Source: Octopus vulgaris
Taxonomy: Eukaryota
Direction of reading: 5' to 3'
Assembly: GCA_951406725.2 (NCBI GenBank)
Contig: OX597820.1
Location: 10,354,001-10,418,000 of the forward strand
DNA: 64,000 nucleotides
The notes beneath the pieces are model-generated. The model ran no database searches. It was not told the DNA's origin and worked only from the letters and a program-made list of their open reading frames with translations. Position numbers and translations under genes: made by a program. Below, piece by piece: positions 1 to 64,000 of the stretch (its first letter is position 1; every line of letters begins with the position of its first letter).

Positions 1-524
1 TTGAAACGCATGAAAGAATATATATTCATATACGTATGTATTCGCAAATTTACATACAAAGACAACCCACTAAGCACATATACATACGTATGTACAAGTT
101 TCGTAATGCAGACAAGAAAATAGGGCTCAAAACATCAACCACTGCCCAAAACTCTCAGTCCTTTATACGAAAAATGCGTCCAACCCACAGACAAAACAGC
201 AATCGACCCAAGATCTTATGAACATGAACCAACATCTTAAACACTACTCCACAAACTGTTATTAGCTGTCTTTAATATTAAGTTCTATAATTGCCGCAGA
301 AACATTAATATTAATATAAATAAATGTTGCATTTAAATTGCTCGCAGTAATTGAGATAAATTACTTTTTGGAAAGCATCTTCGATGTTCTTTAACCTAAA
401 GAGTATTTTGCAAAATTGATGTAATTTTATTTTCTATTAATTTCAAATGAAGTAAAGGATCAACCATCAGCAGGAAAAAAAAAATTGATAATGAACTTGT
501 TTACATCTTAAGTCCAAACAACTG

Positions 525-686
525 GGGGGAAAATGGCGATTGGTAAAAAGTTTGCTTCGCAATCACATGGTTCCGGGTTCAGTACCAATGCGCGGCATCT
601 TCGGCGAGTTTCTTCTACCATAGCTTCAGGCAGTCCAAAGCTTTGTTCTTGGATTTAGTGGGCGAAAACTGGAAGAAATCCATCGC

Positions 687-770
<84 letters not shown>

Positions 771-1325
771 GTATACATACATATAGTAATATAGTTAGTA
801 GCTAATTAAGCACATGGGATACACCTGGTAGTCTGTCGGTAAAGCACGTTTGGGGCCTTGGGCTAGCTGTAGCCCACCGCAGTATTATGTCACTGGATCT
901 AGCTCAGGAAATCCTCAGTGTTCGTCGAATATGTAATTAATAAGTTTTATAATAGAAGATATATATGTATACATATGTGTGTCTTTGTGTTTGTGTGTGT
1001 ACCCCACCACCGCTTAACAACGTCTCCGTATCTTAGTTCGGCAAAAGACATCGATAGAAAAAGTGTGAGTCTTAAAAGAACAATTAAAATCTACTTGGAT
1101 CGATTTGCTCTACTAAACTCTTCAAGACGGTGGTGCCCCCGACATGGTCGCAATCCAATAACTGAAAGAAGTAAAAGAGAAATCACGCAAGCTTGCTTAT
1201 CAACCATATGGTTCCGGGTTCAGTCCCACTGCGTGGCACCTTAGGCAAGTGTTTTCTACTATAGCCTCGGGCCGACAAAAGCCTTGTGAGTGGATTAGTT
1301 AGACGGAGGCTGAAACAAGCCTGTC

Positions 1326-1327
<2 letters not shown>
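525..1327 (+). mobile_element. Diverged family C SINE with expanded internal (TA)n/(GATA)n plus insert, followed by a second head
   Basis: Head 525-688, tail 970-1180, second head 1185-1327. More fragments at ~2090-2580, 3135-3660, 3960-4178, 9405-9640, 26910-27140, 50255-50605. Confidence 0.7.
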
Positions 1328-1392
<65 letters not shown>

Positions 1393-1416
1393 AAGGTTTG
1401 GCACTGGTATTATATA

Positions 1417-1638
1417 TTAGAAAATATGAGATACTCAGAAATCTGAATGATTGTATATTTACAGATATTTATTAGTGTTACATGTTTTATAAATCATATA
1501 TCATATATTAGTGCTTTCCTCCACTCTAGTGGAATCTTCAGTCCACTAGAGTGGACGAAAGCGCTATTATTTATATGATTTATAAAAACATGTATCATAC
1601 TGATAACCATCCAGATTTCTGAGTAACTCATTTTTTTC

Positions 1639-1641
<3 letters not shown>
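1417..1641. repeat. Imperfect inverted repeat between microsatellites (PLE-terminus-like)
   Basis: ttagaaaatatgagatactcagaaatctg...cagatttctgagtaactcattttttttctaa. Confidence 0.8.
1508..1566. ncRNA. Back-to-back partial hammerhead motifs at the centre of an inverted repeat
   Basis: Minus: CTGAAGA-t-TCCACT-ag-AGTGGA-g-GAAA-GCAC-TA. Plus: TCCACT-ag-AGTGGA-c-GAAA-GCGC-TA. Confidence 0.65.
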
Positions 1642-1735
<94 letters not shown>

Positions 1736-2176
1736 CTTCATTTCCATACACGCCAGCTTAATTTAATTCGTCCTTAGTCGAAAGACACCTGTTGTTAATG
1801 TCGTGTTGTTTGCATTTGTATTTGTGTAACATTTCTCCGCTTTTTCCGTCTTTCTTTTTGTATACATTCGCAGGTTTCTTCCAAGGAATCCTGTGCTCTT
1901 AGCTTAGATTTTTCTTGGGGCTGGCCGGATTGGAGCAGTCTCGAATATAACCAGCCGAAACTGCTGAGAAGATCTGGAACTCGACTGACGATGGAAAACT
2001 CCGAATGACCCGTCCTTGTTTTTTCTTTCCCTTTTTGTATTCTTTTTTCTTAATATATACATGGTGCCGCGTACGTACACTTTAGGTCTCTTATACATGT
2101 GTGTGTGTGTGTGTTTGTGTATTTGTATATGTATATGGTTATGTGTCTTTGTTTGTCCCCCAATATTGCTTGACAA

Positions 2177-2407
2177 GGTGGCGAGCTGGCAGAATCGTTA
2201 GCACGCCGGGCGAAATGCTTAGCGGTATTTCGTCTCCCGTTACGTTCTGAGTTCAAATTCCGCCGAGGTCGACTTTGCCTTTCGTCCTTTCGGGGTCGAT
2301 TAAATGAGTACCAGTTACGCACTGGGGTCGATATAATCGACTTAATCCCTTTATCTGTCCTCGTTTGTCTCCTCTATGTTTAGCCCCTTGTGGGCAATAA
2401 AGAAATA
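2177..2407 (+). mobile_element. SINE family A (tRNA-like head, Meta/MESC-like core gcctttcatcctttcggggtcgat), monomer nested in a family C SINE
   Basis: TSD aatattgcttgacaa at 2162-2176 and 2408-2422. Confidence 0.9.
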
Positions 2408-2957
2408 AATATTGCTTGACAAGCGATGCTGGTGCGTTTACGTCACCGTAACTTAGCAATTCGGCAAAAGTGAACAATAGAATAAGTACTAGGCTTACAA
2501 AGAATAAGTCCTGGGTTCGATTTGCGCGACTAAAGGCGGTGATCCAACATAGCGGCAGTCAAATGACTGAAACAAATAATATTAGAAAATTGATACGTAA
2601 AGTACCGTACCATTCTATTTAATCAGCGCATTTCATTTACGAAACGTCAATGTATTTCCCAGTGCAATAAAGGCAGCGCAAATATCGTCGTTGAAAATTC
2701 AATATTAAAATATTGTCATGAAGAATAACATCCCGAATTGTAAGACTTCTAATTACTTTGTTATGTGTCAAAGAATCCATAGCAATTATGCGAAATAGAA
2801 TTAATAGGCAATTTCGTATTAATAGCAAGAGAGGTGCGTATAAAATTGTATTCCAGAACCAATTAAATTGTCAGCATCATTATTACTTATTGTAATTGTA
2901 ACAATTAGCATTTCAGAAGTATCAGCTGCTGATATATAAATGACACTTGGGGATTCA

Positions 2958-3032
2958 TTCTTCTTCTTCTTCTTCTTCTTCTTCTTCTTCTTCTTCTTCT
3001 TCTTCTTCTTCTTCTTCTTCTTCTTCTTCTTC

Positions 3033-3126
<94 letters not shown>
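2958..3126. repeat. Compound microsatellite (TTC)n(TTA)n
   Basis: Direct reading. Confidence 0.97.
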
Positions 3127-3298
3127 TATATATGGGACAGATTGGGCAGTTTAGTCCGAAGTTTGTTTCACGGCCACATGCTTCCGGGTTCACCCCCACT
3201 TCGTGGAACTTTAGACAAGTGTCTTCTACTAATGCCCCGGGTCGACCAAAGCCTTATGAGAGGAACTGCTTGACGGAAGCTGTAAGAAGTCCATCGTA

Positions 3299-3360
<62 letters not shown>

Positions 3361-3523
3361 TAAATTAGAGATAAAACCACTATTAGGCAAATCAAACAGT
3401 GAAAAACATAAGCCAATACATAAAATTAATTTTAAAATATAAAAGTTTAAAAAATTATTTAAATAATCTAAACTTATTAATTTCGATTTATTCCCTAATA
3501 TTATTATTATTAATTTATATATA

Positions 3524-3596
<73 letters not shown>

Positions 3597-3653
3597 GTGC
3601 GTGTGCTCCAGCAGAGCCGCAGTCAAATGACTGAAGCAGGTAAAAGAATAAAA

Positions 3654-3721
<68 letters not shown>

Positions 3722-3777
3722 CAAAGTGGAGTTGTAGATACGAAAGGTTTGAAAATGCAATTTAAAAAGATGTTTAT

Positions 3778-3822
3778 TTACTTTACCGGTTTCACTCTTT
3801 AGAAAAAGATTGTCAAAAGTAA
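3778..3822 (-). ncRNA. Degenerate hammerhead motif
   Basis: TTACTT-TTGACAA-TCTTT-ttct-AAAGA-gt-GAAA-CCGG-TA-AAGTAA. Stems intact; core has two substitutions. Confidence 0.5.
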
Positions 3823-4483
3823 CATGTAAAAGTTTGGTTGTGTTAATTATTGGTTGTCACAAAATGCTACAATACATATATACAGTCTTTGGTAACAAGA
3901 ACATGTTAAGGACATAAAAAAGTTTAACAAGTTTATATATATATATATATATATTATTTGCGCGTGCTTGTCGCCCATCACCGCTTCACAACCGATATTC
4001 GTGAGTTTATGTTCCTATAATCTAGAGATACGGGACAAACGACCGATAGGATACGTACCAGGTTTAAAATACAAGTATCGGGGTTGATTCGTTCGACTAA
4101 AAGATTTGTTTTGAAGGCGGTAGCCCAGCATGGCTGCAGTCTAATGCTTGAACCAAGTGAAACAATTAAAGAATAAATGAATTTGAGCCAAGTGATTTTC
4201 ACACATATTTTACAGAGAAATTCTAAAGCCAGACAAATTCTATCAACCGTGTAAATCACCACCACAAATAAAGCATTTATAATCCTTCTTAATATCAGCC
4301 AAATGAAGACATTAATTATTATTACGCTGAACCATTTATAAAGAATCAGACAGCATAGCAGCAGAATATAATGTTGATTGGACATTATTGTAATCGCATT
4401 CACTAGAATCTCTTTTAATGTTAGTACCTGTTGTGTTGTATCGAGTGCATGAGACGCCGCCTTGGGACAAATACTACAGTGGT

Positions 4484-4867
4484 GGAAGCACTCCGTCGGT
4501 TACGACGACGAGGGTTCCGGTTGATCCGAATCAACGGAACAGCCTGCTCGTGAAATTAACGTGTAAGTGGCTGAGCACTCCACAGACACGTGTACCCTTA
4601 ACGTAGTTCTCGGGGATATTCAGCGTGACACAGAGAGTGACAAGGCCGGCCCTTTGAAATACAGGTACAACAGAAACAGGAAGTAAGAGTGAGAGAAAGT
4701 TGTGGTGAAAGAGTAAAGCAGGGATCACCACCATCCCCTGCCGGAGCCTCGTGGAGCTTTAGGTGTTTTCGCTCAATAAACACTCACAACGCCCGGTCTG
4801 GGAATCGAAACCGCGATCCTATGACCGCGAGTCCTCTGCCCTAACCACTGGGCCATTGCGCCTCCAC
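4484..4867 (-). mobile_element. SINE family B (tRNA-Arg-like head), full length
   Basis: Head ggaggcgcaatggcccagtggttagggc..gactcgcggtc..gtttcgattcc; tail ccctcgtcgtcgtaaccgacggagtgc. Confidence 0.85.
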
Positions 4868-5305
4868 TAAATACTACAGCCTATCGACAATGTTATACGT
4901 TCGTTCAAATTTTCGCACAAGGTCAGCAAGCTTGTCCCTAGTGTTCAAGTGGTATTTATCTTATATCTTATCGACGCCGATAGGATGGAAGCTGAAGTTG
5001 GTTTCGCCGTAATTTGAAATCTGAGCGTAAAGATGGTTGATATGTCGCTAAGTATTTCGTCCAGCATGCTAACGGTTGTGCCAGCTCGCTGCTTTCAGAC
5101 GTTTCATAAATATTGGTTTCGAATTTTGGCGCAGGATCAGCAAGCTCGGTGGTGTTGGGGCAAATCGGTTACAGCGACCCCAGTGTTACGTATTTTAGCG
5201 ATGCCGACAGGATGAAAGGTAAAGGTCGCCGGTTTCGCCGGACTTTGAACTCAGGTCGCAAAGACGGATGAAATGCCGTTAAGCATTTTGTCCGGCATGA
5301 ATGTG

Positions 5306-5870
5306 ACATCAACCTCATGCTGATATGAAATTATTTGAAGAATGTTTTCACGAACCCCTCCTTGTATTTGTACCAAGGTTGTTTCGGATTTGACAATCCT
5401 CAGTTCACCAGAATTATGGAGAAGAGTCTTCTCAGCTGCAAAGGAGACTGGCATATTCGTGTCTTTCTCAGAGTGTGCGTCATCTTCAAGAAGACCCCCT
5501 GAGATGGCGAGGCTGGTGTCATGTTTGTCATGGCACCTGAGATGGCAAGGTTGGTGATATGTTAGACATACTGTGTTGTCAACCGTACGTAAGACAGTAA
5601 ATAATCTGAGTCCCTTGACATGGTGTAAAAGAAGCCTTAAATGTATTTCTTTACTACCCACAAGGGGCTAAACACAGAGGGGACAAACAAGGACAGACAA
5701 ACGGATCAAGTCGATTTACATCGACCCGAGCGTGTCACTGGTACTTAAGTCGACCTCGGCGGAATTTGAACTCAGAACGTAACGGCAGACGAAATACGGC
5801 TATGCATTTCGCCTGGTGTGCTAACGTTTCTGAAGCCTTAAATGGTAGCACTCTGAGTAACACTGGAGAC
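5306..5870 (-). pseudogene. Helitron RepHel fragment interrupted by a SINE
   Basis: SECYHLRLLLHHVKG..LRTVD..VC..GLLEDDAH and, in a shifted frame, QSPLQLRRLFSIILVN*GLSNPKQPWYKYKE. The SINE at 5644-5831 has TSD gaagccttaaatg (5631-5643, 5832-5844). Confidence 0.8.
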
Positions 5871-6065
5871 AAATTCGACGCCTTCCTTGTAAGAATGGTT
5901 ATTTACGGATGCAGAAATACATCGATACAGATTGTAAACACTGAAAGCTCGCTGACTTAACACTGCCTATACATTACATATTCTATATAGGTTATTTTTG
6001 TTCCCTATTTTCAAGTAAAATCTTTGATGTATAGCATTCTATTGTAAATACACAATGGTGAAGCC

Positions 6066-6770
6066 AAGTGGCTTAGTGGTTAGGATATTGTAGTTAGCTT
6101 CACACGTTTGTGAGTTCGATACCTGCCGATACATTGTGTCCGTGAGGAAGACAGTTTATTTCACGTTGCTCCAGTTCACTCAACTGGCTAAAACGAGGGG
6201 CACTTATATATCAAAGAGCCAGCCTTGCCACATTACGTGTCACGCTGGATCTCCTTGACAACTACACTAGCAGTATCGCCTGGCGTTGCTCGGGTTTGTT
6301 TCGACTCTTTAGAATTTGAACTATTGAAAAGTAAAAATTTTGCATTATGTAGCTTGTTATTCTCTTGAAATGAACATTTTTCTGGTTGAAATACACCGAA
6401 AGATGGCGACACAGCAGTAAAAAAACCGTAAAAAAAATAGGGATTTTCAGAGAAAAAAGGGACCTTTTTGATGTAAATAATTTTTGGTGTTAACATGGTC
6501 CGATTCGAATTTTATCTTCTACGGAAGGAAAAGCAAGCCTTCTTCTATCATACTCTCAATTTTGGTCAACTTGCGCCGCAGGGTCTCGGGGAAGATAGTA
6601 TTAATTGAAAGCTACCAAACCTGCCACACAGAGACAACGTCAGCTTTATATATATAGATTAAGGGTACACGTGTCTGTGGACAGTTCACCCATTTGTACG
6701 TTAATTTCACGAGCAGGCTGTTCTGTTGATAGGATCAACTGGAACCCTCGTCGTCATAACCGACGGAGTC
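6066..6770 (+). mobile_element. tRNA-SINE with V/CORE-like domain and family B tail, split by a Helitron
   Basis: Homologous to 54626-54945 once 6267-6658 is removed. Confidence 0.75.
6267..6658 (-). mobile_element. Non-autonomous Helitron
   Basis: On the minus strand: 5' TC, 3' CTAG, subterminal GC hairpin CCCGAGCAACGCCAGG. Inserted between A and T with no TSD inside a SINE (actaca|ttaagggtacac). Confidence 0.85.
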
Positions 6771-7227
6771 TTGATTTGTTTTTGTTTTATTATACAACGA
6801 GGCCATCATTTATGCCACCTTCACAATCATCCAATACAAAATACTGCAAAACAGTCATGGTTCAATGCAGAATGTCGTAAGCACCAATGAAAAGCGCGAC
6901 ACACCTCCGTGCTTCTTACGAGTAAGCAACACGAAACCCGCAAAACCTCGATTTACCTATTGTGCACTGGTTCCAGGACCTCAAAGCATTATTGGACGAG
7001 ATCGCATGGCGTAATTTGTTCGTGGATGTTTGAATAAATATGATTTAACAATTCTTTGTTTCCCGTCGTCATTGTGGATTTAGTTGAAAAGCGTTGAAAG
7101 GTGGCATAACAATGTGACCACCCAAGCTGAATTCGTAAATCAGAAGTAGTGACTATCAAATAATGTTGGCCTTAAAAATATTTCCATGATTATTGTTTTT
7201 TTTATTACTCTTTTTGATATTTTGTTC

Positions 7228-7304
7228 ATGATGATGATGATGATGATGACGTTGTTTATGTGGTGGTGGTGGTGGTTGTTGTTGGTCTTCTTCTTCTTCT
7301 TCTT

Positions 7305-7365
<61 letters not shown>

Positions 7366-7565
7366 CTGTGCTTGTTATTGTTCTTGTTCTTCGTTTTCTT
7401 CTTCTTCTTCTTCTCCTTATTCTTCTTGCTCTTCTTGTTCTTCACCTCTACCTTCTACCCATCCTCCTACTCCTTTTCCGTCCTCCTCCTCCTCCTCCTC
7501 ATCATCATCATCCACATTATTCTCATCACCATCATCATCATCATCATCATCATTACTATTACTGC
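7228..7565. repeat. Compound trinucleotide microsatellite (ATG/GGT/TTC/TAC/CCT/ATC)
   Basis: Direct reading. Confidence 0.95.
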
Positions 7566-8120
7566 TGCTTGCTGGAAGAGATGTTGTGTTTCGGTATATT
7601 GACACAGTCTTACATTTGTTACCGAACGTTCTGCGTAAGATACATACCCCAGGGCTAACAGCGATAACCACCGTGATCATAGAAACGGCAATAAAACCGT
7701 TTCACATGACTCGGATCGGAACGTTGGAGAATAACAGCTGAATACATTATGAAAGCAAAAAGTCAATCCGAAAGTTACATTCACTCATTCGAATCCATGG
7801 GAATTTCTATTCTCTTTCCGTATTTGATTGCTGTAGCAACCCATGTGAACCGTACCTGATATTGCATTTTAAACACGGCAAACATACAAACATAGCACCT
7901 TTTAAAATTCATCACATTCGTGTTATATCACAAGAACAAATAAGTTTACAATGCAATACGGCTAATGGTTCCCTAGAGAAACTTCCAAACATTTTCTCCT
8001 CTCGCAATCACATTCCTCAAATCAAAGATATAATAGGAGATGCGTACTGCTGAAGCGAACCCGAAACAACGCAGCTACAAAGCAAACCCTCTACACCACA
8101 CAACCATGCTTGAACCAAGA

Positions 8121-8568
8121 AGGCGGCGAGCTGGCAGAAACGTTAGCACGCCGGGCGAAATGCTTAGCGGTATTTCGTCTGCCGTTACGTTCTGAGTTCA
8201 AATTCCGCCGAGGTCGACTTTGCCTTTCATCCTTTCGAGGTCGATTAAATAAGTACCAGTTACGCATTGGGGTCGATATAACTGACTTAATCGGTTTGTC
8301 TGTCCTTGTTTGTCCTCTCTGTGTTTAGCCCCTTGTGGGTAGTAAAGAAATATGTATTTCGTCTGCCGTTACGTTCTGAGTTCAAATTCCGCCGAGGTCG
8401 ACTTTGCCTTTCATCCTTTCGGGGTCGATAAATTAAGTACCAGTTACGCACTGGGGTCGATGTAATTTTCTTATTCTCTTTGTGAAACTTTTATCGTTTA
8501 TATTTTATTATTGTCTCTCCTTGTTTGTCCCCTCTATGTTTAGCCCCTTGTGGGTAATAAAGAAATAA
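8121..8568 (+). mobile_element. SINE family A dimer
   Basis: Full unit, then a head-less unit restarting at gtatttcgtctgcc. Confidence 0.85.
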
Positions 8569-8942
8569 GAATGTAAGAATGGTAAATTTATCAAAACAGC
8601 AAACACATGGTTTGGGTTGTCAGATAAATTCCTTCGTGTTTGATTATCTTTTTCGTACATGGCGCTCCATTGTCACATGGCTGGAAAAAAAAAGAAGTAT
8701 TTTTACGTATTTCTAAATCAATAAACAAATCTTGTAGCGGAACAATAGCACTACAAAATCTTATAAAACACTGCGATAAAAATATTTTTCGTGCTAATTC
8801 GAATAGGATTGGAGAGGATTAAAAAGAATCAAATGAATATATCTGACAATCCTGTATATCCACAATAATACAATATAAACGATAAGAGATTCACAAAGAG
8901 AATAAGAAAATTACCGACCGCTATAAATATTCAACAGCAAGT

Positions 8943-9300
8943 GGAGGCGCAATGGCCCAATGGTTAGGGCAGCGGACTCGCGGTCGGAGGATCGCGGTTT
9001 CGATTCCCAGACCGGGCGTTGTGTGTGTTTATTGAGCGAAAACATCTAAAGCTCCACGAAGCTCCGGCAGGGGGTGGTGGCGACCCCTGTTGTACTCTTT
9101 CGCCCCAACTTTCTCTCACTCTTTCTTCCTGTTTCTTGTCCCCGATTTCCTACGCAACCGCTGAGCCTGGATGCGCATTCATCCATCCGTCGATGCTCTC
9201 GGTGTCGGGGGTTGACCTGCTTTCTCTTCTGCGGGTCTTACGAATAGCAAAGGACCAAGTTTCGGACTTCTCCCACTGGATGAAGACCACTACGCTCAAA
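8943..9300 (+). mobile_element. SINE family B head with alternative tail
   Basis: 8943-9135 matches 4867-4675; the sequence after that differs. Confidence 0.8.
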
Positions 9301-9949
9301 AGCAACAGCTATTCAACAGCCAACAATAGTAAACAAGAGCGCAAGCAGAGCCGTAGCCACAGACACGGTTGTGTCGCTCAAACGCTCATTTGAACCCAAG
9401 ATTTTGTGTGTGCATTTGTGTTTGTGTTCGCCCTTTCTCTCTCATCGCCCCCCCTCCTCACACCGCTTGATAATCGGTGTTGGTTTCGTTACGCTTCAGT
9501 AACTTAACGGTTCGGTGACAGACACGATTGGATAAAACTTTTAAATAAGTGCTGGAGTCGCATTTTTCGACTAAATCCTTTAAGGTGGCGTCCCAGCATG
9601 GTCGGAGTCCAATGACTGAAGCGCGAAGGGGATATAAGATAAAAAACCTTTTCATCAACAGGAATAAGAGAAGCTACAGGAGCGAAATTCTTACCATTAA
9701 CGGTAAAACGTTGATGAACAATGGCGAGCAGAACTGTTGCATCTAGACAAGTAATATGCGGATTCCAAATTTTGGCACAAGGAGAGCATCTTCACGGGAG
9801 AGGGGTCAAGTGGATGACATCGACCCCTATCACTCTCACAAATCACATTCGGGTGGGTGTTTCCTCAAATCAAAGATATAATAGGAGATGCGTACTACTG
9901 AAGCGAACACGAAACAACGCAGCTATTCTACTTATTCTATCGACCATCT

Positions 9950-9957
9950 CCTCTTCC

Positions 9958-9988
<31 letters not shown>

Positions 9989-10285
9989 CTTTTTCTTCTT
10001 CTTCTTCTTCTTCTTCTTCATCATCGCCATAATCAATATCTCCTCCTCCTCCTCCTCCTTCTTCTTCTTCTTCTTCTTCTTCTTCTTTCGCTTCTTCTTC
10101 TCCTCCTCCTTCTTCTTCGTCTCCTTCTTCTTCTCCTCCTTCTTCTTCGTCTCCTTCTTCTTCTCCTCCTTCTTCTTCGTCTCCTTCTTCTTCTCTTCCT
10201 TCTTCTTCTTCTTCTTCTTCTTCTTCTTCTTCTTCTTCTTCTTCTTCTTCTTCTTCTTCTTCTTCTTCTTCTTCTTCTTCTTCTT
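9950..10285. repeat. (TTC)n/(TCC)n tract with 30-bp higher-order repeat
   Basis: tcttcttcgtctccttcttcttctcctcct occurs three times at 10111-10200. Confidence 0.95.
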
Positions 10286-10789
10286 GAAGATGATAAATCT
10301 ATTATTGATAAATGTTTTCTTGTTGATGCAGATATCTCTGTTTGTTCTTCCTGAAATTGCTTGCTGCCTGCAAAAGAATTCGGTTAAAATTGTCAGATCT
10401 TTTGAATCACCAACGAGAAAGGGCTACAGCTATTTATTTATTTATCTATTTATTTACTTTATTTATTTATTTATTTATTTATTTCAACACTTCAGGTATA
10501 GAGGGGGTAGTGAGGATGTTCGAGGGGCGAAACAGAAAGTGATGGAAGAAATATATATGTACTATTATGTACGCATGTCATTATTCAGTTTATTTCAAGA
10601 CTTCTTGCCAACAGAGAAAGAACCGGTTTCTAACCTAGATCAAATGTTTCTTCATTGGAATTTCAACATTAACAACGGCATTTTTGTATGTATGTATGTA
10701 TGTATGTATGTATGTATGTATGTATGTATGTATGTATGTATGTATGTTTGGATGGATGGATGGATGGGTGGATGGATGAATGAATGGAT

Positions 10790-11171
10790 GAATTTGTATG
10801 TTTTATGTATGTATTCTCATGCATATAGTTGCATATCTAGACATGCTCATATATATTTAAATGATAAACTTCTGGAAAGTGTTACAGATTTTTACAGTTC
10901 CAGTGATGGATTGGATCTTCGAATTAGTTTTCCCCATTCTGGTTTTCAGAAGCCTATTTTCTCAATATTGGTATTTAGGCAATGTGTTACATATCCCAGC
11001 GCCCCAATAATTACGGGTATAAACCTGAGCTTGTAATCTGGATAGAGTACCTGCAGATTTCTCAATAGTTCAGCATAGGTGTTCGCTTTTCACTGATCTT
11101 CAGCTTTATGTTAACATCCGCTGGGCAGCTAATTTCCACAACTGTGCACAGGCCCTCTTCTCTATCCCAAA
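10790..11171 (-). mobile_element. 3' fragment of a REL-endonuclease LINE embedded in (TATG)n/(TGGA)n
   Basis: Minus strand reads IWDREEGLCTVVEISCPADVNIKLKISEK, frameshift, then YAELLRNLQVLYPDYKLRFIPVIIGALGYV...GTVKICNTFQKFII*. The short 3' UTR runs into (CATA)n/(TCCA)n. Confidence 0.8.
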
Positions 11172-11299
11172 TGTATGTGTATATGTATGTATGTATGTTT
11201 ATATATTCGTTTTGCAAGATTCATGATGTGAGTTGGTGCGTCGAAACAGATTTTGTTGTATGTATGTATGTATGTATGTATGTTTGGATGGATGGATGG

Positions 11300-11450
11300 A
11301 TGGATTTGTATGTTTTATGTATGTGTTCTCATGCATATAGTTGCATATCTAGACATGCTCGTATATATTTAACTGATAAACTTCTGGAAAGTGTTACAGA
11401 TTTTTACAGTTCCAGTGATGGATTGGATCTGTAGTCTTCGAATTAGCTTG
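11300..11450 (-). mobile_element. Second 3'-end copy of the (TATG)n-associated REL LINE
   Basis: Near-identical to 10790-10930, in the same microsatellite array. Confidence 0.8.
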
Positions 11451-11547
11451 GGGATGGTCATGTTGACAGTTTAGCCAATGAAAACAAATGCGCTATAGCA
11501 TTTTTGGTTTTCACTTGCTTCAGCTTATTTCATATTAATTGTATTTC

Positions 11548-11592
11548 GGCCAGAGTTGTTTCGTCACACTTCTGTGACCTCATCAGTGGTCC
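11548..11592 (-). ncRNA. Type I minimal hammerhead motif
   Basis: GGaCCA-CTGATGA-g-GTCAC-agaagt-GTGAC-GAAA-caac-TC-TGGCC. Confidence 0.75.
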
Positions 11593-11759
11593 TTTGCTTT
11601 CTTCTTTCTTTTGTGTGTCTCTCCTTCCTAATAATCTGCCATTTTGCATTTCTCTTGTATGTGTCTTTATTTCCGCATGCGTATATACCTGCATGTGTCT
11701 ATGTTTAGTGTGTGTGTGTGAATGTGTACGGTACCTGAATTATCAGTCTCCCCTAGCAA

Positions 11760-12107
11760 ATAGCTAACTCCATCCACCAGAGCATAAAGTTACGATAGAC
11801 TACTCTACGAAACACCCTAACCATAGACTACCAGTACTAGATACAGAACTCTGGCTTGAAACTGTGAATGATAAAACCCAAATCCTCCATTCACACTATG
11901 CCGAACCTATGGCCTCCAAATACCTGATCCACCGGAACGCAGCTATCGTGAACAATGCCAAATTCAATATATTAATGGCAGACCTCATCAGAATAATAGA
12001 AATGCGTCCCGCATGTGCGACCCTACAGAGGTGAACTAACACATACAACACTTCGTTCACGGCATGCAGTTCACAGGATACAGCCATAGAGAAAGCAACA
12101 GAGTATA
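11760..12107 (+). pseudogene. Decayed Penelope-like element RT C-terminal/thumb fragment (Naiad-like)
   Basis: Manual translation with 2 frameshifts and a stop: IANSIHQSI/VTIDYSTKHPNHRLPVLDTELW...ILHSHYAEPMASKYLIHRNAAI...ADLIRI/NASRMCD...HIQHFVHGMQFTGYS. This fits the PLE pattern LPxLD, YxKP, L..SGY. Confidence 0.7.
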
Positions 12108-12199
12108 GGAATGGTATTTGCCCATCAACGAAAATGTGAGAGAAGATATAAGATAACAGAATAAAGGGCGCGATAGACTCAGGTCCAGAGTTCAGATCG

Positions 12200-13060
12200 T
12201 GTTAGAGGATTAGAAAAGAAGGAGCGATAAAGAGAGAAAGGGGGTTGGTGATGCTGTATGTAAATTAGGGATGGATCGTAAAGGAAATGTATTTAGGAAA
12301 TTGCTTCGTCAATCTAATGTAAATAGAGTCTATAAATAGTAAATAAGAATAAAGTTGATGAGAGAGAGTGAGTTAGTTAGGGATTGTGAGGGAGGAGGAG
12401 GATGTGGTGGTGGAAATCTTGTTTAGAGAGAATTAAGAAGGAGGGGGTTGTCGGGGTTTAGAGAGAAGGTCGGTAGGAGAAAGAGAAAAGCAGTGATTTG
12501 CAGAACGAGTGATGCACTTATAGAGGGATGGTGGGAGATAGATAAATAGATAGACAGAGAGAAAGAGAGAGAGAGAGAGAGACAGACAGAGACAGAGACA
12601 GAGACAGTGAAAGACAGAGGGAGAAGCTGGAAGACAGAAAGTGACAGAAAATGAGATTGAGGAACTGAGAGGGAATATATTTTTGTGAATAAGAGGGAAA
12701 AGTTGGGGGGAGAGCATTTAGGAAGGAAGGTAAATGAAGCGTAGGGTGGTGGTGGTGGTGGTGGTGGTGGAAAAGAGGAATCAAAGGTAAAGTGGAAATG
12801 AGAGATTAAGATGATAGTGGGGGTGGGGTGGCGGTAATGAGTTGGATTTTATTTTCAAGGTCATGAAATCAATGGAAGAAAAGGAAATTGGAAGGTGACA
12901 GAGAAAGAGAGAGGAAAGGGGGAAAAGAAAAGCGGAGAGGGAGAGAGAGAGAGAGTGAAAGAGAGAGAGAGAGAGAGAAGGAAAAGGGGCCAAGAGGGGA
13001 GAGTTTGAATGAAAATCAGAAGATAAAGTGTTCTATATAGGGAAACGAAATGAAAGAAGA
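12200..13060. repeat. Purine-rich (GA) low-complexity tract
   Basis: Strong G/A strand bias with (GA)n, (GACAGA)n and (GGT)n. Confidence 0.85.
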
Positions 13061-13078
13061 ATGTAAGGTGGGAAATTG

Positions 13079-13118
<40 letters not shown>

Positions 13119-13151
13119 GCGTGTGTGTGTGTGCAAATGCATGTATGGATT

Positions 13152-13190
<39 letters not shown>

Positions 13191-13240
13191 ATGTTCAATA
13201 TCTATCTATCTACCTATCTGTCGATCTATTTGTCTCTCTT

Positions 13241-13300
<60 letters not shown>

Positions 13301-13441
13301 ATTTATATGTATGTATGTATGGATGGATGGATGGAGGGGAGAGAAACCACTTCAAAGACAAACGAAATGAACGAAAAAAAGAACGAGTGAGAGTTATAAA
13401 ACGAATGATTATAAGATATGGTTAGGGGAGGGAGATTTAAT

Positions 13442-13519
<78 letters not shown>

Positions 13520-13691
13520 GAGGGAGAGAGGAATGATTCTGATCAACAATAGAACGTAAGAATAATAGAATAATGAGTTGATAAGCATACACCTTAATGA
13601 GAAGATAAAGAAATGATCACAGAGAATCATTTATCAAGGATATATAGTTAGCTGGAGACTGATGAGGTGACATACGCAAAAACCTGCATAT

Positions 13692-13761
<70 letters not shown>

Positions 13762-13862
13762 ACACGCATACACACACACACACATACAGTCTGAAATACA
13801 CATACGCACTCACACACATACATAGCACAAACATGTGCAGACATAAGCTTTCTCTCACATGC

Positions 13863-13934
<72 letters not shown>

Positions 13935-14202
13935 ATGCACCGTTGCGTGCATACATTACAAAGGAAATCATTAATACAAACATCTGCAAGCGTGGGCAGG
14001 CACATACAGATGATCGACAAATAGGTACCGATGCGCAACCACACGGAACCCGTACAATGCTGAAACAGATGCATACATCCACACACGAACGCGCGTGCAT
14101 ATATATATATATATATATATATAGTGGTAAAAACAGTAAGATAACAAAAGAAAGAAAGAGACCCCAATATTATGTAAATAGAGGAAATTTATCTATAAAA
14201 TA

Positions 14203-15497
14203 CTAGCAGAGATACCCGGCGTTGTCCAGTTACATTCAATTGAAGAATTAAACTTTGCTGTTATATCTTTTGTAACGAACTGGAATATCTATGTTTCGAA
14301 TTTTATCAAAATTGCAGATGAGGCTTATTTCCCTCTTTACACACCCTAAAAAATTGTAACCGTGCCACATGTATCCCATACTACTCATTTTTATGCGCAT
14401 ATTCTAAAATTCCAGTCTTATTGAACCTGTTAAAAAGATTTTGCTCCTGAAAAATGAAGGTCATGGAGCTCTAAAATGTGAGAGTTAAGGCCCCTGTTGG
14501 GGATGGACATCTTAATGTCGACCAGAGAAGCTGAATTGTTGAAAATCTTTTTAACTTGGGTCTTATATCTATTATTTGAATTACTTTGAAATAGGAATTA
14601 TATGTTTACTGGGTTTGTAAAAGAGAGCAAAGCTACAGGAAACCAAGAGACGAATGATCACAATAAGCTGTCAGTTACCCTACCCTAGTCGTTATCACTC
14701 CCAGTGTAGGGTTCCTCACCATCCAGGTGACAGGCACAGCCATAAGATGCATTACGAATCTATAGCAATTGGAAGGGCGTGACCCAACTGAAATCAACAT
14801 TAACAACTGTGTGACGTGAGGGCTAAGGAGAAATTAAAGTGTCACCTCTGGAGTTTGCAGATGACCACTATGCTGATACGTAACTGGACAGAATAAATTT
14901 ACAATCTATAAATGTCTTTGAATAATCAGTCACTCATCTGGCAAGGCCTTGAAATCAATGTTACCATCTGGGGACTATGTGTGACCGAGTGATAATAAAA
15001 AGACTGAAAGGAAGTCTGCACTCAAATAAATTTACGCAACACTTTGCAACTGAATCAGTGGAGGCAAAGATGCCTCTCATTTACTTGACAATTTATGCAA
15101 GACATTGCAGAAATCACAATGTAAGTGTATGTCAAAGCAAACTGTTACACTGTTGTACCATTGAATTATGCTCAGGTAACCCTACAGTTTCCAAGAGCAC
15201 AACTGTATTCGTTTTTGCTTAGATAAAATGACAAAATTGTGGGTGTTAAGTCCCCATGGAGGGGTCTTTCTAACTTTGTAAGAAGATGAAATTTTATAAA
15301 TATCACTTCATTTGTGTCTAATATCTATGGTTAAAATTTCATCAACAGCAAAAATATATGAATTGTCATGGGGTTTATGGCCCTTATGCATAGAATATAA
15401 TTTCCAAATTTCATAAAGATACATTCAATACTTTTGACCTAGTTTGGATCATAAAAGAAATGACTAAAATTTGGGAGTTAATGCTCCCATTAGAGTG

Positions 15498-15538
<41 letters not shown>

Positions 15539-15563
15539 TATATACATACATACATACATACAT

Positions 15564-15596
<33 letters not shown>

Positions 15597-15650
15597 GATA
15601 GATATAGATACACACACACTCACAAACATATACAAAGATAAATTGATTAG
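14203..15650 (-). mobile_element. Older, longer Helitron-like element (far end uncertain)
   Basis: a|ctagcagagatacccggcgttgtccag terminus truncates a repeat that continues intact at 30990-31200. Confidence 0.45.
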
Positions 15651-16479
15651 ATACAACTGAGTGGGCAAACAAAAATATGAGACACAGCCTAGTGCTTTTT
15701 TATGTTGATAAGCCTAGTACTTATTCTATTAGTTTGTTTTTGTGAAACCAGTAAGTTTTGTGGATGTAAATAAATGAACAGCAGTTGTGAAGCAATGATG
15801 TGGGCGAAACACAGACGCAAAGACACACACATACACTTACATATATACATACATATATATACGATTGATTTGTTTCAGTTCCTGTCTACGAAATCCATAT
15901 ATATTGTTGTTGGTATCCTTGTTGTCTCGGGAGACAATGGAGTTGCGCATAAAATAATCTAGTCCGGCTTTTACATTTTACAGCGATTCGTTTTTATATC
16001 TTGATTTTTTATTTTTCATGCAATTTACGCATGCTTGCACGCGTGGTGAACATAGTTCACGTCAAACAGCTGACTGAGTAAAGTTCACTATTCAATGCAT
16101 GGGATAAGGCCTAAAGAAACACATTATTGATTTTTGCACTGGCGAGGTGAATCTCGGAACAGAAATAGCGCAGTTCAATTGTCATTCACCTAAACTTTAT
16201 GTGACCCATTTTTGGTGGTTCTACGATTTGTTGGCTAGGAGGAGATGTGCCGGGAATTTAAACACACAGAAACACACACAGATACACACACAGACACACA
16301 AGTTGAGTTTTATATTCATGTATAAATACATATAGAAGTAGGTATGTACATATATGTATGTATGCATATGTTTTATTTGTTAAATTGTTATTATATATAT
16401 ATAATGTATATGTATATATGTATATGTAAATATATATATATATGTATATTTATATATGTATTTACATATACATATATAC

Positions 16480-16512
<33 letters not shown>

Positions 16513-16519
16513 TACATAC

Positions 16520-16554
<35 letters not shown>

Positions 16555-16636
16555 GGCATACAAAATATATATGCACATATATACCAACAGATTGGGAGAT
16601 TTGCACAAACGCATATGTATGTATATATGTATTCGC

Positions 16637-16693
<57 letters not shown>

Positions 16694-17540
16694 TGTCTGT
16701 GTATGTGTATGTATATACAGGGTTATATATCGGCTGTATATCTATACACACACATGCGTATAAATACATGCACATGCACACACATGCATAGATGTGTGTG
16801 TGTGTATGTCTGTATGTGTGTGCCGCGAAACTGCTTAAAATCGCTAATCTTTAGTCTGAAGAAAAACGACAGAAGAAAACGAAGGAAAGAAAATTATAGA
16901 AAACGAATGAAATCCGAAGCCAACCCACTTAACCTAATTACAGTTGTTGATTATAAATTAGTACAGCTGAAAAGATGATGGCTTGTTAAAATTATGTTTT
17001 GAAACAATTTCAAACAAACACGTCCAATTATTCTTTCTTTTTGTTCTGTTGTTGATCAACGAGATAAATAGAGCGAAGGTAAATGTAAAATTATAGGAAA
17101 CCGAATCATAACTCTAAAATTACTTTTTTGAACACAACGTAGAGGAAAAATATCTGAGATGGTATACTATATTTTCTATAATAGCAATTCTGCGGCAGCA
17201 GCAGCAGTAGTGGTAGTGGTAGTAGAAGTAGTAGCTTTTGTTGTAGTAGTTGAGTAACTGTAGGCAAGGTCTGATCAAGTGGAATTTTGGTGAAATCAGT
17301 TCAAAGAACACTCCGAAATTTGTTTAGCAGACAAATATTCAAAAGTATATTATCCAATGGTTTAATTCATTATTTGAAGACCATAGTCTGTCGGCTACTA
17401 TTCGCCAACTGCCCTTCTCAAATCTTATTGAATGAATGCATGAAATATCGTTTGGAAAGAATTTCTATAGTTACAGTTCAAATTTCGTCTATTTATGAAC
17501 TTGAATTTCGTATATTTATGAACTTGAAAGATTTCTAATA

Positions 17541-17975
17541 AGGTAGCGAGCTGGCAGAATCGTTAGCACGCCGGGAAAAGTGCGTAGCGGAATTTCGTCT
17601 GTCTTTACGTTCTGAGTTCAAATTCTCCGAGATCGACTTTGCCTTTCATCCTTTCGGGGTCGATGGAATAGTACCAGTTACGCACTGGGGTCGATGTAAT
17701 CGACTTGATTTCTTCCCCAAAATTTCGGGCCTTGCGCCTAGAGTAGAAAGGATTATTAAAAGGCGGTGAGCTGGCAGAATCGTTAGCACGCCGGGCGAAA
17801 TGCTTAGCGGTGTTTTGTCTCTCTTTACGTTCTGAGTTCAAATTCCGCCGAGACTGACTTTGCTTTTCATCCTTTCGGGGTCGTTAAATTAATTACCAGT
17901 TGCCTACTGGGTTCGATCTAATCACCTATCCCCCTCCCCCAAAATATCAGGCCTTGTGCCTAGAGTAGAAAATAA
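17541..17975 (+). mobile_element. SINE family A dimer (alternative tail)
   Basis: Two headed units with ggccttgtgcctagagtagaaa tails; flanked by aaag(a/g)tttctaata. Confidence 0.85.
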
Positions 17976-19636
17976 TAAAGGTTTCTAATATGAACTTCAT
18001 GAATTTCTAAAGATAAAATATTTGATTGGTTCACCGGACAAAAAACTGTGCGAAGTCCGAATACAGAAGTATTTGTTTATCGTTAAAAAAAGTGCTGTCT
18101 GTGCCATAATGACGGAAAAAAATATCTACATCTTGTCAGTCATTTTGTAACTGCCTGTGTGAGATACATGTGTCAGCAATAAGAGTCGATTTAAGTAGTC
18201 GTTGAATTCTGTAGTGACTGGTATATCTTCCTGCAGCACATAGTCTTAGCTGCGTTCCATCCATTAGCTAGTTACCTGGCAAACCATCAATGGTTTTGTA
18301 AAGAAAAGGCAACAAAGACAGAATCATCAATGACATTCTAATATTGTTTTCAAGGTTTGGCGCGAGGCAGGCAACTTAGGGGGAGGGGTTAAGTCAACTG
18401 GTCTTTATTTTATCGATCTCGAAAGAACGAAAGGAAAATTTGACCTAGGTGGTATTTGAACTCAGAACGTAAAGGCGGACGAAATGCCGCTAACCATTTT
18501 GCTAGCTCGCCGCCTTAAATGACATACTAATATGTTGTTTGTCTTCAAATGGCTACTTTACAACTTGGACGATAAACCCAGTTACTGATACAAGACGTTC
18601 TTAATACGTTTACCTGAATGGTTAGTTGCTTGCTGACATCATCAATCTCTGACAAGATCCTGTTTGATGTTTACAATTACTTTCACGTCTGAACAGTATG
18701 GTTTGGGGTTCGATTCCTAGTCAGTACCTTGGTAGTTGATATTCTGCCAATATTCCATCAACAAATCTACTGAAATTCAGAACCTGTTTATAATGACGTG
18801 TAAAACATCTCTTTTCGTAAGAAAAACGCACAGACACACAAAAGTTTACACATATATACACAGAAACAAGATGGACGTTATTCCAGATCTTTCTCGAAAG
18901 ATAAACACATAGCATAAACATACATTCTTTTCTCAATTTTATAATTATAAAATAGTTTTCTGTGACGAAGTGTACTTATAATCTGGCGCGCATAATAGAC
19001 TGATAATTACAATAATTGTATAAGAAAATCTTCTTCTTCCCTGTCTAATGCACAAATGGCCCTAACGACTAAGATATATATTTAACCATCGTAATATTCC
19101 TGAAGAGCAAACAACATCAAAATATTAGTGTTGTTAGGAAAGTGTAAATTCGGAATTCGTTTGGAAAGTATTTCTATGGTAACAGTTCAAACTTTGTCTG
19201 AAGTATATTTATAAACTTGAAATCCAAAAAGTAACTAAATAAATCGTTCGATATATGTTGCACGCACATCAGATTAAGACTTGCCCAAGAATTGTATGCA
19301 GGTGAGTATGTGAGGGGGGTGAGTGTGAGTGCATGAGTATGTGAGAAATCCTGAATCTTTATCTTTTTGCGTCTTACCTATGTTTTCCCCCGCCACTACC
19401 ACCACTACCACCACCACCACCACCACCACCACCACCACTACCACCATCATCCCTCAACGCTACATAAACACATTAAAACATCGCCATTAGTAAATAACAT
19501 CATCAATACATTCCACAAATTTCTACACGCAAATATCAGAAACCTAAATATAATCAATATCTGCACATAATTTTATATGTGTGTGCGTGTGCATGCGTGC
19601 GTATGTGTGCATGCGTGAGTGTGTGTGCATGCGCGC

Positions 19637-19667
<31 letters not shown>

Positions 19668-19723
19668 TTAGTCTGTTGGAGCATTAAGGATGAACAATCT
19701 CGCATAAACGCACGCACGAACAC

Positions 19724-19768
<45 letters not shown>

Positions 19769-19904
19769 AAATTATTGAATGATAAAGAAACAAGAATTAC
19801 GTAATCCACTTCATTAGCTTATAGCTGTTTCTGCTACAAGAAACACTGCATTTAGAGTTGCCTGAGCGAAATCACAACATATGTATGAATGTATGTATGT
19901 ATGT

Positions 19905-20006
19905 ATGTATTTTCATACATATAGTTACATATCTAGACATGCTCATATATATTCAAATGATAAACTTCTGGAAAGTTTTACATATTTTTTTTTTAGTTCC
20001 AGTGAC
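19905..20006 (-). mobile_element. Third 3'-end copy of the (TATG)n-associated REL LINE
   Basis: catatctagacatgctcatatatatt.aaatgataaacttctggaaagt shared with 10835-10880, again abutting (TATG)n. Confidence 0.75.
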
Positions 20007-20115
20007 GTATTGGACATATCAGCAGATGGCTCATGCACCATTTTCTATGTAGTCATAGGAGGCGATTTAGTTTGCATCTGGCCTCGTTTCGGGTACCCGA
20101 TATTGACAAGTCAAA

Positions 20116-20367
20116 GGCGGCGAGCTGGCAGAAAAAGGCGGCGAGCTGGCAGAAACGTTAGCACGCCGGGCGAAATGCTTAGCGGTATTTCGTCTGCGTT
20201 ACGTTGTGAGTTCAAATTCCGCCGAGGTCGACTTTGCCTTTCATCCTTTCGGGGTCGATAAATTAAGTACCAGTTACGCACTGGGGTCGATGTAATCGAC
20301 TTAATACCTATGTCTGTCCTTGTTTGTCCCCTCTGTGTTTAGCCCCTTGTGGGTAATAAAGAAATAG
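20116..20367 (+). mobile_element. SINE family A monomer with duplicated 5' 20-mer
   Basis: TSD tattgacaagtca at 20101-20113 and 20369-20381. Confidence 0.9.
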
Positions 20368-20626
20368 GTATTGACAAGTCATGCAGATTATGAAACATTA
20401 ATGCCTTTCGCTCCTGTAACGGTACCTGATGCAAGTTGACTCGTTTGTCTATGAATTACAGACGATTTAACACCAGGCGAATTGATGAGAATATATTCTC
20501 TTACGCCTACGATCGCATAGTAAAATAGTAGTTTTGTCCCACTGGTGTGACTCGTATTTAACGAAATAGAGTACACACTGTTGTGAAGTAGAGTGGAATA
20601 ATAGATGATATCTTATTCAAAACTAA

Positions 20627-21237
20627 GGCAGCGAGCTGGCAGAAACGTTAGCACGCCGGGCGAAATGCTTGGCGATATTTCGTCTAAGTTCAAATTTCCG
20701 CCGATGTCGTCTTTGCATTTCATCATTTCGCGATCGATAATTTAAGTACCAGTTGCATACTGGGGTCGATCTACTCGACTAGCCCCTCTCTCAAATTTCA
20801 GGCCTTGTGCCTTTAGTACAAAATATTATTATTGAGAGAAAGGCAGCGAGCTGGCAGAATCGTTAGCACGCCGGGCGAAATGCTTAACAATGTTTCGTCT
20901 GCCGCTACGTTCTGAGTTCAAATTCCGCCGAGGACAACTTTGCCTTTCATCCTTTCGGGGTCGATTAAATAAGTACCGGTTACGCACTGGAGTCGATATA
21001 ATCGACTTAATCCTTTTGTCTGTCCTTGTGTGTCCCCTCTGTGTGTAGCTCCTTGTGGGCAGTAAAGAAATAGGTATTTCGTCTGTCTACGTTCTGAATT
21101 CAAATTTCCGCCGAGGTCGACTTTGCCTTTCATCCTTTCGGGGTCGATAAATCAAGTACGAGTTGCGTACTGGGGTCGATCTAATCGACTGGCCCCCTCC
21201 CTGAAATTGAGGCTTTGTGCCTAGAATAGAAAAAAAT
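20627..21237 (+). mobile_element. SINE family A trimer
   Basis: Three cores; flanked by tcttattcaaa on both sides. Confidence 0.85.
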
Positions 21238-21348
21238 ATTCTTATTCAAATCTGAGACAGCATGCGACCCCGTGCATCCGAGGGTTTAGAACGAGAATTT
21301 CCAGATACTGCGTCTGTATTTGAGATATATTTTGCTCTTTAGAATAAA

Positions 21349-21753
21349 CTAGCAGTATCGCCCGGCGTTGCTCGGGTTTGCAAGGGAAATAACTATATAA
21401 GCATTTTTAGAAATGTAAAGTATAATAGCCATCTCAATATGGCTAACCACAAAGGGGGGGGGGGTGTTACTGTAGCTTTTTACGTTCTGAGATTTAATAA
21501 TGCATTTTTAGAGAGTTACTTCCGTTATATAATAGCAAAAAAAAAAAAATGCATTAAAAATGGGAAAAAATGATGGTAAATTTTTTTTAAATCGTAGACT
21601 CATTGTAGACGCGCGCTAATACCCAGAAGGACTCGATATGAATCACGACTATAAGATACCCGGTTTCGGTTTAACTGCACCGCAAAATGTGGGAGTAGTT
21701 AGGAATCTAAATCGTAGGAGATAGACACACAGCTTCACTTTTATATATAAAGA
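21349..21753 (-). mobile_element. Non-autonomous Helitron
   Basis: a|ctagcagtatcgcccggcgttgctcggg ... tatataaaga|t; highly similar to 48384-48778. Confidence 0.85.
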
Positions 21754-22508
21754 TATACTGCCAGACGAAATTACAAGACTTAATAATATAATAAAGAATA
21801 ACAAAAATTTTTATGTTCAGTGCGCTGTTGCATACTTACGGTTTATACATTGAATCGTCAATTTTTGTTATTCATTTCGCATTATAAATTTTAAATGTTT
21901 CCTTCGTTCTTTTATGATTTTGTATCTCTTTTTGCAGGTATTCATTTATGGTCTGGTTGTTATGTAACGAATTATAAAATTGCTTCATATTTATTATTAA
22001 TTGGAAATATACCTCATATATTCTCATTTAAATATTACATCTATATTCATATATTTTTCTCCTGTACATACGAGTATGCGTTGGCATCAGTGTGTGTACT
22101 TGTTTATTAGTCGGGTTGCATCGGTGTGTATGTATAAATAATTTTAATATACATATGTGTAGACTGTGCTAAGTGAGGGCATGTGCGTTGGTGCTTATGC
22201 ATGAAAACAGGATGCTTCTACACATGATTAACTACAGGGGGTAATTTTAAAATCTTTTGGGTTTAAACACATTAAATATATGATAATAGAATGAGAGTTC
22301 CGGTAAAAATACCGATGTGGAAGTAATTTTAATGATGAATATTGCCTAGAAAGCAGTAAATATAATCCTTAAACATGGTTATTAATATTAATTTCTTTAC
22401 TCATCGTCCTTCAACTAATTTGCTTTTTTCCAAAATGGTTGAAGATTAACTTCAACTATAACTTCCGGCAGAAACGTTATGCAATATACTTACATGGAAA
22501 CATACGTA

Positions 22509-22579
<71 letters not shown>

Positions 22580-23263
22580 TACCATAACACATATATACAC
22601 ATACATACATACATACATACATACATACATACATACATACATACATACATACATACGTACATACACACATACATACATATATTCATATCACAGCCAATTT
22701 AATGCTCTAAATTAGGTCCATTAATAACGAGCTAATAGCGCAACGTTCCATAAAGTCTGATGTAGATTATATAAATCTGATATGATCGTAAAATTATACA
22801 ATACTTAGATAAATTTATTACAAATTATTATTAATTACACACACGAAACTTCAATGTTTGCCATTTTCGTAAAACATTACGCTAATAAAATGACTTTAAC
22901 ATAAACACCAGCATATATAGAAATATAGTCATCAGTCAGTCATTTAATTAGCTTCATAAAAAAGTGTTAGACTGTCTATATGCAATCCAATTTTGTATTA
23001 ACTCATTATAAAATTTAAACGACCACAGAATTATTATTCTAGAATTATGACCATCATACAAGCATGTATGCATAACTATATAAACAGTGTAAAGTAGAAT
23101 AATATGTACTAAAAGAACACTGTTGCCGATGTTATAATTTAATATCCGCTAAAGTGTTATAAACTATATAAATATAGGGCAGTAATTAATCCTGAAGAAA
23201 AGCAATGTGTTTTATTTACATTATTTACATTTGACGGATATTTGTCCATCTTGTTTATTGTTA

Positions 23264-23307
23264 ACACAACGTTTCGGCTGATATACCCTCTAGCCTTCAT
23301 TAGGTGT
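23264..23307 (-). ncRNA. Minimal hammerhead motif (core mutated to CTAATGA) in a SINE tail
   Basis: ACAC-CTAATGA-a-GGCT-agagggtatatc-AGCC-GAAA-CG-TT-GTGT. Confidence 0.7.
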
Positions 23308-23366
23308 CTTGGCGAAATTTCGAACCTGAGTTCTCATTCCTAAGGTATTTTTCGATGTTGTTGTTG

Positions 23367-23397
<31 letters not shown>

Positions 23398-23400
23398 CAT

Positions 23401-24607
23401 TCAGTAGTTTTATTTTTATAGCGTGCTTTCACTTCACTACCGAGCGCAGCTCTGTGTGCCTTAGGTATGTGCTGTGATTTGTTGTGATGCTCTGATGGTT
23501 ATTGTATGGAAAGTGTTCTGCGTAGGATGTGTGCAGTGCCTAGTAGTGCAATTTTCTGTATGTTATATGTGTTTGTAAGTCCTGGTGTTTTTGTTATGTA
23601 TTTGTCTGAATATTTTTTTATCATGCCTAATGCACCTAGTATGATAGGAATTGTTTCTGCTTTTAGATTCCACGTTCTGGTTACCTCTATTTCCAGGTCT
23701 TTGTATTTTGAAAGTTTCTCCATTTCTTTTAGAGACACGTTGTCATCTGCCGGTATTGATACATCAATTAGAAAGCATTGTTTTTCTTCATGATCTCTGA
23801 CTACTATATCTGGTCTGTTGGCCTTAATTTCTCTATCTGTGTGTATCGGCATATCCCAGAGTATGGTTGCTTTCTCGTTTTCTGTGACCTTTTCTGGTGT
23901 GTGCCTATACCATCTTTTTTCTGTTGTTATTCCATAATGTTGGCATAGCTTCCAGTGTATATAGGTTCCAACTCTGTCATGTCTGTGAATATATTTCTTC
24001 TTAGCCAGGACTGGGCAGCCAGAGATAATATGATTTATTGTTTCTTGTCCATCTCCACATATTCTGCAGTTTCTTGTTATATTTCTTTTCATTACATGTT
24101 TTTGGTAATTTCTTGTGGGCGGGGAGGCTTTGGTCTTGTGCTGCAATTAAAAATTCCCCTGTCTCTGCTTTGAGTCCTGAGCTTCTCAACCATTGCTGGG
24201 ATTTTTCTTTGTCTATTTCTTTTGCGTTTAGTTTAGTCCAGTATTTACCATGAAGGGGTTTTTCTTGCCATCGCTTTATCATGGTTCGTTGCTGTTCTAT
24301 TTTTAGTTTGGATTTCATTTGTTTTATAGCTTTTGTTGTTTCTTCTTCTTCTTCTTCTTCTTCTTCTTCTTCTTCTTCTTCTTCTTCTTCTTCTTCTTCT
24401 TCTTCTTCTTCTTCTTCTTCTTCTTCTTCTTCATATTTATTAGGTGGTATGATTTCTTGTTTGTATTTGTCAGCTTCCTTAAATACTGAGAACAGTTTTT
24501 TGTTTTGCTCGTGTTTTGCCGCTATTTGTATCAGTTTTCCTTTCTTCTGAAGTAGATATTTTTGCAGTCCTATGGTGGTTATTTTATAGTAGTTTTCCAG
24601 CTGTATA

Positions 24608-24608
<1 letters not shown>
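23401..24608 (-). mobile_element. 5'-truncated R4/Dong-like LINE (second subfamily) inserted in (TAA)n
   Basis: Reads IQLENYYKITTIGLQKYL...WQEKPLHGKY...LKAETGEFLIAAQDQSL, frameshift near 24120, then CRICGDGQETINHIISGC, RHD, RPDIVV, KYKDL, ILGALG. TAA repeats on both flanks. 3' UTR differs from the 32 kb copy. Confidence 0.92.
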
Positions 24609-24660
<52 letters not shown>

Positions 24661-24789
24661 GATGATGATGATGTTGCTACTGCCTTGCCTAATAATGGAA
24701 TCGAACTTGGAATCTTGGGGTTAGTAGCCCGCGCTCTTAGCCACTACGCCACATGCCATGTGCTCGTGGCCTAATAATACGCCAGGATT

Positions 24790-25205
24790 GGTTTCAGGAA
24801 AACGATGTGCTGATCTAGGAATTACTAAAGCAGAGGTAGTCTAGCCACCAAGCAAATCTGGCACAACCATTCTGCCCAGAGAAGAAAGCGGCATTTCGCC
24901 AAGCCTACAACTTTCTGCAGCGCGAACTTCGTGAAGTTCAAAATGATTGGTGGACTAAATTCGCACGGAAAACCCAACTGTGCGCTGACACTGACATTTA
25001 GGGGCTAAGGGTTCTACGTAGCTCTCAAGGCAATTTATGACCAAACACATCGTCCGGTGTCCCCTGTCAATCAGAATGGAACTAGATGAGCCTTCAAAAC
25101 TAGAAGAGAGTACAGTTGCCATAGGCTGGCTGAAGAGCAGAAAGGCAGCAGGAGTCGATAGCATACCATGGAAGTATGGGGATTCTGTTCTACATGCTAT
25201 GTATA
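24790..25205 (+). pseudogene. Decayed RTE-clade LINE fragment (endonuclease-RT linker)
   Basis: QRELREVQNDWWTKFARKTQLCADT..GFYVALKAIY and ELDEPSKLEE..AI..LKSRKAAGVDSIP..WKYG resemble RTE/BovB-type ORFs; frameshifted. Confidence 0.7.
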
Positions 25206-25301
25206 GAAGCACGGGAATTTTGTCTTACAAGATAAAAACTCCATGAGATCCTCTTTGCATGCTGGAAAAAGGGCAAGCTGTTCCCAGCATAAAACGAGGG
25301 C

Positions 25302-25477
25302 AATTATACCTAAAATCTCCAAGAAGTTAAGAACATGTTGTCTCTACTTCGGCATAGAAGTTACTAAAATTATCAAGAAGACTATTCTTCTTGATAATTT
25401 AGTAATTTCTATGCTGAAGTAAAGACAACATGTTCTTTATCTATCTCTTTAACTTCTTGGAGATTTTAGGTATAATT
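25302..25477. repeat. Near-perfect palindrome, ~80-bp arms
   Basis: aattatacctaaaatctccaagaagttaa...tatcaagaag-actatt-cttcttgata...ttaacttcttggagattttaggtataatt. Confidence 0.9.
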
Positions 25478-25525
25478 ACACTAATGTGTCCATCTGTTCT
25501 AATTTAATTAAATTCTATGTCTTTG

Positions 25526-25612
25526 TGCAGCTGAAGATTGCTTTACATTTTAAAATGATGTAACGATTGCATTGTTCAATCAAATGGAGTTGCATGAAAT
25601 GATCATACTGCA
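25526..25612 (+). ncRNA. Type I hammerhead motif, long loop II, palindromic stem III
   Basis: TGCAG-CTGAAGA-tTGC...GCAt-GAAA-TGATCA-TA-CTGCA. Confidence 0.75.
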
Positions 25613-25837
25613 TTACCTCTGGATATCCTTGTTGCTTTTTTTTTATTTTAATCACTTTACTTTGAAATTGTATGGATAATACCGTACTAGATTCTGGAGC
25701 GTCAACTTAAGTACCATATTCATCTGAATCTAAATTTTTGTATATATATATATAATAATAATAAATATTAGGGAATAAATCCAAATTTACAGGGAAAAAA
25801 TCAGATTTAGGATTAAATTCAATTTTATAGTAAAATA

Positions 25838-26104
25838 TTATATAATATTAATTCGAGACAAAACCACTATTTTGCAAAACAAACAAGGAAAGTCTTAATC
25901 AATACATAAAAATTTTAATATAAAATAAATTAAATTAAAACTTCATAAATTAAAACTGATTAGAAGATCGGAAATCCACCTGACGAATGTCATTTGAAGA
26001 CATGAAACGATTGTAGTGGCGGTTTATTTATTTTATATTAAAATTTTTATGTATTGATTAAGACTTTCCTTGTTTGTTTTGCAAAATAGTGGTTTTGTCT
26101 CGAA

Positions 26105-26115
<11 letters not shown>
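25838..26115. repeat. ~90-bp near-perfect inverted repeats enclosing a hammerhead
   Basis: Arms ~25838-25930 and ~26026-26115; related sequence at 3355-3512. Confidence 0.9.
25976..26019 (+). ncRNA. Type I minimal hammerhead ribozyme motif
   Basis: CCAC-CTGACGA-ATGTC-atttgaa-GACAT-GAAA-CgattG-TA-GTGG. Confidence 0.85.
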
Positions 26116-26170
<55 letters not shown>

Positions 26171-27142
26171 TCATATATGTGTGTGTATATGTATGTATAT
26201 GTATATATACGCACTCATAAAGACATGCACATATATAAATACATACAGATATAGGTATATGTTTGTGTGTGTTTGTATCCACCCGTCCACGTATGTAGGA
26301 GCCTGATACATCCATCCCTTCTTTCCCGTAAGTGTTTTCGTCTCCATTAAACAGAGCACGGCGTCAGATCTTATATCTACATTCTGTTCCCAGACTTGAA
26401 GTAAGAAATTTTTTTTTCTTATTAAAAACAGTTCAATAATCAACCGATTTTTTTCAAGCAGAAACGTCATCAAATAGAAAAAAAAAGCCCAGAGATTTAA
26501 ACAAAATAAAACATATCTCAGACGTATTATTATTTCTGCGAATGTAGGCGGGCGCTTCTGAAAGAGATGGAAGTTCCAAGAAGCTGGATTGAAATGGAGA
26601 TGAAACAGATATATGTTTGGTTAGATGAAGCAAATATTAATGATTTTGGCAGGATTCCTCGTCGTCTTCTGCTCCTCCATTTAAAAATTTAGTTACAATG
26701 TTGTTTCTGAATTGACTCCGTATGCATAGAAAAGTTTTCTAAGTAGTAATTTGAAATACTAGAAATAGCAGCTAGAGTTCATTCATCACACGATCAATCC
26801 TATTTTTATATGGAGACAATAAATTGGATATGTGATCCTGCATATTGGTCACATCTGGAATGTCTTTGATTATGGATGGGTCTGCTTGGTCTTTATTTTC
26901 TGTCTGTTATTTTTCACTTGTTTCGGTCAATAAACTGCGGCCATGCCGGGGCACATCCTGGAGAAATCTTAGACGAATATATCGATCTCATTACTTAATT
27001 TTTTAAAGCCTGGTACTTGTTCTATCGATCTATATTACTGAACTGCTAAGTAACAGAGGCACAAACAAACCAACACCGGTTGTAAAGCGGCTGGAGAACA
27101 AAACATCAAAACATACTCAAACACAGACATACACACGTATAC

Positions 27143-27237
<95 letters not shown>

Positions 27238-27244
27238 CATATAC

Positions 27245-27650
27245 TCTTTACTCTTTTACTTGTTTCAGTCATTTGACTGTGGCGATGCTGGAGCACCGCC
27301 TTTAGTCGAGCAAATCGACCCCGGGACTTATTCTTTGTGAGCCCAGTACTTATTCTATCGGTCTCTTTTGCCGAACCGCTAAGTGACGGGGACGTAAACA
27401 CACTAGCATCGGTTGTCAAGCAATGCTAGGGGGACAAACACAGACACGCAAACACATACACACACACATATATATATATATATACATATATACGACAGGC
27501 TTCTTTCAGTTTCCGTCTACCAAATCCACTCACAAGGCATTGGTTGGCCCGGGGCTATAGCAGAAGACACATGCCCAAGATGCCACGCAGTGGGACTGAA
27601 CCCGGAACCATGTGGTTGGTTAGCAAGCTACTTACCACACAGCCACTCCT
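27245..27650 (-). mobile_element. SINE family C (CORE-like, internal TA/CA microsatellite), full length
   Basis: Head aggagtggctgtgtggtaag..gttcagtccc; tail gtcaaatgactgaaacaagtaaaaga. Confidence 0.88.
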
Positions 27651-27801
27651 ATATATATATATATATATATATATAATGCATATGAGGGTACAGGACGTCA
27701 CAAGACGTGTACAACAAAAAATACGAAGCACGAGTAGATGGAACATGAACAATTCTTTCGAACAATGAAAGACACAAATGGGAAACAAGCAAACACACAC
27801 G

Positions 27802-27867
<66 letters not shown>

Positions 27868-27868
<1 letters not shown>

Positions 27869-28375
27869 TAGCAGTATCGCCCGGCGTTGCTCGGGTTTGT
27901 AAGGGAAATAACTATATAAGCATTTTTAGAGAGTTACTTCCCTTATAAATTCGGGCTTTCTTAGCCATTTTTGTTTTGGTGTCTTCAAGCCATGAAGTCG
28001 TTGTTCTAAAAGAACGCTGGTCTCCTTCACAACGCATTACGACGTTGATTTCTTTACACTCCCTTCCCCACAGCTTCACGAGGGAGGGAAGAAGGGGAGA
28101 AGCAAACAGGTGCAGCTGTGAGCGTGGACGCCAACTCCGCCGCCATCGACACACGATGCATTTTATGCATTAAAATGGAATATAAAATGATGTTAAATTA
28201 TTTTTAAAATCGTAGACTCATCGTTGACGCGCGCTAATAGTCAGACGGGCTCGATATGAATCACGACTATAAGATACCCGAATTTGGTTAAACTGCACCG
28301 CAAAATGTGGGAGGAGTTAGGAATCTAAATCGAAGGGGACAGACACTCACACAACTAGAGTTTTATATATATAGA
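27868..28375 (-). mobile_element. Non-autonomous Helitron with distinct internal segment
   Basis: Same termini as 21349-21753, but ~27950-28160 is unrelated sequence. Confidence 0.85.
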
Positions 28376-28425
28376 TATATATATATATATATGTGCGTGT
28401 GTGTGTATATATATAAATGACGAGT

Positions 28426-28655
28426 TATTATTATTATTGCTATTGTTATTATTATTCATGTCACAACCTAGAATCAAATTAGGAATCTTGGGTTCAGTAG
28501 CCCACGCTCTTAACCACTACGACATATGTCCGCATATGAAGGCTGGAGAATACATCAGCCGAAACAAACAAGATGAGGACAAATATCGGTCAAATGTAAT
28601 CAATGTAAATAACGTAAACAATGTACATAACTCCTCATCTCTCAAATATAGAACT
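28426..28655. mobile_element. Rearranged copy of the hammerhead SINE (minus-strand head abutting plus-strand tail)
   Basis: 28450-28531 matches head 24695-24760. 28536-28630 (atgaaggctgg..cagccgaaac..aaacaagatg) is the reverse complement of 23215-23300. Confidence 0.7.
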
Positions 28656-29084
28656 AGAACTGGAGTATTAGATAGTTGAAAAGAAGAGATAGCGTGACAG
28701 CGTAGGCTACAGGTATTAAGCCTGCCGCGAACCCACGGCTCCAGGACTTCCATTAAATACTGAATAAATATAAAATCACTACCACCACCACTATCACCAC
28801 GGCCTCGACCACCACAACGACCGCAACCCCCGCCAGCACCAGCATCTCCACCACTATCGTCATCATCATCATCATTATCATCGTCATCATTAATATTATG
28901 AAACTGTATAACTGTATTGATAATAGAATGAGAATAAAATATCGATTCTGAAATTTTTAAGTTTCAATCAAGGTAACAATACGTTTTCTTTTATATAAAC
29001 CATTGGAGCGTTCGGAATTTAAATAACATAATACAAATATTGATGAAATATCTAAGGGGGGAAGGAAACACGCTGTGCATACAT

Positions 29085-29085
29085 G

Positions 29086-29182
<97 letters not shown>

Positions 29183-29183
29183 G

Positions 29184-29252
<69 letters not shown>

Positions 29253-29271
29253 GTATATGTATATATATATG

Positions 29272-29306
<35 letters not shown>

Positions 29307-29359
29307 GTATATATATGTATATATATATATGTATATATATATATGTGTATATATATATG

Positions 29360-29397
<38 letters not shown>

Positions 29398-29400
29398 TAC

Positions 29401-29441
<41 letters not shown>

Positions 29442-29462
29442 TATGTATATGTATATATATAT
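29085..29462. repeat. Long interrupted (TA)n microsatellite
   Basis: Direct reading; dozens of similar (TA)n, (CA)n, (TACA)n and (GATA)n tracts occur across the window. Confidence 0.97.
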
Positions 29463-29782
29463 AAACACACACACACGTTTACATACACATGCTGTAATGA
29501 ATGCATTGTTTTACTTTTGTGAATAGTTGTTGTTATTGTTATTGTATTTCATCCCGAAGATTGGAGAAACGAAGGGAAAAAATGAAAAAGGAAAATTGCA
29601 GTTGAAATTCACCTGAGTGATAATAATCTTTCCGTTATTATGGCGCGCTATAGATTTATCATCTGCCATATTTGAAGGGCTAAAGCGTAAGGATATTAAG
29701 AGATAAATGGCGGATAGCTGCGCAGCGTGTTGCTATCGATGTGAAAGAAAAATATGTAGTTTGGTAAGATGAAAGAATTGGA

Positions 29783-29871
<89 letters not shown>

Positions 29872-30308
29872 TGCAGGCATGGCTGTGTGGTAAGAAGCTT
29901 GCTTCCCAACCACATGGTTCTGGGTTCATTCTCACTGCGTGGTATCTTGGGCAAGTGTTTTCTACTATAGCTTCGAGCCAACCAAAGCCTTGTGAGTGGA
30001 TTTGGTAGACGGAAACTGAAAGAAACCCGTCGTATATGTAGATATGTACATATACGAAGGGTTTCTTGTTGATATGTACATATATGTGTGTGTGTTTGTG
30101 TGTATATGTTTGTGTGTCTGTGTTTGTCTCCCCCACCCGCCAACATCACTTGTGTGTTTACGTCCCCGTAACCTAGCGGTTCAGCAAAAGAGTCTAATTG
30201 TATAAGTACTAGGCTTACAAAGAATAAGTCCTGGGGTCGATTTGTTCGACTAAAGGCGGTTTTCCAGCGTAGCCGCAGTCAAATAATTGGAAAAATAAAA
30301 GAATAAAA

Positions 30309-30310
<2 letters not shown>
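29872..30310 (+). mobile_element. SINE family C
   Basis: Same head, core and tail as 44710-45160. Confidence 0.85.
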
Positions 30311-30346
<36 letters not shown>

Positions 30347-30347
<1 letters not shown>

Positions 30348-30660
30348 AATTGTGTATGGCAGAAAAATAGATAATCCTTATGAACTCACATGACCCAGGA
30401 GGCTACCTGAACTACAGGACGGAAGCCATGGGGAGTTGTCCTCATTTTCGCAAATATTTACTTCAAAATTCGACAACCTAGCTATCAAGCGAAGGAAGAC
30501 AACTCGCCCGGCCATCATTTTTTCACAGGAATATTTCTTTAACTATCACAGGCGTTCATGTGTTTTCAAAAAGCATTCCTTGTAATGAGCAGTTACTGTT
30601 TACAGAAACTGAAGATACGTCTAGTTCACACAAGATATGAAACCAATGTCTTTTTCTAAA
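30347..30660 (+). mobile_element. Penelope-like element 3' end (ORF C-terminus, 3' UTR, hammerhead)
   Basis: KLCMAEK*IILMNSHDPGGYLNYRTEAMGSCPHFRKYLL fits the PLE C-terminal CxLCxxEK..LNxRxE..CxH motif. A hammerhead core follows at 30604-30655. Confidence 0.7.
30604..30655 (+). ncRNA. Hammerhead motif in PLE 3' UTR
   Basis: AGAAA-CTGAAGA-TAcgTCT...AGATAt-GAAA-CcaatG-TC-TTTTT. Confidence 0.6.
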
Positions 30661-30945
30661 ACTGTTACCTTACACATACAGAAATATATATATATATATA
30701 TAATACAAATTGAGGAAATGGAGCCTGTAAAATCCAGGCTACATATGTTTCCTAACAAGCAGAACATCAGAAGTAATAATTACTCACCGGCGAGTACTCC
30801 AGTTGCTACTTACTCATTAGACAGAAGGTACGTTAGGTACAGGAAGGTTATACTGCCGTCAAAGCACCCCAAGTTAACTCGCGGGAGATATGACTTAAAG
30901 GAAGTGGCGAAGCCGGAAACACAGGCTAAAAAAAAAAAAAATTGA

Positions 30946-30991
<46 letters not shown>

Positions 30992-31091
30992 TAAAAACGA
31001 TAAGATAACAAAAGAAAGAAAGAGACCTCAATATTATGTAAATAGAGAATTTTATCTGTAAATGTAATATGTGACAATTATTCGGTAGCCA

Positions 31092-31154
31092 AGATAAAAC
31101 TCTGAGTTTCGGATGCCGAGGTGGAAATCCACACTACCATCTCTTCAGTTATCC
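31092..31154 (-). ncRNA. Type I hammerhead motif
   Basis: GGATAA-CTGAAGA-GATG...GTGGAttTCCAC...CATCc-GAAA-CTCaGAG-TT-TTATCT. Confidence 0.75.
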
Positions 31155-31206
31155 GGCCATCGGAAAAACGCTATGAAAAATCCTATAAATATAAAATCCT
31201 ATATAT

Positions 31207-31266
<60 letters not shown>

Positions 31267-31963
31267 AAAAGAAATGACACAAGGAGAGCAATGGTTATGC
31301 TAACCTAATGGAGTTTATAAAACTGTTTTTCCTGCATCATCACTTTTTCTTATTACCGCTCCGTACTCATCGAATACTTTGTTGAAACATCGGCATTTTG
31401 TGTTCTATACCGTTATTTAACTCACACTATATAAATATATATATATACATACATATATATACGACAAGAAATAATTGTTGTCTCGTGTTATGGAGACAAA
31501 AGAGTTTATAAAACTGTAAAAATGAAGTACTCAAATGTAATTGAGACAGAGATAAAAATAAAAACGTTGATCAAAGAACAGACATCAAATTCGAGTCAAC
31601 GACTTTATATATAACACTACGCCTCTAAAAAACATTTGATCATACATAAATATCACCATGGCCTTTCAACATATGACATATACATATGTAAAAGCACAGG
31701 AGGTAAAAATATATATGCGAATAAAACACAGATATATAGAACGGCCTATCAACAAAGTATATACAATCGACTAAAAATTCTAAAATGTGTCATGCTGCTA
31801 AAAATCTAAATAAACTAAAATATCAATCGACTAAAAACAATTTTCTTTCTCCTCTCAAACAAAAAAAAAAAAAAATTAAGAATGTCAAAAATGTTCATTT
31901 CATAAAATCCATGGTAGGTTGGAGTCCAGGAGCAAACAGGGTTCCACAAAATCAAATGAAACA

Positions 31964-32047
31964 CATCAATGGCCATTTCGGGATTTCATTGCCGGGCTTC
32001 GATTGCAAGCTAAAGTGCATTTCAGCAATGACCCCCTCATCAGGATG
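31964..32047 (-). ncRNA. Type I hammerhead motif, extended stem II, palindromic stem III
   Basis: CATC-CTGATGA-GGGGG-TCATTGCTG...CGGCAATGA-aat-CCC-GAAA-TGGCCA-TT-GATG. Confidence 0.8.
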
Positions 32048-32103
32048 GATAGGAATCTCAATAGCTTGCACATATTATTATTATTGTAATTATTATTGTT
32101 TTA

Positions 32104-32220
32104 TTTTTTTCTTCTTTCAGATTTGCTTCTATTTCTTGCCGTGTGTCTTCCCGACTCCTAGGGCAAAAAAGCTCATAGTATACGTTGGTAGGCAATTAAA
32201 CTAAACTCAATAATTCGTTC

Positions 32221-32222
<2 letters not shown>
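32104..32222 (-). mobile_element. Second, 5'-truncated copy of the Dong-like 3' terminus
   Basis: Diverged duplicate of 32288-32410 (shared gtgtcttcccgactcctagggcaaa..ttcgttcattt), separated from it by (TAA)n. Confidence 0.85.
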
Positions 32223-32285
<63 letters not shown>

Positions 32286-32286
<1 letters not shown>

Positions 32287-35200
32287 TTTTTTTTTTCTTC
32301 TTTCAAATTTTCTTCCATTTCTTGCCGAGTGTCTTCCCGACTCCTAGGGCAAAGAAACTCATAGTGTATATTGGTAGGCCATTAAACCAAACTCAGTAGT
32401 TCGTTCATTTTTTTTTCTTTTTTTTTTTTTAATGTTAAATTAAAATTAAAATACATGAGCAGCAACAGTTCTCACATCGACAATGCTCTTCTCAATACGT
32501 GTGATGTACCAGTTAAGACAATATTTTGCACTTCTTGCAGGGATGGTAAGCCAGGGATCATTCTCATATAATTTTCAGTTCCCTTCTTGATCATTCCTAG
32601 TGCTCCTACGATCACTGGTATTGTAACCGCCTTGAGATGCCACATTTTCTTAATTTCAATGAGTAGGTCTTTATATTTTCTGAGCTTGTCAAACTCTTTC
32701 GCTGAGATATTATGATCACAGGGGATGCTCATGTCGATCAATAAGCAAACTTTATTGTTTTGGTCTTTCACAACAATATCTGGTTTATTGGCCTTGATGG
32801 TTCGGTCTGTATGTACTGGAAAGTCCCACAGAATGGTTACATTTTCTCCTTCAGTTACAGCCTCAGGGTGGTGATTATACCACTTGTCGGCAGTTTTGAT
32901 ATTGTAATGCCGACTTATTAGCCAGTGGAGATATTGGCCAACTCTGTCATGTCTTAATTTATACTCCACTGGTGCTAAGACTTTACATCCAGAGATTAGG
33001 TGGTCCACTGTTTCAATCATGTCGTTGCAGAATCGGCATTTTGGGTCTGCTCCATTTTTCATCACATTGGCCTGGTAGTTCCGGGTTAATAGGCTTTGGT
33101 CTTGAGCAGCCAGGATGAAACCTTCGCTCTCTGCTTTTAGCCCTGAGCTCCGCAGCCACTGATGGGTTTGCTTCTGGTCAACATCAGCTTGTTTGCTGCG
33201 GGTCACATATTTGCCGTGCAGAGGTTTCTCCTCCCACCTATCAGCCAATTGCTCGTGCGCTTTTTTCATTGCCATCATTTTCACCTTCTTTGCAACAATA
33301 GTTGCCGTACTTCCCTCGGGTTGTTCAGTTTGGGTATCCTGCACGAGATCAATAGCAAATTTTTTGCTTTCCTTGATGATAGAATGAAGCTTCTTTCGTC
33401 TCTCGTGATTTTCCACGAGCTTTAGCATCCAGTCATTCGATATTTCGAGATATTTGGCCAGTCCAATTGTGGTTGTTTTGTAAGCTAGTTCAAATTGGAT
33501 CAGGCCTCGACCTCCTTGGGCTCTGGGAAGGTAAAGGCGATCTACGTCTGCCTTTGGGTGGTGCATCCTATTACAACTCAGCAGCTTGCGTATTTTTCTA
33601 TCTATATTCTTTACTTCACTCATATTCCAGTTCAACACATTGTAGCTATAAGTAACAACTGGAACTGCTAAGGAATTTATAGCTAACACCTTGTTACGTG
33701 CATTTAGTTCAGATTTCAGGACTGCACGAACTCTCCTATAACATTCCTTCCTGATTTTCTCTTTCATGCTTGCATGCTGAATACTAGAACCTTCATTTAT
33801 CCCTAAATATTTGTATGTCTGTTCTTGCTCAAGCTCTCTTATGACTGTGTCAACATCTAACACGACTGAATTTGTGGTCTTCACTTTCCCTTTCTGGAAA
33901 GTGGCCTTGGCACACTTCTCAAGTCCAAACTCCATCCCGATGTCATCGCTGAATGCTTTCACGGTGCGCAATAGGCCTTCAAGTTCATTATTGTCTTTAC
34001 CATAAAGTTTTAAGTCATCCATATAAAATAGATGGCTTATTTTTTTATTGGCAATTTTATACCCATACCCTGTTCTGTTTAATTCACTTGTAAGGGGTAT
34101 TAGGGCTATGCAGAATATTAAAGGTGAAAGTGAGTCACCTTGAAAAATTCCACAGTTGATGTTTATGTTTTCTGAGGCAAGTACTCCATTAGAGTGGTAT
34201 AATTGGAGATTCGTATTCCACAACGACATATTGTGCTTCAGGAAGTTTGAAATCACAGGGGAAATTTTAAAGATGTCCAGCGATCTCAAGATCCATGGAT
34301 GCGGTATACTGTCGAAGGCCTTTTTATAGTCAATCCATGCGGTGCTGAGATTTCTGCGCTTGTTGTGACAGTTCTCAAGGATCATACGATTGATTAGCAG
34401 TTGATCTTTGCATCCGTAAGAGCCTCGGCGGCACCCTTTTTGTTCAATGGGGAAAATATCGTTCTTCTCCATGAATGCATATGTTTTCTCCGCCAGGATA
34501 GATGTTAGGATTTTATACGTGGTGGATAGACAGGTTATAGGCCGATAGTTTTTTGGAAGGTTGGTTTCGTTATTCTTTGGGAGTAGGTAAGTAATGCCAC
34601 TTGCTAACCATTCAGGTGTTTTCTTTGGGTCTCTCAAAATTCCATTGAGCAGCTGAACTAGCTTACCGTGTGCGCACGGGAGCGATGCGAGCCAGAAATT
34701 CGGCACCCTATCTTTACCGGGGGATTTCCAATTATGGGCCTTCGTGAGTGCCTTTCTTAGGTCTGCTATTGTGATGTCTTCCCATGCTTGTTGTTGTAAA
34801 TTTTGGTAGGATCCTTCAGTTTGTATAATCCAGTCTGCATTTATGTTGTACGTCTTCTTGTCACTCCAAATCCTTTCCCAAAAGTTTTGAACTTCTTCCA
34901 TGGGAGGGGGGTCTTTAACGGTTACTTTCTCCTTCCCTATTTCTCTGTAGAATTTTTTGGCATTGGATGTGAACAGCTTATTTTGCTTGTAAAACTTGTT
35001 TCTCTTCTCAAATCTTCGTATTCTTTGGGCTTTTGCTTGGACTTTTTGTTTCAGCGTTTCTTTTATTGATATCAGTTCTTCTCTTGGTGAGGATCCAAAT
35101 TTTCTCTTCATCTTTCTTCCTGTTCTGGATCTTACATCATTTCCACATATTAGTTAATTTAATATTGATATTTCCCCTCTCATAAATTCAATCTCTTTTT

Positions 35201-36240
35201 CAATTTTACTTCTCCAGGTTTGATTTCTTCCCAGGTTTGGTTTTCTTTGTTTTTTCGGGGGCATACAGCTGGTTTCAATTGCCCTAGCAGAAGCGTAAAT
35301 AATTTCATTTAACTCAGTAAAATCAGGTTTTAATTCTTGTATTATTTCATTTGTTACATAGTTGCCAATTTGGATTTGTTTTTTATTTTGGTTTGTATTT
35401 GAGAGTTTATGAAGCGGTTTTCTATCATTCATACTTGTATGTCTTACAACTTCAAGCGTATTCAGGATTTTCTGCCTCATTTCTGCCATAGACTCTCTGT
35501 GTTCTTCAGCAAATGCGAGATCTTCAGTTACTGTTGTTTTTTCGTTTTCCTGGTTATCTTTAACAGGTACAATAGAATTTCTTGTATCTTCAGGCCTTTG
35601 CGTACTTTGGTCAGATGGCAGTCTTTCAATTAAGCCTCGTGGCGGGCTATACTGTTCATCTGATTCTTCATTTCCTTTGTGTCTTATATTTATGTCATTT
35701 TCCGTTGCGTGCTTGATCGCACTTATTTCACTGTCTGTGAGTCTGTTATTTCTAAAGATATCCCTCCTCACATTTGCTAATTTGTTCTCGTCCAAATAGG
35801 GCCTACTGTCTTGATTCCGTGTTCTCCATATACTGTAAGAGTTTGCGGTGTGTCTCTCTTGAGATGGCCTACCTAATGCATAGTAATAAGCGTATATTAC
35901 TTCTTTATACTCTTCTCGGGTCCATTTGTTCCGCTTACATTTTTCTTTCTGTGGTGGTTGTGGTGGTGAACTTGGAGGGCTCGAGTTGGGGGATTTCCCG
36001 TTCAAGTGACCATCCATGTCCGTATTCGGAGAAGAGTTTGTGCCAGTTGATGACTTTTCGATCCCAGGCTGGCTCTTCCCTGGGGGACGCGCTTCCAGAT
36101 TAACCATAGGACAAGCGATTTGGTATACTGATTTAGTTTTCCTTTTAGTTTCCAAAAACATTTTGGTGCTACGATAATGTTATCATTTTTTAGCTTTGAT
36201 TGGCTCGTGGGGAGACGGCCATCATTACCGTTACAATTAT
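32286..36240 (-). mobile_element. Near full-length R4/Dong-like non-LTR retrotransposon (RT + restriction-like endonuclease)
   Basis: Long RT-REL ORF. 3' UTR 32471-32286 ends in an A-run joined to (TAA)n at 32222-32285. Further TAA-rich repeats lie upstream (36494-36632). The 5' boundary is approximate. Confidence 0.9.
32472..36161 (-). pseudogene. R4/Dong-type polyprotein (N-terminal domain, reverse transcriptase, CCHC knuckle, REL endonuclease), 1230 codons with one in-frame TAA at 35154-35156
   Basis: ORFs 35154..36161 and 32472..35111 share a frame and read EISILN*LICGNDVRSRTGRKMKRKF. Motifs: KSPGKD, YRPITCL, EQKGC, WIDYKKAFDSI, QGDSLSP, YMDDLK, YKYLG, CRFC..ETVDHLISGC, RHD, KPDIVV..LIDMSIP, KYKDL, PVIVGALG. 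Confidence 0.93.
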
Positions 36241-36279
36241 AATCGTACCATTATAGCAGCCGTAGTCGGCTTATTATTG

Positions 36280-36492
36280 TTATTATCTTCACCATTACCA
36301 TCACTATCATCATTATCACCACCATTACCATCATCATCATCCATCACCATCACCACCATCATCATCAATGATATTGTTTTATGTGTAGTCACAGCAGTAT
36401 CTTATTATTGTTATTTTTGTTTTTTTATCATTATCACCATCACAATAGTGTCTGTCTGTCTCGTTGGCTGGCTTGGTGGTTGGCTGGCTGAC

Positions 36493-36534
<42 letters not shown>

Positions 36535-36545
36535 CCTCATCATCA

Positions 36546-36632
<87 letters not shown>

Positions 36633-36705
36633 GAAGAAGAAGAAGAAGAAGAAGAAGAAGAAGAAGAAGAAGAAGAAGATGATGAAGATGATGATGATGA
36701 TGATT
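36280..36705. repeat. Compound (CAT/CAC)n, (TAT)n, (AGA)n, (GAT)n microsatellite upstream of the Dong-like element
   Basis: Direct reading. Confidence 0.95.
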
Positions 36706-36872
36706 TGTCACCCTTTCATCCATTAAAGAATTATGTATTAGACTTGTAAAATCACACGGATTTACAGTTCCACGAACATTGCATGACTGTAGTTTAAATT
36801 AAAAATGTTACCCGTCTGGAAGTTATCGAGTGAATCTCCAGTGAAATGCGATGTACATATTCACACACACAC

Positions 36873-36917
<45 letters not shown>

Positions 36918-37828
36918 CACACACACACACAGCTATACATATATATGCGTGTCTGTGCATATGTATATATACACACACACACACACGCACACACAAATAG
37001 ACACACAAGCACTCACCCCCCACACACTCACACACACATATATGTTTGTCTATGTATCCAATGTGTATACATGCTCATAAATACTTTCGCTATTCCATCG
37101 GTTTATTCAACGCTCTTAATTTTCACTTCTCTCTTTCTTATCATCTTCATCATTTATAACTTTCCGAAACCCTAAGTCACGTGTTTTTTCTTTCCTTGTC
37201 TCGATTTGCATAATTTCATTCTGAAACATAAACCCCTTACCATTCTCTTATTTCTGTTTTACTTCCTACCAGTTTTATATCCCAATGAAGAGATAACAAA
37301 TGCATTATGATCATATTAAACATTGATAAGTCATTGTAGCTATTAAAACATAAAATTATATTGTTCCTCATTAAATATTTTATTTAATAGCAATATAAAT
37401 GTGAACTATCAAAGCTTTTCAACCATGAAACTATGACCTGGTTTGTGAAACTCTACTTAAACCTCTATTAACTACATATTATAGCAGATATATTTTACTG
37501 CATAACTGCTTTTAGGTGAATATCATTGGACAATATGGACGTCGATTATTATCATTTAATCTACAAAAATTGCGTAAGATTTATGCGCTGTGCTTAGCTA
37601 ATGAAAATCCAATAATATCGCTTCCATGTGAAATATTTCAGTCTGCTTGGATGGTCTTTTGTCCTGGATTTACATTTTCTTGAAGCTGGGACTTCTTTTA
37701 CTAATTGAATATCTTGTTGTTTTAATCTAATTCTTTTGAAACACTTGTGTGTAATACAAGTAGAACATCGAGTGGAACGTAAAGAGTCCTTAAAAAGTTA
37801 TATTTCTCGTTATCTACATTTCTCTTAC

Positions 37829-37883
<55 letters not shown>

Positions 37884-37886
<3 letters not shown>

Positions 37887-38195
37887 AGGCACAATGGCCC
37901 AGTGGTTAGGGCAGCGGACTCGCAATTGTAGGATCGCGGTTTCGATTCCCAGACCGGGTGTTGTGAGTGTTTATTGAGCAAAAACAGCTAAAGCTTCACG
38001 AGGCTCCAGCAGTGGGTGGTGGCGATCCCTGCTGTACCCTTTCGCCACAACTTTCTGTCACTCTTTCTTCTGTTTGCCTGCTCACTTAGCCAGCAGGGTG
38101 GCGTCATTTGAAGGCTAAAACCATGCGAAGCGCATTGTAACCAGCAATGTGTAGCAACATCTGATAGCTTGGTCGGTCACGGTGATCACGGTGAT
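37884..38195 (+). mobile_element. SINE family B head with a third tail type
   Basis: 37884-38070 matches the family B head; ends ggtcacggtgatcacggtga. Confidence 0.8.
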
Positions 38196-38223
38196 ATATA
38201 TATATATAAATAGATATATGTAT

Positions 38224-38321
<98 letters not shown>

Positions 38322-38589
38322 TATGTATTTATGTATGTATGTGTATATGCATGTGAGTGTGTTTATGAGTTGTTCTTGTAAAATTGGCGAACCTAGTAAA
38401 ATAAAGGACCAGTTCTTTGATTACTAAATAATTTCATCTGCCGTTTATTTCTGGATCAGAAAACATCCCACTACTCTAGATTTTGAATTAGGAAGAAGAC
38501 CTGTGCCGTACCGTCCCCGTTATTTTACACTGAAGATAATGATCAGTGAGCTTGCATGGCAGAGGCTCCCATCCTAAGACAAATTTACG

Positions 38590-39300
38590 AGAGACTCGAG
38601 TGAGGGAATGAATTTATGGACAGCCTTTTTCTAACCACAAGAGTAACGCAAGATTGTAGAAGGATTCTGCAAGAGCGTGACAAATTTCTCGCCTGGTAAG
38701 GTTGAATTTGCAGGCCATTAAATCAAGGTACATAGTGCCGCAGAATGGGAATAAAATCGATAAATTCTGTTTCTCAATATCCAAAACTGGCATCGACTCC
38801 ATCATAGAACAAGTAACCAAGAGCTTTGGGAAAACCTTATACTCAATCATCAAATAAACGGCTGCCATTTAAAAATCCCAAAATGGTCATAGAACCAGTT
38901 CAACAAAATTTAAACGTCACGTCACATCTAACTGGAATTCATCATTTCCCATGACCTCTGACCTCTGTATTACAATTGTTAAATTGACAGCAGTTGAGCT
39001 CCTTGAAAGGAAGTTCGGAGGTTCTCTCTTCAAGTGGTTGGGTCTTCCCAGCAATATCAGTAATGTAGATCTATAAAATAACATTTTGTTGTCCACATTC
39101 AGTGACCGCAGCGAAGAGTGTATGGTAACATAAACAAGAGTGCAAGGAGTCCAGAGCGTTGAACGTATCATCGGTTGACATCTAGTCGAGTGGAGGTGTC
39201 AATTTACATTACTCCATAGGGACCATAGGGCCGCTTTCTAAGCGAGTAGTGGAGGGTGGAAATTCACAGCAGAAAAAGCGGAGAAAAACCCAGTCATTCT
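38590..39300 (+). pseudogene. Decayed HERO/NeSL-like REL retrotransposon RT fragment
   Basis: VRLNLQAIKSRYIV..GNKIDKFCFSISKTGIDSIIEQVTKSFGK, then VELLERKFGGSLFKWLGLPSNISNVDL, then GWKFTAEKA. Resembles HERO RT motifs; many stops. Confidence 0.55.
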
Positions 39301-39338
39301 TAAGACAAAAGCTTGGTTCGAATGCATCGTGAAATTGG

Positions 39339-39780
39339 CAGAACGTAGGGGCAGACGAAATACCTATTTCTTTACTAGCCATAAGGGGCTAAACGCAGAG
39401 AGGACAAACAAGGACAGACAAACAGATTAAGTCGATTATATCGACCCCAGTGCTAATCTGGTACTTATTTAATCGATCCCGAAAGAATGAAAGGCAAAGT
39501 CGACCTCGGCGGAATTTGAACTCAGAACGTAGCAGCAGACGAAATACCTATTTCTTTACTACCCACAAGGGGCTGAACACAGAGAGGACAAATACGGACA
39601 GACAAACGGATTAAGTCGATTTTATCGACTCCAGTGCGTAACTGGTACTTATTTAATCGACCCCGAAAGAATGAAAGGCAAAGTCGACCTCGGCGGAATT
39701 TGAACTCAGAACGTAAAGATGGACGAAATACGGCTACGCATTTCGCCCGGCGTGTTAACGATTCTGCCAGCACGCCGCCT
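39339..39780 (-). mobile_element. SINE family A multimer
   Basis: Two cores plus the start of a third unit, reverse orientation. Confidence 0.85.
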
Positions 39781-40060
39781 TTGAGGTTTTATATATTAAT
39801 AGAATTATTCGTGTTTAATATAATTAAGATAATGCTTTTTGACATTGATACGAAACCACACATTTCGAAAGGTACAATTGTTAGAGATTGACTGCGTCCT
39901 TGACCTGTCTCTATTCTATAAACTCCAGAAGGATAAAAACATAGAGTCGACCAATGACTTATTGAACTCAAATAAAAAGGGATGTAACTGAATAACAATA
40001 GATTCTTGGTATGCCTGTTGCTCTTCCAGTTTTGCTATTCTCCAGCACTGAGATGAATTA

Positions 40061-40096
<36 letters not shown>

Positions 40097-41209
40097 CACA
40101 TATATTTGGAGAGAGAGAAGGAGAAAGAGTGATTGAGGGAAAGAGACAGACAGAGGGTGTATTGTGTGTGTGTGTGTGTGTGTATGCGTGTGTGTCTGTG
40201 TGTTTGTGTGTGTGTGTGTGTGAGAGAGAGAGGGAGAGAGAGAGAGAGAGAGAGAAAGAGATAGAGAGACAGACAGACAGACAGACAGACCGAGAGCGAA
40301 CTTGTGATATTCAACCATCCTCAATGCATATAATTATATTTTAATTCCGCTATTTCCTCAGTGCGCTACAATGGCGAGGGTTCTTCTCTGAGAGTCAAAC
40401 CTATATAAAACCGTGCAATGGACTCAATTGTTCTTCTCGCTGTTACCTCTACCACCGAAATACATCTGTATCTCACGTTCCAGATTTCATCATAAATATT
40501 TTCATTAATCGTTTTTCTGCAAACAATATCTACCCGAGATTTGTTTCTCGCATTTCGTCTCTCGACAGTATGAAATATATCATATAAAATACAGAATACA
40601 TACAGTTTGTTATATAAATTATGTGCATCATATAAATACGCCTATGCCGTAGAGTCGTTCCATTCTTCCACTCTAAGAGGATTCGAAAGCGTTATGAGTG
40701 TCTTCCTTAATTAAATTAACGAAATGGGATTTCAAAACATGCGCAAATCGGCAAATAGTTATATAAATGGTAAAGCAGGGTAAAAGATACAAGAATCAAA
40801 TAGATAAGAAAAAAAAGTGGAGAGGAATGCGTAAGTATATTATAGATGTAATTAAATAAAAAGAACATAGAAGCAGAGTTATAATTGTATAAAGAATATA
40901 CGAGATAAATAGGAAAACAGATCTTCCCCGCATCAGTCAATGAAAACAAACTGAATGCAGCACGGAGGGATAGAAGCGTAATGATTTCTCTCTCTCTCTC
41001 CGTCTCTCCCTCTCTTTCTCTCTCTCTTTATTTTTCTCATATTCTTTGTTTCTCTCTCTATATCTCTGCCTCAGCTCACTCTCTTTCTTTCTCCGCACAC
41101 ACATTCATATACGTCCACACAGCCGCACACACTTACATACACACATACATACATACAAGCATGCATACATTCAGACATACATACATGCATACACGCATAC
41201 ATACATACA

Positions 41210-41242
<33 letters not shown>

Positions 41243-41329
41243 GTGTGTGTGTAAGATATTTCATCTTAACTTTATATATATTTATTTATTTATTTATTTA
41301 TATATTTATTTATTTATTAAATTCTCCCT

Positions 41330-41760
41330 TACGTGTTTCAGTTATTTGATTTCGGCCATGCTGGAGCACCGCTTTTAGTCGAGCAAATCGAACCCAGGGC
41401 TTATTCTTTGTAAGCCTAGTAATTTTTTTATCGGTCTCTCTGGTCGAACGGCTAAGTTACGGGGACATAAACACACCATCATCGGTTGACAAGCGATGGT
41501 GGTGGGGGGACAAACACAAACACACAAACATATACACACATACACACACACACACATACATATACGACATATACGATGGGCTTCTCACACTCTCCGTCCA
41601 CCAAATCCACTCAGAAGGCTTTAGTAGAAAACATTCTGAGTGGATTACTATAGCCCAAGGCTATAGTAGAAGACCCTTGCCTACTGCCACGCAGTGGGAC
41701 TGAACCCTGAACCATGTGGTTGGTAAGCACGCTACTTACCACACAGTCAAACCTGCGACT
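41330..41760 (-). mobile_element. SINE family C
   Basis: Reverse complement of the family consensus. Confidence 0.82.
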
Positions 41761-41769
41761 ATATATATT

Positions 41770-41814
<45 letters not shown>

Positions 41815-42699
41815 TTGTATGTATGTATGTGTGTATGTATGTATGTATGTATGTATGTATGTATGTATGTATGTGTGTGTGTGTGTGTGTCTGTGTGTTT
41901 GTACAATATTTCATCGTTCAATTTTATATTTTTATTTATTTGATTATTCATTATTCTTTTTTTTTCTTAAATCTTTTATTATGTCGCAAATCGTTGCTTA
42001 CAAGTTCCCAATGAGTTTATAAGTGTTTTCCCACCATTTCTAACAAAGCCCATAGCACTCTGTCCGTTACGATGACGAGTTTTCCCGTTGATACGATTAG
42101 CATACTGGTTTCCTCGTGGGACTAAACCTGCAGGTGGCTGAGTACTCCATAGACACGCATACACTTAACTTAGTTCTCAGTGAGATTCACCGTGATACAC
42201 GGAATATGACAAGAATGGTGCTTCGAAATACAGGTACTATTTTCTCTTGCCAAATGAGAAACCCGGAGCAATGTGAAATTAAGTGTCTTGCTGAAGGACA
42301 CAACGCACCGTCGGGAATCGAACTCATGATCACACGATTGCAAGCTGAAAAGCCTAACCACTAAGCCACCCGTATTCACTATTTCTAGCCAAGAAGGCAG
42401 TGCTTGCAATTCAGTGCAGAGCTATAGTATGAAACCAATACAAGGTCCAGTCCTTTTCTGTAGTGTGGTGGCTCTTGTGTCTTAATGATTTAGGGGCAAT
42501 CTTCCAGCGGTTCCCCGTGCTGGACAACTGAAAGGGTAGAGGCCAGACTAATATGGAATAATTTTTCGCAAAGGTAAAAATGGGTTTCTCTACTGTGAAC
42601 ACCCCTGTCTGGGAAAAAATATAAAACGATGTTACAAAAGCATCGACGACAATTCAAAACCAAGATCTGCGAGAGGAAGGCCTGCCCTCCGGTTGTCAG

Positions 42700-42794
<95 letters not shown>

Positions 42795-43180
42795 ACACAA
42801 ATATCACCTTCCTTAGCGTCAAACTAATACATCTGCTTGTTGTTTATACACCTGTCTTCGTCTTCTGTTTTTCTTTATATTTCAACTATATATATGTATA
42901 TATATACACACATACTTTTGAATTATTTCTTAATATATTTCTCATTCTTTTGTATATTTTTTGTGTCTATACTTGTAAGAAAAAATGTTTTGTTATTAAA
43001 GCAACCAGTAAAACATTAATTTTTCAGTTTGAAAACGACTACTCGAAGCTTGAAACTCATATTAAAGTCACTGACTGTAACATTATCATTCAAATAAAAA
43101 TTATCCCAAAAAAGCCATCTGTACACATTTCTTCAAATATATAATACTGTACCAAGTATCATGATTTTTTCTTCTTATTC

Positions 43181-43247
<67 letters not shown>

Positions 43248-43323
43248 TACATATGTTTGTATATTTATGAATTATTCTACTATATATATATATAGATATG
43301 TTTGTATATTTATGAATTTATGA

Positions 43324-43372
<49 letters not shown>

Positions 43373-44709
43373 TATATTATATATATGTTTATATATATAA
43401 TATAAATAAATATTTTCAAGTGAAAAAATTTTCAGATTTTTTCTCTTATGAGGTTTTTCACGCTAACTACCTGATAATTTCTTGTTAAGATTTCTTATTA
43501 AGATTTTATCCTTAATTGTTAAATATATATATGTTTATATAAGACGTTCTCCCACGTAGTATCTGCTAAATATATCAACCGTGTGCTCAATGGTGGAGAG
43601 AAAAATATCTTATAAATGCAGTGGAATCAACAAGATGCACTATCTTTCCGGTAGGCTTTCATGTACCTGCAGAATTTGTGAAGTACCTCGACGAAGATTT
43701 AAAAAAGTATGTTACTGCATGCTATGTCTACCATAAATTTGAGGATATTGCTAACGTTAGCACGAAGTGTAACCATTCTTAGTTTTGTGGTCGTTACATC
43801 ACGGCATCTTTCGAAGGTCAGGTTTTTGCAACCCAAGCATAGACGGTAGCTATGAGATAACTATTTGTGAAAAGAGAGAGCGGAGTTTTTAATCCATGAG
43901 ATACAACCGAAGTTATCGATTATATTACGTTTGTGATTAACATATTGCTTATGAGATTAACAGCTTTTCCAAATAGGATAAAATATTACCTTCCAACACA
44001 ATATGCTGTGGTTGGTTTTTGTAAAACAATATACAATACAGGCTGCAGGAAAGACTGCCCTGCGATAAATAATGAGAATACCGATGCTATTGAATACTGA
44101 CATAACAACCGACATATTTTCTGAATTGGCGTCAATAAAAAACTTAGTGAGAAAGACGTAAAAACATGTAAAATATGCAGTGTTGCTGGACATTTTAATG
44201 TTAATGGTGATATAGACAGACTATATGGCTTAATAATGTTGAATACGTACGTACGAAGACGTACAATACATACTGATAGCACAAGTCTGTTAAAACTTTC
44301 ACCGAGTACAATGATACGACCACTGATATATTTGTTTTGAAGGGAAAAGGGAAAACAAGGGCATAAGCAAGTTTTTCTTTCAAAATCAATGGGAAAACCT
44401 GTATTGACTGACAATAGCTCCGAAAACTACGACTTCTCCACAAAGATTATAAATTCACATTTACACCAAGAGAAATGAATGCATTTGGCCAGGTTAGGAA
44501 ATGTCTAAGTGACAAGCTGAAGCATTCAGAGATTTCACGTTATAAAGGTTATTATATAATACACACTCTGCTTGCAAATACGAACAGCTGTTAGCGGAAT
44601 AGAAAAAAAGAAATACGTATTTTGTTATCCTGATTCCTGTCATATAAACCAGCAAAAGGAAAATTCTAGATTGTTAACGAAAAAAGATAACATAGATATT
44701 TATACGTGT

Positions 44710-44883
44710 AGGCGTAGGAGTGGCTGTGTGGTAAGTAGCTTGTTTACCAACCACATGGTTCCGGGTTCAGTCCCACTGCGTGGCACCTTGGGCAAGTGTC
44801 TTCTACTATAACCGCGTACCGACCAAAACCTTGTGAGTGGATTTGGTAGACGGAAACTGAAAGAAGCCCGTTCTATATATATG

Positions 44884-44927
<44 letters not shown>

Positions 44928-45160
44928 CGTGTGTATATGTTTGTGTGTCTGTGTTTGTACCCGCTACATCGCTTGACAACCGATGCTGGTGTGTTTACGT
45001 CGCCGTAACTAAGCGGTTCGGCAAAAGAGACCGATAGAATAAGTACTAGGCTTACAAAGAATAAGTCTTGGGGTCGATTTGCTCGACTAAAAGGCGGTGC
45101 TCCAGCATGGCCACAGTCAAATGACTGAAACAAGTAAAATAAAAATAAAAGACTAAAAGA
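44710..45160 (+). mobile_element. SINE family C, full length
   Basis: ggcgtaggagtggctgtgtggtaag...ggcaccttgggcaagtgtcttc...(TA)n...gactgaaacaagtaaaa. Confidence 0.9.
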
Positions 45161-46601
45161 ATGTATGTATGTATGTATGCATGCATGCATGTATGTATGT
45201 ATGTATGTATGTATGTATGTATGTATGTATGTATGTATGTTTGTATGTATGTTTGTATGTATGTATGCATGCATGTATGTATGTATGTATGTATGTATGT
45301 ATGTATGTATGTATGTATGCGTGTGTGTATGTATCTCTGTGTGTATGAATGTATGTACGTATCTATGTGTGTGTATGTATGCGTGTATGTCTACGTGTTC
45401 CCACGGTTTCCACCTATCAATTTCCACTCACAAAATATTGGTCTATCAGAGATTAGGACAGACGCAGATTAATCAAAGTGCTGCGTGGTCAGATCGATCC
45501 TGGAATTACGCTTACGAAGCAAACATGAGACCAAACAGGAATTGCCTGTGCTTAACTTTTCATTTTTCCGTGGATCTTCGGATCAATGACCAGGGAGTGT
45601 TTGTACCAGAGAGAAAACTTTGTCACGCAATAATGCATAAAGCTATAACGAAATAAATGTCCCGATACCAATAAATGCGTGTTTCGAAAGCTATTGTAAG
45701 CTATAGCGCAATGTCTTTGTGTCAAGATATCAGATCAAATCATTCGACCAAAGAAATATTACTCGCTTTTCGTAATACTCCCTTTTAGATATTTTGTCAT
45801 TTAATTGAGCGTTTGCTCAATTCTATTCAGTCACAGCAGTCAGGATTGAAAACACGATAACAAATCTTAGAAACACTCTTTTAATCAATAGCGTACATTC
45901 GGCGTTAATCCGCCCTTAAATCCAACACGTATCCATTTATCTAACAAAACTGTATTAATTTTGCACTATATAATTATTTACAATCTTCTATGCTCATGCA
46001 CTGATATGCTCGCAAGAAAATGTCCTTCTACATAGAGTTAAACATCTGCAAGCAGATATATAAATATACCGTAAAACTAAATAATAGTACACACTCAAAT
46101 TACCTAACCCTTACACGCATATATCCATCCTTAATCACATATTCAACACATATTTAATCTCAAATTATATCTACTATTTTAAGATACGAATTCATTTTGA
46201 ACATATGTTGATATAAATATGTTATTATATTAATAATTATTGAGCAGATATCTGGCAAGTTCTTTGTGTTAAATTATATTATATTTCGTCTTATTGAGTT
46301 TATCTCTCCTCCTCCGCATATCAATTTGGGTTGTTATATCTTAGATTTAGCTTTATTACATTTATTTCACTGCTAAAACTTCATTCACCAAAGACACTTT
46401 CTAAAGATACAGTAAACAGCATTTTCAGTATAAAGAGTGTGTATTGTATATTGGAGTATCAAATTGCTTCGTCGAATATATATTTTACCTCATAGAATAT
46501 AAATATTTACCATTCTTTTCAAAGTAGACTTTTGTAAGATATCACAGATATTTCTAACATGATGTGTGCGTATCTGTGTGCGCATGTGCACGTGTGCGTA
46601 C

Positions 46602-46675
<74 letters not shown>

Positions 46676-46689
46676 GTATACAAACATAC

Positions 46690-46753
<64 letters not shown>

Positions 46754-47202
46754 GTATATATATATGTGTGTGTGGTGGCTACCCCTTCGTTATCGAGTAT
46801 GGCCATTGCACAAAGCTTAGTCAATGTTGTTATCGTGCAATACCTGTGCAAGAAGATTTTTTTTAAAGTGAGGAAAGGCTGTGCACTGAGTCAATCCCAC
46901 TCACTAAGCAACAGCAGCCATAATCCGAATAGAAGAACAAGTCAACATCATCGGTAAACACTGAGCCGCAGGTTTTATGCCGGGGTTATCCCAGTTACCT
47001 GAGTTACCTTCTCCTAGAAGGATGCCCTAACAAAGGCTAGGAGTCCTTCACTCCCAATGGTTTAACCGCGCGATCGGGTATTCAGTCCGATTATTTCTAT
47101 GTCCTTGCGCATGATACAACCTGAAGACATTTATTGGATGGCTGTTGACTCTCAAGAGTTCATACATACATACATACATACATACATACATACATACATA
47201 CA

Positions 47203-47285
<83 letters not shown>

Positions 47286-47460
47286 CCAAGAAAGTTAGGG
47301 GTTGTGAATCCAACCAACTAAGGGATAATATCTATCAAATACACTGCTGGTAGAATACCCAATTATTAATAGACAAGTGTTTTTTCATTGCATGGCAATT
47401 ACATTACCGAGTGTAATAAATGGGTGAGGGTAAAGAGTTATTTTACCATTAATTTATAGA

Positions 47461-47961
47461 GCAATAAGAAAATGGAGGGGATCAAGAGGTGGTAGTCATC
47501 AACTTTTAGACATTATATTATGTCTATTTAAAAAAAAAACAATAACAATATACATACTTGTATAACATATTATGCTTTACATATGCAATATATAAAAATA
47601 CCAGTAATTATTAAAGCATATAAGGTAGAGCATAGAAAGTAGGATAGTATCTTACAGCTGTTTCAGCCAAGAGGCCATAGTACCCTACTTTATTTCTATT
47701 CCTTCAGTGAACTGAAGTATTTGGTAGATAAGATTAAGGCACTTGAGTGTGTCTCTGGGTTGTAATATACTATCTTACTTTCTATGCTCTACGTTATATA
47801 TTTTAATAATTACTGGTATTTTCATATATTATATATGTAAAGCATAATATTTTATACATGTATGTATATTGTTATAATTGTTTTTTTTTAATAATTAGAC
47901 ATAATATAATGTCTAAAAGTTGATGAATACCACCTCTTGATCCCCTCCGTTTTCTTATTGC
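47461..47961. repeat. ~200-bp imperfect inverted repeats with ~105-bp spacer
   Basis: gcaataagaaaatggaggggatcaagaggtggta...taccacctcttgatcccctccgttttcttattgc. Half hammerhead GAAA-CAGCTG-TA on the minus strand at ~47653-47664. Confidence 0.88.
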
Positions 47962-47966
47962 CGTAG

Positions 47967-48060
<94 letters not shown>

Positions 48061-48383
48061 GTCTGTGTGTGTGTGTTTTAAAAAAACATAAATTCGAAGA
48101 AGCACACTCTTAGAAGTAGAGCAGTCTATATAAATTACTGGCGAAGGCGAGTTTCTTGGGTTACTCTGTGTTTCTCACCATAAATAGTATCTTTGGGAGT
48201 ATCATCCGACCCTAAAACCCGTTGGGCTATGGCCTCTTTAACATATGGAGGGACGTCAACAGGTCTTAGGGTCTCAGATGCGCCATAAAGGTACCAGACT
48301 ATTTTTAGCAAATAAAATCTGAAACCATGATCCAAGAAACTGATGGTAAATGTTTTTCATTCCCATCGAGATTTCATCCCTAA

Positions 48384-48778
48384 CTAGCAGTATCGCCCGG
48401 CGTTGCTCGGGTTTGTAAAGGAAATAACTATATAAGCATTTTTAGAGATGTAAAGTATAATAGCCATCTCAATATGGCTAACCACAAAGGGGGGGGGTTA
48501 CTGTAGCTTTTTACGTTCAGAGATTTAATAATAAATTTTTAGAGAGTTACTTCCCTTATATATGCCAAAAATGCATTAAAAATGGGAAAAATTGATGGTA
48601 ATTTTTTTTTAAATCGTAGACTCATCGTAGACGCGCGCTAATACCCAGAAGGGCTCGATATGAATCACGACTATAAGATACCCGGTTTTGGTTAAACTGC
48701 ACCGCAAAATGTGGGAGTAGTTAGGAATCTAAATCGTAGGAGACAGACAGCACACAACCTCACTTTTATATATAAAGA
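48384..48778 (-). mobile_element. Non-autonomous Helitron
   Basis: a|ctagcagtatcgcccggcgttgctcggg ... tatataaaga|t. Confidence 0.85.
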
Positions 48779-49349
48779 TTAGTGGTTTGAACTTTAGCTG
48801 TTCCTTCTAGCGTAAGAGAGTCCTATGATGGATACCTCTTAATGTGTTAAAATGTACACTGTATTACATATATATATATATATGTATGTATAAACAATTT
48901 TCATTTTTGTGTCGATTTTCATTGTTCATGCCTTGTCTTATTTCAGTCGCATACCCGAAAGTTTTACTCCGAAGATATATAATATAGCATACTGTTTGGA
49001 TTGCTGTGTATTTGGTCGACTGGTTCCATGGAAACCTTTATAGTCTTCATCATTATTTTTTTTATTTCATTTTCATTATGTCAGATATTGATGTGTTGAA
49101 ATATTAGTTTTGCTCCTATTGTTGTATGTTCTGAAATAATTTGTTGCTCTGTTTTGGTAGTATGTACTTTGAGCGATTCTACTTATTTTGTTTGTGATAG
49201 GTTCCCTTTTGATGCTTTCATTGCTTTCATTTAAGAAATCCTTTCTATGGTTCGTCGGTTGTTTTTGCTTCTCTTTCCGTGTGTATTGTTTGAAATATTT
49301 CAATAATTATCTTGGACGTTATTTGGACATTATTATTTGTTGCTATTAA

Positions 49350-50145
49350 GGCAGCGAGCTGGCAGAATCCTCAGCACGCCGTCTTTACGTCCGTCATTAC
49401 GTTCTGAGTTCAAATTCTACCGAGGTCGACTCTGCCTTTTATCCTTCGGGGGTCGATAACTTAAATACCAGTTGCGTACTGGGATCGATCTAATCGACTG
49501 GCTCCCGTCCTAATAATTTCAGGCCTTGTGCCTAGAGTAGAAAAGAATATCTAGGTGTCTGTAAGGCGGCGAACTGGCAGAAACATTAGTACGCCGGGCG
49601 AAATCCTTAGCAGCATTTTGACTGTCACTGCATTCTGAGTTCAAATTCCGTCGAGGTCCACTTTGCCCTTCATCCTTTCGGGGTCGATAAATTAAGTACC
49701 AGTTACGCACTGGGTTAGATGTAATCGACTTCATCTTTTTGTCTGTCCTTGTTTGTCCCCTCTGTGTTTAGCCCCTTGTGGGTAGTAAAGAAATAGGTAT
49801 TTCGTCTGCCGCTACGTTCTGAGTTCAAGTTCCGCCGAGGTCGACTTTGCCTTTCATCCTTTCGGGGTCGATAAATTAAGTACCAGTTACGCACTGGGGT
49901 CGATATAATCGACTTAGTCCGTTTGTCTGTCCTTGTTTGTCCTCTTTGTGTTTAGCCCCTTGAGTGTAGTAAAGAAATAGGTATTTCGTCTGCTGCTACG
50001 TTCTGAGTTCAAATTCCGCCGAGGTCGACTTTGCCTTTCATCCTTTCGGAGTCGATAAATTAAGTACCAGTTACGCACTGGGGTCTATGTTATCATCTAT
50101 CCCCTTCCCCCAAATTTCAGGCATTGTGCCTAGACCAAAAAAGAA
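49350..50145 (+). mobile_element. SINE family A tetramer
   Basis: Four cores; attatttgttgcta on both flanks. Confidence 0.88.
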
Positions 50146-51297
50146 TTATTTGTTGCTAATATGAAGCTTTACATTCTCACAATTGTGGTCGCAATGATTC
50201 CTTTCCGTTATATCATGCATTATGTACTTTGTTCAAAAGTGTATTATGTGGTTTATCTTTTATTTGCTTCAGTCATTTGACTGCGGCCATGCTGGGGCTC
50301 CGCGTTGGAGGCCTTCAGTCGAACAAATGTCGTCTGTGGTTCTTATTTGTAATTCTAGCGCTTATCGCATTCTTTGGCCGGAACTCTTAATGGGGAGGTA
50401 AGTAAACACACACACACGCACACATGTAGTGATATATAAGCCGGGGTTTCACCCAGTTTCCGTCTACCAAGGTCAGTCACAAGGCATTAGTCGATCCGAC
50501 AATTTAGTAGAAGAAACTTGTCTAAGATACCATGCAGCGGGACCGAACCCGAAACCATGTGTTTGCAAAGCAAGCCTCTTAACCACGCAGACATACCTTT
50601 GCCTCTGCGTGTAACTATTACATATAACCCCTAAAATAAGCGCCGACTGAGATACTTCTAACACCACGATGTTAATTTATTTTATTAATCTTAGGTAATT
50701 GCTTCTCTTTCATTTATTTCAGATTTTACGAAGCATTCTCTTGTCACGTCTACGTTCATTTTTCATCCGGAACAGAAGGCCTAGATTGTTGTTGTTGTTG
50801 TTGCTGTTGTTCTCGTTGTTCTCGTTGTTCAATAATTCAATATGTTATATATAAAATTTCTATTTTCATTTATATTATTATTTTATCGTTTTCCTGGTAT
50901 TTAAGTGAGCGTTTACTGCACCAATAAATGTATTTCCGTGCCAGTCACGTGCCTACAGCATTGTTACACATTTTTACGTTCTGGCTAAATTCGTGTGTAT
51001 TTGTTGATTGTTATTGTGTTACTATTTCCAGTGCTGCCTTCGTGTGCCAAGGTCTGTATACACGCTGACCTTAGTTCATTGTTTATTTTAATGAAAGTGC
51101 ATTGAGTATGTGCTCTCTTCCTTAATAGAACTATTTTTGTATCCTGGAGAATTGTGTGAACTCTGATTATAACCTCAAATCAAATTATTTATAATACTTG
51201 CGGTGCAGCAAATATTTGTTCTCTATCCATATAGCATCTAACTTCGCATCTTTTTTCTTCCTTTATCTTTCAATTATTTTAGCCATTGGATTGCGGC

Positions 51298-51720
51298 TCA
51301 GAACGTAACAGCAGACGAAATACCAATTTCTTTACTACCCACAATGGGCTAAACACAGAGGGGACAAACAAGGACAGACAAACAGATTAAGTCGATTACA
51401 TCGACCTCAGTGTGTAGCTGGTACTTATTTAATCGACCCCGAAAGGATGAGAGGCAAAGTCGACCTCGGCGGAATTTGAACTCAGAACGTAGCGGCAGAC
51501 GAAATACCTATTTCTTTACTACCCACAAGGGGCTAAACACAGAGGGGACAAACAAGGACAGACAAACAGATTAAGTCGATTGCATCGACCCTAGTGCGTA
51601 ACTGGTACTTAATTTATCGACCCCGAAATAATGAAAGGCAAAGTCGACCTCGGCGGAATTTGAACTCACAACGTGACGGCAGACGAAATACCGCTAAGCA
51701 CTTCGCCCGGCGTGCTAACT
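51298..51720 (-). mobile_element. SINE family A multimer
   Basis: Tandem ~185-bp units in reverse orientation. Confidence 0.85.
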
Positions 51721-52060
51721 CAATACTTATTTTTAATGTCTAGCACCTACTTTATCGATCTCTTTGGCCAAATCGCTAATTTACGGGTAAGTAAAGAGAG
51801 CAACAGCATTTGTCAAACGGTGGAGGCAAATACAACTCAAACACAAAATCTCACTCACCTTATTTGGTACATCTCTAGGTTTACTTTGAAAATACATAAT
51901 TGTGAGGATAGTCACCAATTCTTATTTTGCGTGGTTTAAAGTTACTTTTTTGAGTTTAACTTTCCTTCCTTTTAGCCTAGCTTTATGGATTTTTCGGTAA
52001 AGATGTGTATTCTTCTTAACGATATTTTGTAGTGATTCCATGTGTAACTTCATCTTCATC

Positions 52061-52752
52061 GGCGGAATTTGAACTCACAACGTGACGGCAGACGAAATAT
52101 AAGGCGGCGAGCTGGCAGAAACATTAGCACGCCGGGCGAAATGTTCAGCGGTATTTCGTCTGCCGTCACGTTCTGAGTTCAAATTCCACCGAGATCGACT
52201 TTACCTTTCATCCTTTCGGGGTCGATTAAATAAGTACCAGTTACACACTGGGGTCGATGTAATCGACTTAATACCTATGTCTGTCCCTGTTTATCCCCTC
52301 TATGTTTAGCCCCTTGTGGGTAGTAAAGAAATGGGTATTTCGTGTGTCTTTACGTTCTGAGTTCAAATTCCGCCGAGGTCGACTTTGCCTTTCATCGTTT
52401 CGGGGTCGATAAATTAAGTACCAGTTACGCACGGGGGAGTCGATCTAAATGACTGACCAATAATTTTGGGTCTTGTGTCTAGATTAGAAGAGAATATATG
52501 AAACGTGAAAGGCGGTAAGCTGGCAGAAACGTTAGCATACCGGGCAAAATGCTTAGCCACATTATGTCTATTTTTATATTCTGAGTTCAAATTCCACCGA
52601 GGTCGACGTTACCCTTCACCCTTTCGGTGTCGATTAAATAAGTACCAGTTACACACTGGAGTCGATGTAATCGAGTTAATCCCTTTGTCTGTCCTTGTTT
52701 GTCCCCTTTATGTTTAGCCCCCACCCACTCCCGTGGTTAATAAAGAAATAAG
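52061..52752 (+). mobile_element. SINE family A cluster (short inverted piece, dimer, monomer)
   Basis: Family A consensus at 52103-52495 and 52510-52752; inverted 40-bp piece at 52061-52100. Confidence 0.8.
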
Positions 52753-54376
52753 TATTTTTCTTAATTTGCAAATGGGTACAGATTTTCTCCTTTGCTAATT
52801 ATGTTCTACGGTTCATTGTTGTTATGTTAGATATTTCCGTGAGTGTCGAGGAAGCGACTTTACGTCTGGGAAAAAGTTTCTACGATTGCTTAGTATCCTG
52901 TTGATGAGTTTGTTATTATTGGCCTAGAAACCGATGTTAACGAACAAGAATTATTGAAGTCTCTTCTCGGGAGACTTCCGTTGCTCAGAATCGCTTCACC
53001 ACTAAGCGAAAGAGGTCTGAATTTTCACGCTATCTATGTTAGACTCATATTCAAACAACTGAGAGTAAACAGGACACTAAATGAAGAACATTAATGCGAT
53101 AAGCTATATCACATTGTCTCAATGTCCTATTTCTAGGACACCGGGTATTTCCTTTTCTACTTAGAGTAAAGGAGTTTTAATAATTTTTTTTTCATTTTAA
53201 CCTATTTTCAATCATCTGTAAAAATTCAAAAGTAATATTCAGAAATTTAACTTCTCTATGACTTAATGGGTTTAAACGGTGCCAAAATGTACGTTCTGCT
53301 GTGCTGTAGTATCTATTTCTAGATAAAATTGTCAAGAAGTATAATCTTTGCATTTCTCTCTCTTCCAGTACTCTGAGATTGGCATTTTTTCTCACTTTTA
53401 GATAATATGACACACGCATGAGCACGTGAGAGCAAATGTGTTCATATTCTTATATATTCCATTGTCCAATCTGTGCGAGGTTGCATGTCGTTTGCTGAAG
53501 CTGGCATGACAAGAAATTGTTTACAAGTGAAAGTAGATAGAGCGCAGTCCCATGAGGTATCATTAGGGTGAACATGCTGTGTTCCAGCGTTGGTTTTATA
53601 CAATTATATCTGCCTAGAATGATAAATGTGCACCGTTGCAACGTACATTTAAATGTTCTGGTTATCTCGACTGTATAATACAAGTTATTGTCATTACTTT
53701 GAGAATGTGTAGCGGTAAGGAAAGATTTGATTGTATAATGACCTTCATTATCGATTATATTTGGGGCTTGGTGGTCTCTATTGTCCTCAAAGTATTTGAT
53801 TAAGGTTAATTTGTTTACCCTCTGCATTGTGTCTTTCGTTAATGTTATGTTAGCCGGGTTTTCCATCCAAGCTGAGCTTGAGTCGTTTTCCTCACGATTC
53901 CCATATACTAAATCGCAGAGTTTCGACAAATTAAAATATTTGAAACAAAAGCCATTTAGCTGAAGGATTTCCAATGCACTTATTACTGGTTCATTAAGAA
54001 TATTAACGTTTCCCATATCTAGAAGTTAGTTTGGAAGTTCCTTTGATCAGAATTGACTGAAGCATTTGCAGCAGTGTTCCGTGACTACTTCTGAAGAATT
54101 TCCTTCCAGCCACAAACAGTGGTACAGTTACATCGTCAAACAGATCGTTAAAATTTTGTACATCTTGAAATTCCGGTCAAGAAACTCTAATTCATGAGTC
54201 CAAAGTTGTACACTGAACTCATCAGTTTCTAATGGCCAGCTTGTTCCATTAGTTTTATTTTTCCCTTTGAAAGTGAAAATTGATCCAGCATCCACATTGC
54301 GAGGCCTCACGCACCTGAAATAGTTTTGCGAAGCAAACTGGCTGCAATTACAGCTGCGGTATTACCAAGTCTTGAG

Positions 54377-54606
54377 GCGGCGAGCTGGCAGAAACGTTAG
54401 CACGCCGGGCGAAATGCTTAGCGGTATTTCGTCTGCCGTTACATTCTGAGTTCAAATTCCGCCGAGGTCGACTTTGTCTTTCATCCTTTCGGGGTCGATT
54501 AAATAAGTACCAGTTACGCACTGGGATCGATATAATCGACTTAATCCGTTTGTCTGTCCTTGTTTTTTCTCTCTGTGTTTAGCCCCTTGTAGGTAGTAAA
54601 GAAATA
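54377..54606 (+). mobile_element. SINE family A monomer
   Basis: TSD ggtattaccaagtc(t/c)tga on both flanks. Confidence 0.9.
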
Positions 54607-54625
54607 GGTATTACCAAGTCCTGAA

Positions 54626-54945
54626 GCTGCGTGGCTTAGTGGCTAGGGTATTCGGTTCGCGACCGCATGGATGCGAGTTCGATTCCCGGCGGCCTGGTGT
54701 GTCCTTGAGCAAGACACTTTATTTCACATTGCTCCAGTCCACTCAGCTGGCAAAAATGAGTAGTACCTATATTTCAAGGGGTCAACCTTGTCACACTCTG
54801 TGTCACGCTGTATCTCCTTGAGAAGTATGTGAAGATGAACGCGTGTCTTTGGAGTGCTCAGCCACTTGCACGTTAATCTCTCGAGCAAGCTGTTCCTTTA
54901 ATCAGATCAACTGGAACCCTCGTCGTCGTAAGCGACGGAGTGCCA
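54626..54945 (+). mobile_element. tRNA-SINE with V/CORE-like domain and family B tail
   Basis: A box TGGCTTAGTGG, B box GTTCGATTCC, gtgtccttgagcaagacact. Related minus-strand copies at ~42050-42370 and ~61905-62243. Confidence 0.8.
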
Positions 54946-55091
54946 TAGTTCTAAGTGCAATGGTATGGCTGTTGTTTTCTGAGATCGTTGGTTATTCACA
55001 CGGCGCTTCATTGTATCTCTCCTTGCATTCGGGCAGGGAATTCCAAATTGTCCTCATTCACATGGATGATTCCACCGACAAAGAAATACTG

Positions 55092-55295
55092 TTACTCTTT
55101 TACTTGTTTCAGTCATTTGACTGTGGCCATGCTGGAGCACCGCCTTTAGTCGACCAAATCGACCCCAGGACTTATTCTTTGTAAGCCTAGTACTTATTCT
55201 ATCGGTCTCTTTTGCCGAACTGCTAAGTTACGGGACGTAAACACGCCATCATCGTTTGTCAAGCGATGTTGGGGGGTCAAACACAGAGACACAAG

Positions 55296-55338
<43 letters not shown>

Positions 55339-55529
55339 ACACACACACATATATATATATATACATATATACGACGGGCTTCTTTCAGTTTCCGTCTACC
55401 AAATTCACTCACAAGGCTTTGGTCGGCCCGAGGCTATAGTAGAAACTCTCACCGAAGGCGTCACGCAGTGGGACTGAACCCGGAACCATGTGGTTGGTAA
55501 GCAAGCTACGTACCACACAGCCACTCCTG
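55092..55529 (-). mobile_element. SINE family C, full length
   Basis: Reverse complement of the family consensus. Confidence 0.88.
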
Positions 55530-57982
55530 TTATTAATTATTGGCAGAAATACTGTAATATTTTTCCCGCAGTTGGTCTGCATTGTATCCCTATTCTTCAG
55601 TTCTTACGCTGGTATTTGTTGTAGAGAAATAATACTTGGAAGGCAATAGATGGCGTACATGTCAAAGCAAGCAACAACGTTCAAATCTTTCTGGGGCCAT
55701 CAGTAAAGCGATATACAGGATTCTGATGCATAATATGTACTACGAGGCAATTCTACACTACTATCCCCCCCCACCAAACCACCAAACCACCAAACCACCA
55801 AACCACCATACCACCACCACCGCAACCACCACCACCACCACCACCACCACTCGAAGTCAAGATGGTCGTTAAACGTGCAAGACAATATAATATGCATGTG
55901 ACCGGGTAACACATTTGAGCTTGAATTCCCACCGAAATTTCGAACATGAATTCTACACCTCAACAACGAACGACCTCTACGGCGTTTGCGCTATCCTACG
56001 CACTTGATCTCCCTGTGGGGCAAGAATTATAGCCTCGACCGTGGCCGACTGTAGGACGTGGGGGGTGTGGTGAATTGTTGTTCGGAGCCTGATCCAACTA
56101 AACGCGTGATACTGGTACAACTATTTTCCTCAGTTAAGATTGATATAGCCTCTTCTACAGTTTGGTTTTTACTTTACCTGTATTGAACAAACAGGGAATA
56201 TCAAACATTCAATTTAATCAACAGTTCCCGAATCCTTGTATGAGGCCTATCTTAGGAAAGGTTATATAATTTACTCTGGTGTCGACTAAGTAATATTGCC
56301 GGAATGTATCAAGAAGCTTCTTCCGTAACCTGCTACTTCCCATCCAGATAGATATCTTCTCTTTCTTCTCTGCCAAAGTGAAATTCTGGGAACACCAGCA
56401 CAGTGTATGTTCCATAGCTCCGGGTCTATAATACTTTCAGAAATATTCAGTCAACCATTCTTTACACACGTCATTCGTTGTTGTAAATAATTGTTGTACG
56501 AGTATTTAGTTATTGGAGGAAATACCGCGATGGAAAATTTATGTAACGGTGATTATTGGAATTTGCAGCCGCCATCAATGCTGGAAATGTAAACAAAAAT
56601 CCAATCCAGTAATAAAGTAAAAAGTGTTATGTACGAGGAAAGAGCAATTCGCAATAAATTAGATCAATGTTAAACAAACGAAAATCCACTCTAACCTTGA
56701 CAGTGTGCAAAGAATTCGGTCGTGAATTATGAATTTGCGATAAAATATGCTCTGACGAATATTGTAGATTACAATGGTTGAATGGGTGGAATAAGTTCCC
56801 AAGATCAGATTGTTGACAACTGTTTTACAGTATTCTGAATAACGTGCTGAAATAAGATTCTACTTTATTTGATTGGTGAATATTCGACAAACTCGTACAT
56901 TATATACAAAGGGAATCCAAATGTTCAAGTAAAGATATTTACCACCAGTTTTTGATCGAAATTACTGAGAGATTTATTCAAGGTTACCAAGTATTTTCGC
57001 CTGGGTAACAAGGGAGAAAAAAATGTGAATTCGATTTGACACTGGAGACCGAAATTAGATTATTTAAGTGAAGGAAAGATGTGGAATTTCAGTTGTGAGC
57101 TATAAATATTCTGTATAATTTGGAATGTATGTAAGATTACATTAACGATGGTGTCCCTTATCATTTAGGAAGGTATTATGCTATTTCAGATTTTAGCAGG
57201 TTGAGCAATTGTTCAGAACACCCTTCGCTGACTCACAAGGAGATGAAATACGTTTGTGGGCTGTAACTGGATATATCTCTTCTCTTTCCCGCACGACTCA
57301 GGAAACACATTACTGTTTAGTATCAAACTCTCTCGTTTTTCCAATGTTGAAATTAATGACACGTTAGCACATACAACTACAATCGCATACAAAAAGCATT
57401 CATCTTTTTCATGGTGTATATTTAAAGAAACACGAATCATATTACTCTTAAATTTGGACGTGTTTCCACGTAATCAAAATCAACGCAGGCATAACTACCA
57501 CATGGTCTCACACACACACACACATTCCTTTTCGTGTACCAAACCTTTAGGTTCAATTCTGCAAACGTTAGCGTCTTTCAATAAATATAAATTCTATATT
57601 CTCATGCATGCAGCGGTTCGTCACGTGAAAAGCTATCGGACAACCTGACAAGCTTTCGAGCAAGAAAGCACATTACGAAAACAAGTAAAACAGCAAAACG
57701 CGCGTTTCTCCTTCTCTCTCTCTTCATCTCTAATGATTCACTGATTTCTATCTTTTATTCTGCATTAAGTTTGCAGATACCCTGAGTTTGATAAGATGTT
57801 CCCCTCCCAAGAAATACATTTATTCATATTTGTTTCTACCACATTCACATAATGTCTTATACACACACACATACACGCATATATACATGCATATATGCAT
57901 ATATACATACGTATGTACACAAATACTAGTATACATGTCTATATTGGATACACATTTATATATGTAGAAACAAATACGCACA

Positions 57983-58056
<74 letters not shown>

Positions 58057-58154
58057 AATGAAGTATAAGGAAAGGAAAAATTCTAATTGTAGACGAACTT
58101 TAATTAATAATCCAAGTTGGTACAGATTTCTATCTTTTATTCTGCATTATATAA

Positions 58155-58216
<62 letters not shown>

Positions 58217-58744
58217 TAGTGGCTGTATACTGTCAACATAACGTGACAGTCCCATATATTATATATATACTTGGATTGTACCAGCAGACCAGGATGTTTG
58301 ACATCTCTTTGAAGGATTTCGGTTCTCACCTTACACCTCATTTCTATATATATATATATGTTATCTTCGAGGCAAAATCAAAACCAAAGCAGAACAAGTA
58401 TATGAAATCATTTATAATAAGTTAATTAGGGTAAGGTGAATTTGAAATCTTACAGCTATTCGGAAACTTATTTACAGCCTTGGATTTTTTTTTTTATCTC
58501 ATTCTGTCAATTAATATAATATGCATGCTAATACATGGCCCACGTTGGACTCCTCACTCGTATCATTATCGAACCTGGAATTTAAATATGGTCTATCCAT
58601 AGCACTTACATAGCGTTACCCGACAGCTTTTGGGTCTTCTTTACATCCATACTGCACATACCTTCAGATCGCTATGTTGAATCGCTAGCTTCTGCACGCA
58701 TTTTTTTTCTCTCCTTGTTTCTCTCTGTGTTTCTTTTCTGTGTA

Positions 58745-58782
58745 TCTTTCTGTTGAAGAGCGTAGGCTCGAAACGTAAAAGA
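58745..58782 (+). ncRNA. Minimal hammerhead motif (core variant CTGTTGA)
   Basis: TCTTT-CTGTTGA-a-GAGC-gtag-GCTC-GAAA-CG-TA-AAAGA. Confidence 0.65.
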
Positions 58783-58878
58783 CTTGTTTTATTTATATTC
58801 CTGAGCGCCATACTAATACAATTCTTTGTTTGTACTCCACCTGCCTTCGTCGTTTGTTTATTTTCATAAAGCTTCCCG

Positions 58879-58910
<32 letters not shown>

Positions 58911-58999
58911 GGAGAATTCACGAAAAAACGCAAAAGACAAAGACCGGTGGTGTAGACAACAAACAGATGTATTATTTTAATGCTCAGGAAGTGAAAAAG

Positions 59000-59037
59000 T
59001 CTTCAACGTTTCGAGCCTTCGCTCTTCCTCAGAAAGG
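59000..59037 (-). ncRNA. Minimal hammerhead motif, inverted partner of 58745-58782
   Basis: ccttt-CTGAGGA-a-GAGC-gaag-GCTC-GAAA-CG-TT-gaaga. Confidence 0.65.
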
Positions 59038-59126
59038 AACACAGGAAGAAACAAGGAGAGAAAATATAGAATGTTTTGTGGCTAGCGATCTATCATGGCG
59101 AATCTGTCTATCTGACTGTCTGTCTG

Positions 59127-59159
<33 letters not shown>

Positions 59160-59171
59160 ATTATATATATG

Positions 59172-59206
<35 letters not shown>

Positions 59207-59224
59207 ATATACATATATACACAA

Positions 59225-59276
<52 letters not shown>

Positions 59277-60040
59277 GCAACTGCGAGCATACGGGTGTGT
59301 GTTAATGGATGCTGTTGCTTGTCTCTCATCTTCCTTGTTTGTCCCCGTTTCTACAATTCATCCCCGCCTATTTTGAGATTCTTTATTTGCCAACTTTACC
59401 TTGCCATGCCAAACTAATCAATCGATTTTACTCCCTTTTCATCGTGGCGGCGTGCAGTTATTGAAATCTGTATCGATCTGACGTCACAGGATATTGTTGA
59501 AGTAAAGGCTGTTTGACATTGACTCACACAAATTTTAACGAGTTATACGTTCCTCACTTTTGCATGTTCCTGTGAGTGTGTATGTGAGCGCGCGCGTGTG
59601 TGCTTGCGTGTGTGTATGGAGGTGCATACATACATGTATGTATGTGCATACATACATGTATGTATGTTTGTATGAAGTATGTATGTATATGTATGTATAT
59701 ATGTAGGTATGCATGGATATATGTATGTATATATGTAGGTATGCATGTATATGTACGTATATATGTATGCGTGCATGTATATTTGTATGTACATTTGTAT
59801 TTATGTATATATGTATGCATGCGTGTATGCATGTGTGTATGCGTGTATGCATGTGTGTATGCGTGTATGCATGTGTGTATCTCCCTGTATCTCGATATGT
59901 ATATACATCTATATGTGTCCGAGTGCGTATTTGTGTTATGCGGATAAACATATTTGTGTATATTTGTGTACACATGTACACACGCCCACATACACACAGA
60001 CACACAGACACACACACACACATATATATATATACATATA

Positions 60041-60106
<66 letters not shown>

Positions 60107-60321
60107 TACATATGTATAACGCGCATTGCTCTATCTATCTATCTGTCTGTCTGACTGACTGTCTGTCTCTCCCTCTCTCTGTCTATTTATCTGTCTATCT
60201 ATCTATCTCAATGCGTATATGTTTTTCTATATCTACGTATATATATTTAAGCATGCATACACACAGTACACACACTCACACACACATACACACAAACACA
60301 CACACACATGTACACACACAA

Positions 60322-60352
<31 letters not shown>

Positions 60353-60851
60353 CATATATATATGCATATACGCACGCAGATAGACGCATATTAATATCCC
60401 GGCTGTATGATATTGCGCAGTGATAGCAAAAGACAATAACTTGTAGGCGACTACTATGTCGTCAGATTCCTTGTCTTTCCGTTTTCAGCAATATTTGTGT
60501 TTGAACGTTTCACCCTTCGATTGTTAAACAGCTGTGATTGCTAAAGCAACCGACCTAGTTTACAGCTATTCAACGTTGTGTGCTGATATTGACATCTGCA
60601 TTGATCTGACGTCAGAGGAAGTTGTTGAAGCAAAAACACTTTGACATGAAATCTTCGGAATTTTTGACCGACTTAAAATGTTCACGTGTGTGTGTGTGTA
60701 TGTGTGTGTGTGTGTGTGCGCGCGTATGAAAACAGCAGCAACCGCAATATTAGCGTGCACACATAGAAACACACACATACGTATGTTGATAGATAGATTT
60801 TATATACGTAAATACATACATACATACATATATACATAAATGACACATTGT

Positions 60852-61738
60852 GTCCTGGAAGGTTCCGAAGGCGGGAAAAATCACTAGGAAGTTTCGAGGG
60901 ACAATTCATTCTTGGTAAGTTCCGAGGAGGTGGGAATTACTTCCTGGAAAGTTCAGAGAAGAGGGGGCATTACTTTCTCTATAGTTCCGCAGATGGGAGA
61001 AATTACTTCCTGGAAAGTCCCGAGAAAGAATTACTTCTTGGAAAGTTCCGAGGAGGGTAGGAATTAATTCTTGGTAAGTTCCGAGGATGAATTACTCCCT
61101 GGAGAGTTCCGAGGCTGAATAACTTTCTGGAAAGTTCCGTGAAGGGGAGGAATTATTTCCTGGAAAGTTACGAGAATTAATTTCTTCCCGGAAATTTCCG
61201 AGTATGAAATATTTCCTGGAACGTTCCGGAGACGGGGGACAACTTGCTGGAAAGTTCCGAGGATGATTTACTTCTTGGAAAGTTCCGAGGATGATTTACT
61301 TCCTGGAAAGTTCCAAGGAGGGCGAGAAATTATTTCCTGGGAAGTTCCGAGGATTAACTTCTTCCTGTAAAGTTCCTAGGTAGAATTACTTCCTCGGAAA
61401 TTTCCAGAAAGACATTAAACCTTGGAACTTCCCAGGAAGTAAATCGTCCTCCGAACTTTCCAGGAAGTAAATTATCCTCGTACCTTTCCTGGAAATTGTG
61501 GCCCCCTTCTCGGATCTTACCAAGAATTTGCTCCCATCCTCGGAACTTTCGAGGAAGAAGTTTATCCTCGAAAATTTCCAAGAAGATATTAGTCCTCGGA
61601 ACTTTCTAGGAAAAAATTAATCCTCGGAACATTCCATGAAATAATTCCTCCCGTACCTTGGAACTTTCAAGGAAGTTGACCACCTCCACGGAACTTTCCA
61701 AGAAGAAATTATCGTCGTAACTTTCCAGGAAGTAATTG
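60852..61738. repeat. ~21-27 bp minisatellite array that inverts mid-array (foldback-like)
   Basis: Unit ~ttacttcctggaaagttccgagga on plus up to ~61385; reverse-complement units (tcctcggaactttccaggaagtaa) after that. Confidence 0.85.
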
Positions 61739-62755
61739 ACTAATCAAAACATTTCTATTGTTAATTTTTCCAGAATATAATTGTTTCTGAAATTCCCCAT
61801 TATTTTCGGAACAACCTAATATATATTTATGCCTCCGTGTGTACGCGTGTTTGTTTGTGCTCATTTGACCTAGTGAATGTCTCCTTCTCAGCTTGACTGC
61901 AGGTAAAAGGATAAAGACCCCTTCGGTCATGAATGACCATGGGATTGCACCTTGAAAGTTACCCTCCGAGGTACAAGTCCGGGCAAAGTTGTTTTACGGA
62001 AGACCAGTAATCACCCATGCATACCAGCCTCTCCTCTCCACACCACTGACGTTATCCAAGGGAAAGACAAAGGGGCCGATACGGCTTGGCATCTGTGACA
62101 TCGCAAACCCATTTATACAGCTGAGTGAACTGGAGCAACGTGAAATTAAGTGTCTTGCTCAAGAACACAACACACAGTTCAGTCCGAGAATCGAACTCAC
62201 TACGACATGTTTGTGAGCCCGACGCTCTAAACACCGAGCCATGATTGCAGGTACTGATTTGTTAACGGCCAAGTAACTTAGCCGGTTCGACCAAAGAAGC
62301 ATATAGAATAAATATCGGACTTCAAAGCAGTATTTACTGAGGTCGATTTGATCAACTAATACCCTTGAAGGCGGTACACCATGATGGCCGAGGTCGAATA
62401 ACTGATAAAAGATAAAAGAATTAAGATAATAGATGAAAGTTGTAAGATAACAGCATGTCCGTGTGAGTAATACATCGTCATCTCTGTCTCAATAAGCGTA
62501 TATCTCTTGTGTGATAAATTTTACTGGTTAGAATATCACCAGACGACATAACCACATAATGTTATGAATGTCTGTCCGAAGTTCTGAAACCGATGAATGA
62601 AACGCAATGTTTATTGCTCTTCGTCTTATGATATTAACCTGGACATGCTTGTTGAAGTTTTGCAAGTATAATGGAAAAATTAAGTTTCTTTGTGTTATAT
62701 TAGCATTGGGATGGAATAATATATATAGATCACGGAATGGAATAACACACACATG

Positions 62756-62822
<67 letters not shown>

Positions 62823-62851
62823 ATAAATATATATATATACACATGTATATG

Positions 62852-62903
<52 letters not shown>

Positions 62904-63029
62904 TGGAGAAGAGAAATAACGCGTGCGTTCGGTCATATAGTAATATAATAAATAAATAAAATATATGCATATATACATACATATATGTACATACTTACAT
63001 CTACATGTATATATACATGTATATATACA

Positions 63030-63063
<34 letters not shown>

Positions 63064-63423
63064 TACATGACACCACAAATAAACGTAGAACACAACGAGA
63101 GACGAGAACATAAAATCAAACAAGGAAACGGTCTTTTTTTAAACAACGAAAAAACAGAGTACAGGACAAAAATACATGGAAAATTCCCCTTCATCAGCTG
63201 TCCCTGGTTCGTCTCAAAGTGTGTTTCGAAGGTAAGGACAGAACACAGTAGAAGCAGTCCTTCCTGCAAAAGGAATTAAATAAAATTCTCTTGCAGAGGG
63301 GTAAAACAAGTGACAAAGACAGGACGTAAAAGCAATACAAATGAAGAAAAAAACAGTATATATATATATATATGCATGTATATATACATATAGATGTATG
63401 TACATATATGTATTTATATATGC

Positions 63424-63480
<57 letters not shown>

Positions 63481-63555
63481 TACATGCATACATATATATG
63501 TGTATATATATATATGTATATACATATATATACATACATACATATATTCATATTC

Positions 63556-63592
<37 letters not shown>

Positions 63593-63636
63593 TATATGCA
63601 TATATATATATATATATAAATCTACAGATACATACA

Positions 63637-63667
<31 letters not shown>

Positions 63668-64000
63668 GACGATGATAATATATTTCAAAATATTCGGACT
63701 CTGATCAGAATTATGTCCATAGAATTGTAAAAATTTTGATTTAACGGTTTTGACTACATTTATACCGACGATGCGCTGTCTTTTACAAATGGCGTTTACA
63801 TCAGTCTTGGTTTTCGATGTCATGACGCAAAATTCGAAGAAATTGAATTAGAAATGTAACAGCTAACAGGTTATAGTAAACGAGATATTCTTTCCATAGC
63901 AAGTGCCACTCATTCTTCCACTCATATACCACCAACATAGAAACACATATGCATGTACGTATTTCTTTCTCAACTACATGGTTTCGAGTTCAGTTCCGCT

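Follow-up and report, generated by a model that had tools for sequence, protein, structure and literature searches.

Results

A tRNA-headed unit interrupted by a LINE

The window, by which we mean the whole stretch of 64,000 nucleotides of Octopus vulgaris DNA that was analysed (contig OX597820.1, positions 10,354,001 to 10,418,000), carries the unit under study on its minus strand and a second, rearranged locus about 4 kb further on. The features are as follows, assigned from the sequence unless another basis is given.

24696..24770, minus strand: head derived from tRNA-Arg(ACG), 5′ boundary of the pseudo-LTR (95% identical to a near-majority natural copy over 62 nt)
24741..24751, minus strand: A box
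24697..24706, minus strand: B box
24609..24695, minus strand: variant segment and (ATC)n(AAT)n spacer, left part
23401..24608, minus strand: RLE-type LINE, a later insertion, 5′-truncated and frameshifted, with a (GAA)n expansion (from its translation)
23356..23400, minus strand: (AAT)n(AAC)n spacer, right part
23212..23355, minus strand: tail, comprising the 3′ part of the pseudo-LTR and the 5′ coding region of the Penelope ORF (94% identical to a natural copy)
23335..23337, minus strand: putative start codon of the ORF, in a frame that is open through the ribozyme (a 54-codon frame in copy L217)
23264..23308, minus strand: minimal type I hammerhead with a mutated core (G5 to A)
28426..28531, minus strand: left arm of the second locus, an inverted head with AAT spacer (85% identical to a natural copy)
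28536..28655, plus strand: right arm of the second locus, a 5′-truncated tail with the long end and an incomplete ribozyme

A sequence-only reading of this DNA had described the unit as a tRNA-derived SINE with a hammerhead tail. Excision of the LINE leaves about 350 bp, as that reading stated, and the A box, B box, AAT/AAC spacer and hammerhead-bearing tail that it listed are all present on the minus strand. The translation of the LINE contains a zinc knuckle and a PD..D nuclease (zf-RVT, E 2e-4), and we take the element to be Dong/R4-like from its motif and TAA target. It sits between (AAT)n tracts, and its 3′ end is also found at 5 of 106 other loci of the Penelope family. The final ~13 nt of the head are replaced in this copy by a rare variant that occurs at only two places in the genome, and the tail stops at the short end (about tail position 146), without the 45-nt extension. 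The core reads CTAATGA at 23297-23303, which bears out the mutation noted earlier, so that the window copy lacks the CUGANGA of a minimal type I hammerhead; the predicted cleavage site follows GUU at 23268.

Head and tail were also said to recur side by side at 28426-28655. Both are indeed there, but on opposite strands and back to back, and the tail is without the start of the core and without stems I and III. This locus represents an inverted junction rather than another co-linear copy.

An abundant family with a minimal hammerhead

Genome-wide, 7076 places match exactly a pattern that fixes 20 letters around the core of the ribozyme, and 5148 match a 20-mer of the head; the reversed control of each gave 0. 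Since copies are about 94% identical to the column majority, the 7076 exact matches correspond to an estimated 24,000 or so ribozyme-bearing units in the genome. The unit thus has the size (<1 kb), interspersed distribution and copy number (at least 100) that SINEBase asks of a SINE.

Head and tail belong together, as the sequence-only reading had expected. The head lies co-linearly upstream in 23 of 29 loci picked as best tail matches, the tail lies downstream in 23 of 29 loci picked as best head matches, and the co-linear unit is present in 32 of 48 insertions chosen by ribozyme flanks alone, the head being absent in the other 16. These 48 insertions come from 50 anchors in the first 8.6 Mb of one contig, two insertions having been matched twice.

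Among the first 100 matches listed, the core is CTGATGA in 60, CTGAAGA in 16, CTGACGA in 5 and CTGAGGA in 1. CTGATGA is thus the commonest form and CUGANGA is kept in 82 of these 100, in line with the expectation that the family core would be intact. Position N7 varies in 24 of the 100 listed copies, versus 0-7 at the other six core positions. We give little weight to this as a sign of selection on cleavage; other non-CpG columns vary nearly as much.

Comparisons with published systems refer throughout to the parts of the cited papers that were available. The minimal type I architecture is laid out in PMC4209133, and the family ribozyme has it: a GAAA core, an extra base after A9 (before 10.1), the pair G10.1-C11.1, and a palindromic AACGUU (15.2-16.2) in place of stem III. 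The claim of a minimal hammerhead with palindromic stem III therefore stands for the family, as far as the available part of that paper defines the class. The unconstrained fold of the monomer does not contain the ribozyme structure, and Rfam returned no hammerhead or tRNA match either among 150 listed of 336 matches in the window or on a clean copy.

The head derives from tRNA-Arg

Aligned with a genomic tRNA-Arg(ACG) gene, the family head is identical in 45 of 63 columns (71%), with a score of 68 against a maximum of 52 in 1000 shuffles; the comparison comprised tRNA-Arg(ACG) and one Ala-like sequence. The identity of at least 60% to a tRNA over 60 nt used by SINEBase is thus reached with tRNA-Arg(ACG). 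Position +1 of the tRNA corresponds to head position 7. Both promoter boxes survive, but the cloverleaf does not: Rfam gave no tRNA match, and ARAGORN does not report the head as a tRNA.

The unit belongs to a Penelope/Poseidon element as its pseudo-LTR

A search for GIY-YIG proteins brought up a young 781-aa Neptune-type family and relatives. We rejected it as the partner because none of 50 fetched stretches has the tail behind the ORF. A pattern taken to represent the Penelope/Poseidon RT motif gave 119 matches (control 0), and 23 of 30 fetched matches have a head or a tail downstream on the same strand, 14 of them both. We then have 40 ORF-bearing loci, 37 among the best protein matches and 3 picked for an upstream repeat. 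The ORF is followed by head and then tail in 28, by the head only in 3, by the tail only in 2 and by neither in 7. A direct upstream partial pseudo-LTR is present in 5 of the 40, including the 3 picked for it, and at locus L179 the upstream copy is a whole head-and-tail unit.

At its other side the tail merges into the coding region. Tail positions 146-192 are the first stretch of the element body, and in L162, L176, L178 and L180 the tail runs on into the ORF. Starting at an ATG within the tail, the frame crosses the ribozyme to reach the ORF and is open for 54 codons in L217, so that the hammerhead of the pseudo-LTR overlaps the ORF start. The TPD-G..PKRCVNN stretch matches the N-terminus of a distant relative, P0004 (12/20 identical, E 2e-5), whose overall identity to the family protein is 55%.

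The single ORF encodes a PLE-type RT plus, at the C-terminus, a GIY-YIG domain with CCHH residues. It matches RVT_1 (E 2.7e-6), and a profile comparison matched a GIY-YIG-bearing PLE across RT and nuclease with probability 100; the Pfam GIY-YIG model matched none of 14 aligned members. The alignment has a gap where the Neptune-type protein P0001 has its Cys-rich linker, so that the zinc-finger linker between RT and nuclease, a feature of Neptune/Nematis (PMC8557442), is missing. The closest protein relatives are 55-68% identical and are unnamed or ‘uncharacterized’ in the database. Every one of the 150 scored ORF copies is decayed and none has an intact ORF; the longest frame still open has 569 aa.

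Head, (AAT)n spacer and hammerhead tail are therefore the pseudo-LTR of a Penelope/Poseidon retrotransposon: because the autonomous element carries head and tail behind its ORF, the ‘SINE’ is this pseudo-LTR, tRNA head included. The earlier proposal that the tail would match an autonomous PLE was right, the match being both to the sequence behind the ORF and to the ORF start. Its picture of a SINE head joined to the 3′ end of a partner has to be given up, since the autonomous element itself carries the head, beginning 23 nt past the stop codon.

More distant relatives were found at 80 metagenome loci (29-45% identity); no relative was found in viral contigs. Among 44 distant relatives examined, 18 have a hammerhead-like motif behind the ORF, and none has a tRNA head there; one gave a weak B-box-like match.

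Insertions carry the marks of Penelope-type integration

Tail-out inverted pairs make up 30 of the 48 insertions. The extension of about 45 nt is at exactly one end in 27 of these pairs, at neither in 3 and at both in 0, where about 6 long/long pairs would be expected from independent ends. The pairs lie within a duplication of 7-14 bp: with all loci pooled, a flanking repeat of at least 7 nt was found around 24 of 57 inverted pairs versus 3.9% of mismatched controls, and around 5 of 21 single units against a control value of 5%. The two arms of a pair share rare tail variants above the level of shuffled pairs (0.0038 versus 0.0014), which points to one source per insertion, although heads show no such excess. 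Unit ends bear no 3′ poly(A) or simple repeat. Unlike the simple-repeat tail of a SINE, the 3′ ends are the two end positions of a PLE. Direct tandem tails occur in 3 of the 48 insertions (L202, partial, L224 and L225), and the family does not show the two or more head-to-tail units with intact ribozymes that characterize retrozymes.

Inverted pairs with a one-sided tail have been described for PLEs (PMC8557442), and rotifer Penelopes have 8-10-bp duplications around inverted pseudo-LTRs (PMC3846280). In vitro, both strands are nicked and extended by the Poseidon protein of Anolis. Its two internal priming sites, which define the tail, lie just inside the ORF; it needs RNA to ORF position +172 and does not require ribozyme cleavage (PMC11167929). 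The two end positions here fit the two Poseidon priming sites. Taking the ORF–head–tail order together with the tail-out pairs and the one-sided extension, we regard the Penelope origin and mobilisation of the unit as nearly certain, and the suggestion that RT/GIY-YIG machinery moves it was well founded.

5′ ends, T runs and transcripts

Exact 20-letter matches number 668 at position −120, 1024 at −31, 5148 at head position +36 and 7076 at the ribozyme. The count rises 5.0-fold over the 67 nt across the 5′ edge of the head, compared with 1.5-fold over the preceding 89 nt and 1.4-fold over the following 130 nt or more, though such motif counts are confounded by unequal mutability. Among 41 head-bearing units, 23 end at head −4 to +12, 9 at 13-29 and 3 later, 5 end in a short palindromic remnant at −7 to −17, and 1 runs into the ORF. 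From genome counts about 1 in 5 should do so, hence the sample of 48 insertions is not representative; short units outnumber ORF-linked units about 5 to 1. The palindrome at the 5′ boundary of the head is short and imperfect, and in its left arm the tRNA 5′ end is repeated in inverted orientation. Processing by RNase P as the source of the unit's 5′ end is set low, because the acceptor and T stems are decayed.

On the sense strand, 2.6 kb of the element have no TTTT position common to a quarter of copies, the first 600 nt being covered by 5-9 copies only. By comparison, in the same genome a Neptune ORF has 9 such runs and a LINE has 8. Each of 17 distant Penelope ORFs of at least 2 kb has 4-21, and all 49 distant Penelope open frames, some of them near duplicates, have at least one; two distant relatives without T runs in their matched part have them elsewhere in the ORF, and gave no Rfam match. 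The lack of TTTT is a signal of moderate strength: under a first-order Markov model it has p ~0.06, and GGGG runs are absent too. Shuffling of synonymous codons gave a value <0.05 in 1 of 4 decayed natural frames.

On a full-length copy, two raw RNA runs under one organism label place 11,645 and 8,911 reads, divided equally between the strands, and 71-76% of these continue into unrelated sequence. Starts and ends do not pile up at the head or the ribozyme, in a type of library that is blind to strand and to short Pol III RNA. In a word search of sequencing runs, 20 of 24 rows hold half or more of the element's words (5 organism labels, 10 studies), with no RNA run among the holders listed, and contigs under two other organism labels cover 30 of 30 bins of the full-length copy.

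Discussion

A probable promoter captured by a Penelope element

Our data are best accounted for, and we think probably so, by the pseudo-LTR of a decayed Penelope/Poseidon family whose head likely serves as a Pol III promoter and whose short copies are run-offs. A Pol III start at the head is the somewhat firmer part of this reading, and we judge it likely in view of the pile-up of 5′ ends and the lack of T runs. In such a scheme, a tRNA-Arg-derived promoter would have been captured at the 5′ edge of the pseudo-LTR, and Pol III would start at the head of the upstream pseudo-LTR and be able to read through the ORF. As in the biochemistry of Poseidon (PMC11167929), the PLE protein would bind the RNA just inside the ORF and nick both DNA strands, and priming would take place at two internal sites, which would lie here near tail positions 146 and 192. 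Priming at the first junction would yield cDNAs that reach the RNA 5′ end after some 300 nt and give short copies, often paired, whereas cDNAs primed at a downstream junction, of a tandem source, a circularised RNA or through a template jump, would give ORF-bearing copies. The short copies would mostly be by-products that lead no further. For cleavage, the ribozyme is predicted to require a dimer or the protein, and cleavage may be dispensable for insertion.

More tentatively, and with slightly more doubt than belief, we suggest that an autonomous retrotransposon is transcribed end to end by Pol III, that terminators have been purged from its sense strand and that its run-off cDNAs form the SINE-like family, in which case the SINE arose inside its own partner and not by fusion of a tRNA to a tail. 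That an uncapped Pol III RNA would have to be translated counts against a Pol III model.

Other explanations of the short copies

The short copies may instead come from ordinary 5′ truncation of a Penelope, with the tRNA piece as a passenger captured behind the ORF, the RNA supplied by a Pol II promoter or by read-through, and cDNAs that stop or fold back at the palindrome. We consider this unlikely, although it has real attractions: the palindrome lies at the 5′ edge of the head, head-to-head fold-backs account for many of the junctions, tRNA-free rotifer Penelopes have palindromes at the 5′ ends of their pseudo-LTRs that have been read as self-priming (PMC3846280), and the Penelope promoter of D. 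virilis resembles TATA-less LINE promoters (PMC2377424). However, units end at head positions 1-10 even when the partner arm starts inside the tail or is absent, and RT meeting a hairpin would be expected to stop at the stem's 3′ foot, not on its 5′ side. The left palindrome arm, being the inverted tRNA 5′ end, looks like a product of RNA that began there. Moreover, truncation leaves the missing T runs unexplained, and in the tRNA-free Neptune family the length of the pseudo-LTR varies (299, 456 and 504 nt in 3 copies).

A true Penelope-dependent SINE is less likely still. In that case the short copies themselves would serve as Pol III source genes, with copying in trans, and ORF-linked heads would record either the SINE's origin from the autonomous element or its capture by it. 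In favour of this, short units are in excess, each short unit holds promoter boxes, ribozyme and at least one priming site, one head variant is common to two unlinked short insertions only, and rotifer pseudo-LTRs suffice in cis for mobilisation in trans (PMC3846280). Short copies nevertheless give no sign of a separate lineage in their heads: among 38 short and 28 ORF-linked heads no diagnostic variant is private to the short ones, the median is 0.927 in both, so that they are equally diverged, and a G/A dimorphism is divided 13:8 in ORF-linked and 23:14 in short heads. In addition, the RNA to ORF +172 that Anolis Poseidon requires reaches past the priming sites, where the short copies end (PMC11167929), and the rare tail variants shared by paired arms, with no excess in heads, argue for one source per insertion.

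Chance adjacency in TAA repeats, or a conventional LINE-mobilised SINE, can be set aside as extremely improbable: later insertions do accumulate in the spacer and no head is present in 16 of 48 insertions, but the co-linearity of head and tail, the fact that the tail is also the start of the Penelope ORF, the lack of a 3′ poly(A) or simple repeat and the tail-out pairs with one-sided extension rule out both of these objections, which the sequence-only reading had itself raised.

Relation to known elements

The Penelope/Poseidon elements of Anolis carolinensis (PMC11167929) and D. virilis (PMC2377424) resemble the octopus element in an ORF with RT and C-terminal GIY-YIG and no Neptune zinc linker, in a pseudo-LTR hammerhead lying over the ORF start, and in two end positions that amount to an optional tail. 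Inverted 5′ copies and short duplications around inverted pairs are likewise shared with known PLEs (PMC3846280, PMC8557442). The extension is about 45 nt in the octopus element versus 30-40 in known Penelope/Poseidon elements, and, as far as the available parts of these papers go, the octopus pseudo-LTR alone opens with a tRNA-derived head with A and B boxes and an AAT microsatellite.

The earlier remark that such a pairing is not well characterised holds for a Penelope with a tRNA head, but the combination of a Pol III head and a hammerhead has its nearest precedent in Sm-alpha and Sj-alpha of schistosomes, short repeats with a Pol III-type promoter and a type I hammerhead (PMC6765202, PMC8490949). 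According to the accessible text of these papers, Sm-alpha/Sj-alpha occur in tandem and the cleaved unit has its promoter at the 3′ end; no partner is named there. The octopus copies, by contrast, are scattered as inverted pairs, and the unit belongs to an autonomous element that has been identified. Animal non-LTR retrozymes (bioRxiv 10.64898/2026.07.22.740005) are also short, with a type I hammerhead related to PLE pseudo-LTRs. They are head-to-tail tandems, and the part of the preprint available mentions no tRNA or promoter. tRNA or 5S pieces occur in the terminal repeats of non-autonomous LTR elements, and Cassandra, Helenus and Ajax carry a Pol III-type small-RNA sequence there (PMC10886601). 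These are non-autonomous, with PBS and PPT, whereas the octopus repeat belongs to a protein-coding PLE.

tRNA-derived SINEs as compiled in SINEBase (PMC3531059) are likewise short, interspersed and present in thousands of copies, with a head >60% identical to a tRNA. The octopus unit differs from them in having no LINE-derived 3′ end or simple-repeat tail and in its Penelope-type integration. It works like a Penelope-mobilised SINE but falls outside the definition of a SINE with regard to independence from its partner.

The short form may have been catalogued earlier as a SINE: octopus SINEs OK, OR1 and OR2 were reportedly described by Ohshima and Okada in 1994. OR1 is a CORE-SINE (PMC4824008). 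Two octopus repeat surveys, in their available parts, describe no such element. In the literature covered, with Repbase, Dfam, the SINEBase tables and most subscription papers outside its scope, we came across neither a PLE whose pseudo-LTR is tRNA-derived nor a tRNA SINE mobilised by a PLE. What is new is that a Penelope/Poseidon element has a pseudo-LTR headed by a tRNA-derived sequence and is accompanied by short copies in a SINE-like swarm.

Implications

SINEs are defined as parasites of LINEs, and to our knowledge Pol III has been taken to serve only the non-autonomous partner. A Penelope that bears a tRNA head, with SINE-like copies carrying Penelope marks, offers a concrete, testable account of how a SINE can originate, and it suggests that Penelope terminal repeats are among the sequences now annotated as SINEs. 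Moreover, the thousands of short insertions that are long at one end and short at the other are a large in vivo record of the two-site priming known for Poseidon in vitro. R2 RNA is likewise freed by a ribozyme from a non-Pol II transcript (PMC6765202, PMC2377424), and if Pol III makes the full-length RNA of the octopus element, the question of its translation links to R2. Our results also indicate where the missing Sm-alpha partner might be sought.

Inverted arms and LINE insertions in the tRNA-headed family

Six inverted pairs of the tRNA-headed Penelope/Poseidon family (loci L004, L051, L057, L058, L167 and L209) have an inverted arm that comprises only the stretch from about tail position 136–151 to 192, and in most of them the forward arm ends near position 146. 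This pattern is the product expected if a single RNA was primed at both of the putative priming sites.

The window also carries a second LINE:

32290–36480, minus strand: near full-length RLE-type LINE, flanked by TAA tracts

This element shares 64% identity with the LINE insertion at 23401–24608, and its 3′ end is also present in 4 of the 106 loci of the tRNA-headed family. The AAT spacer of this family thus serves as an insertion target for RLE-type LINEs from at least two families.

Other tRNA-related repeats and Penelope-type elements

Within 20 kb of the genome (G000:C2:211887730–211907133), 24 tRNA-Arg(ACG)-like matches are clustered. In the window, ARAGORN found one tRNA only, tRNA-Ala at 54624–54696, which looks like another repeat head. 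It adjoins one member of an abundant family of SINE-like elements that contain 184-bp tandem repeats internally (at least 14 copies between 2175 and 54720, e.g. 8120–8480 and 49563–50094).

A rarer, second Penelope-type RT motif, GVAMGSPLGP (L137:1501–1529), falls outside the tRNA-headed family. Loci L091–L098 (e.g. L091:2245–4587) represent a very young Neptune-type PLE family, with pseudo-LTR identities of 99–100%, many 781-aa open frames and, upstream, an overlapping frame that is open for as many as 479 aa. Its hammerhead is a minimal variant with U3-A8, its optional tail is about 33 nt and its insertion site is (AT)n.

Further hammerhead motifs in the window are as follows:

11586, minus strand: hammerhead-like motif, core intact
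25980, plus strand: hammerhead-like motif
58750, plus strand: hammerhead core, mutated
59032, minus strand: hammerhead core, mutated

The first two are of different sequence. The last two belong to another repeat (58640–59100), present as two copies in opposite orientations. Because this repeat also adjoins several of the retrieved loci, it probably represents a second Penelope-type end of high abundance.
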